In this document: positions 1-32,000 of the stretch, piece after piece | How positions within the stretch are numbered: the stretch's first letter is position 1 | How the letters are laid out: every line of letters starts with the position of its first letter | Assembly: GCF_000155895.1 (NCBI RefSeq) | Contig: NZ_DS995298.1 | Span: forward strand, 300,001-332,000 | Source: Candidatus Pelagibacter sp. HTCC7211 | GTDB lineage: Bacteria; Pseudomonadota; Alphaproteobacteria; Pelagibacterales; Pelagibacteraceae | Direction: 5' to 3' | DNA: 32,000 nt | Position numbers and translations under genes: made by a program | Notes under the pieces: model-generated | Told to the model about the DNA's origin: nothing | The model's input: the letters and a program-made list of their open reading frames with translations, nothing else | Databases searched by the model: none

Positions 1-499
1 AACAGTTTATGAAGTAGTTATGGCTTATGCTTTTAATAAGCCAACTTTGTGGAATTTTGATTTTAGCATGCAAATGTATGGTGCAATTCTTATGATGTCT
101 GGTGCATATTGTTTAGCAACAGAAGCTCATGTAAGGGGTGATGTTATTTATAGGTTGTTTAGTCAAAGAACCCAAGCATGGATAGATCTAGTTCTTTATT
201 TCATATTTTTTTTCCCAGGTGTTGTTGCTTTAGCATTTTATGGATACGAGTACGCGGCGCTTGCATGGAAAATCAAAGAAACTAGCTGGAGTAGCCCAGC
301 ACAAATTCAAATTTACATGGTTAAATCCATGATACCAGCTGCAGGTACTTTATTAATTATTCAAGGCATTAGTGAAGTGTGCAGATCAATAATATGTATT
401 CAAGAAGGTCAATGGCCAGCAAGGATGGTTGTTGCAGAAGAAACTGAGCAAGTACTGATGAGAGCAGCTCAAGATGAGGATAAAAACAATGTTAATTAG
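1..499 (+). CDS. TRAP-type transporter small membrane subunit (DctQ-like); 5' end probably cut by the window edge
   Basis: The reading frame of the 20..499 ORF stays open back to base 2 with no stop. The protein is hydrophobic and multi-helix. The EAHVRGD segment lies only about 35 aa after the first Met, which suggests an N-terminal helix is missing. It overlaps the next gene (DctM-like) by 26 nt, a typical dctQM arrangement. Confidence 0.7.
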   Translation, partial: TVYEVVMAYAFNKPTLWNFDFSMQMYGAILMMSGAYCLATEAHVRGDVIYRLFSQRTQAWIDLVLYFIFFFPGVVALAFYGYEYAALAWKIKETSWSSPAQIQIYMVKSMIPAAGTLLIIQGISEVCRSIICIQEGQWPARMVVAEETEQVLMRAAQDEDKNNVN

Positions 500-1850
500 T
501 CTAACCAATCCAGAAGTAGCAATTTTAATGATGGGAATATTCCTGTTTGCTGTGCTTTTAGGATTCCCGATTGCTTTTACTTTAATGGCAATGGGAATTG
601 GTTTTGGTTATTACGCTTATTACGATGCTACCATGATGGAGCACATATTTGATAATAGAATTTTCCAATTATTTGTTCAAAACACTTACACGGTAATGGA
701 TAACAACGTGCTCACAGCGGTACCTCTATTTTTATTTATGGGTTATCTTGTTGAAAGAGCCGGAATAGTTGCAAAATTATTCTTTGCAATAAGATTAGCA
801 GCTCACAGACTTCCAGCATCAATGGCAGTTGCTGCATTAATTACGTGTACATTATTTTCAACAGCAACAGGAATTATTGGCGCGGTAGTTACCTTAATGG
901 GGCTACTTGCATGGCCAGCAATGGTTAAAGCTGGTTATGATAAAAAGTTTGCTTCAGGAATAATTTGTGCTGGTGGATGTTTAGGCATCTTAATTCCACC
1001 GAGTATTATGTTAATTGTTTATTCAGTAATCGCACAATTATCTCCATTAAGATTATTTGCTGCAGCAATTTTTCCAGGCCTTATGTTGGCAGGTCTTTAT
1101 ATAGCTTATGCTGTTACAAGGGCATGGTTAAATCCATCACTAGCTCCTAGGCCGCCTGCAGAAGATATTCCACCAAGATCAGAAATTTTGAAGGAAGTAT
1201 TAGTTTCATTTGTTCCATTATTTGGGTTAATAATGTTGGTTTTAGGTACTATTTTAGCTGGAATTGCTACACCTGCAGAAGCAGCAGCAGCAGGGGCTTT
1301 TGGCGCAATACTTTTGTCTTGGTTTTATAAAACACTTAAGTGGCAAAATTTTAAAGAGTCAGTTTTTTTAACTGCTAAAACTACCGCAATGATTATGTGG
1401 TTATTTATTGGATCTTGGACATTCTCATCTGTGTTTTCTTATTTAGGTGGTCACGAAGTATTTGAACATTTTTTTACTTCAATTAATATTACAACTTGGC
1501 AATTTTTGGTTATCACTCAAATAATAATTTTTCTTTTAGGTTGGCCACTAGAATGGACTGAGATTTTAATTATCTTTGTTCCAATATTTTTACCTCTATT
1601 AGAAGTATTTAATGTAAATCCATATTTTTTCGCAATGTTAATTGCTCTAAATTTACAGACATCTTTTTTAACTCCACCGATGGCTATGTCAGCCTATTAC
1701 TTAAAAGGTGTGCAAAAAACTAATGTTGAGTTGATGGAAATATTTAGAGGAATTATGCCATTTTTAGGAATTGTAATTTTTGCAATGTTTTTAATGTATA
1801 TGTTTCCAGGTATAGCTTTATGGCTACCAGAAACATTATTTGCTGATTAA
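474..1850 (+). CDS. TRAP-type transporter large permease subunit (DctM-like)
   Basis: 458-aa polytopic membrane protein with many hydrophobic segments and DctM-like stretches (GFPIAFTLMAMG, TGIIGAVVTLMG, PPSIMLIVY, LTPPMAMSAYY). The start could be 474 or the ATG at 489. The substrate cannot be read from the sequence. Confidence 0.85.
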   Translation: MRIKTMLISLTNPEVAILMMGIFLFAVLLGFPIAFTLMAMGIGFGYYAYYDATMMEHIFDNRIFQLFVQNTYTVMDNNVLTAVPLFLFMGYLVERAGIVAKLFFAIRLAAHRLPASMAVAALITCTLFSTATGIIGAVVTLMGLLAWPAMVKAGYDKKFASGIICAGGCLGILIPPSIMLIVYSVIAQLSPLRLFAAAIFPGLMLAGLYIAYAVTRAWLNPSLAPRPPAEDIPPRSEILKEVLVSFVPLFGLIMLVLGTILAGIATPAEAAAAGAFGAILLSWFYKTLKWQNFKESVFLTAKTTAMIMWLFIGSWTFSSVFSYLGGHEVFEHFFTSINITTWQFLVITQIIIFLLGWPLEWTEILIIFVPIFLPLLEVFNVNPYFFAMLIALNLQTSFLTPPMAMSAYYLKGVQKTNVELMEIFRGIMPFLGIVIFAMFLMYMFPGIALWLPETLFAD

Positions 1851-1852
1851 AA

Positions 1853-3181
1853 ATGACAGACATATTTTCGTTAAAAGTTGAAGAAATTGTATCTAAGATT
1901 AAAGATGCTCAACTTACTTCTGTAGAAATTTGTGAAAAGTATATTGAAAGAATAAATAAGTTTGAAAAAGATGTAAAAGCTTGGGTTTACTTCGATAAAA
2001 AGCTTTTATTAGAAAAAGCACAAGAGGCAGACGATCATAGAAGAGCTGGAAAACCAACAGGTCCATTGCATGGAATACCTATAGCTCTAAAAGATATAAT
2101 CGGCACAATAGATATGCCAACAGAGTGTGGTACACCAATTAGAAAAGGTAAATCTTATTCTCAAAATGCTGAAATAATAGATTTACTTTTATCAGCGGGG
2201 GCAATTGTTATGGGTAAAACAGCAACGTCAGAGCTTGCTTTTTTAGGCCCTTCAAAAACTACCAATCCTCATGATTACACTAGAACTCCCGGAGGTTCAT
2301 CGAGTGGATCTGCAGCTTCTGTTGCATCTTTTATGGCACCATTATCAATTGGTTCTCAAACTGGAGGCTCAGTTATTAGACCTGCATCTTATTGTGGCGT
2401 TGTTGGATATAAACCAACATATGGATTAATTTCTAGAAATGGTGTTTTAAAAACGTCTGAAAAATTAGATCACATAGGAGTTTTTGGAAGATCAGTAGAA
2501 GATGTTGCCTTGCTTGCAAAAGTTCTAATCAAAAAAGATAATCAGGATAAAGCCACAATTCATTATTCAAGTGAAGATATGTTGATTGAAACTAAAAAAG
2601 GACCATTGTTTGAACCAAAATTTATTTTTTATAAAACTGATAATTGGAAGTTGATAGAAAAAAAATCTAGAGACGCTTTTGAATATTTCATAAAATCATT
2701 TAAAAAGAATATAGAAGTTTTTGATACACCATCTTATTTTAAAGATATCCATAAATATCATCAAATAATTCATGAAACGGATTTAGCAAATAATTTTGGT
2801 CTCTATTATAAAAAATATAAAAAAAAATTATCTAAGTATATGCAGGATGCAATTGTAAAAGGAAATAAACATTCCGCTAAAGATTATGCTGAAGCAATAG
2901 ATTTTATGAAAAGAAGCTACGATTCTTATGAAGAAGTATTCGAAGATTATCACGGTGTTTTAACACCTTCTAGTCCAGGTGTTGCCCCAAAAGGTTTAAA
3001 AAGTACTGGCACGGCAGAATTTAATAAGGTTTGGTCGTATCTTGGCACTCCTTGTATTTCTTTACCACTGCTTCAAGGCGAAAATAATATGCCTTTAGGA
3101 GTACAACTTGTTGGAGCCCGTTACGATGATCATAGATTTTTAGGTGTTGCTAATTGGCTAGAAAAGGAATGTAATAAATAA
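1853..3181 (+). CDS. Amidase-signature (AS) family amidase
   Basis: 442 aa. It has the catalytic Lys context PIALKDII and the Gly/Ser-rich AS signature GGSSSGSAASVA ... GSQTGGSVIRPA. It starts 2 nt after the DctM stop. No gatB or gatC is nearby, so I do not call it gatA. Confidence 0.85.
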   Translation: MTDIFSLKVEEIVSKIKDAQLTSVEICEKYIERINKFEKDVKAWVYFDKKLLLEKAQEADDHRRAGKPTGPLHGIPIALKDIIGTIDMPTECGTPIRKGKSYSQNAEIIDLLLSAGAIVMGKTATSELAFLGPSKTTNPHDYTRTPGGSSSGSAASVASFMAPLSIGSQTGGSVIRPASYCGVVGYKPTYGLISRNGVLKTSEKLDHIGVFGRSVEDVALLAKVLIKKDNQDKATIHYSSEDMLIETKKGPLFEPKFIFYKTDNWKLIEKKSRDAFEYFIKSFKKNIEVFDTPSYFKDIHKYHQIIHETDLANNFGLYYKKYKKKLSKYMQDAIVKGNKHSAKDYAEAIDFMKRSYDSYEEVFEDYHGVLTPSSPGVAPKGLKSTGTAEFNKVWSYLGTPCISLPLLQGENNMPLGVQLVGARYDDHRFLGVANWLEKECNK

Positions 3182-3182
3182 A

Positions 3183-3359
3183 ATGCAAAAATTTACAACA
3201 TTATTAGGCACTATACTTGCAGCATCTTTTCTAATTGGTTTAGCAACAACTTTAACTAGATCTTCAATGATAGGTTTCTTTGATGTATTGCCTGTTTATA
3301 TATTAATGGCTATTGCAATCTTTATGATGGTCTATGAAGCTTTCTTTGACAGAAAATAG
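3183..3359 (+). CDS. Small hydrophobic protein, 58 aa, two predicted TM helices (absent from the supplied ORF track)
   Basis: Hand translation from ATG 3183 to TAG 3357-3359 gives MQKFTTLLGTILAASFLIGLATTLTRSSMIGFFDVLPVYILMAIAIFMMVYEAFFDRK. The ATG lies 1 nt after the amidase stop. Without this ORF the region would be a 196-nt non-coding gap, which would be unusual in this window. Confidence 0.5.
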   Translation: MQKFTTLLGTILAASFLIGLATTLTRSSMIGFFDVLPVYILMAIAIFMMVYEAFFDRK

Positions 3360-3377
3360 TTCTTAATTGATAAAAAG

Positions 3378-4283
3378 TTGCTTAATAAAAAAAATAATTT
3401 TTTAGCTTTTTCACTTTTACTTATTCAACCTATATTTATGGCATCTAATTTAATAGTTGCTAGAGGAGGAGTTGAATATGTGCCTCCTATCTCATTAGCT
3501 TTCTGGAGGTGGGCTGTCGTTGTTTTAATACTTCTGCCTTTTACTTTTTCACTTCTGATAAATAATTTTAAGATAATTAAAAAAGAATTTAAAAAATTAT
3601 TCTTCTTAGGTTCTATGGGTTGTGGTGTGTGTGGTGCATTTCCATTTTTAGCAGGAGAAACAACAACAGTTACAAACATGGGAATTATTTATACCTCTTC
3701 ACCTATATTCATCATTTTAATTTCAGCAATATTTTTTAATGAAAAAATTAATTTTATGAAAATTATTGGATTGATATCATGTTTGATAGGTGTTTTTGCA
3801 ATCATTATAAAAGGTGACTTAAATTTATTATTAAATCTGAATTTTACTATTGGTGATTTATGGATGTTGGCTGCTGCTATTGGTTGGGCTCTTTATTCAA
3901 TATATCTATTTTACTGGAAATCAGAGCTACCGATATTTCAAAGATTTACATTAGTGGCTTTTTTTGGAGCAATTAGTTTGCTTCCTTTTTACATAATTGA
4001 AGAAGTAGTTGTTCAGAGAACTTCATTTAATTTACAGTTTTTTTTATGGGTTGTTTTTGCAGCAATATCTCCGGGAATAATTGCTTTTACTCTTTATACT
4101 CAAGCACAAAAAAGTCTCGGAGCATCATTAACCGGTTTCACCCTTTACGTTTTTACAATTTACGCTGCAATTTATGGTTTTATATTTTTTGATGAAAAAC
4201 TAGAAACCTTTCATTATATAGGTACAGTATTAGTGTTCATTGGTGTTTATCTAGCTAAAAAAAATTATGAAACTAAAACGTAG
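3378..4283 (+). CDS. EamA/DMT-superfamily permease (RhaT-like, 10-TM type)
   Basis: 301-aa protein with two similar five-helix hydrophobic halves, typical of EamA-domain transporters. The track start is a TTG at 3378; an in-frame ATG at 3440 is an alternative start. Confidence 0.8.
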   Translation: MLNKKNNFLAFSLLLIQPIFMASNLIVARGGVEYVPPISLAFWRWAVVVLILLPFTFSLLINNFKIIKKEFKKLFFLGSMGCGVCGAFPFLAGETTTVTNMGIIYTSSPIFIILISAIFFNEKINFMKIIGLISCLIGVFAIIIKGDLNLLLNLNFTIGDLWMLAAAIGWALYSIYLFYWKSELPIFQRFTLVAFFGAISLLPFYIIEEVVVQRTSFNLQFFLWVVFAAISPGIIAFTLYTQAQKSLGASLTGFTLYVFTIYAAIYGFIFFDEKLETFHYIGTVLVFIGVYLAKKNYETKT

Positions 4284-5085
4284 GAACTTTTTTTTGGAAT
4301 TAATTATTGGAATTATTGTTATTTACGCTTCTGTATTAATTTTACTTTTTATTTTTCAGCGAAGTTTAATGTATCACCCCCAAGAAAATAATTATTTTGG
4401 CGATAAGTTGGAAGTAGAAATAGAAAAAGTTAAGATCAAAACTTCAGACGATATAGATTTACTAGGTTGGTTTCATAAAAAAGATCTGAAGAACTTTAAA
4501 ACAATTGTTTATTTTCATGGCAATGCGGGGAATCTTAAAAATAGAATTTATAAATTAAATCATTTTAAAGATATGGATGTTAATTTTTTAATAATAGCCT
4601 GGAGAGGTTTTAGTGGTAATTCAGGAAAACCTACTGAAAAAGGGCTTTATAATGATGCTAAAAGTGCAATTATATGGCTTAAGAAATTAGGCTTAACTGA
4701 AAAAGATATTGTGATTTATGGAGAGTCACTTGGCTCTGGAGTTGCAACAGAGATAGCTCAAAATAGTAACTTTGCGGGTTTAGTTCTTGAGACACCCTTT
4801 ACCTCAATGATTGATGCAGCAAAAAATTTTTATCCATATATTCCAGTGTCTCTTTTATTGAAAGATAAATATGATAATCAAAATAAAATTAAAAACATAA
4901 ATATTCCAGTACTAGTAATGCATGGTGAAGCTGATCAGATAGTACCTTTTTGGATGGGTAAAAGAATTTTTGAAATAGCTAATGAACCTAAATATTCTTA
5001 TTTCACAAAATTTGATGATCATATGATGGAATATGATGAAAAGCTTGTATTAGCTTTAAAGGTATTTTTTAAGAGTTTAAATTAA
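4267..5085 (+). CDS. Alpha/beta hydrolase, BEM46/ABHD13-like, with an N-terminal membrane anchor
   Basis: 272 aa with an N-terminal hydrophobic helix (FFLELIIGIIVIYASVLILLFIF), an HGNAGN motif, the nucleophile elbow GESLGSG, and HGEADQIVP and DDH near the C-terminus that could supply the acid and His. It overlaps the EamA gene by 17 nt. Confidence 0.8.
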   Translation: MKLKRRNFFLELIIGIIVIYASVLILLFIFQRSLMYHPQENNYFGDKLEVEIEKVKIKTSDDIDLLGWFHKKDLKNFKTIVYFHGNAGNLKNRIYKLNHFKDMDVNFLIIAWRGFSGNSGKPTEKGLYNDAKSAIIWLKKLGLTEKDIVIYGESLGSGVATEIAQNSNFAGLVLETPFTSMIDAAKNFYPYIPVSLLLKDKYDNQNKIKNINIPVLVMHGEADQIVPFWMGKRIFEIANEPKYSYFTKFDDHMMEYDEKLVLALKVFFKSLN

Positions 5086-5133
5086 GCCACATTCTAAACA
5101 AATATAACACAAAATCTTTTTTAATGTTTAAGT

Positions 5134-5697
5134 GTGAAAAAATTACTTTTAATTTCAGTTATTTTATTTTTGTTTAAAAATTCTCTATTTGCTCAAGATA
5201 ATAAACTTATGGTTGATAATTTATTTCATATCGACCAAATGAATTCACATGATGAAAATTTCGCTTTGTATTTTAAATCAAGAGAAAAAGCAATTTTAGC
5301 AAGAGGTGAAAATAGTAACTATATAAATGATTTTCCTAAAGACTTATTTATATATGATTATAAAACAAAAAGCTCTTCTCCTTTAATTTCTTACGAATGG
5401 TTTCCGGCTAGAGCAAAATATTTTTTAAAAGAATATAGTTTTCCAGTTTTTCCTGATGATTTTGCCTATTATCTTTTAGAGGATAATAGGACATTGGTAA
5501 TGATTAGTGCAGTAAAAAGTTTAAATAAAAACTTTAAGTTTGATATTAGTAAAAAAAAATTAGAACTTTATCCAAAAAATGGAAAATTTAATTTTATAAT
5601 TTCGTCTATTGCTAAAAGTTGTGGTCACAACAATTTTAATGATAATTACAAGTGTAGCTTCTATAAACCTTTAATTTCAAGCACTTTGATTAAGTAA
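5134..5697 (+). CDS. Hypothetical exported protein (signal peptide; no recognisable domain)
   Basis: A GTG start gives MKKLLLISVILFLFKNSLFA|QD, a classic signal peptide (Lys-Lys, hydrophobic core, small residues before the cleavage site). The remaining sequence of about 165 aa is Asn/Lys/Phe-rich with no motif I recognise. Confidence 0.6.
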   Translation: MKKLLLISVILFLFKNSLFAQDNKLMVDNLFHIDQMNSHDENFALYFKSREKAILARGENSNYINDFPKDLFIYDYKTKSSSPLISYEWFPARAKYFLKEYSFPVFPDDFAYYLLEDNRTLVMISAVKSLNKNFKFDISKKKLELYPKNGKFNFIISSIAKSCGHNNFNDNYKCSFYKPLISSTLIK

Positions 5698-6607
5698 TTT
5701 GTGTAAATGCTTCAGCAAATTTTTCAGCCTCGAAAATTTGAAGATCATCTTCTTTTTCTCCTAAACCTAAAGCTATAATTGGAAGTTTAAATTTTTTAGC
5801 AACAGCCAAAAGAATTCCTCCTTTTGCTGTGCCATCTAATTTTGTCATTATGAGACCAGTAATTGGAATAATTTTATTAAACTCTTCAACTTGATTAATC
5901 ACATTTTGGCCGGAAGTTGCATCTAAAACTAAAATTACATCATGAGGTGCCTCAGGGTCCATTTTTTTTGTAACATTCGCAATTTTTTTATATTCCTCCA
6001 TTAAATTTTTTTTATTTTGCAATCGTCCTGCTGTATCAATTAAAACTTGATCAAAATTATTAGCAATTGCTTCCTCTATAGCTTTAAAAGCAACTGAAGC
6101 AGGGTCTGCACCTTGTGAAGATTTTGTTATTTCAACATCTACTTTGTTTGCCCAATTTTCTAATTGTTCGATAGCTGCGGCTCTAAAAGTATCCGATGCA
6201 GCAAGCATAACTTTATTCCCATTTGCTTTTAATATTTTGCTGATTTTTCCAATAGTCGTAGTTTTTCCTACGCCATTTACACCTGAAATTAATGTGGCAG
6301 AAATTTTTTCTTTCTTGTTAAAAAAATTATTATTTTCAAGAGGTTTCATCAATGAAATTATATAATCTTTTAAGATAGTCCTAATTTCGTCAGCAATATC
6401 TTTGTTTGGATCAATTTTACTATCTGTAATTATTTCTTTAATTTCGGATGCTGCAACAACACCAACATCAGATTGAATTAAATACTCTTCTATTCTATCT
6501 AAAGTTTTGTCATCAATTTCTTTTTTTACAACTATATCTCTTAAACCGGATGTAAAAGCTGATGCACTTTTTTTAAAACCAGATTTGAAGTTATCAAAAA
6601 TTCCCAT
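5690..6607 (-). CDS. ftsY: Signal recognition particle receptor FtsY (short form without an acidic A domain)
   Basis: SRP-GTPase NG domain motifs are present: GVNGVGKTTTIGK (G1), DTAGR (G3), TKLDGTAKGG (G4). At 305 aa it has only a short amphipathic N-terminus. Confidence 0.95.
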   Translation of the reverse strand: MGIFDNFKSGFKKSASAFTSGLRDIVVKKEIDDKTLDRIEEYLIQSDVGVVAASEIKEIITDSKIDPNKDIADEIRTILKDYIISLMKPLENNNFFNKKEKISATLISGVNGVGKTTTIGKISKILKANGNKVMLAASDTFRAAAIEQLENWANKVDVEITKSSQGADPASVAFKAIEEAIANNFDQVLIDTAGRLQNKKNLMEEYKKIANVTKKMDPEAPHDVILVLDATSGQNVINQVEEFNKIIPITGLIMTKLDGTAKGGILLAVAKKFKLPIIALGLGEKEDDLQIFEAEKFAEAFTQIT

Positions 6608-7431
6608 TAAATTTTAATCTCAATATTTTTAATGTCTGAGACTGGCCCTTTCATATGGATACTATTATCTTTATCAATAGAAATTGTTAGTTTGCCCAAT
6701 GCAAATTCAACATCAGCTTGTTTATCTGTTAATCCATTTATATTTGCAGCTACAACTGTAGCACACGCTGCAGTACCACAAGCTTTTGTAAGTCCTGCTC
6801 CTCTCTCCCAAACTTTCACTTTAATCAAATTTCTATTAATAACTTTTGCAAGAGTTACATTACATTTTTCTGGAAAATAATTGTGATTTTCTATTTCAGG
6901 ACCAATTTTTTTTAAATCATAATCTTCGATATCATCTATAAAAAAAACAACATGAGGGTTTCCAACATTAATTGAAGTTCCCCCAATATGCTCATTATTA
7001 TTTTTACTAATAATTTTAATATTCAAATTTTTTGTGTTTAAATCTTTTTTAAGCGGAATTTCATCCCAGTTAGTTTTTGCAACACCAATTTCAGTTTCTA
7101 CTAAATTATTGCCTAAAATTTTTGATTTAAGTGTTCCAGAAGATGTCCAAAGTATAATTTCTTTATCATCGCTTTCTTTTGACAACAATTCAGCAACACA
7201 TCTTGTGCCATTCCCACAAGCACCAGAAATACTACCATCTGAATTGTAAAATTCTAATTCAGCATCTTTTTTGCCACTATTTTTAATGAAAATTAACTGA
7301 TCACATCCAATGAAATCTCGACCACATATTTTAATTATTTGATCTTTACTTAGATTATAATTTTGACTTCTTTGGTCTATGATCACAAAATCATTACCTA
7401 AACCGTCCATTTTAAAAGCTTTAATATCCAT
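6607..7431 (-). CDS. dapF: Diaminopimelate epimerase
   Basis: 274 aa with GNDFVIID at the N-terminus and both catalytic Cys contexts (NSDGSISGACGNGTRC and ERGAGLTKACGTAACA). Its stop shares 1 nt with the ftsY start. Confidence 0.95.
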   Translation of the reverse strand: MDIKAFKMDGLGNDFVIIDQRSQNYNLSKDQIIKICGRDFIGCDQLIFIKNSGKKDAELEFYNSDGSISGACGNGTRCVAELLSKESDDKEIILWTSSGTLKSKILGNNLVETEIGVAKTNWDEIPLKKDLNTKNLNIKIISKNNNEHIGGTSINVGNPHVVFFIDDIEDYDLKKIGPEIENHNYFPEKCNVTLAKVINRNLIKVKVWERGAGLTKACGTAACATVVAANINGLTDKQADVEFALGKLTISIDKDNSIHMKGPVSDIKNIEIKI

Positions 7432-7491
7432 ATATAGATATTTAACTTATTTATTGACTTTTTGAACCTCTATTATAGGTTGTCGTCGTTT

Positions 7492-7568
7492 CCGCAAAAA
7501 CATTAACTTTGCGGTGTCTTTGGAAACAAAGAGATCGACACTAGTCAGCGAGGCTTCGCCCACTAGTG
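7492..7568 (+). ncRNA. Candidate structured RNA element: three consecutive hairpins in the 161-bp dapF/ffh spacer. Family unknown, strand tentative.
   Basis: Hairpin A: ccgcaaa (7492-7498) pairs with tttgcgg (7508-7514). Hairpin B: tctttg (7517-7522) pairs with caaaga (7527-7532) around a GAAA tetraloop. Hairpin C: cactagt (7539-7545) pairs with actagtg (7562-7568), enclosing gcga-GGCT-tcgc (7548-7559). G+C here is about 50%, far above the surroundings. The GNRA-type loop exists only on the plus strand. Confidence 0.35.
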
Positions 7569-7592
7569 CGATTACTGCTGTGCGTAATAAAT

Positions 7593-8951
7593 ATGTTTGA
7601 AAATTTAACAAATAAATTCGAAGAAATTTTTTCTTCTTTAAAAAAGGCTCCTTCACTTAATGAGGCACAAGTAGATGAGGGTTTGAGAAGTATTAGACAG
7701 GCTTTGTTGGAGGCCGATGTTACTCTTGAGGTGGCTAAAGAATTTATTGAGAATGTAAAACCAAAGGTTCTAGGACAAGAAATCATTAGATCAACTTCTC
7801 CTGGAGATATGGTTGTTAAAATTGTCTATGACGAGTTGGTAAATTTATTAGGTGAAACTAATAATGAAATAAACCTTAATGCGGTACCACCTGTACCTAT
7901 GATGCTTGTCGGGCTTCAAGGATCAGGAAAAACAACAACTACTGCTAAATTAGCAAAATATTTAGAAACAAATAAAAAGAAAAAAGTAATGATGGTTAGT
8001 CTTGATATTTACAGACCAGCCGCACAAGAACAGCTTAGATCACTTGGAGAACAAAATAATATTTTAACTCTTCCTATAATAGAAGGTCAACAACCAACCG
8101 ACATTTGTCAAAGAGCAATAAGTGCAGCAAATCTTAATGGAGCTGAAATAATTTTATTTGATACAGCTGGCAGAACTCAAATTGATCTACAAATGATGAG
8201 TGAAATAAAACAAATTGAAAGCGTTATAAAACCCACAGAAACGTTTTTAGTTGCTGACTCGCTAACAGGACAAGTGGCAGCAGCAGTTGCAAAAGAATTT
8301 AAAAATACAGTTAGTCTTTCTGGAATAATTTTGACTAGAGCAGATGGTGATGCAAGAGGTGGAGCAGCTGTAAGTATGAAATATGTTTCAAATGTTCCAA
8401 TAAAATTTTTAGGTATTGGAGAGAAAATAGATAATCTTGAAGTGTTTCACCCAGATAGAATAGCAAATAGAATTCTTGGAATGGGAGATATAGTGTCTCT
8501 TGTTGAAAAAGCTGCTCAAGATCTAGGTGAAGAAAACATAAAAAAAGCAGAGGAGAATTTAAAAAAAGGTCAATTTTCTATGCAAGATTATTTAACACAG
8601 CTTAGACAAATGAAAAAAATGGGTGGTATCGAGGGTATAATGTCTTTTATGCCAGGAGTTTCTAAGATGAAATCTCAAATGGACTCAGCAGGAATTGATG
8701 AAAGTATTATTACAAAAAATGAAGCTATAATTTTATCAATGACTAAAAAAGAGAGAGAGAACCCAAAAATTATAGGAGGTTCTAGAAAAAAAAGAATTGC
8801 TAATGGCTCTGGCACAGATCCAGCCACTATCAATAAATTGCTTAAGCAATTTAAAATGATGTCTGAAATGATGAAAAAGATGTCAAAAGGAAATCTGAAA
8901 GGTATGTCTGACAAAGGAATACCGCCAGAGCTATTTAACCAATTAAAATAA
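7593..8951 (+). CDS. ffh: Signal recognition particle protein Ffh (SRP54 homologue)
   Basis: It has the conserved N-terminus MFENLTNKFEEIF, the motifs GLQGSGKTTT, DTAGR and TRADGDARGG, and a Met-rich M domain (QMKKMGGIEGIMSFMPG ... MMSEMMKKM). I prefer ATG 7593 to the track's GTG at 7566, which adds nine residues unlike any Ffh N-terminus. Confidence 0.95.
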   Translation: MFENLTNKFEEIFSSLKKAPSLNEAQVDEGLRSIRQALLEADVTLEVAKEFIENVKPKVLGQEIIRSTSPGDMVVKIVYDELVNLLGETNNEINLNAVPPVPMMLVGLQGSGKTTTTAKLAKYLETNKKKKVMMVSLDIYRPAAQEQLRSLGEQNNILTLPIIEGQQPTDICQRAISAANLNGAEIILFDTAGRTQIDLQMMSEIKQIESVIKPTETFLVADSLTGQVAAAVAKEFKNTVSLSGIILTRADGDARGGAAVSMKYVSNVPIKFLGIGEKIDNLEVFHPDRIANRILGMGDIVSLVEKAAQDLGEENIKKAEENLKKGQFSMQDYLTQLRQMKKMGGIEGIMSFMPGVSKMKSQMDSAGIDESIITKNEAIILSMTKKERENPKIIGGSRKKRIANGSGTDPATINKLLKQFKMMSEMMKKMSKGNLKGMSDKGIPPELFNQLK

Positions 8952-8955
8952 TATA

Positions 8956-8961
8956 AAGGAG
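8956..8961 (+). promoter_or_regulatory. Shine-Dalgarno sequence AAGGAG for rpsP
   Basis: AAGGAG lies 5 nt upstream of the rpsP ATG at 8967, inside the 15-nt ffh-rpsP spacer. Confidence 0.6.
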
Positions 8962-8966
8962 AACAA

Positions 8967-9470
8967 ATGTTAAAATTAAGATTATCAAGAGGGGGAACAA
9001 AAAAACGTCCTGTTTACAAAGTAGTTGTAGCAGACAGTCGGTTTGCAAGAGACGGAAGATTCATAGAGAAAGTAGGCTTCTTTAACCCACTTTTGCCTAA
9101 AGATAAAAAAGAAAGAGTAGGTCTTGAGGCTGAAAGAATAAAGTATTGGTTAGGTCAAGGTGCTCAACCAACTACAAGAGTTGCAAGAATTCTAGGTGAA
9201 AATGAATTAATGCCTATGCCTGCTAATGGTAACAATCCAAAAAAAGCAGTTCCAAAAAAAGAAAGAAAAAAAGAAGGTGAAGAAGCACCAGCAGCTGCTC
9301 CAAAAACAGAAGCTTCAGCAGCAGAAGCTCCTAAAGAAGAAGCTCCAGCAGCAGAAGCAGCACCAGCAGCAGAAGCAGCACCAACAGCAGAAGCAGCACC
9401 AGCAGCAGAAGCAGCACCAGCACCAGCAGCAGCACCAGCAGCAGAAGCTCCTAAAGAGGAACAAAAATAA
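8967..9470 (+). CDS. rpsP: 30S ribosomal protein S16 with a long Lys-rich, then Ala/Pro/Glu-rich, C-terminal extension
   Basis: The N-terminal ~77 aa are canonical S16 ([41 protein letters not shown]...). Residues ~78-167 are a low-complexity tail ending in APAAEA-type repeats and PKEEQK. Confidence 0.95.
9342..9449 (+). repeat. In-frame imperfect tandem repeat, 18 nt x 6 (hexapeptide APAAEA and variants), inside the rpsP tail
   Basis: Read directly from the sequence: the unit gca/gct cca gca gca gaa gca encodes [36 protein letters not shown] (S16 residues 126-161). The stretch is locally GC-rich in an AT-rich genome. Confidence 0.85.
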
Positions 9471-9484
9471 TTTAAACTTTATTT

Positions 9485-10171
9485 ATGTGGCAAGCTCAAG
9501 TATTTACACTTTACCCAGAAGTTTTTCCTGGACCTTTATCAAAAGGACTTTATGGAAAAGCTTTATCTAAAAAATTGTGGAACTTGAATATTGTAAACAT
9601 TAGAGACGCAGCTGAGGATAAACATAAAACGGTTGATGATACTCCTTACGGCGGTGGTTCTGGTATGCTTTTAAAACCTGATGTCTTAGCAAAATCACTA
9701 GATCAAAATGAAATTAAAGGTGGAAGAATAATTTATTTATCACCAAGAGGTAAAAAGTTTGATCAAAATTATGCTCGAGAATTGTCTGATGAAAAATCAA
9801 TATCTCTAATTTGTGGGCATTTTGAGGGAGTTGATGAAAGAGTGCTTGCTACTAGAAATATTGAAGAGATAAGTATTGGAGATTATGTTTTGTCAGGCGG
9901 TGAAACAGCTGCATTTGTTGTAATAGATAGTGTACTTAGACTTTTGCCTGGCATTTTGGGTAATGAAAATTCTAAGGTTGATGAAAGTTTTGAAAACGGG
10001 TTATTAGAGTATCCACAGTACACAAAACCTCAAATTTGGGAGGAAAAAGCTGTGCCAGAGGTCCTATTATCAGGTGATCACAGCAAAATTAAAGACTGGC
10101 GTTTATCTCAATCTGAGGCTATAACACGCGTCCGAAGACCAGATTTATGGGAAAAATATAAGAAGAATTAA
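9485..10171 (+). CDS. trmD: tRNA (guanine37-N1)-methyltransferase
   Basis: 228 aa with TrmD motifs: [44 protein letters not shown]. Confidence 0.95.
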
Positions 10172-10187
10172 TTTGATAAATATAGCT

Positions 10188-10697
10188 ATGAAAACAATTG
10201 AAGAAATAAATCAGCACAATGTTAAGAAAATACTTTCTGAGAAAAAAATTCCAGATTTTTATCCAGGGGATGTTGTAAAAGTTGGAGTTAGAATAACAGA
10301 GGGTAAAAAAGAAAGAATTCAATATTTTGAAGGTGTTTGTATTGCTAAAAAAAGTAGAGATTTAAACTCTTCTTTTACGGTCAGAAAAATTTCTTTTGGG
10401 GAAGGTGTTGAGAGAACTTTTCCTTTATATGGAACATTAATAGATTCAATTAAAGTTATTAGATCAGGTAAAGTTAGAAGAGCTAAATTATATTACTTAA
10501 GGGATAGAACAGGTAAATCAGCAAGAATTGCAGAAAAGATTAGAAAAAAAATCGGGATTGATGTTGACGTAAAACCAGAAACTGTCACAGAGGAGAATGT
10601 AGCTCCAGCAGTAGAAGCAGCACCAACAGCAGAAGCTCCAGCAGCAGAAGCTACTAAAGAAGAACAACAATCAGAAAGCACTTCAGAAAAAAAATAA
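10188..10697 (+). CDS. rplS: 50S ribosomal protein L19 with an Ala/Pro/Glu-rich C-terminal extension
   Basis: The core is canonical L19 ([32 protein letters not shown] ... RRAKLYYLR). ATG 10188 (MKTIEEINQ) fits L19 N-termini better than the track's TTG at 10173. The tail is ...[32 protein letters not shown]. Confidence 0.93.
10602..10652 (+). repeat. Ala/Pro/Glu hexapeptide-type repeat in the rplS tail, related to the rpsP repeat
   Basis: It encodes [17 protein letters not shown]. The 24-nt string agaagcagcaccaacagcagaagc (10613-10636) is identical to rpsP 9371-9394. With the 8 nt upstream included, the match is 32 nt with one mismatch. Confidence 0.7.
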
Positions 10698-10707
10698 TTT
10701 TTTTTCA

Positions 10708-12111
10708 ATGTCCACTACTCTTTACGATAAAATTTGGAATGATCACTTAGTAGATCAACAAGATGATGGAACAGCATTACTTTTTGTTGATAGGCATTTA
10801 GTGCATGAAGTAACTAGTCCACAAGCTTTTGAAGGTTTAAGAAATACAAACAGAAAAGTAAGAAGACCTAATTTAACTTTAGCTGTAGCTGATCACAATG
10901 TACCCACAACAAATAGAACAAAAGGAATAGCTGATGAAGAGTCAAAAATACAAGTAGATACTTTAGAGGCTAACTGTAAAGAATTTGGTATTCAACTTTT
11001 TGGAATGGATGATAAAAGGCAAGGGATAGTACATATCATAGGACCTGAGCAAGGTTTCACACAACCAGGAACAGTGATTGTTTGTGGAGACAGTCATACA
11101 GCAACACATGGTGCTTTTGGTTCTTTAGCATTCGGTATTGGTACATCTGAGGTTGAACATGTTTTAGCTACACAAACATTAGTTCAAAAAAAAGCAAAAA
11201 ATTTTAGAATAAATGTTAATGGTCAATTACCTCTTGGAGTTACATCCAAAGACGTAATTCTTCAAATTATTGGTAAAATAGGAACAGCCGGAGGAACAGG
11301 TTCTGTAATAGAATATTCAGGTGATTTAATAAGGTCTTTAAGTGTTGAACAAAGAATGACAATTTGCAATATGACAATTGAAGGTGGTGCAAGGGCAGGG
11401 TTAATAGCACCTGATGAAAAGATATTTGATTATTTAAAAGGAAAACCAATGTCACCAAAAGGAGATAATTGGGAAAAGGCTGTTGGCTATTGGAATACTC
11501 TTAAAACTGACACTGATGCAAGCTTTGATCAAGAAATAAACTTAAACGCCAATGAAATTTTACCAATGATTACTTGGGGAACTTCTCCTCAAGATGTGAT
11601 TACAATCGATGGTAAGGTTCCTAATCCACAGAGCGAAAACGACGAAGATAAAAAAAATTCTATCGAGAGAGCTTTAAAATATATGGGTTTAAAACCTGAT
11701 ATGGCAGCTAAAGATATTAAAATTGATAAAGTATTTATAGGAAGTTGTACAAATGGAAGAATAGAAGACCTAAGAGAAGCTGCTAAAATTTTAAAAGATA
11801 AAAAAATATCATCACATGTAAATGCAATGGTTGTTCCAGGTTCTGGATTAGTTAAAGAACAAGCAGAACAAGAAGGTTTAGATAAAATATTTTTAGCCTC
11901 TGGATTTGAGTGGAGAGAGCCTGGATGCTCAATGTGTTTAGCAATGAACGCCGACAAATTGAAACCTGAGGAAAGATGTGCTTCTACTTCAAATAGAAAT
12001 TTTGAAGGTAGACAAGGTAGAGGCGGAAGAACTCATCTAGTAAGTCCTGGAATGGCGGCTGCCGCAGCAATTTCTGGAAGCTTAGACGATGTTAGAAAGT
12101 ATCAAAATTAA
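10708..12111 (+). CDS. leuC: 3-isopropylmalate dehydratase large subunit
   Basis: 467 aa of the aconitase family with Fe-S ligand contexts VCGDSHT, GSCTNGR and GCSMCLAMN. The N-terminus [15 protein letters not shown] is typical of LeuC. Confidence 0.95.
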
Positions 12112-12717
12112 ATGAAAAAATTTAATTCATTAAAAGGCATACCTGCGTATTTACCAATAGTAAATATCGATACAGATATGATTATTCCAAAACAATTTTT
12201 AAAAACTATCAAAAGAACGGGGCTTGGAAAAAATTTATTTTTTGAAATGAGATATGACAACCAAGGTAAAGAAATTAGTGATTTTGTATTAAACCAAAGT
12301 CCATACAATGATTCAAAAATCTTAATTACTGGTAAAAATTTTGGATGTGGTTCTTCAAGAGAACATGCGCCATGGGCATTATTAGATTTTGGAATAACTT
12401 GTGTTATTAGTTCTAGCTACGCAGACATTTTTTTTAGCAATTGTTTTAAAAATGGAATTTTACCTATTATTTTAGAGGAAGAAAAAATTAAAGAATTGTC
12501 AGAATACGCAAATAGAAAAGAAGAAATTTCTGTTGATTTAAATGAAGAAAAAATAGTTTATGGAAATAATGAAATTAAATTTCAAGTAGATCCATTTAAA
12601 AAAAAATGTTTATTAGAAGGTCTTGATGATATTGCTCTTTCTTTAAAGAAATCAGATAAAATTGAAAATTTTGAATCAAACTTAAAAAATAAGAAACCAT
12701 GGATTTTTAATGATTAA
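12112..12717 (+). CDS. leuD: 3-isopropylmalate dehydratase small subunit
   Basis: 201 aa with the [17 protein letters not shown] motif. Its start abuts the leuC stop (TAAATG). Confidence 0.95.
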
Positions 12718-13816
12718 AGTAAGAAAAAGAAAAATACTTTTATTGCCAGGTGACGGAATAGGTCCTGAGGTTATTAATGAAGTTAAAAAAATCATTAATT
12801 GGTTTAATGATAAAAAATCTTTAGATTTTGAAATAGATGAGGCTCTTGTTGGCGGTTGTTCGTATGACAAACATGGAACGCCGATTACTGATGAGGTTTT
12901 TTATAAAGCTCTTGAAAGTGAAGTGGTAATGCTAGGAGCTGTTGGAGGCCCCAAATGGGATGATATTGAATTTTCAAAAAAACCTGAAAGAGCACTATTA
13001 AAGCTTAGAAAAGAATTAAAATTATTCGCAAATTTAAGACCAGCAATATGTTTTGAACAATTAGTTGATGCATCAACTCTCAAACCTGAAATTGTATCAG
13101 GCTTAGATATAATGATAGTTAGAGAGCTGACAGGTGGAATTTATTTTGGTGAACCAAGGGGAATTAAACCAATAGACAATGGTGAAAGAAAAGGAATAAA
13201 CACACATACTTATACGACTAGTGAGATTACTAGAGTAGCTAGAATTGCTTTTGATTTAGCAAAAAAAAGATCTAATAAAGTAACCTCATGTGAAAAATCA
13301 AATGTAATGGAAGCAGGTCAACTTTGGAAAGAAGAAGTCCAAGAACTTCACGATAAAGAATATAAAGATGTAGAGCTAAGTCATATGCTTGCAGATAATT
13401 GCGCAATGCAGCTTTTAAGAAATCCAAAACAATTTGATGTTATTGTAACTGATAATTTGTTTGGTGACATGCTTTCAGATCAAGCTTCAATGCTAACGGG
13501 ATCTTTAGGGCTGTTACCTTCTGCATCTTTAGGTGCAAAAAACAAGGACGGAGAAATGAGAGCGATGTATGAGCCTATTCATGGTTCAGCACCAGATATT
13601 GCCGGTAAAGGAATTGCTAATCCAATTGCATCAATATTAAGTTTTGCAATGGCACTAAGATACTCATTAGACCTTGATAACGAAGCTGATAGTCTGGAAA
13701 AAGCCGTTCAAGCAGTACTTAATGAAGGTCTAAGAACTAAAGATATTTTGTCAGAAGGAATGAAAGAGACATCTACATCAGCGATGGGTGATGCGATAAT
13801 TTCAAAATTGCAATAA
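12710..13816 (+). CDS. leuB: 3-isopropylmalate dehydrogenase
   Basis: 368 aa with [11 protein letters not shown], the NLFGDMLSD signature and [18 protein letters not shown]. It overlaps leuD by 8 nt. Confidence 0.95.
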
Positions 13817-13829
13817 TTCTAGAATTATT
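13812..13829. repeat. Perfect 18-bp palindrome AATAATTCTAGAATTATT spanning the leuB stop codon, 14 nt upstream of the dmdC ATG. Candidate operator or hairpin.
   Basis: All nine base pairs were checked by hand (13812 pairs with 13829, through to 13820 with 13821). It lies in one of the few spacers longer than 20 nt in the window. The palindrome is certain; a regulatory function is inferred. Confidence 0.5.
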
Positions 13830-13842
13830 CTAAGGTCCCGGA

Positions 13843-15606
13843 ATGCCAAATTATACTGCTCCAGTAGAAGACATGTTATTTCTCTATGAAAAATTAAGAG
13901 ATAACAAGAACTATAATGAACTGGAAAAATACAACGAAGTTAGTCTAGATTTAGTTAAAGATATTTTAGAGGAAGCAGCTAAAATAAATCAAAATCTTAT
14001 ATTACCATTAGCAGTAGCTGGAGATGAAAATCCAGCTAAATTAGAAAATGGAGTTGTTAGAACTCCTCCAGGATACAAAGAGGCATATAACAAATATATT
14101 GAAGATGGATGGGTATCTTTATCATGTGATCCTAAATATGGTGGACAAGGCATGCCTAAAACAGTTAGCGCATTTTTTGATGAAATGTTGTCTGCAACTT
14201 CTCTTTCTTTTAAACTTTATAGTGAACTAACTATAGGTGCTTACAATTGTATTTTAAGACATGCAGCCGAAGACATGAAAGATAAATATCTTCCAAAAAT
14301 GGTTGAGGGTAAATGGAGCGGAACAATGTGTTTAACGGAACCAGTCTGTGGGACAGATTTAGGAATGTTAAAAACAAAAGCAGTAGAACAATCTGATGGT
14401 ACTTATAAGATTAGTGGACAAAAAATATTTATTACTTCAGGTGATCAAGATCTTACCGAAAATATTATTCATTTAGTTATTGCTAGAGCTTCGGACTCAC
14501 CCCCTGGAACTAAGGGGATTAGTTTGTTTCTTGTTCCTAAATTTATAGTAAATGAAGATGGCACTATTGGACCTAGAAATGGGGTAAGCACTGGATCTGT
14601 GGAGCACAAAATGGGAATTAAAGGTTCTGCAACATGCGTTTTAAATTTTGATGAAGCTGTGGGCTATATGATTGGACCTAAAAATAAGGGTCTAAGCCAA
14701 ATGTTTACTATGATGAACTTAGAAAGAATAATAGTTGGAGTTCAAGGATTAGGAATTTCAGAAATAGCATATCAAAATTCACTTAGTTATGCCAAAGAAA
14801 GAAAACAAGGAAAGACAAATAATTCAAAATCAACTAATGGTGCAGACTTTATTATTGAGCATGCAGATATAAGAAGATCTCTATTAAATATGAAATCTAT
14901 CATTGAAGGTGAAAGAGCTTTATGTTTTTGGCTCTCTCAGCAAACAGAAGTCAGCCTTAATCATCCAGATGAAAAAATTAAACAAGAAGCTTCTGATTAT
15001 GTTTCGTTAATGACACCAGTAGTGAAATCTTTATTTACTGACCTAGCGACTGAAATTACAAGTGATGCGATGCAAATTCATGGTGGATATGGTTTTACAA
15101 AAGATCAAGGTATTGAACAACTATATCGTGATAATAGAATTACTCCAATTTATGAGGGAACAAATTCAGTTCAAGCAGCGGATTTGGTATTTAGAAAACT
15201 ATCAAATAAAAACGGTAACATAATTGGTAATTTTTTAAATATGATTAAGATGGAGTGTGAAAGTAAAAATGAAAAGGTCAAAATCTTTACAAAAGAATTA
15301 AACTATTATTTAGATATTTTATCAAAATTTACTGATTGGATTAATGATAAGAGCAAAGAAGAAAAAGATGATGTTAGTGCAGCAGCAAATGATTATCTAA
15401 AAACGCTTGGTTTTGTTTCATTAGCTTATTCTTGGATTAAAATCTTAGAAGTCAGTTTTAATGATTATGATACAAACAAAGATTTCTATGAAGATAAAAT
15501 CAATACTGCAAAATTCTTTTTTGATAAGGTTTTGCCCAGAGCTGAACATCACTATAAAACTGCAATATCTGGAAGTTCAAATATAATGAATTTCAAATTT
15601 AATTAG
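13843..15606 (+). CDS. dmdC: Long-form acyl-CoA dehydrogenase; probable 3-methylmercaptopropionyl-CoA dehydrogenase
   Basis: 587 aa of the ACAD family (MCLTEPVCGTDLG; QIHGGYGFTKDQGIEQLYRDNRITPIYEGTN with the catalytic Glu context), plus an extra C-terminal domain of about 140 aa. The dmdC assignment rests on its position in a cluster with an acyl-CoA ligase and a GcvT-fold enzyme, as reported for Pelagibacter. Confidence 0.8.
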   Translation: MPNYTAPVEDMLFLYEKLRDNKNYNELEKYNEVSLDLVKDILEEAAKINQNLILPLAVAGDENPAKLENGVVRTPPGYKEAYNKYIEDGWVSLSCDPKYGGQGMPKTVSAFFDEMLSATSLSFKLYSELTIGAYNCILRHAAEDMKDKYLPKMVEGKWSGTMCLTEPVCGTDLGMLKTKAVEQSDGTYKISGQKIFITSGDQDLTENIIHLVIARASDSPPGTKGISLFLVPKFIVNEDGTIGPRNGVSTGSVEHKMGIKGSATCVLNFDEAVGYMIGPKNKGLSQMFTMMNLERIIVGVQGLGISEIAYQNSLSYAKERKQGKTNNSKSTNGADFIIEHADIRRSLLNMKSIIEGERALCFWLSQQTEVSLNHPDEKIKQEASDYVSLMTPVVKSLFTDLATEITSDAMQIHGGYGFTKDQGIEQLYRDNRITPIYEGTNSVQAADLVFRKLSNKNGNIIGNFLNMIKMECESKNEKVKIFTKELNYYLDILSKFTDWINDKSKEEKDDVSAAANDYLKTLGFVSLAYSWIKILEVSFNDYDTNKDFYEDKINTAKFFFDKVLPRAEHHYKTAISGSSNIMNFKFN

Positions 15607-15608
15607 TT

Positions 15609-17225
15609 ATGAGTAGTTACGATACAAACTTAGATAAAAATTCTGCAAATTATGTGCCTCTTACTCCTTTAACATTTTTAGAGAGAGCTAAAGATGTTTA
15701 TCCTAATTATGAGGCTATAGTTTATGAAGATAGAAGTTATACTTGGAGCGAAGTTTGTAAAAGAGCCACTAAGTTTGCTAGTGCCTTGGAAAAAATTGGC
15801 ATTAAAAAAGGAGATACTGTTTCTTTTTTAGCTTTTAATACGCCAGAAATTTTTGAAGCACATTACTCAGTTCCGATGACTGGTGGTGTATTGAATACAA
15901 TAAATATTAGATTAGACGCTAATACAATTGCTTATATTTTAGAACATAGTGAGGCAAAAGTTTTAGTCGTAGATAGACAACTGCATGTGGAAGTAAAAAA
16001 AGCATTAAAGATTTTAGACAAAAAAATTATTGTAATAGATATAAATGATAAACATGCGGATCAGTCTAAATTAGAAAAAATAGGTGATTTAGAGTATGAA
16101 AGTTTTTTGAACACTGGTGATGAAAATTATCTTTATAAAATGCCAGATGATGAATGGCAGGCAATATCGTTAAGTTATACTTCAGGAACTACAGGAAATC
16201 CTAAAGGAGTTGTTTATCATCATAGGGGCTCGTATTTAATGTCAACAGGTAGTGCAGTTGCTTGGAATATGCCCAACAGATTAAATTTTCTAACTATAGT
16301 TCCAATGTTTCATTGTAATGGTTGGTGTTATCCTTGGACAATTGCAATGCTAAATGGAAGAACTATTTGTTTAAGGAATATAGACGTTAAAAAAATTTTT
16401 GAATTAATCGACAAATATAACGTTACGCATTTTGGTGGAGCACCGATCGTACTAAATATGATTACGGGCGCACCTGAGAGTGATAGAAAAAAATTAAAAC
16501 AAAAAGTTCATGTTTTGACCGCTGGGGCTCCTCCACCAAGTATAATTTTTAAAAAAATGAAAGATCTTGGATTTGAAGTAATGCATGTTTATGGTTTAAC
16601 AGAAACTTATGGTCATGTTACTCAATGCGCATGGAATGAAGAGTGGAATGCATATGATGAGGATAAACAAAATGAAATTAAGGCAAGACAAGGCGTGAGA
16701 TATCCAAATACAGAAGGTGTAACAGTTATGGATCCTGAAACTATGAAAGAAGTTCCAAGTGATGGCAAAACCATCGGTGAAATTATGATAAGAGGAAACG
16801 TTGTTATGAAAGGATATTTTAAGGACAAAGAAGCTACTGACAAAGCGATGGCTGGTGGCTGGTTTCACTCAGGAGACCTAGCAGTTATGCATCCAGATGG
16901 GTACGTTAAAATACAAGATAGGTCAAAAGATATAATTATTTCAGGAGGTGAAAATATATCTTCAATTGAGATAGAAAATACACTCTCAAAACACCCATCC
17001 GTTTCTATTGCAGCAGTAGTTGCTAAACCTGATGAAAAATGGGGAGAAGTACCATGTGCTTTTATTGAAATGGTCACTGATAAGCCTACTACCGAAAAAG
17101 AATTAATTGATTTTTGTAAAGAAACTTTGGCTGGTTTCAAAGTACCTAAACAAGTAATTTTTTGTGAGTTACCAAAGACATCCACAGGAAAAATTCAAAA
17201 ATTTGAATTAAGAAAACAATTCTAG
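15609..17225 (+). CDS. dmdB: AMP-forming acyl-CoA ligase; probable 3-methylmercaptopropionate-CoA ligase
   Basis: 538 aa with the AMP-binding signature LSYTSGTTGNPKGV, plus GWFHSGDLAV and the C-terminal PKTSTGKIQK. It starts 2 nt after the dehydrogenase stop. Substrate is assigned from context. Confidence 0.8.
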   Translation: MSSYDTNLDKNSANYVPLTPLTFLERAKDVYPNYEAIVYEDRSYTWSEVCKRATKFASALEKIGIKKGDTVSFLAFNTPEIFEAHYSVPMTGGVLNTINIRLDANTIAYILEHSEAKVLVVDRQLHVEVKKALKILDKKIIVIDINDKHADQSKLEKIGDLEYESFLNTGDENYLYKMPDDEWQAISLSYTSGTTGNPKGVVYHHRGSYLMSTGSAVAWNMPNRLNFLTIVPMFHCNGWCYPWTIAMLNGRTICLRNIDVKKIFELIDKYNVTHFGGAPIVLNMITGAPESDRKKLKQKVHVLTAGAPPPSIIFKKMKDLGFEVMHVYGLTETYGHVTQCAWNEEWNAYDEDKQNEIKARQGVRYPNTEGVTVMDPETMKEVPSDGKTIGEIMIRGNVVMKGYFKDKEATDKAMAGGWFHSGDLAVMHPDGYVKIQDRSKDIIISGGENISSIEIENTLSKHPSVSIAAVVAKPDEKWGEVPCAFIEMVTDKPTTEKELIDFCKETLAGFKVPKQVIFCELPKTSTGKIQKFELRKQF

Positions 17226-17233
17226 GTAATTAC

Positions 17234-18010
17234 TTGATATTTCAGATAGAAAATAAAAATGTTCATGCATCAGATGCTGGGCAAGGTATTGATAGTAAAA
17301 AGGATACTATAATATTTCTTCATGGAAGTGGTCTTTCGCATATTGTGTGGTCTTTAGCTGAACAATTTTTTTCAAATAAAAATTTTAATGTTTTATCACT
17401 TGATTTACCTGGTCATGGTAATTCAGACGGCCCTTGTTTAGATACAATTGAAAAAATTGCTGATTGGATAGAAAATGTACTTAAAAAACTAGATTTAAAA
17501 AAAGTAATACTTATTGGCCACTCCCAAGGATGTTTAGAAATATTAGAATATGCTCATAAATACAAAAATAGGCTTAAAAAGTTAGTTTTTATCGGAGGGT
17601 CATATCGAATGCCAGTTAATCAAGATCTTATAGATCTTGCAAAAAATGGTGATTCAGAATCTGTTAAACTAATGATGAAATGGGGATTTAAAGACTCTAA
17701 AAAATTCATAGGAGGTAATCCAGTCGAAAAAATAATTCAGTCTCCTAGAGACATAAGTGAAATTTTAGCAGTCGATCTTGTTGCATGCAATAATTATTCA
17801 AATGGTTCAATTGCAGCAAAGGAAATAGATTGTCCCTCAATGTTAGTCTTTGGATCTGATGATAAAATGGTTAATTTTGAGGTAGGAAAAAAATTTGCGA
17901 ATTTAATTAATAATTCAATTACCTGTGTGATAGATGATTGTGGTCATATGATAATGATTGAAAAAGCTTTTGAAATGAGAGAGAAGATCCTAGAATTTTT
18001 AAAAAAATGA
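17234..18010 (+). CDS. Alpha/beta-fold hydrolase of unknown function embedded in the dmd cluster
   Basis: 258 aa with the oxyanion motif FLHGSG, the nucleophile elbow GHSQG, an acid candidate in FGSDDKMV and His in [13 protein letters not shown] start is the only in-frame start upstream of the HGSG strand. Its stop overlaps the next gene's start (ATGA, 18007-18010). Confidence 0.85.
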
Positions 18011-19116
18011 AAAAATTTCCAATAGCTAAATCTCGAAGACTTAGAAGTACTCCTTATACAGATAGAATAGAAAGACAAGGGGTAAGCTCTTACACTGTAT
18101 ACAATCATATGTTACTGCCTGCTTCATTTGTTTCGGTAGAGGCAGATTATCATCATTTAAAAGAATTTGTTCAAGTTTGGGATGTTGCCGCTGAAAGGCA
18201 AGTTGAGATATCAGGAAAAGACTCCGCTCAGTTAGTTCAATTGATGACATGTAGAGATCTTTCAAAATCAAAGGTTGGTAAATGTTACTATGCTCCCATA
18301 ATTGATGGACAAGGAAATTTAGTTAATGATCCTATTATTAACAAATTAGCTGAAAATAGATGGTGGTTATCTATTGCTGACTCTGATGTTATTTTTTTTG
18401 CAAAAGGACTTGCTTCAGGTAATAAATTTGATGTTGATATAAAAGAACCTGATGTAAATATTTTAGCTGTTCAAGGTCCTCTTTCAGATAAATTAATGTC
18501 AAAAGTTTTTGGAGAAAAAATATCTCAGTTAAAATTTTTTAATTTTGATTATTTTGAATTTAAAGGTATGAAACATTTTATCGCTCGATCAGGATGGTCA
18601 AAGCAAGGTGGTTTTGAAATTTATGTTGAAAATGCTGAAGCAGGAAAAGAGCTTTATGATTATTTGTTTGAAGCTGGTTTGGAATTTAATGTAAAACCAG
18701 GATGTCCAAATCTGATTGAAAGGATTGAAGGAGCACTTCTTTCATATGGAAATGATTTTGATAATAGAGACAATCCTCTTGAAGCAAATTTTGAAAAATA
18801 CACTAATTTAGATAGTGAAGTAGAATTTTTGGGAAAAGATAGATTAAAAAAAATTAGAGATAAAGGTGTCAAAAGAAAACTAATGGGAGTTAAAATTGAT
18901 CATGATCAAATTGATATGTATTGTGAAAAAACTCTTTTTGATGACAATAATAATATCATTGGCTTTGTTAGATCGGCCACTTATTCTCCAACATTTAAAA
19001 AAGTTATTGGCATAGCAATGATCAATAAACCTTATTGGAATTCAAAGAATTCATTTAAAATAGAGATAAATGAAAAAATTCATTTAGGAAATATTTGCGA
19101 TTTACCCTTCATTTAG
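18007..19116 (+). CDS. dmdA: GcvT-fold aminomethyltransferase-family protein; probable dimethylsulfoniopropionate (DMSP) demethylase
   Basis: 369 aa resembling the glycine-cleavage T-protein family ([22 protein letters not shown]..., [23 protein letters not shown]). No gcvH or gcvP is nearby. It is coupled to the acyl-CoA ligase/dehydrogenase genes, and its length and N-terminus match my recollection of Pelagibacter DmdA. Confidence 0.85.
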
Positions 19117-19135
19117 TATAAGTTTTAACATAATC

Positions 19136-20143
19136 ATGAATATAGCGATCGTTGGTGCCACTGGTAATGTGGGTAGAAAAATACTTGAAGTTCTTGAAAA
19201 GAAAGAGCTTTCAATTGATAATTTATACTTGTTAGCATCTTCTAGAAGCGCGGGATCAAAGATAAATTTTCTTGGTGATGAACATGAAGTTTTAAATCTT
19301 GAAACTTTTGATTTTTCTAGAGCAAAAATAACTTTTTTTGCGGCGGGAGGAAAAATTTCAGAAAAATTTGCTGAAAAAGCTGCCAAACATTCTTTAGTAA
19401 TAGATAATTCCAGTTTTTATAGAATGGATCCAGATGTTCCTTTAATTGTACCTCAAGTTAATTCGGATCATTTAAATAATATAAAAAAAAATATTATTGC
19501 AAACCCAAACTGTTCAACTGCACAATTAGTAATTGCGCTCAAACCGTTACATGACTTATTTACAATTAAAAGGATAGTTGTGTCGACTTATCAATCAGTT
19601 TCAGGTGGTGGTAAAGCACAAATGGATGAACTTATTGATCAGACAAAATTAATTTTAGAAAAAAAAAAAGTTGAGTCTAAAAACTTTACAAAGCAAATTG
19701 CATTTAATGCAATTCCCCAAATTGATGTTTTTGCAGACGATGGTTATACAAAAGAAGAGCTTAAAATGACTAATGAGATAAAAAAAATTTTAGGCAGCAA
19801 AATAGAGTTAACAGCTACCTGCGTTAGACTTCCTGTTTTAGTTTCTCATTCAGAGTCAGTTAATATTGAATTTGAAAAGCTTTTTACTTTAGAAAAAGTG
19901 AGAGAGGCTCTTGATAACTTTAAGGGTTGTAGAGTAGTAGATGAAAGATCAGACGGAGGCTATATAACTCCATTAGAAGCCGAAGGAAGAGATGAAACTT
20001 TTATTTCAAGAATAAGAGAAGATAAAACTGTAAATAATGGATTAAATATGTGGATTGTTTCAGACAATCTTTTAAGAGGCGCAGCTTTAAATGCAGTTGA
20101 GATAGCAGAAAATTTAATTAAAAATAACTTCTATGGAAAATAA
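19136..20143 (+). CDS. asd: Aspartate-semialdehyde dehydrogenase
   Basis: 335 aa with the NAD(P) fold MNIAIVGATGNVGRK, the active-site Cys context IANPNCSTAQLV, plus QSVSGGG and SDNLLRGAALNAV. Confidence 0.95.
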   Translation: MNIAIVGATGNVGRKILEVLEKKELSIDNLYLLASSRSAGSKINFLGDEHEVLNLETFDFSRAKITFFAAGGKISEKFAEKAAKHSLVIDNSSFYRMDPDVPLIVPQVNSDHLNNIKKNIIANPNCSTAQLVIALKPLHDLFTIKRIVVSTYQSVSGGGKAQMDELIDQTKLILEKKKVESKNFTKQIAFNAIPQIDVFADDGYTKEELKMTNEIKKILGSKIELTATCVRLPVLVSHSESVNIEFEKLFTLEKVREALDNFKGCRVVDERSDGGYITPLEAEGRDETFISRIREDKTVNNGLNMWIVSDNLLRGAALNAVEIAENLIKNNFYGK

Positions 20144-20516
20144 AAGCCCATTATCTCCTCATATACAAATATATAGATGGCACATTTCATCTTTAGTTTC
20201 TATCTCTCATAGAATAACTGGTATAATCAATATTATAGCAATAACTTTAATTTGTATCTGGGCATCAATGTTAATTTTAGGAGATTCAAGTTACAGTACT
20301 ATAAATTTATTTTTTAATTCTTTATTAGGAAAGTTTTTTGCTATTGGTTTAGCTTGGTCATTTAGTTTTCAAATTCTAAGTGAAATAAGACATTTAATAA
20401 TGGACATGGGTTATGGATTTGAATTAAAAACAACTCGAATAACAGGAATAGCTGTTATTTTTGGCTCTGTTGCCTTGACTATTTTAATTTATTTAATAGG
20501 TAAAAATTTTATTTAA
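20133..20516 (+). CDS. sdhC: Succinate dehydrogenase cytochrome b556 subunit
   Basis: 127 aa with three TM helices and the N-terminal SPLSPHIQIYRW motif including a His heme ligand context. It overlaps asd by 11 nt. Confidence 0.9.
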   Translation: MENKSPLSPHIQIYRWHISSLVSISHRITGIINIIAITLICIWASMLILGDSSYSTINLFFNSLLGKFFAIGLAWSFSFQILSEIRHLIMDMGYGFELKTTRITGIAVIFGSVALTILIYLIGKNFI

Positions 20517-20843
20517 ATGAATTTAGCTACAAAAAAATGGATTTTCTTAAAAATCTCATCAATCATTTTGTTACCTTTAATGATTTGGTTTATTTTGAAT
20601 TTTATAGCAATTTATAATCAAAATTATTTAGAAGTTTTAAAATTTTTTACAAATTCAACTAGTAAATTTTTATTTAGCTTATTTATAATTTTTGCATATT
20701 TTTTTTCGGCACTTAGTATAAGTGAGGTATTTGAAGACTATATTGGTGATGATAAAATCAAAAATGTCGCAAACAGACTATTATTTTTATCTGCTATAGT
20801 TATCCCATTATTAACAATTATATTTTTATTTAATCTAAATTAA
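20517..20843 (+). CDS. sdhD: Succinate dehydrogenase hydrophobic membrane anchor subunit
   Basis: 108-aa three-TM protein lying directly between sdhC and sdhA (TAAATG and TAATG junctions). Confidence 0.85.
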
Positions 20844-22618
20844 TGAGTACTTATAAAATTATAGATCACGAATATGACGTTGTAGTATTAGGTGCTGGAG
20901 GATCAGGCCTAAGGGCTGCTGTTGGCTTGAGTGAGGCAGGTTTAAAAACTGCGTGTATCTCAAAAGTTTTTCCAACAAGAAGCCATACATCTGCAGCTCA
21001 AGGAGGTATTTCAGCTGCCCTTGGAAACATGGGAGAAGATGATTGGCGATGGCACATGTATGATACCGTAAAAGGTGCAGACTGGTTAGGTGATCAAGAT
21101 AGCATTGAGTATTTATGTAAAGAAGCACCGCAAGCAGTAATTGAGTTAGAAAAATATGGTGTGCCTTTTAGTCGAACAGAGGAAGGAAAGATTTATCAAA
21201 GACCATTTGGAGGAATGACAAAAAATTATGGTAATGGGATAGTTCAAAGAACTTGTGCTGCCGCTGATAGAACAGGTCATGCAATTCTACATACTCTTTA
21301 TGGACAAGCTTTAAAACACAATACAGAGTTTTTTATAGAATATTTTGCATTGGATTTATTAATGAAAGATGGTGAGTGCAAAGGATTAATAGCTTGGAAT
21401 TTAAATGATGGAACAATTCATAGATTTAGGGCGCATACAGTAATTATTGCTACTGGTGGGTATGGAAAAGTTTATTACTCAGCAACTTCTGCACATACGT
21501 GCACAGGTGATGGTAATGCTATGGTTTTAAGAGCTGGACTTCCATTACAAGATATGGAGTTTGTACAATTTCATCCAACAGGAATATATGGTCACGGTAC
21601 TTTAATTACTGAAGGGGCTAGAGGCGAAGGAGGTTACCTTACAAATTCAAAAGGTGAGAGGTTCATGGAAAGATATGCCCCAAGTGCAAAAGATCTAGCG
21701 TCAAGAGATGTGGTAAGTAGATCAATGTCAATTGAAATCAATGAGGGAAGAGGAGTTGGTAAAGATCAAGATCATGTTCATTTGAACTTAAGTCATTTGG
21801 ATAAAGAAATTATTGAAAGTAGATTGCCAGGAATTACTGATGCTGCAAGATTATTTGCAAATGTGGATGTTACTAAAGAGCCAATTCCAGTAGTACCTAC
21901 TGTTCACTACAATATGGGTGGTATTCCAACAAATTATAAAGGAGAAGTTATGACAGTAAATGGTTCTGAAAAAACTGTTCCTGGATTGATGGCAATTGGA
22001 GAAGCTGCGTGTGTTTCCGTTCACGGAGCCAATAGATTAGGATCTAATTCTTTAATTGACTTAGTTGTATTTGGAAGAGCAGCAGCTAAAAGGGCCGCAG
22101 AATTAATTAAACCAGGAACTCCCCATGAAGAAATTGGAGAAACTGAAACTCAAAAATGTTTGGATAGGTTTGATAAACTTAGAAATGCAAATGGTGAAAA
22201 TAGTACAGCAGATCTAAGACTTGCTATGCAAAAAACAATGCAATCAAAATGTGCAGTTTTTAGAACTGAAAAAAATCTTAAAGAAGGTGTTGATGAAATC
22301 AGAAAAACTTATGATGGAATGGACTCTATTTCAGTTAAAGATAGATCGTTAGTATTTAACACAGATTTAGTAGAAACTTTAGAGTTTGACAATTTAATTA
22401 GACAAGCTGTAGCTACAGTTGATTCTGCCTACCACAGAAAAGAAAGTAGAGGAGCTCATGCAAGAGATGATTATCCAAAAAGAGATGATGAAAAATTTAT
22501 GCAACATACACTAGCTTGGTGTGATGGCAAGAATACAAAAATAAGTTATAGAGAAGTACACAAATCTACGTTAACTAATGAAGTACAATACTTTCCACCA
22601 CAAGAAAGAGTGTATTAA
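20843..22618 (+). CDS. sdhA: Succinate dehydrogenase flavoprotein subunit
   Basis: 591 aa with the FAD fold [16 protein letters not shown], the covalent-FAD His context [11 protein letters not shown], plus HPTG and ESRGAHAR. Confidence 0.97.
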
Positions 22619-23397
22619 TGGTTCAAATAAATTTACCTAAAAATTCTGAAGTAATTAAAGGTAAATACTATCAAGACAAAACTGGATCAAAAAACATAAG
22701 AAAAGTAAATGTTTATAGATGGGATCCTTCTACAGAAGAAAATCCTAGAATTGATACATATGAAGTTGATATGGATAATTGTCCATCAAAAGTTTTAGAT
22801 ATTTTAAATAAAATTAAAAATGAAATTGATCCAACATTAGCCTATAGAAGATCTTGTGCACATGGAGTTTGTGGATCTTGTGCGATGAATATGGGGGGTA
22901 AAAATGGTCTTGCTTGCACAACACCACATGCTGAAATAGATGGTGATATAGATATTTATCCATTACCACACTTAAAGGTTAAAAGAGATTTAATTGGAGA
23001 TCTTGATGGTCTTTATAAACAATATCAGTCAATCGAACCTTGGTTAAAAAATAATTCAACAAAAGATACAACTGAAATTTTCCAATCAAAGGAAGAAAGA
23101 GCAAAACTTGATGGTGCATATGAATGTATAATGTGCGCATGCTGTTCAACATCTTGTCCAAGTTATTGGTGGAATGGAGATAAATATTTAGGTCCCGCAG
23201 TTTTGCTTCAAGCATATAGATGGATTATTGATAGTAGAGACGAGGAAAGAAAAGCTAGGTTAAAGAAGGTTGCTGATGAATTAAAACTTTATAGATGTCA
23301 TACTATTCTCAACTGCACAAGTGCTTGTCCAAAAGGCTTGAATCCAGCAAAAGCAATTGCAGAAATTAAAAAAATGATTGCTACAGCCAATGTTTAA
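22618..23397 (+). CDS. sdhB: Succinate dehydrogenase iron-sulfur subunit
   Basis: 259 aa with three Cys clusters: [27 protein letters not shown] and [15 protein letters not shown]. Confidence 0.97.
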
Positions 23398-23436
23398 ATA
23401 GACTAACAAGAATTTTTGATTTAAAAGACCGTATTC

Positions 23437-25901
<2,465 letters not shown>

Positions 25902-25903
25902 TA

Positions 25904-27064
25904 ATGAATATTCACGAACATCAAGCAAAACAAATCTTAAAAAAATATGGGGCAGTTGTACCAGAAGGAGTATTTAGTCTTACAGTTGAAGATCTTGTTG
26001 AAAAAGCAAAATCACTAAATACAAAAAAATATGTTTTAAAAGCTCAAATCCATGCAGGTGGAAGAGGAAAAGCAGGGGGAGTAAAAATATTAGATACTAT
26101 TGAAGATTTAAGTGAGGCAGCAAAAGAGATGATGGGAAAAATCTTAGTTACTCATCAAACAGGTCCTGAAGGAAGAGAAGTAAAAAGACTATATGTCGAA
26201 GAGTCATCAAATATTGATAAAGAGTTTTATTTGTCTTGTTTAGTCGATAGAGCTAGTTCTAAAATAGCTTTCATATCTAGTGACCAGGGTGGAATGGACA
26301 TTGAAGAAGTAGCAAGTAACTTGCCTGAGAAAATCATAACAACTAAAGTTGATATTGGTAATGAAATTTCCGACAAAGATTGTGAAGAGATAATTAAAAT
26401 TTTTAACTTAAATGATAGTGCAAAAATACAAGCAATTTCGCTAATTAAATCAATTTATCAAATGTTTATAAGCACAGATGCAAATATGGTTGAGGTTAAT
26501 CCATTAATCTTAACCAAGGAAGAAAAAGTAATTTGTTTAGATGCAAAAGTAAACTTTGATTCAAATGCTTTATTTAGACATCCTGAGATTGTTGAGTTAA
26601 GAGATTTAAATGAAGAAGATCCAACAGAAATAGAGGCCAGCAAACACGATCTAGCTTATATAAAATTGGATGGAAGTATTGGTTGTATGGTTAATGGGGC
26701 AGGTTTAGCTATGGCAACTATGGACATAATTAAATTATATGGAAAAGAGCCAGCTAATTTTTTAGATGTTGGCGGCGGTGCCTCAAAAGAAAAAGTTTCA
26801 GCAGCCTTGAAGATAATTCTATCAGACAAAAATGTTAAAGGAATTTTAATTAATATTTTTGGAGGGATAATGAGATGCGATGTACTTGCTCAAGGAGTGG
26901 TAGATGCCGCTAAAGAAATAAATATTAGTGTTCCATTAGTTGTTAGACTTGCTGGGACAAATTTCAAAGAAGGTAAAGAAATATTAGATAACTCAGGATT
27001 AAAGTTAATTTCAGCTGAGAACTTAGATGATGCAGCGAAAAAAATTGTAGAGGCAATTAAATAA
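25904..27064 (+). CDS. sucC: Succinyl-CoA synthetase beta subunit
   Basis: 386 aa with the N-terminus [16 protein letters not shown], an ATP-grasp region, and [15 protein letters not shown]. Confidence 0.97.
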
Positions 27065-27065
27065 A

Positions 27066-27941
27066 ATGTCTATTTTAGTAAACAAGAATACAAAAGTAAT
27101 CTGTCAAGGCTTTACAGGTGCACATGGCACCTTTCACTCTGAACAAGCAATTAAATATGGAACTAATTTAGTTGGTGGTGTAACTCCAAAAAAAGGTGGT
27201 CAAAAACACTTATATAGACCTGTTTTTAATAGCGTTATCGAAGCAAAAGATAGCGTTGGTGCAGATGCAACAATGATTTATGTACCTGCTAAATTTGCTG
27301 CAGCTGCAATTATAGAAGCGATTGATGCATCAATAGAATTAATTGTTTGTATTACTGAAGGTATCCCAGTTCAGGATATGCTTAAAGTAAGACAAAAATT
27401 AAATGGTTCTAAAAGTAGATTGATTGGACCAAATTGCCCAGGAATAATTACTCCAGACGAATGTAAAATTGGAATTATGCCAGGAAATATTCACAAAAGA
27501 GGATCGGTTGGAATTGTATCAAGATCAGGAACTCTTACTTACGAGGCGGTAGCGCAAACAACTGAGAATGGTTTAGGTCAATCAACCTGTATTGGTATCG
27601 GTGGCGATCCAGTTAATGGAACAAATTTTATTGATTGTTTAGATTTGTTTTTAAACGACGAAGAGACCAAATCTATTTTAATGATAGGAGAAATTGGAGG
27701 TACTGCAGAAGAAGAAGCTGCAGAATTTGTAAAAAATCATAAAATCAAAAAACCAATAGTTGGGTTTATTGCTGGAATTACAGCCCCTCCAGGACGTAGA
27801 ATGGGACATGCAGGAGCCATTATCTCAGGAGGAAAGGGTGGCGCTGAAGATAAGATTAAAAAAATGGAGGAATCTGGCATAACAGTTGCAAAATCGCCTT
27901 CAATAATTGGAAAAACTTTATTTAATAAATTGTCAAATTGA
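27066..27941 (+). CDS. sucD: Succinyl-CoA synthetase alpha subunit
   Basis: 291 aa with [22 protein letters not shown] and the phospho-His context [12 protein letters not shown]. Confidence 0.97.
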
Positions 27942-27975
27942 AAATTAATATTAGAGGATTATATTAAATAAACAG

Positions 27976-30885
27976 ATGTCAGCATCAAAAAACCTTGAAT
28001 ACGAAAAAACTTCATTTTTAAACAAATCTAATAGTGCATTTATTGAGCGAATGTATCTTAAGTTTGTAAACAAGGAGGCTGATTTACCAGATAGTTGGAA
28101 AGATTATTTTGAAGGTATTGGAGATGAGTTAAATATTATTGCAAAAGAAATTAATGGTCCTTCATGGGGCCCCAAAAAAAATACAGTAGATATTGATGAA
28201 CTTCAAAAAAAAATTGACCAAGAAGAACAAAATTCTAATGATATTGCTGCAAATAATAATGGCATAAGTTCAAGTTCTTCAAAATCTAATGAAGACTCCA
28301 TTAAAGCAGTTTCAATGATCAGATCATACAGACAACGTGGACATCTTATAGCCAAACTAGATCCACTTGAATTGATGAAATCAGACTATTTAGATGAGCT
28401 TCACCCAGAGTCTTTTGGTTTTAAAAAAAAAGATTATCAAAAAAATATTTATTTAGGTGGAGTAACTAATAGACAAAACTCAAACATTAAAGAATTGTTA
28501 GCCTTTTTAAAAAAAACTTATTGTGGACCAGTTGGTTATGAATATATGCATATTTCTAATCCAACAGAGAGAAAATGGTTTAGAGATAGAATTGAAAAAT
28601 CAGATGATAATTTAAATTTTACTAAAAATGGTAAAGAAGCTATTTTAAATAAATTGATTCAAGCAGAGGGCTTTGAAAAATTTCTTCATACAAAATATGT
28701 TGGAACTAAAAGATTTGGATTAGATGGAGGAGAAAGTCTAATACCTGCTTTAGAGCAAATAATTAAAATTAGTGGTCAGTCTCAAGTTAAAGAAGTTAAG
28801 ATTGGCATGTCTCACAGAGGAAGATTGAATGTTTTAGCTAACGTATTACAAAAATCTTACAAAAGAATATTTAATGAGTTTGCTGGTGAGTTTGGAACTT
28901 CATCAGACGAGGGGGCAGGAGACGTTAAGTATCATTTAGGTGCCTCATCTAATAGAGAGTTTGATGGAAATTCGGTTCATGTAAGTTTAACTGATAACCC
29001 ATCACATTTAGAAGCAGTTAATCCTGTTGTGCTTGGTCAAACTAGAGCAAAACAATATTTCCATAAAGATAAAGAGAGAAATAAGGTAATACCAATTTTA
29101 ATTCACGGTGATGCAGCGTTTGCTGGTCAAGGTGTTGTGGCTGAATGTTTTGCGATGTCTGGACTACCAGGACATAACACTGGTGGCACAATTCATATAA
29201 TAGTAAATAATCAGATAGGGTTTACTACTAGCCCAAGATTTGCTAGGTCTTCTCCATATCCTTCTGATATAGCAAAGATGGTCGATGCTCCAATAATCCA
29301 TGCTAATGGAGATGATCCAGAAGCAGTTGTTTATGCGGCTAGAATAGCAACAGAGTTTAGATTAAAATTCAATAGAGATGTAGTAGTAGATCTAATTTGT
29401 TATAGAAGATTTGGTCATAACGAAGGAGATGAACCATCTTTTACTCAACCTTTGATGTATGAAAAAATTAGATCACATCCCTCAACAACTAAAGTTTATG
29501 GAAAAAAACTTATTGAAGAAAATGTTATATCAAGCGAAAGCCTAGACAATTCAATTAAGATTTTTAAAAACTTACTTGATGATCAGTTTAAAAATGCAAA
29601 AGATTATAAACCAAAAATTGCTTGGTTTGAAGGTACGTGGTCAGCTTACAAACCAGAAAAAGGGAAAGATAAAAGAGGTGTAACAGGTGCGGATACCAAA
29701 AAGCTATTAGAGATTTCAGAAAAAATAAATTCATCTTTTGATGAATTAAATTTACACAAGACTATAGTAAAAATATTAAATAATAGAAAAGAAGCTGTTA
29801 AAAGTGGATCTAATATTGATTGGTCAACAGCTGAAGCTTTAGCGTTTGGATCTCTATTAGAAGAAGGCTATCCAGTAAGATTAGTTGGACAAGATTCTGG
29901 AAGAGGAACTTTCAGTCAAAGACATTCAGTTTTAAGAAATCAAAAGGATAACACTCGATATGTCCCTTTAAATAATATTTCTAATAATCAAAAACAATTT
30001 GAAGTTGTAGATAGCTTTTTATCTGAATTGGCTGTTCTAGGGTTTGAGTATGGTTATAGTTTAGTTGAGCCTAACACACTTACTTTATGGGAAGCACAGT
30101 TTGGAGATTTTGCAAATGGTGCTCAGGTTGTGATAGATCAATTTATTGCTTCAGGAGAAAGAAAATGGAGAAGAGCTTCTGGATTAGTAATGTTATTGCC
30201 ACATGGATATGAAGGTCAAGGACCGGAGCATTCATCAGCTCGATTAGAAAGATTTTTACAATTGTGCTCAAACGATAATATGCAAGTGATGAATTGCACA
30301 TCTCCCGCAAATTACTTTCATGCTCTTAGAAGACAAATGCATAGAGATTTTAGAAAACCTTTAATTATGATGACTCCAAAATCTTTACTTAGAAACAAAT
30401 ATTGTGTTTCAAATTTAGAAGACTTAAGCAAATCAAATACTTTTCACAGAATACTTTGGGACCATGCAATAGATCCACAAACTCAAGGTTTTATAAAATT
30501 AAAAGAAAGTTCTGAAATCAAAAAAGTAATTTTATGTTCAGGAAAAGTTTATTTTGATTTATTAGAAGCTAGAGAAAAATTAAAAAAAGATGATGTAATT
30601 TTGTTTAGAATAGAGCAACTTTACCCATTTCCTGCAAAAACACTTGTTAAAGAGTTAAAACCATACGCAGAAAATGCTAAATTTTTTTGGTGCCAAGAAG
30701 AGCCTAAAAATATGGGTGCATGGTTCTCAGTAAGGGATTATATCCAATGGACATTAGACACTATTAAGGCTAAAAATAACGAAATTTCTTATATAGGAAG
30801 AAGCCCTGATGCAACTCCAGCGACTGGATATGCAAAGAGGCATAATTCTCAACAACAAGAAATAATTGATAAGGTATTTGAATAA
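27976..30885 (+). CDS. sucA: 2-oxoglutarate dehydrogenase E1 component
   Basis: 969 aa with IRSYRQRGHLIAKLDPL, a ThDP-binding region HGDAAFAGQGVV, and LLPHGYEGQGPEHSSARLERFLQ. Confidence 0.97.
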   Translation: MSASKNLEYEKTSFLNKSNSAFIERMYLKFVNKEADLPDSWKDYFEGIGDELNIIAKEINGPSWGPKKNTVDIDELQKKIDQEEQNSNDIAANNNGISSSSSKSNEDSIKAVSMIRSYRQRGHLIAKLDPLELMKSDYLDELHPESFGFKKKDYQKNIYLGGVTNRQNSNIKELLAFLKKTYCGPVGYEYMHISNPTERKWFRDRIEKSDDNLNFTKNGKEAILNKLIQAEGFEKFLHTKYVGTKRFGLDGGESLIPALEQIIKISGQSQVKEVKIGMSHRGRLNVLANVLQKSYKRIFNEFAGEFGTSSDEGAGDVKYHLGASSNREFDGNSVHVSLTDNPSHLEAVNPVVLGQTRAKQYFHKDKERNKVIPILIHGDAAFAGQGVVAECFAMSGLPGHNTGGTIHIIVNNQIGFTTSPRFARSSPYPSDIAKMVDAPIIHANGDDPEAVVYAARIATEFRLKFNRDVVVDLICYRRFGHNEGDEPSFTQPLMYEKIRSHPSTTKVYGKKLIEENVISSESLDNSIKIFKNLLDDQFKNAKDYKPKIAWFEGTWSAYKPEKGKDKRGVTGADTKKLLEISEKINSSFDELNLHKTIVKILNNRKEAVKSGSNIDWSTAEALAFGSLLEEGYPVRLVGQDSGRGTFSQRHSVLRNQKDNTRYVPLNNISNNQKQFEVVDSFLSELAVLGFEYGYSLVEPNTLTLWEAQFGDFANGAQVVIDQFIASGERKWRRASGLVMLLPHGYEGQGPEHSSARLERFLQLCSNDNMQVMNCTSPANYFHALRRQMHRDFRKPLIMMTPKSLLRNKYCVSNLEDLSKSNTFHRILWDHAIDPQTQGFIKLKESSEIKKVILCSGKVYFDLLEAREKLKKDDVILFRIEQLYPFPAKTLVKELKPYAENAKFFWCQEEPKNMGAWFSVRDYIQWTLDTIKAKNNEISYIGRSPDATPATGYAKRHNSQQQEIIDKVFE

Positions 30886-30891
30886 TTATAA

Positions 30892-32000
30892 ATGAGTGAA
30901 AAAATTGTAGTTCCTGCTCTTGGAGAAAGTATTACTGAGGCAACAGTAGCAAAATGGCTTAAAAATACTGGTGATACTGTTGAAGCAGATGAGCCGATAG
31001 TAGAGCTTGAAACAGATAAAGTTAATCTTGAAGTGCCATCTCCAGTTAAAGGAGTATTAACAGAAATAAATTCAAAAGATGGTTCAGTGGTGGAAGTTGG
31101 AGCATTGCTTGGCTTGGTGTCTGAAAATGGATCGGTGGGTTCGGTTAAAAAAGAGGAAATTAAAAAAATAGAACCCAATCAAAAAGAAGACAACGTAATA
31201 AAATTAGATCCATCTAAAAAAGAGCCAAAAATTTTTGAGGAAAAAAAGACAGAAAATACAGAGGATGAACCTTTAATCTTAACTGAAGAAATTACAGAGG
31301 AAGAAGTTCCAAAGCCTAAAATAGAAAAATCAGAACCTAAAACTAATACGGAAAGCCAAACACTTTCACCAGCAGTTAGAAAGATTGTTATAGAAAACAA
31401 AATAGATATTAATTCAGTTCAAGGCTCAGGAAAAGATGGAAGAGTTTTAAAGGGTGATCTTATAAGTTTAATGGGAGCTAATCCTCAGCCTGCAGAAAGA
31501 AAAGTTAAGTATGGTCAAGAAGAAAGAATTAAGATGACCAGACTAAGACAAACAATAGCTAAAAGATTAAAACAAGCTCAAGAAAATGCAGCCTTATTAA
31601 CAACTTTTAATGAAGTTGATATGACCAATATCATGGAAATGAGAAAAGAGAACCAACAAGATTTTCAAAGTCGATATGGAATAAAGTTAGGATTCATGTC
31701 ATTTTTTGTAAAAGCATGTGTTGTAGCATTAAAAAACTTCCCAGCAGTTAATGCTGAAATAGACGGTGATGAAATAATTTATAAAAATTATTACAACCTT
31801 AGTTTTGCGGTTGGAACAGAAAAGGGTTTAGTTGTACCAGTATTGAGAAATGCAGATGAGCTATCGTTTGCTGATATTGAAAAAAATATTAAAAATATTT
31901 CAGAAAAAGCAAGAGATGGTAAATTAACAATCGAAGATCTTCAAGGTGGAACATTTACTATTAGTAATGGTGGAGTTTACGGATCGATGTTATCAACTCC
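30892..32000 (+). CDS. sucB: 2-oxoglutarate dehydrogenase E2 (dihydrolipoyllysine-residue succinyltransferase); 3' end beyond the window
   Basis: Absent from the ORF track because no stop is reached. Hand translation from ATG 30892 gives MSEKIVVPALGESITEATVAKWLK...VELETDKVNLEVPSP (lipoyl-Lys motif), a Lys/Glu/Pro linker, the E3-binding segment LSPAVRKIVIENKIDINSVQGSGKDGRVLKGD, and a catalytic domain reaching ...GGTFTISNGGVYGSMLSTP at the window end. Confidence 0.93.
   Translation, partial: MSEKIVVPALGESITEATVAKWLKNTGDTVEADEPIVELETDKVNLEVPSPVKGVLTEINSKDGSVVEVGALLGLVSENGSVGSVKKEEIKKIEPNQKEDNVIKLDPSKKEPKIFEEKKTENTEDEPLILTEEITEEEVPKPKIEKSEPKTNTESQTLSPAVRKIVIENKIDINSVQGSGKDGRVLKGDLISLMGANPQPAERKVKYGQEERIKMTRLRQTIAKRLKQAQENAALLTTFNEVDMTNIMEMRKENQQDFQSRYGIKLGFMSFFVKACVVALKNFPAVNAEIDGDEIIYKNYYNLSFAVGTEKGLVVPVLRNADELSFADIEKNIKNISEKARDGKLTIEDLQGGTFTISNGGVYGSMLST

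Follow-up and report, generated by a model that had tools for sequence, protein, structure and literature searches.

The 161-nt spacer between dapF and ffh of Candidatus Pelagibacter sp. HTCC7211, which lies in the 32,000-nt stretch of DNA analyzed here (the window), carries the known RNA motif RF01793 on its plus strand, and this motif is part of a larger conserved structure that stands behind promoter boxes at a conserved position, is linked to rpsP across the Alphaproteobacteria, and persists in genomes in which no ffh is found. We consider it likely that the spacer consists of a promoter followed by a structured 5' leader to which a protein encoded in the operon binds in cis, with the ribosomal proteins S16 and L19 as the best candidates rather than Ffh.

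The spacer extends from the dapF start (7431, minus strand) to the ffh ATG (7593). On the plus strand, ffh (7593..8951; Pfam SRP54_N, SRP54, and SRP_SPB) is the first gene of an operon that continues with rpsP (8967-9470; Ribosomal_S16), trmD (9485-10171; tRNA_m1G_MT), and rplS (10173-10697; Ribosomal_L19), with these genes 14-15 nt apart or abutting; rimM is missing between rpsP and trmD, where the gap (9471-9484) is 14 nt. The divergent neighbor on the minus strand is dapF (6607..7431; DAP_epimerase), with ftsY (5690-6607; SRP54) beyond it. A first-pass annotation, made from the sequence of the window, had singled out this spacer as four times longer than any other and as G+C-rich in its 3' part. 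Its length is 161 nt; counting ORFs of at least 80 amino acids, the gap at 3182-3377 (196 nt) is the only longer one, and the next is 48 nt. The compositional contrast is as described, with a G+C content of 49% in 7478-7585 against 32% in the whole window and 17% in 7432-7477.

The same annotation had found no family for the hairpins in this region and had proposed a scan with Rfam covariance models. That scan, run on the whole window against Rfam 15, returns one match, the motif named "ffh" (RF01793), at 7524-7577 on the plus strand, above its cut-off (54.4 bits, where the gathering score is 35; E of 7e-8 for the whole window) and over positions 1-52 of the 52 in the model; the spacer by itself, scanned permissively with every Rfam family, likewise gives only RF01793. 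The match is intergenic, ends 15 nt upstream of the ffh ATG on the same strand, and corresponds to the third of the three hairpins (H3) with its flanks, with a 7-bp outer stem closed by a C-G pair, two conserved C residues on the 3' side of the internal loop, and a 4-bp inner stem. The element is, therefore, an already known motif, published from Pelagibacter in 2009 (Meyer, Ames, Smith et al., BMC Genomics 2009;10:268; PMC2704228). Discovered by ranking the G+C-rich intergenic regions of Pelagibacter ubique HTCC1062, it was described as a single bulged hairpin upstream of ffh whose two bulge C's are nearly invariant, and only this hairpin is present in the structure line of the published alignment; its function was left open (PMC2704228). 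In another genome of the window genome's genus (G041), the RF01793 match (260205-260256) falls inside the published HTCC1062 interval (PMC2704228).

All three adjacent hairpins of the first-pass annotation can be drawn where it had placed them, and every pair that it listed is canonical. The 5'-terminal hairpin, H1 (7492..7514), has 7 bp and a 9-nt loop (CCGCAAA at 7492-7498 with TTTGCGG at 7508-7514). The middle hairpin, H2 (7517-7532), pairs TCTTTG (7517-7522) with CAAAGA (7527-7532) around a GAAA loop (7523-7526), and H3 (7539..7568) consists of an outer stem (CACTAGT, 7539-7545; ACTAGTG, 7562-7568), an internal loop (CA, 7546-7547; CC, 7560-7561), and an inner stem (GCGA, 7548-7551; TCGC, 7556-7559) with the loop GGCT. 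H3 ends 24 nt before the ffh ATG. Downstream of it, 11 nt before the ATG and at the position expected of a ribosome-binding site, is a tail box (TGCTGT, 7576..7581; consensus Y-G-Y-U-(U)-G-G) that is nearly invariant among relatives (columns 96-101 of A5) and for which no covarying partner was found in an alignment of 71 leaders.

Comparison among relatives, which had been suggested as a check for compensatory changes, enlarges this picture. In 39 distinct leaders of the order Pelagibacterales, aligned without structural guidance, 3 of 7 pairs of H1, 6 of 6 of the GAAA hairpin, and 2 of 11 of H3 are changed on both sides, and 97.5% of cells pair, compared with 38-46% when partners are slid; H1 is present in all 28 distinct leaders of the order in which it was scored. 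RNAalifold extends the middle hairpin downward, such that an upstream CGGU (the last bases of the H1 3' strand plus the next base) pairs with GAUCG. The resulting long helix of 11 pairs, P2 (7512..7537), comprises the basal pairs C7512-G7537, G7513-C7536, G7514-U7535, and U7515-A7534, a G7516/G7533 mismatch, and the GAAA hairpin. With a covariance model of P2 and H3 built from the order, we aligned 71 distinct leaders drawn from many families of Alphaproteobacteria, in which all 10 modeled pairs of P2 are changed on both sides and 93% of its cells pair (counts that derive in part from an alignment fitted to the model). The basal pair is C-G in 42 leaders, U-A in 12, G-C in 4, and U-G in 2, and the third pair is G-U in 59 of 71. 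Covariation extends to 10 of the 11 pairs of H3, in which 100% of cells pair, and overall 97.2% of cells in the class-level set pair against 31-42% in slid controls. Because this alignment was fitted to the model, each sequence was also folded alone: P2 is recovered in 64 of 71 cases (28/28 leaders of the order and 36/43 others), and recovery drops to 14 and 19, respectively, under a laxer criterion when the 5' part is shuffled. The current Rfam model covers only about half of this conserved structure.

Some features of single-sequence folds did not carry over to relatives. The first-pass annotation had drawn attention to the GAAA loop as a GNRA tetraloop present on the plus strand; the loops of the P2 helix vary freely in relatives, and we reject the tetraloop as a functional feature. 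It had also expected the fold to be more stable than shuffled controls, which it is modestly on the plus strand (z of -2.2), whereas the minus strand scores better (z of -4.3). The minus strand is nevertheless rejected as the functional one, given the strand of the Rfam match and the many conserved G-U pairs, which would be C-A on the opposite strand. An extension of H3, in which GAUCG pairs with a downstream CGAU as in the minimum free energy fold of the window, leaves about half of the cells unpaired in the 71 leaders, whereas the upstream partner of GAUCG covaries. Two pairings of the tail box were not adopted either. A closing helix with the 5' UUCC(GCA) has -9.6 to -11.9 kcal/mol in some genera and -5 to -7 in that of the window but is absent from G+C-rich relatives, and the tail is too invariant for it to be tested by covariation; the other, with the 5' half of H3 (UCAGCG), allows no covariation.

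Upstream of H1, conservation points to a promoter for the ffh operon, an assignment that we make on comparative grounds. A -35 box (TTGACT, 7454..7459, plus strand) is followed 16 nt later by a -10-like box (TAGGTT, 7476..7481); TTGAC recurs in 83 of 84 distinct upstream regions from the order, the class, and the MED-G09 order described below, and TAnnnn follows it after 16-18 nt in nearly all loci. A strict sigma-70 consensus scan of 7380-7640 calls no promoter. Beyond the -10 box and a G+C-rich stretch, the leader starts with CGTTTCC (7487..7493), which fits a pyrimidine-rich word, C-R-Y-U-U-U-C-C, found class-wide in many alphaproteobacterial families, and transcription is predicted to start at about 7487-7489, with H1 beginning about 5 nt later. 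The slot that opens 5 nt past the -10 box and closes at the base of P2 has a constant length of 28-32 nt in almost every lineage, and 52 of 70 leaders, including all members of the order, have a hairpin with a dG of -3 kcal/mol or lower inside it. The position of the promoter and the fixed slot would place H1 at the 5' terminus and all three hairpins in the 5' untranslated region.

On the opposite strand, the TATAAT (7477-7472) that had been proposed as part of a dapF promoter is indeed there, 41 nt ahead of the start of dapF, without a convincing -35 box. It overlaps the -10 region of the predicted ffh promoter, and the divergent promoters of dapF and ffh may overlap back to back.

RF01793 occurs in 138 of 151 genomes sampled from the order, one copy in each, and the window's own genome likewise has a single copy; at the level of the class, 47 of 151 family representatives have it, and in 37 of these the score passes the cut-off (the order and class tallies each include one unpublished genome, G109 and G190, respectively, no sequence from which was used). 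None of 14 control genomes, Caulobacter among them, has a match. In the first 80 loci fetched, the end of the motif lies 6-112 nt upstream of ffh in 78, with distances of 50-112 nt from the start codon in some Alphaproteobacteria. Upstream of the motif, dapF is missing from most class-level loci, and the motif is therefore independent of that gene. Downstream, ffh is directly succeeded by rpsP in 18 of 20 class-level loci, and in 43 of the 45 family representatives that have the motif, rpsP follows it on the same strand at a distance of 0.04-4.1 kb. About a dozen representatives in which ffh and rpsP are on separate contigs or several kilobases apart (some of these being contig ends) have no RF01793 match.

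The decisive exception among these loci comes from the MED-G09 order, which we sampled with 25 species genomes from three genera (G204 and G300-G323), all of them metagenome assembled and eight at least 90% complete. In G204 (alpha proteobacterium MED-G09, from a marine planktonic lineage), the motif lies 41 nt upstream of rpsP, which is followed by rimM, trmD, and rplS, with dapF divergent and no ffh. Searches for the Ffh M domain (PF02978) found nothing in any of the 25 genomes, those for the SRP54-type GTPase (PF00448) gave no real match in them (only two weak, partial P-loop matches), and TIGR00959 has no match in the five most complete; the window's Ffh protein used as a query has no match in G204, nor does the SRP RNA model (RF00169). 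The PF02978 search does find Ffh in 145 of 151 class representatives and in 17 of 21 Pelagibacterales, among them the window's genome (G000). Of the 25 MED-G09-order genomes, 20 nonetheless have an RF01793 match that passes the cut-off, always about 35-40 nt upstream of rpsP. These leaders keep the promoter, the 5' hairpin, P2, H3, and the tail box; in the inner stem of H3, the first pair has changed on both sides, from G-C to A-U. The element therefore tracks the operon with the ribosomal-protein genes and not ffh as such; like an r-leader, it is a conserved structured RNA that lies upstream of ribosomal-protein genes on the same strand and would be co-transcribed with them.

Several further observations concern these genomes. 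In L106:1-11686, the syntenic site has dapF and rpsP directly facing each other, and beyond dapF an mtaB-like gene takes the place of ftsY; rimM, present in G204, is absent from one MED-G09 genus. In 12 of the 20 motif-bearing genomes (loci L107-L124), the contig ends 310-530 nt past the motif, inside or just after rpsP, and contig ends after the motif are also seen in two Pelagibacterales assemblies (G147:C20 and G325:C12). The SRP pathway may have been lost throughout this lineage of free-living marine plankton, and we found no report of such a loss in the literature. Five family representatives of the class (G169, G262, G264, G266, and G268), three of which are assembled into one or two contigs, also have no PF02978 match, and a search of four of the five with the window's Ffh protein gave neither an Ffh nor an FtsY match. 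Their S16 scores are below the usual, and they may be fast-evolving lineages; either SRP loss is commoner than assumed or divergent copies were missed by the search.

As to what the leader may bind, Ffh is unlikely, since the leader is kept upstream of rpsP in genomes without detectable ffh, and RimM is excluded because it is missing from the window operon and from part of the MED-G09 order. On this comparative evidence, S16, L19, and TrmD are the candidates that remain, and we favor feedback by a ribosomal protein encoded in the operon, S16 or L19. To look for mimicry of rRNA, the P2 and H3 model was run with filters off on the 16S and 23S genes of the genome, and nothing significant emerged (best score of 8 bits with an E of 0.58, all E values >0.5), although such mimicry is often too short for a search of this kind. 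The tail consensus (window 7570-7581) matches a 23S gene (L133:1637-1661, minus strand) at 13 of 15 positions, GAUAACUGCUGAAAG; this match to the 3' domain of 23S rRNA is confined to A+T-rich lineages, has an E of about 2, and is judged to be due to chance.

We envisage a leader unit made up of H1, P2 with its CGGU-GAUCG base and almost invariant G-U pair, H3 with the CA/CC loop, and a single-stranded tail box. S16 or L19 in surplus over rRNA would sit on P2 and H3 together with the tail box, 11-24 nt from the AUG, recognizing the CA/CC loop, the G-U pair of P2, GAUCG, and the tail box. The bound protein would block loading of ribosomes onto the first cistron and so lower expression of the whole, translationally coupled operon, and H1 may shield the 5' end of the mRNA from decay. 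The distance of 50-112 nt between motif and start codon in some Alphaproteobacteria implies that simple occlusion of the ribosome site would not be universal. A bolder version, which we advance tentatively and regard as somewhat short of an even bet, holds that the ffh motif is misnamed: a three-part leader with a tail box would sense S16 or L19 and control (ffh)-rpsP-trmD-rplS class-wide, would have outlived ffh in the MED-G09 order, which apparently has lost the whole SRP pathway (Ffh, FtsY, and 4.5S RNA), and might have gained a switch in Pelagibacterales through the overlap of H1 and P2.

Such a conformational switch could also be the main function of the leader, and this is the alternative that we take most seriously, though we still think it unlikely. 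In Pelagibacterales, H1 and the base of P2 share 7512-7514 and are mutually exclusive, so that a factor or co-transcriptional folding would choose between them. Column 48 covaries with both of its partners, pairing with the H1 5' strand as G-C in 31 leaders, A-U in 7, and G-U in 1, and with GAUCG as C-G in 31, U-A in 7, and U-G in 1; in the window, the folds containing H1 and the P2 base are nearly isoenergetic (-27.7 and -26.9 kcal/mol, 0.8 apart), and an independent case occurs in L053. The seven A-U/U-A cases within the order may, however, reflect one inherited event, the P2 base has a probability of <7% in the computed ensemble of the window, and in the MED-G09 order and several other lineages H1 and P2 do not overlap, being separated by 7-9 nt. 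Next in order, and likewise improbable, is a leader without a ligand that guards the mRNA from 5'-end-dependent decay or tunes translation or growth-rate control. It would account for an H1 that nearly all lineages place right at the 5' end, in a slot of fixed length and free sequence, and for the G+C-rich stretch between the -10 box and the start, such as is present in stringently controlled promoters, but not readily for the CA/CC loop, P2 G-U pair, GAUCG, and tail box, whose near invariance across the class is typical of specific recognition. Autoregulation by Ffh, which we rate below both of these, would have the leader mimic the segment of 4.5S RNA to which the M domain of Ffh binds, such that excess Ffh represses its own translation. 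Ffh is an RNA-binding protein, its gene comes first behind the motif in 78 of the 80 loci fetched first, and the possibility was raised, with reservations, by Meyer et al., who nonetheless saw no likeness of the motif to the Ffh-binding part of 4.5S RNA (PMC2704228). Aligned locally, the leader and the 4.5S RNA of its own genome score no better than shuffles (12 against a shuffle mean of 13.7), and we reject SRP-RNA mimicry; moreover, 20 genomes of the MED-G09 order keep the whole leader before rpsP, and neither Ffh nor an FtsY-type GTPase was found in that order, nor SRP RNA in G204. Of the autoregulatory sites suggested by the first-pass annotation, the one for a ribosomal protein is still the best guess, whereas that for an SRP protein is weakened.

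An independent, trans-acting small RNA is what the Rfam type label ("Gene; sRNA") suggests and had been one of the first readings of the spacer. Marine metatranscriptomes are reported to contain short transcripts of the RF01793 region, as are RNA-seq data from Mesorhizobium and Bartonella; the papers searched report expression of the motif only, and none gives binding, reporter, or transcript-end data for any member. A scan of 7380-7640 nevertheless found no terminator-like site, and H3 is not followed by a U run, which argues against a separate RNA; H3 ends only 24 nt before the start codon, the element is single copy in each genome, and in all lineages it keeps one orientation and a fixed place with respect to the operon's first gene. 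We regard this reading as very unlikely. Least credible of all is an operator acting at the DNA level, whose inverted repeats would bind a transcription factor for the divergent dapF and ffh promoters. In its favor are the perfect 7-bp inverted repeat of H3 and a minus-strand fold at least as good as that of the plus strand. Against it, the stems change sequence and yet pair, the many G-U pairs are meaningless in duplex DNA, the conserved CA/CC loop is asymmetric, the element lies downstream of the predicted promoter, and dapF is not upstream in most class-level loci. The reading that the first-pass annotation had preferred, a plus-strand 5' leader of ffh-rpsP-trmD-rplS, is by contrast borne out by the Rfam match, the G-U pairs, the conserved promoter, and the position before ffh in 78 of 80 loci.

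The function of the motif has been open since 2009, and its name steers attention toward Ffh; its occurrence before rpsP without detectable ffh yields instead a short, testable list of ligands, namely, S16, L19, and TrmD. Covariation in P2 is as broad as that of the published hairpin, and adding P2 to the model would improve homology searches and the design of binding constructs. SAR11 bacteria have very few regulators and almost no noncoding DNA, and a leader governing the SRP protein together with ribosomal proteins would be one of the few visible control points in these organisms. An order without detectable SRP components, if confirmed, would be of interest to the field of protein targeting.

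Among known systems, the L19 leader of Firmicutes and Flavobacteria, which we take to be RF00556, and the S16 r-leader of Flavobacteria are alike in kind: both are structured 5' leaders before rpsP or rplS operons, for which feedback through binding of the encoded ribosomal protein has been proposed. Neither is related in sequence or structure to the leader in the window (the permissive Rfam scan returned RF01793 only), and both stand directly before rpsP or rplS, whereas the leader described here usually precedes ffh (for the S16 r-leader, see Eckert and Weinberg 2020; PMC7247131). The natural Ffh site, domain IV of 4.5S RNA, shares with our leader a hairpin with internal loops and an association with ffh, but there is no sequence similarity, the internal loop of the leader is 2x2 and not one of the SRP loops, and the leader persists in genomes in which no SRP was found, contrary to what is expected of a mimic of domain IV. 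The 5' untranslated region of E. coli ompA has a 5'-terminal stabilizer hairpin, and H1 similarly lies only a few nucleotides from the predicted 5' end, and its position is conserved but its sequence is not; H1 is, however, only one part of a larger conserved leader, and its stabilizing role here would be an analogy. Closest of all is the published and Rfam ffh motif itself, with which the window shares the bulged hairpin, the CA/CC internal loop, the GAUCG 5' flank, the site upstream of ffh, and the organism group of its discovery. That motif is one hairpin of 52 positions, to which the leader in the window adds P2, a 5'-terminal hairpin, and a tail box, and the 5' flank that was drawn unpaired is here the 3' strand of the covarying P2. 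Its name implies a link to ffh for which the MED-G09 genomes give no support. Two refinements go beyond the 2009 paper and the Rfam model as it stands: the extended covarying architecture and the evidence, from comparison of genomes, that Ffh is probably not needed for the upkeep of the motif.

Follow-up and report, generated by a model that had tools for sequence, protein, structure and literature searches.

A SAR11-type DMSP demethylation gene cluster with a conserved but repeatedly lost hydrolase gene in Candidatus Pelagibacter sp. HTCC7211

Four adjacent genes of Candidatus Pelagibacter sp. HTCC7211 very probably (about 0.9) make up the DMSP demethylation cluster in its SAR11 (Pelagibacterales) form. 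They lie on the same strand within a 32,000-nucleotide stretch of contig NZ_DS995298.1, hereafter called the window:

13843-15606, + strand: dmdC, FadE-type long-form acyl-CoA dehydrogenase (587 aa), putative methylmercaptopropionate (MMPA)-CoA dehydrogenase
15609-17225, + strand: dmdB, AMP-forming acyl-CoA ligase (538 aa), putative MMPA-CoA ligase of the SAR11 type
17234-18010, + strand: predicted alpha/beta-fold serine hydrolase (258 aa, TTG start), an accessory and dispensable member of the cluster
18007-19116, + strand: dmdA, tetrahydrofolate-dependent DMSP demethylase (369 aa)

The genes dmdC and dmdB are separated by 2 nt and dmdB and the hydrolase gene by 8 nt, while the hydrolase gene and dmdA overlap by 4 nt. 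All coordinates, lengths and junctions are exactly those given in an earlier note on this DNA, whose domain calls (dehydrogenase, ligase, hydrolase and GcvT-fold protein) are borne out by Pfam for all four proteins. Its reading of the region at 13843-19116 as a DMSP demethylation cluster is supported, as is its remark that the pathway is already known. SAR11 DMSP demethylation is a major route of marine sulfur to methanethiol and biomass rather than to climate-active DMS, which gives recognition of the cluster ecological meaning. The finding itself is not new, as the four-gene arrangement was published for SAR11 in 2011, with the cluster of SAR11 Ia drawn as dmdA-hydrolase(mhpC)-fadD-mmgC (Sun et al. 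2011; PMC3160333). New here are two observations on the hydrolase: its gene is under purifying selection yet has been deleted independently at least four times, and in a second SAR11 clade it remains alongside dmdB and dmdC, next to FadB-like and crotonase genes, even without dmdA.

The 369-aa protein carries the domains GCV_T and GCV_T_C (Pfam), and SAR11 genomes carry a paralogue resembling DmdA, SAR11_1265 (PMC3160333). Both observations would suit a GcvT or some other aminomethyltransferase, either of the sarcosine/dimethylglycine type or corresponding to this paralogue. The earlier note had referred the question to HMM and sequence comparison, which places the protein with DmdA and not with GcvT. 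It passes the NCBIfam DMSP demethylase equivalog NF009133 with 553.7 bits (cutoff 410), whereas GcvT models reach only 173, 157 and 112 bits, all under their cutoffs; the sarcosine oxidase and DMG oxidase models likewise fall clearly short of the DmdA score. The DmdA structure of P. ubique HTCC1062 (PDB 3TFH; AAZ21068.1) aligns over residues 1-369 of both proteins with 606 bits and 69.9% global identity, compared with only 122 bits for the best GcvT structure. Moreover, the gene occupies the same syntenic position as HTCC1062-type dmdA, fitting SAR11_0246 beside dmdB and dmdC, whereas the paralogue adjoins metF. As previously noted, no gcvH or gcvP partner is found anywhere in the window. The aminomethyltransferase reading is already effectively refuted, its probability being close to nil, and sequence by itself is enough to identify DmdA, contrary to the earlier view that all substrate assignments come from context. 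For the HTCC1062 orthologue, tetrahydrofolate-dependent demethylation of DMSP to MMPA is established, according to literature cited in PMC5395565.

The ligase (AMP-binding and AMP-binding_C domains, Pfam) has its best family match in the NCBIfam acyl-CoA synthetase model PRK08162 (863.8 bits, cutoff 677). With 339.4 bits at a cutoff of 822 it fails the "3-(methylthio)propionyl-CoA ligase" equivalog NF005426 and therefore does not belong to the Ruegeria-type DmdB family. Of the residues that mutagenesis has tied to MMPA, ATP or CoA binding in DmdB of R. lacuscaerulensis (6IHK; 261 bits), it keeps H231, W235, R432, K434, D435, G440, G441, E442, E474, K523 and K526, and it carries the changes G302T, G303A, W326Y, P333G, K438I and W443N, with G302, W326, P333, K438 and W443 belonging to the pocket. 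The catalytic residues, K528 and the PMFH-x-N-x-W gate, are conserved relative to the mutagenised enzyme. A SAR11 DmdB was reportedly characterised by Bullock in 2014. The ligase of the window is the positional orthologue, with 78.2% identity, of the one encoded beside a DmdA identical to the HTCC1062 enzyme, and P. ubique DmdB is entered as experimentally ratified (Reisch 2011) in a secondary source (PMC7039863, Table S3). Public annotation of the SAR11 ligase reads "long-chain-fatty-acid--CoA ligase"; since this label is not DmdB and the curated model misses the protein, label-based surveys will under-call dmdB in SAR11.

The dehydrogenase shows the four-domain long form (Acyl-CoA_dh_N/M/1 and Acyl-CoA_dh_C, Pfam). 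It matches DmdC of R. nubinhibens (6IJC) over its full length with 483 bits, below the 546 and 513 bits obtained with FadE1 and FadE2 of P. aeruginosa. The catalytic Y434-E435 of 6IJC aligns with Y437-E438 of the window's protein, which also keeps M161, T170, F195, K223, K281, F287 and R448 and differs by S197T, H280N and R284S. Because sequence cannot separate the DmdC family from FadE, the name DmdC rests on context, and the probable role of the enzyme on MMPA-CoA is suggested by homology together with that context. A SAR11 DmdC has no entry among the ratified enzymes of PMC7039863 Table S3, and DmdA, DmdB and DmdC proteins have been found in P. ubique proteomes (PMC5069961).

This context was assessed in 71 loci. 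Gene order is conserved beyond chance over about 60 Pelagibacterales species loci in two genomic neighbourhoods. The order leuB-dmdC-dmdB-[hydrolase]-dmdA-asd is kept in 63 Pelagibacterales loci wherever the contig shows it, and the window is collinear over 18 genes, from trmD to sucD and including dmdC-dmdB-hydrolase-dmdA, with a contig (L071) encoding a DmdA identical to that of HTCC1062. A second SAR11 clade has dmdC-dmdB-hydrolase(-dmdA) in a different neighbourhood in which leuB and asd are replaced. There, a FadB-like hydroxyacyl-CoA dehydrogenase/hydratase gene abuts dmdC on its upstream side, and besides the hydrolase gene an OsmC-like and a crotonase gene occupy the slot between dmdB and dmdA.

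The earlier note describes the four genes as closely packed, but this carries no weight: at the 26 same-strand junctions of the window the median spacing is 1.5 nt, and 18 do not exceed 10 nt, so tight junctions are the genome-wide norm and not operon evidence. The same numbers would favor an incidental packing of the four genes in a streamlined genome with no functional coupling. So would the position of the cluster within a long stretch of unrelated housekeeping genes on the same strand (leuCDB, asd, sdhCDAB) and the lack of detected promoter or terminator boundaries. The scan of positions 12000-21000, however, returned counts equal to those in shuffled controls (43 vs 43.0 for promoters and 3 vs 3.3 for terminators) and is therefore uninformative; the sole Rfam hit was the known ffh motif, with none in the vicinity of the cluster. 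Mere packing is already contradicted by the second clade, in which the block is intact between other flanks: a cluster kept after relocation indicates that the linkage is no accident of a compact genome. It also fits poorly with a similar dmdA-acuH-dmdB-dmdC cluster in unrelated SAR92 gammaproteobacteria (PMC10746254). We therefore regard it as very improbable. The four genes may be co-transcribed.

A different question is whether dmdC, dmdB and the hydrolase gene are dedicated to DMSP at all. They could encode a general module for short- or medium-chain fatty-acid beta-oxidation (FadE, FadD and an esterase), with MMPA as only one of its substrates and dmdA merely recruited alongside. The nearest solved homologues of the dehydrogenase, FadE1 and FadE2 of P. 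aeruginosa, are compatible with this idea, as are the generic subfamily and public fatty-acid label of the ligase. The FadB-like gene next to dmdC in the second clade points the same way, as do two loci (L068 and L070) that keep the module without an adjoining dmdA. In addition, the characterised DmdB and DmdC enzymes are broad in specificity, a point stressed in PMC5395565. On the other side, dmdA adjoins the module in nearly all loci seen, in both neighbourhoods, and no thiolase gene lies alongside in SAR11. Linkage to dmdA kept in so streamlined a genome speaks for MMPA as a main substrate. A general module is possible but on balance improbable, and it overlaps with the DMSP demethylation cluster as the best explanation rather than being exclusive of it.

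If the cluster serves DMSP demethylation, DmdA would move one methyl group of DMSP onto tetrahydrofolate and yield MMPA, DmdB would convert MMPA, ATP and CoA to MMPA-CoA, and DmdC, as a FadE-type flavoenzyme with Glu438 as the catalytic base, would oxidise MMPA-CoA to methylthioacryloyl-CoA. HTCC1062 is indeed known to oxidise the methyl groups of DMSP (PMC3160333). The final hydration releasing methanethiol has no gene in the window, in which neither a crotonase (ECH-family) gene nor any other candidate hydratase gene for the last step is found; according to PMC5069961, P. ubique has no DmdD orthologues. The crotonase encoded in the dmdB-dmdA slot of one locus (L057) is of the ECHDC3/PRK08139 type. 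It was rejected as DmdD/AcuH: its hits with E <= 1e-20 include no DmdD structure, and the remaining enoyl-CoA hydratases score only about 95 bits. The hydrolase, whose gene accompanies dmdB and dmdC and which is presumably active as a serine hydrolase, would not be needed for this pathway.

All features expected of a serine hydrolase are present in this protein (Abhydrolase_1/6, Pfam): a G-x-S-x-G elbow, an oxyanion HG motif, a Ser-Asp-His triad and a canonical fold. The residues HGSG30-33, G95-H-S97-Q-G99, D210 and H238 are invariant across 46 orthologues, and in a 54-sequence alignment (A1) the same residues are invariant except G95, which is at least 90% conserved. A dN/dS of 0.08-0.18 indicates purifying selection. 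Nevertheless, among 59 clade-1 loci in which the slot was scored, 13 lack the gene or carry it in decayed form, and at least four independent losses are required on a 57-taxon tree. The earlier note had counted the hydrolase among the enzymes of the pathway; its gene is repeatedly lost, and it has no established place among them.

Regarding its substrate, the AlphaFold model (pLDDT 88.5) has a TM score of 0.88 to the enol-lactonase 2XUA. A Foldseek search against the PDB returned a flat list of enol-lactonase, aryl and feruloyl esterases, perhydrolases and C-C hydrolases at 16-25% identity, from which no substrate can be inferred. None of the NCBIfam equivalogs was passed. Assignment as BioH (TIGR01738, 55.5 bits vs cutoff 206.95), as a C-C hydrolase of the BphD/MhpC type (BphD TIGR03343, 62 bits vs 462) or as PcaD (TIGR02427, 63.8 bits vs 255.85) was therefore rejected, and the BioH/MhpC names found in public annotation and in PMC3160333 are generic fold labels and not functional assignments. 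A DmdD/AcuH-type crotonase was rejected as well, the fold being that of an alpha/beta hydrolase according to Pfam and the AlphaFold model. The best PDB match by sequence is AF-Est2 (5FRD), which has CoA at its active site; the AF-Est2 paper states that thioesterase activity was not observed, so this match lends no support to a thioesterase role. We tentatively consider, as a rather unlikely option, that the hydrolase could serve the SAR11 MMPA-CoA branch as an accessory (thio)esterase. It might release CoA from malonate-semialdehyde-CoA (the hydrated, de-thiolated intermediate) or from stalled MMPA-CoA or methylthioacryloyl-CoA, acting jointly with a generic crotonase or FadB-like hydratase whose gene belongs to this cluster in other SAR11 clades. 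If true, it would be part of the last methanethiol-forming step in the ocean's most abundant DMSP demethylator. The methanethiol-releasing step in SAR11 may reasonably be sought in the variable slot between dmdB and dmdA.

Among known systems, FadE1 and FadE2 of P. aeruginosa (8PNG, 8PNS, 8R1E and 8PU5) are the closest solved relatives of the dehydrogenase and share its four-domain long form, but they have been characterised as general beta-oxidation dehydrogenases for long- and medium-chain fatty-acyl-CoA (PMC11890623), and their genes show no linkage to one for a DMSP demethylase. The enzymes of Ruegeria pomeroyi, R. lacuscaerulensis and Roseovarius nubinhibens (DmdA SPO1913, DmdB 6IHK, DmdC 6IJC and DmdD) follow the same reaction scheme and belong to the same superfamilies, and the roseobacter proteins share with those of the window the catalytic Lys in DmdB and the catalytic Glu in DmdC. 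However, the roseobacter ligase falls into another subfamily (NF005426/PRK07008) not reached by the window's ligase, and roseobacters possess DmdD, whereas P. ubique reportedly lacks DmdD orthologues and the window lacks a crotonase. Furthermore, the dmd genes of R. pomeroyi are dispersed, judging from their locus tags (PMC5395565), while those of the window are clustered. The order dmdC-dmdB-hydrolase-dmdA, previously ascribed to marine alphaproteobacteria, is thus typical of SAR11 and not of marine alphaproteobacteria in general.

The SAR92 cluster of Gammaproteobacteria resembles the window in the relative order of its genes, with one extra gene between dmdA and dmdB (PMC10746254). In SAR92 this slot is occupied by the crotonase gene acuH, responsible for the last, methanethiol-releasing step, whereas the window has an alpha/beta hydrolase of unrelated fold; SAR92 DmdA is 35-39% identical to SAR11 DmdA. 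The closest counterpart is HTCC1062, in which SAR11_0246-0249 (dmdA, "mhpC", dmdB/"fadD" and dmdC/"mmgC") comprise the same four genes in the same order and on the same strand. The flanks are also shared with the HTCC1062-type locus (the contig with the identical DmdA; PMC3160333), with leuCDB upstream and asd-sdhCDAB-aldehyde dehydrogenase-mdh-sucCD downstream. The two loci differ in the start of the hydrolase gene, which overlaps dmdB by 4 nt in the HTCC1062 type and begins with TTG 8 nt past dmdB in the window. Otherwise they diverge in sequence only: identity between them amounts to 69.9% for DmdA, 69.4% for the hydrolase, 78.2% for DmdB (538 vs 542 aa) and 82.3% for DmdC, compared with about 92% for the neighbouring housekeeping genes.

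The four genes that the earlier note had read as a DMSP demethylation cluster lie on the forward strand of the window, and their coordinates, lengths and domains all match its description:

13843-15606, + strand: dmdC, long-form acyl-CoA dehydrogenase, 587 aa (Pfam Acyl-CoA_dh_N/M/1 and Acyl-CoA_dh_C)
15609-17225, + strand: dmdB, ligase, 538 aa (Pfam AMP-binding and AMP-binding_C)
17234-18010, + strand: hydrolase, 258 aa, TTG start (Pfam Abhydrolase_1/6)
18007-19116, + strand: dmdA, 369 aa (Pfam GCV_T and GCV_T_C)

The junctions of 2 nt, 8 nt and a 4-nt overlap were confirmed as well. Their tightness does not distinguish the cluster: gene packing is very compact throughout the window (G+C ∼30%), with a median of 1.5 nt over 26 same-strand junctions, and because 18 of these 26 measure ≤10 nt, it reflects the genome background. 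Promoter-like and terminator-like sites are as frequent as in shuffled sequence, and transcription units are therefore not readable from the DNA. The cluster is preceded by genes for a TRAP transporter, an amidase, ftsY and dapF (minus strand), ffh, rpsP, trmD, rplS, leuC, leuD and leuB, and followed by asd, sdhCDAB, a CoA-acylating (methyl)malonate-semialdehyde dehydrogenase, mdh, sucC, sucD and sucA.

The identification of the 369-aa protein as DmdA was borne out. It scores 553.7 bits on the NCBI DMSP demethylase equivalog (cutoff 410), compared with 173, 157 and 112 bits on the GcvT models, all under cutoff. Against solved structures, it reaches 606 bits over its full length with P. ubique DmdA and 122 bits with the best glycine-cleavage T protein. 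A grouping with GcvT or with sarcosine/dimethylglycine enzymes, which the earlier note had named as the contrary outcome, was rejected, since the DmdA scores far exceed the GcvT scores. SAR11 also carries a DmdA-like paralogue adjoining metF (PMC3160333). Unlike that paralogue, the window's gene sits in the place of dmdA, adjoining the ligase and dehydrogenase genes, and for this reason it is the orthologue of SAR11_0246, the dmdA of P. ubique HTCC1062.

The assignment of the ligase calls for the greatest caution. The protein falls short of the curated NCBI model for “3-(methylthio)propionyl-CoA ligase”, at 339 bits against a cutoff of 822, and is a member of the PRK08162 acyl-CoA synthetase subfamily, whose cutoff of 677 it passes with 864 bits. 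Among its matches to proteins of solved structure, R. lacuscaerulensis DmdB (261 bits) ranks below a Thermus long-chain ligase (284 bits). We checked its residues against mutagenesis data for R. lacuscaerulensis DmdB (PMC6850173): the catalytic Lys523 (K528 in the window) and the His231/Trp235 gate are kept, as are R432, K434, D435, G440, G441, E442, E474 and K526 (R. lacuscaerulensis numbering), whereas the pocket residues G302, G303, W326, P333, K438 and W443 are substituted. Because the curated model is missed, the structure score is lower and pocket residues are replaced, the ligase is, judged by its sequence, not a Ruegeria-type DmdB. It is the positional orthologue of the SAR11 ligase, with 78% identity. 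P. ubique DmdB has reportedly been characterised in detail, by Bullock in 2014. A list of functionally ratified enzymes includes P. ubique DmdB, credited to Reisch 2011 (PMC7039863 Table S3). The accession tabled there, WP_011281571.1, directly follows the WP_011281570 of DmdA numerically; the gene immediately adjoining dmdA is the hydrolase. Public pipelines name SAR11 DmdB ‘long-chain-fatty-acid--CoA ligase’ or ‘acyl-CoA synthetase’, and the SAR11 type is missed by the NCBI MMPA-CoA ligase model.

The dehydrogenase aligns over its full length with R. nubinhibens DmdC (6IJC, 483 bits); most of the mutagenised residues are unchanged, and so is the catalytic Tyr-Glu pair (Y437-E438). Its nearest solved relatives are P. 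aeruginosa FadE1 (546 bits) and FadE2 (513 bits), general dehydrogenases of long- and medium-chain fatty acyl-CoAs (PMC11890623). Given these closer relatives, the absence of any SAR11 DmdC from the ratified list (PMC7039863 Table S3) and the broad specificity of the characterised DmdB and DmdC enzymes (PMC5395565), a role on MMPA-CoA is assigned to it by homology and conserved context. The main rival to the pathway account draws on the same breadth: ligase, dehydrogenase and hydrolase could form a general module for short- or medium-chain acids, with MMPA as one substrate among several. We consider this doubtful, and it is compatible with the best-supported account, the standard DMSP demethylation pathway, to which we give a probability of about 0.9. 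In that pathway DmdA would methylate tetrahydrofolate from DMSP, leaving MMPA, which the ligase would turn into MMPA-CoA; the FadE-type dehydrogenase would then produce methylthioacryloyl-CoA, and an enzyme encoded elsewhere would perform the methanethiol-releasing hydration.

The hydrolase appears from its sequence to be a live enzyme gene. HGSG30-33, G95-H-S97-Q-G99, D210 and H238 are unchanged in all 46 orthologues, and its dN/dS is 0.08-0.18, compared with 0.02-0.07 for DmdB and DmdC. It is nevertheless dispensable. Among the 59 clade-1 loci (Pelagibacterales loci in the leuB...asd neighbourhood) with a scorable dmdB-dmdA slot, L010 included, 13 lack it or keep a remnant only, in five deletion architectures that separate dmdB from dmdA by 13, 29, 79, 96 or 198 nt. 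Absence is clean in L006-L008, L010, L011, L031, L035, L051, L053-L055 and L063, where four architectures leave 13-96 nt. L002, a genome otherwise 96-99% identical to the window, carries a pseudogene (9811-9997), in which an internal deletion of ∼580 nt has removed the catalytic serine and fused the first ∼9 codons, with a frameshift, to the final ∼53. On a 57-taxon tree of dmdC, dmdB and dmdA, the ancestral state is “present”, with at least four independent losses, L002 counted.

The hydrolase is a putative accessory of the acyl-CoA part of the pathway. No curated equivalog was passed, with BioH, PcaD, MenH and BphD far under their cutoffs, and its confident AlphaFold model (pLDDT 88.5) resembles enol-lactonase, small esterases, perhydrolases and C-C hydrolases to a similar degree, with identities of 16-25%. 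That it acts as a (thio)esterase helping to finish or unblock the MMPA-CoA branch is unlikely. A thioesterase hint from its nearest PDB sequence match was discarded, as that protein binds CoA yet is no thioesterase. Its orthologues are publicly annotated as ‘pimeloyl-ACP methyl ester carboxylesterase’.

A second SAR11 clade, deeply split from the first, has the module in another neighbourhood, amid glycosyltransferase, integrase and SbmA-like genes, and identity to the window is ∼55% for the hydrolase and ∼60% for DmdA. The gene order is a FadB-like gene (3-hydroxyacyl-CoA dehydrogenase plus hydratase, 3HCDH + ECH), dmdC, dmdB, optionally an OsmC-like gene and a 269-aa ECHDC3-type crotonase, the hydrolase, and dmdA where present; the expanded module occurs at L057 (2300-11110), L058 and L067-L070. 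L068 and L070 keep the hydrolase without an adjacent dmdA: the hydrolase travels with dmdB and dmdC. Among the 63 scan loci, those outside this clade have neither a FadB-like gene nor a crotonase within 10 kb of dmdA, and the window itself has neither. By context only, the two genes are candidates for the SAR11 methylthioacryloyl-CoA hydratase. The presence/absence polymorphism of the hydrolase and the second-clade cluster thus yield candidates for the last step in SAR11. The window also encodes a malonate-semialdehyde dehydrogenase, 4.3 kb downstream of dmdA past asd-sdhCDAB and 93% identical in the HTCC1062-type locus; that it could consume malonate semialdehyde from the last step of MMPA catabolism is purely speculative. 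Its gene and two further features are:

23437-24930, + strand: CoA-acylating methylmalonate/malonate-semialdehyde dehydrogenase (TIGR01722, 708.7 bits)
24876-25901, + strand: mdh ORF as listed, overlapping the preceding gene by 55 nt
7524-7577, + strand: Rfam RF01793 ‘ffh sRNA’ motif (54.4 bits, gathering score 35)

The true mdh start codon is probably ∼60 nt downstream of the listed one, because the malate dehydrogenase family match begins at residue 21. The RF01793 motif lies directly upstream of and overlaps the start of ffh (7566-8951); the window gave no match to any other Rfam family.

A scan with the 369-aa protein, using one genome per bacterial species, returned 63 loci, 62 from Pelagibacterales and one from an uncultured alphaproteobacterium; the closest match is SAG AG-447-M05, with 94-100% protein identity over ten genes. 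The non-SAR11 locus (L059, 2983-8111) has a dmdB-like ligase (53% identity) immediately after dmdA (51%), and then an isopropylmalate-dehydrogenase-family gene and a thiolase; neither the hydrolase nor dmdC was found there. The contig L071 encodes exactly AAZ21068.1, the DmdA of P. ubique HTCC1062 and the sequence of PDB 3TFH, and its genes trmD through sucD are collinear with those of the window.

Identity between the window and L071
leuB: 92.1%
DmdC: 82.3%
DmdB: 78.2%
hydrolase: 69.4%
DmdA: 69.9%
asd: 78.2%
sdhA: 91.9%
mmsA: 93.4%

Divergence at 18007-20143 is uneven across L001-L063 and L071. DmdA and the hydrolase share ∼70% identity with their HTCC1062-type counterparts, compared with 92-93% for leuB, sdhA and mmsA. 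Across loci, the identities of asd to the window form a bimodal distribution (62-70% versus 73-95%) while sdhA stays at 88-99%. These uneven and bimodal identities suggest that alleles have diverged, or that recombination has occurred, in the region of dmdA and asd.

The DMSP demethylation reading is thus supported, as the correct recognition of a known system: the SAR11 arrangement was published by Sun et al. 2011 (PMC3160333) and drawn again for HTCC1062 in the mBio 2023 SAR92 paper (PMC10746254), and DmdA, DmdB and DmdC were detected in P. ubique proteomes, with DmdD noted absent (PMC5069961). The HTCC1062-type locus runs dehydrogenase (587)-ligase (542)-hydrolase (258)-DmdA (369), the same order as the window. 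In SAR92, the slot between dmdA and dmdB holds acuH, the last-step hydratase (PMC10746254), whereas in the window it is occupied by the hydrolase.

Follow-up and report, generated by a model that had tools for sequence, protein, structure and literature searches.

An alpha/beta-hydrolase encoded behind dmdB in SAR11 belongs to a metY-associated family and is a candidate thioester hydrolase of DMSP catabolism

Gene organization at the locus

The DNA analysed here, a 32,000-nucleotide stretch of the Candidatus Pelagibacter sp. HTCC7211 genome (contig NZ_DS995298.1) referred to below as the window, contains a dmd cluster in which an alpha/beta-hydrolase ORF (hyd1) lies between a dmdB-like gene and dmdA. 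The features used in this study are as follows.

13843..15606, + strand: DmdC-like acyl-CoA dehydrogenase (Acyl-CoA_dh_N/M/1 and Acyl-CoA_dh_C domains)
15609..17225, + strand: DmdB-like acyl-CoA ligase, constant 5' partner of hyd1 (AMP-binding domain; synteny)
17234..18010, + strand: hyd1, alpha/beta-hydrolase ORF of 258 aa (ORF and Pfam domain match)
17234..17236, + strand: TTG start codon of hyd1, 8 nt past the stop of the dmdB-like gene
17321..17332, + strand: H30-G31-S32-G33, predicted oxyanion-hole loop (sequence HGSG, residues 30-33)
17516..17530, + strand: G95-H96-S97-Q98-G99, predicted nucleophile elbow (Ser97 at 17522-17524)
17774..17797, + strand: D181-L-V-A184-C185-N-N-Y188, cap-helix signature (family alignment)
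17861..17863, + strand: Asp210, predicted catalytic (invariant column; aligns with D200 of AF-Est2)
17942..17947, + strand: G237-H238, predicted catalytic His (invariant columns; DCGH is residues 235-238)
18007..18010, + strand: ATGA, hyd1 stop (TGA, 18008-18010) on the dmdA start (ATG at 18007)
18007..19116, + strand: dmdA, DMSP demethylase (NF009133, 553.7 bits, cut-off 410)

The DmdB-like ligase scored 863.8 bits with model NF006020 (cut-off 677) but only 339 with the MMPA-CoA ligase model NF005426 (cut-off 822). A CoA-acylating malonate/methylmalonate semialdehyde dehydrogenase (TIGR01722, 708.7 bits) is encoded 5.4 kb downstream of hyd1. By gene order hyd1 corresponds to SAR11_0247, and the microarray signal of this locus tag, mapped in the same way, resembles those of 0246 and 0248, in keeping with an expressed gene.

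The position of hyd1, its HGSG, GHSQG and DCGH motifs and the overlap of its stop codon with the dmdA start were as given in a preliminary description of this sequence. The ATGA overlap was found in 64 of 65 Pelagibacteraceae (Ia) loci and in 30 of 61 other loci, and 64 of 66 Ia loci have a gap of -4 to +8 nt between dmdB and the hydrolase gene. The preliminary description had taken the overlap to imply co-expression and stoichiometric coupling. This does not hold, since overlaps occur at 8 of the window's 25 junctions between same-strand genes, and at 17 of the 25 the distance is 10 nt or less, functionally unrelated pairs such as asd/sdhC included; the overlap is not above chance for such a compact genome and implies nothing special. 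Any inference of an operon is weaker because the SAR11 genome is compact.

Sequence and predicted structure of hyd1

The hyd1 product matched PF00561 (Abhydrolase_1, 103.5 bits, gathering threshold 25.8) and PF12697 (Abhydrolase_6, 74.7 bits, threshold 26.3) and is a predicted serine alpha/beta-hydrolase with the triad Ser97-Asp210-His238. In the AlphaFold2 model (pLDDT 95.2) helices of residues 130-196 form a cap over a central beta-sheet core, and Foldseek comparison with solved esterases in the PDB gave TM-scores of 0.80-0.86. An alignment of 61 members of the hydrolase family, which are about 258-276 aa long, contained invariant columns at H30, P59, H61, S97, G99, A184, D210, G237 and H238, with G31 at least 90% conserved, and the triad was kept in both dmd-linked and metY-linked groups. 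The cap motif D-L-x-A-C was invariant in the family, to whose definition hyd1 conforms; in a set of 35 sequences from dmd contexts and 13 from metY contexts, D181, A184 and C185 did not vary. All copies linked to dmd have Q at position 98, and 10 of the 13 linked to metY have M there.

The TTG start codon and the length of 258 aa were found in 65 of 66 Ia loci and also in the top metagenome homologues. The dN/dS of hyd1 was 0.10, that of dmdA 0.15, both approximate because they were computed on a reduced sequence set with dS near saturation (about 1.2); the low ratio bears out the view that the hydrolase gene truly belongs to the cluster and is under constraint. A disrupted copy of hyd1 was present in two SAGs, an observation which counts against the function proposed below.

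Conservation of the dmd context

The hydrolase gene followed dmdB in 66 Pelagibacteraceae genome loci and in 70 of 74 more divergent metagenome loci (L081-L154). Wherever SAR11-type loci had enough upstream sequence, it lay directly after dmdB or an ECH gene was inserted behind dmdB. Three loci have the order dmdB-hydrolase-asd and contain no dmdA, so the hydrolase is tied to dmdB and not, as first described, to dmdA. Linkage to dmd-type genes extends beyond this lineage, as a separate lineage with a GC content of 0.31 has the gene order FadN-like-dmdB-hydrolase, and in organisms with a GC content of 0.55 a metY-hydrolase-FadN-like array adjoins a DmdA-like gene.

Crotonase genes in the window and in other SAR11 clades

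No ORF of at least 100 aa in the window matched PF00378, and a six-frame tblastn search of the window with two crotonase-type queries gave no match at E<=1. In the close relatives of the window leuB lies directly 5' of dmdC at 56 of 57 loci, leaving the cluster without a crotonase. The reported absence of a crotonase was therefore correct for the window and its close relatives; it did not extend to other SAR11 clades. In non-Ia clades a gene for a FadN-like hydratase/dehydrogenase, whose crotonase domain retains both catalytic Glu residues, was found upstream of dmdC at all 24 evaluable loci, and at 29 loci the hydrolase gene is immediately preceded by an ECHDC3-like gene of the crotonase fold. 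The anticorrelation between hydrolase and crotonase that had been anticipated is thus not seen, non-Ia clades carrying the hydrolase together with the FadN-like gene and often with the ECHDC3-like gene as well. We considered the ECHDC3-like gene as the missing hydratase and dropped it, since the positions of the two catalytic Glu, located with the crotonase reference motif, are occupied by Q and G.

The statement that SAR11 is without a clear DmdD agrees with the reported absence of DmdD orthologues from 'Ca. P. ubique'; the means by which SAR11, lacking DmdD, completes the pathway is a recognised gap (PMC5069961). DmdD and AcuH are crotonase-fold hydratases; hyd1 is of an unrelated fold, without a PF00378 match; it co-occurs with crotonase-domain genes and may act at the stage of the pathway where DmdD does. 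Because other SAR11 clades hold both in one cluster, the hydrolase adds to the crotonase and is no stand-in for a missing one. Hydration of methylthioacryloyl-CoA is more likely carried out by a crotonase-domain enzyme, the FadN-like protein in other clades and one encoded elsewhere in the genome in the lineage of the window.

The hydrolase family and metY

Sequence comparison identifies hyd1 as the dmd-cluster paralogue of a widespread, uncurated and uncharacterised family of about 260 aa whose members usually lie directly after metY. MetY is O-acetylhomoserine sulfhydrylase, which fixes sulfide or methanethiol. The best relatives of hyd1 outside SAR11 were 30-41% identical (E 1e-56 to 1e-30), and all eight distant members that were looked up are encoded directly downstream of metY, as are members at three metagenome loci and a second SAR11 paralogue, hyd2 (42% identity to hyd1); hyd1 itself follows dmdB and is not downstream of metY. 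Gaps between metY and the hydrolase gene ranged from -4 to +43 nt, and all five upstream genes tested were confirmed as metY by NF006004 (656-802 bits, cut-off 636). This main context of the family, with its second SAR11 paralogue, was absent from the preliminary description.

Some metY-hydrolase loci additionally contain a FadN-like and a DmdA-like gene. At locus L149 the order is metA (NF003776, 455.6 bits, cut-off 358), a CGS-like gene, metY, hydrolase and FadN-like gene, and a DmdA-like gene (363 bits) lies next to this array. The FadN-like proteins of the dmd and metY contexts are 39-49% identical over their full length and both retain the two crotonase Glu residues. A hotdog 4HBT thioesterase gene adjoins two metY-hydrolase loci.

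Riboswitch searches upstream of metY-hydrolase operons from 10 sources gave no match at the gathering threshold, nor did the leaders of L071, L068 and L107 in E-value mode, so these searches yielded no sign of a SAM regulon. Literature searches returned no match for SAR11_0247 and nothing relevant linking metY or O-acetylhomoserine sulfhydrylase with such a hydrolase or thioesterase; the hydrolase is not mentioned in PMC7157515, and source annotations go no further than 'alpha/beta hydrolase' or the COG-style 'pimeloyl-ACP methyl ester carboxylesterase'. The family, its signature motif, its dual metY and dmd contexts and its recurring partners, namely the FadN-like enzyme, the ECHDC3-like protein and hotdog thioesterases, are defined here. 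Its two conserved contexts span methanethiol production (dmd) and methanethiol fixation (metY).

Comparison with characterized enzymes

Among the matches listed, no NCBIfam model reached its cut-off for hyd1 or six relatives. The best match to hyd1 was AcoC (NF011457, 90.6 bits, cut-off 307), confined to the alpha/beta part of the model (profile positions 116-370); AcoC is described as an acetyl-thioester transferase and has an N-terminal lipoyl domain which hyd1 lacks. The enol-lactonase PcaD (TIGR02427, 63.8 bits, cut-off 255.85) was among the best matches for family members. The pimeloyl-ACP methyl ester esterase BioH, the JGI label of homologues, was rejected (TIGR01738, 55.5 bits, cut-off 206.95). 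In Foldseek searches of the PDB the neighbours of hyd1 were all of generic kinds, namely esterases, perhydrolases, lactonases and C-C hydrolases, none above 25% identity.

The best PDB match by sequence was AF-Est2 of Archaeoglobus fulgidus (5FRD; E 3.6e-17, full length, about 23% identity), with a Foldseek TM-score of 0.83 and an identical triad; unlike hyd1, AF-Est2 has no metY or dmd context. The leaving-group pocket of AF-Est2 has L169 and C172 in its wall, with the thiol of CoA 4 Å from C172, and CoA is bound tightly as a fixture, the enzyme being without acetyl- or succinyl-CoA thioesterase activity (PMC4861933). On alignment with AF-Est2, the source of the pocket geometry predicted for hyd1, the pocket residues L118, V120, L169 and C172 correspond to M126, V128, L182 and C185 of hyd1, and D168 to D181; V128, L182 and C185 are invariant or nearly so in dmd and metY contexts and M126 is the family consensus. 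The AF-Est2 contacts to the CoA nucleotide, R117, K206 and Y207, correspond to R125, E216 and V217 in columns that vary within the family.

Proposed function

A thioester-hydrolase role for hyd1, as suggested in the preliminary description, is plausible. We tentatively place it at the methanethiol node of MMPA-CoA catabolism as a hydrolase of small thioesters, the leading reading here while falling well short of an even chance. The connection to the pathway is drawn because the hydrolase follows dmdB both in SAR11-type loci and in the separate GC-0.31 lineage, that to methanethiol because distant members, metagenome loci and the SAR11 paralogue follow metY, and that to a thiol leaving group because the CoA-thiol pocket of AF-Est2 maps onto hyd1 and AcoC is the best NCBIfam match. 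Ser97 would attack the carbonyl group of a thioester arising after the DmdB and DmdC steps, the thiol would depart through the small pocket of M126, V128, L182 and C185, and water activated by His238 would free the acid. The leaving thiol would most likely be methanethiol from an S-methyl thioester, or alternatively the pantetheine arm of CoA, so that methanethiol (or CoA) would be liberated and MetY would capture the sulfur. Against this proposal, S-methyl thioesters are not intermediates in the published pathway, the FadN-like gene is absent from the dmd cluster in the lineage of the window, the nucleotide-binding residues of AF-Est2 are not kept and that enzyme itself does not act on the acyl-CoA thioesters named above, the structural neighbours are generic, and genome compaction weakens the operon argument.

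In the FrmA/FrmB pair, glutathione-dependent formaldehyde dehydrogenase converts a hemithioacetal by oxidation into a thioester, from which S-formylglutathione hydrolase, an alpha/beta-hydrolase, then frees the thiol. By analogy the FadN-like dehydrogenase and the hydrolase could act in this manner on the methanethiol hemithioacetal of 3-oxopropionyl-CoA; FrmB belongs to another alpha/beta subfamily, and hyd1 has no PF00756 match. A quite unlikely elaboration is a beta-oxidation-like variant of DMSP/MMPA catabolism in SAR11 and other bacteria. DmdB and DmdC would make methylthioacryloyl-CoA, and the FadN-like enzyme would hydrate it and, before methanethiol is lost, convert the hemithioacetal oxidatively into the S-methyl thioester of malonyl-CoA. 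The hydrolase would then split this thioester into methanethiol and malonyl-CoA, conserving NADH and the CoA ester, and the methanethiol would be handed to MetY.

Few organic-sulfur fluxes in the sea are larger than SAR11 demethylation of DMSP, which sets the share of sulfur that leaves as methanethiol or methionine as against climate-active DMS. The hydrolase is a candidate for the methanethiol-releasing end of this pathway in the ocean's most abundant bacteria. Should the family release methanethiol or serve MetY, both the DMSP pathway and bacterial methionine biosynthesis would gain an enzyme, and ocean metagenomics a new marker gene; were the beta-oxidation-like variant true, the hydrolase would be a new, dedicated methanethiol-releasing 'DmdE' that works with MetY in a methanethiol-to-methionine module of wide distribution.

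Alternative functions

Hydrolysis of an acyl-CoA thioester, the main suggestion of the preliminary description, which would finish or proofread the pathway by converting 3-oxopropionyl-CoA, after hydration and loss of methanethiol, to malonate semialdehyde or by discharging MMPA-CoA or acryloyl-CoA to free CoA, is rather unlikely. It is consistent with the location of hyd1 directly behind a CoA ligase gene, with a weak match to the Pfam Thioesterase model (29.7 bits), with the binding of CoA by the relative AF-Est2, with the CoA-acylating dehydrogenase downstream, and with DmdD itself, which is described as hydrolysing the thioester besides carrying out hydration (PMC6850173, PMC5395565). It leaves unexplained the coupling to metY seen in many lineages where no CoA enzyme is encoded nearby, the two metY-hydrolase loci with an adjoining hotdog protein already have a thioesterase, and the CoA nucleotide contacts are not retained in the family.

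We consider it unlikely that the family is an esterase serving methionine metabolism in metabolite repair or housekeeping, acting on homocysteine thiolactone, homoserine lactone or an acetylated by-product, with the dmd-linked copy a paralogue of related clean-up role or one placed by genome compaction alone. The coupling to metY, the PcaD matches and the constitutive expression of SAR11_0247 and the presumed SAR11_1031 are in keeping with such a role, as is the human alpha/beta-hydrolase BPHL, a homocysteine thiolactonase, and an amino group could be bound by Asp181, an invariant residue of the pocket. This reading does not account for the adjacency to dmdB across SAR11 clades and in a second lineage, or for the recurring FadN-like partner.

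A compact MetX-like acyltransferase forming O-acyl-homoserine from acyl-CoA, the co-substrate with which MetY would trap methanethiol, is very unlikely; the arrangement resembles the classical metY-metX operon logic and AcoC has an acetyltransferase-type alpha/beta domain, but MetX (about 370 aa with a large lid, against 258 aa) is absent from the best 25 of 31 NCBIfam and best 60 of 78 PDB matches. We down-weighted a homoserine acyltransferase because a bona fide metA is in the L149 operon and metX is present in SAR11, that of 'Ca. P. ubique' being under a SAM-II riboswitch (PMC5069961). Direct C-S hydrolysis of methylthioacryloyl-CoA by an MhpC/BphD-like addition-elimination on a vinylogous thioester, which would free methanethiol without a crotonase in place of DmdD, is highly improbable; sequence and structure searches bring up the C-C hydrolases BphD, HsaD and MhpC as neighbours and the window has no crotonase, but intact crotonase domains accompany the hydrolase in other SAR11 clades and scores to C-C hydrolase models fall far under their cut-offs (62 against 462).

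The hydrolase gene and its conservation

The window has a low GC content (0.32) and is a Pelagibacteraceae fragment, and its nearest genome locus, L001 (SAG AG-447-M05), shares 94–99% protein identity with it over the region. The preliminary description was correct in placing an alpha/beta hydrolase (hyd1) with motifs HGSG, GHSQG and DCGH between a dmdB-like gene and dmdA, in the following DMSP-demethylation cluster:

13843-15606, DmdC-like acyl-CoA dehydrogenase with an extra Acyl-CoA_dh_C domain (Pfam/NCBIfam)
15609-17225, DmdB-like AMP-binding acyl-CoA ligase (NF006020, 863.8 bits, cut-off 677)
17234-18010 (+), hyd1, 258 aa, TTG start 8 nt past the stop of the upstream gene
18007-19116, DmdA (NF009133, 553.7 bits, cut-off 410)

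By Pfam, hyd1 is a generic alpha/beta hydrolase (Abhydrolase_1, 103.5 bits). The ligase reached merely 339 bits against the curated MMPA-CoA ligase model, below its cut-off of 822, so the label DmdB rests on synteny and literature.

Of 66 Pelagibacteraceae genome loci, 60 carried the hydrolase as a full-length frame (unbroken by tblastn over residues 1-258 or 3-258), and the order leuB-dmdC-dmdB-hydrolase-dmdA-asd-sdhC was constant across the Pelagibacteraceae loci. Pairwise dN/dS (NG86) was 0.10 for the hydrolase, 0.15 for dmdA, 0.09 for asd, 0.06 for dmdC and 0.04 for dmdB, values which are approximate because dS was about 1.2. SAR11_0247, equated with the hydrolase solely from gene order, gave microarray log2 signals of 6.1-7.6, resembling SAR11_0246 (5.3-7.2) and SAR11_0248 (6.9-8.4), and did not respond to sulfur limitation (PMC5069961).

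Damaged copies with intact neighbour genes were found in two single-cell genomes. At L066 (5964-6166) an internal deletion left the first ~11 codons fused, in a different reading frame, to what remains of the C-terminal part (matched by tblastn at residues 203-255), and at L057 (6001-6769) the frame shifts around residue 75; these disruptions could be true loss or decay, or MDA or assembly artefacts. Separately, dmdA (18007-19116) occurs as two highly divergent allele classes among close relatives (L002 and L006-L030 compared). The window allele is 96-97% identical to those of L001 and L003 and 67-69% identical to those of L002 and L006. The dmdB and hydrolase genes on either side remain 89-98% identical, a pattern suggesting that dmdA alone was recombined or replaced.

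Linkage to dmdB and coexistence with crotonases

The TGA of hyd1 does overlap the dmdA start (ATGA, 18007-18010), and this overlap was kept in 64/65 close and 30/61 divergent loci. It had been read as implying co-expression and coupling; however, 8 of the 25 same-strand junctions in the window overlap and 17 are at most 10 nt, among them junctions between genes with no connection to each other (asd/sdhC and leuD/leuB, for example), and the ATGA is therefore not evidence for special coupling. The hydrolase tracks dmdB, not dmdA: dmdB-hydrolase-asd occurs without dmdA (L083, L084, L096), an extra gene may precede dmdA (L137, L139), or an island follows the hydrolase (L126, L134). In the latter two loci (6771-9560 and 6774-10327, respectively) glycosyltransferase and methyltransferase genes and a XerD-like integrase are inserted directly after the hydrolase, and L157 (100-1946) is grouped with them; the insertion looks like a hypervariable island parting the hydrolase from dmdA.

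As first described, the window holds no crotonase: PF00378 matched no ORF of at least 100 aa, and a six-frame search with crotonase-type queries gave no match at E<=1. The view that SAR11 lacks a clear DmdD, the published crotonase-fold methylthioacryloyl-CoA hydratase, also agrees with the literature, according to which 'Ca. P. ubique' has no orthologue of it and "alternate enzymes are hypothesized" (PMC5069961). AcuH, a crotonase, stands in for DmdD in roseobacters (PMC6850173, PMC5395565).

Divergent SAR11-type clusters from a metagenome scan were recognised by their shared leuB...asd-sdhC frame. All 24 evaluable loci carried, upstream of dmdC, a FadN-like protein of 740-790 aa with an N-terminal 3-hydroxyacyl-CoA dehydrogenase and a C-terminal crotonase domain. 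In one SAR11 clade, dmdB and the hydrolase are separated in 29 loci by two genes, one OsmC-like and the other coding for a crotonase-fold protein of 269 aa (ECH_1, E 1e-51; NF006008, 389.7 bits, cut-off 313; nearest PDB entry human ECHDC3).

FadN-like genes: L086 371-2599; L108 391-2613; L077 2031-4373; L149 6820-9144; L067 9396-11756 (-)
OsmC-like plus ECHDC3-like insertion: L110 4704-5968; 28 further loci, e.g. L111, L114, L120-L127

Judged by what we take to be the crotonase catalytic-Glu motif, the FadN-like domains retain both catalytic Glu, and Q and G replace them in the ECHDC3-like protein. FadN-like genes recur beside dmdC/dmdB or metY-hydrolase in organisms of GC 0.29 to 0.71, and their products are 39-49% mutually identical over ~775 aa across all contexts; a lineage of GC 0.31 (L075-L080) has FadN-like-dmdB-hydrolase without dmdA. 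The hydrolase thus coexists with crotonases within one cluster, and the anticorrelation expected of a DmdD replacement does not hold. In the lineage of the window the FadN-like gene is missing from the cluster and leuB abuts dmdC in 56/57 close relatives, which have simply lost the crotonase genes from the cluster. A different osmC is under SAM-riboswitch control in 'Ca. P. ubique' (PMC5069961).

A hydrolase family linked to metY

When 1.8 billion cluster representatives were searched exhaustively with hyd1, 119 proteins matched at E<=1e-30. Full-length relatives were of similar length and at most 41% identical, except one SAR11-type representative at 60%, besides short fragments. In a 61-member alignment H30, P59, H61, S97, G99, A184, D210, G237 and H238 were invariant and D181 and C185 near invariant, which defines the signature D-L-x-A-C-x-x-Y in the cap helix. 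The family falls under no NCBIfam model, the best (AcoC alpha/beta domain and PcaD) scoring far under their cut-offs, and the subfamily is uncharacterised.

In all eight distant members looked up, on contigs of GC 0.55-0.71 including Aquibaculum and a gammaproteobacterial MAG, the hydrolase lay directly downstream of a 430-438-aa gene. The four such genes tested were all MetY by NF006004 (755-802 bits, cut-off 636); the others were assigned by Pfam Cys_Met_Meta_PP, length and tblastn similarity to tested MetY. The pair recurred in three metagenome loci (L107, L149, L152), with gaps of -4 to +43 nt; the exception was L146, where metY is not nearby though it is a close relative of L149. In L149, metA is followed by a cystathionine-synthase-like gene, metY, the hydrolase and a FadN-like gene, and a DmdA-like gene (best model NF009133, 363 bits, under the cut-off of 410) stands in convergent orientation. 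In two high-GC contigs the gene that comes next after metY-hydrolase encodes a 4HBT thioesterase of the hotdog fold (L155 8821-9261; L156 8888-9502). The L156 metY is split in two ORFs (6692-7988) by a frameshift or sequencing error.

The L107-type hydrolase (hyd2) is 42% identical to hyd1 and exceptionally abundant in marine metagenomes, where its clusters (1837, 1507 and 1189 sequences) rank with the most populous. It was found on SAR11-type contigs in two arrangements with ATGA junctions:

L157 8673-12123, metY, hyd2 and a second OAH-sulfhydrylase paralogue (433 aa)
L107 998-3147, metY and hyd2

L157 is a long contig (GC 0.28) in which the array lies between hom-...-rpsI-rplM and ctaA ... 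plsX ... H+-pyrophosphatase. Its integrase is 64-67% identical to those of SAR11-type dmd loci, and its gene order matches the HTCC1062 tags metY (SAR11_1030) and hppA (SAR11_1040) within about two genes; we therefore infer that SAR11 carries two paralogues, hyd2 behind metY and hyd1 behind dmdB. Under sulfur limitation SAR11_1031, presumed to be hyd2, was flat and metY rose about 8-fold (microarray, PMC5069961). In a rough NJ tree dmd-linked sequences formed one clade beside the FadN-dmdB-linked lineage and metY-linked sequences occupied several other deep branches, which suggests metY linkage as the ancestral context.

Proposed role

The AF2 model of hyd1 (pLDDT 95.2) has a canonical core and a four- to five-helix cap, and Foldseek matched it only to small esterases, perhydrolases, an enol-lactonase and C-C hydrolases (TM 0.80-0.86, at most 25% identity). 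The best PDB sequence match, AF-Est2 (5FRD), binds CoA with the pantetheine directed into the active site and the thiol 4 Å from Cys172, has an alcohol pocket of L118, V120, L169 and C172, and is without acetyl- or succinyl-CoA thioesterase activity (PMC4861933). These pocket residues align with M126 (family consensus), V128, L182 and C185 (the last three invariant or nearly so) of hyd1, and D168 with D181. The residues that contact the CoA nucleotide vary across the family. Support for a thiol-type leaving group, as read from this alignment, is indirect but specific. The triad, H36, W39, W150, L178, D181, L182, A184, C185 and M212 are identical in dmd- and metY-linked groups, Y188 is invariant in the former and present in 11/13 of the latter, and S35/D, Q44/R, Q98/M and K166/G switch between them, a pattern that may reflect a common leaving-group site and a diverged acyl site.

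Serine hydrolase class, conservation and expression, and linkage to dmdB, metY and FadN-like genes are established for hyd1 and its family. We infer that methanethiol, produced by the dmd genes and consumed by MetY, is the metabolite common to both contexts. Most simply, hyd1 may tentatively be seen as a small-thioester hydrolase that acts on an intermediate or side product of MMPA-CoA breakdown and frees methanethiol (or CoA). The suggestion of a missing last step holds in part, in that hyd1 is linked to the pathway and is a candidate for the end at which methanethiol is released; its overlap and anticorrelation arguments fail. The acyl-CoA thioesterase proposed earlier is rather unlikely, and an esterase with a repair function (for instance on homocysteine thiolactone) is a doubtful alternative.

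One specific form of methanethiol release, which we regard as distinctly speculative, is modelled on the formaldehyde dehydrogenase and S-formylglutathione hydrolase pair. The FadN-like enzyme would add water to methylthioacryloyl-CoA and oxidise the hemithioacetal so formed, giving the S-methyl thioester of malonyl-CoA, which the hydrolase would split. An acyltransferase is very improbable, as metA sits in the same operon (L149) and metX is present in SAR11, and a direct C-S hydrolase is equally improbable.

The metY and FadN-like associations and the second SAR11 paralogue render the open question experimentally tractable; none of these was found mentioned in the papers that full-text searches returned, those citing SAR11_0246 being covered in part.

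Other features of the window

A CoA-acylating methylmalonate/malonate-semialdehyde dehydrogenase (23437-24930; TIGR01722, 708.7 bits, cut-off 448.5) lies between sdhB and mdh and could turn malonate semialdehyde arising at the end of demethylation into acetyl-CoA. The window also encodes another alpha/beta hydrolase, with a weak profile match (4267-5085; Hydrolase_4, 34.6 bits) and no NCBIfam family; after it comes an ORF of 187 aa (5134-5697) with no Pfam family. An ffh sRNA (7524-7577; Rfam RF01793, 54.4 bits, gathering score 35) lies immediately 5' of the ffh ORF (7566-8951) and overlaps its start.
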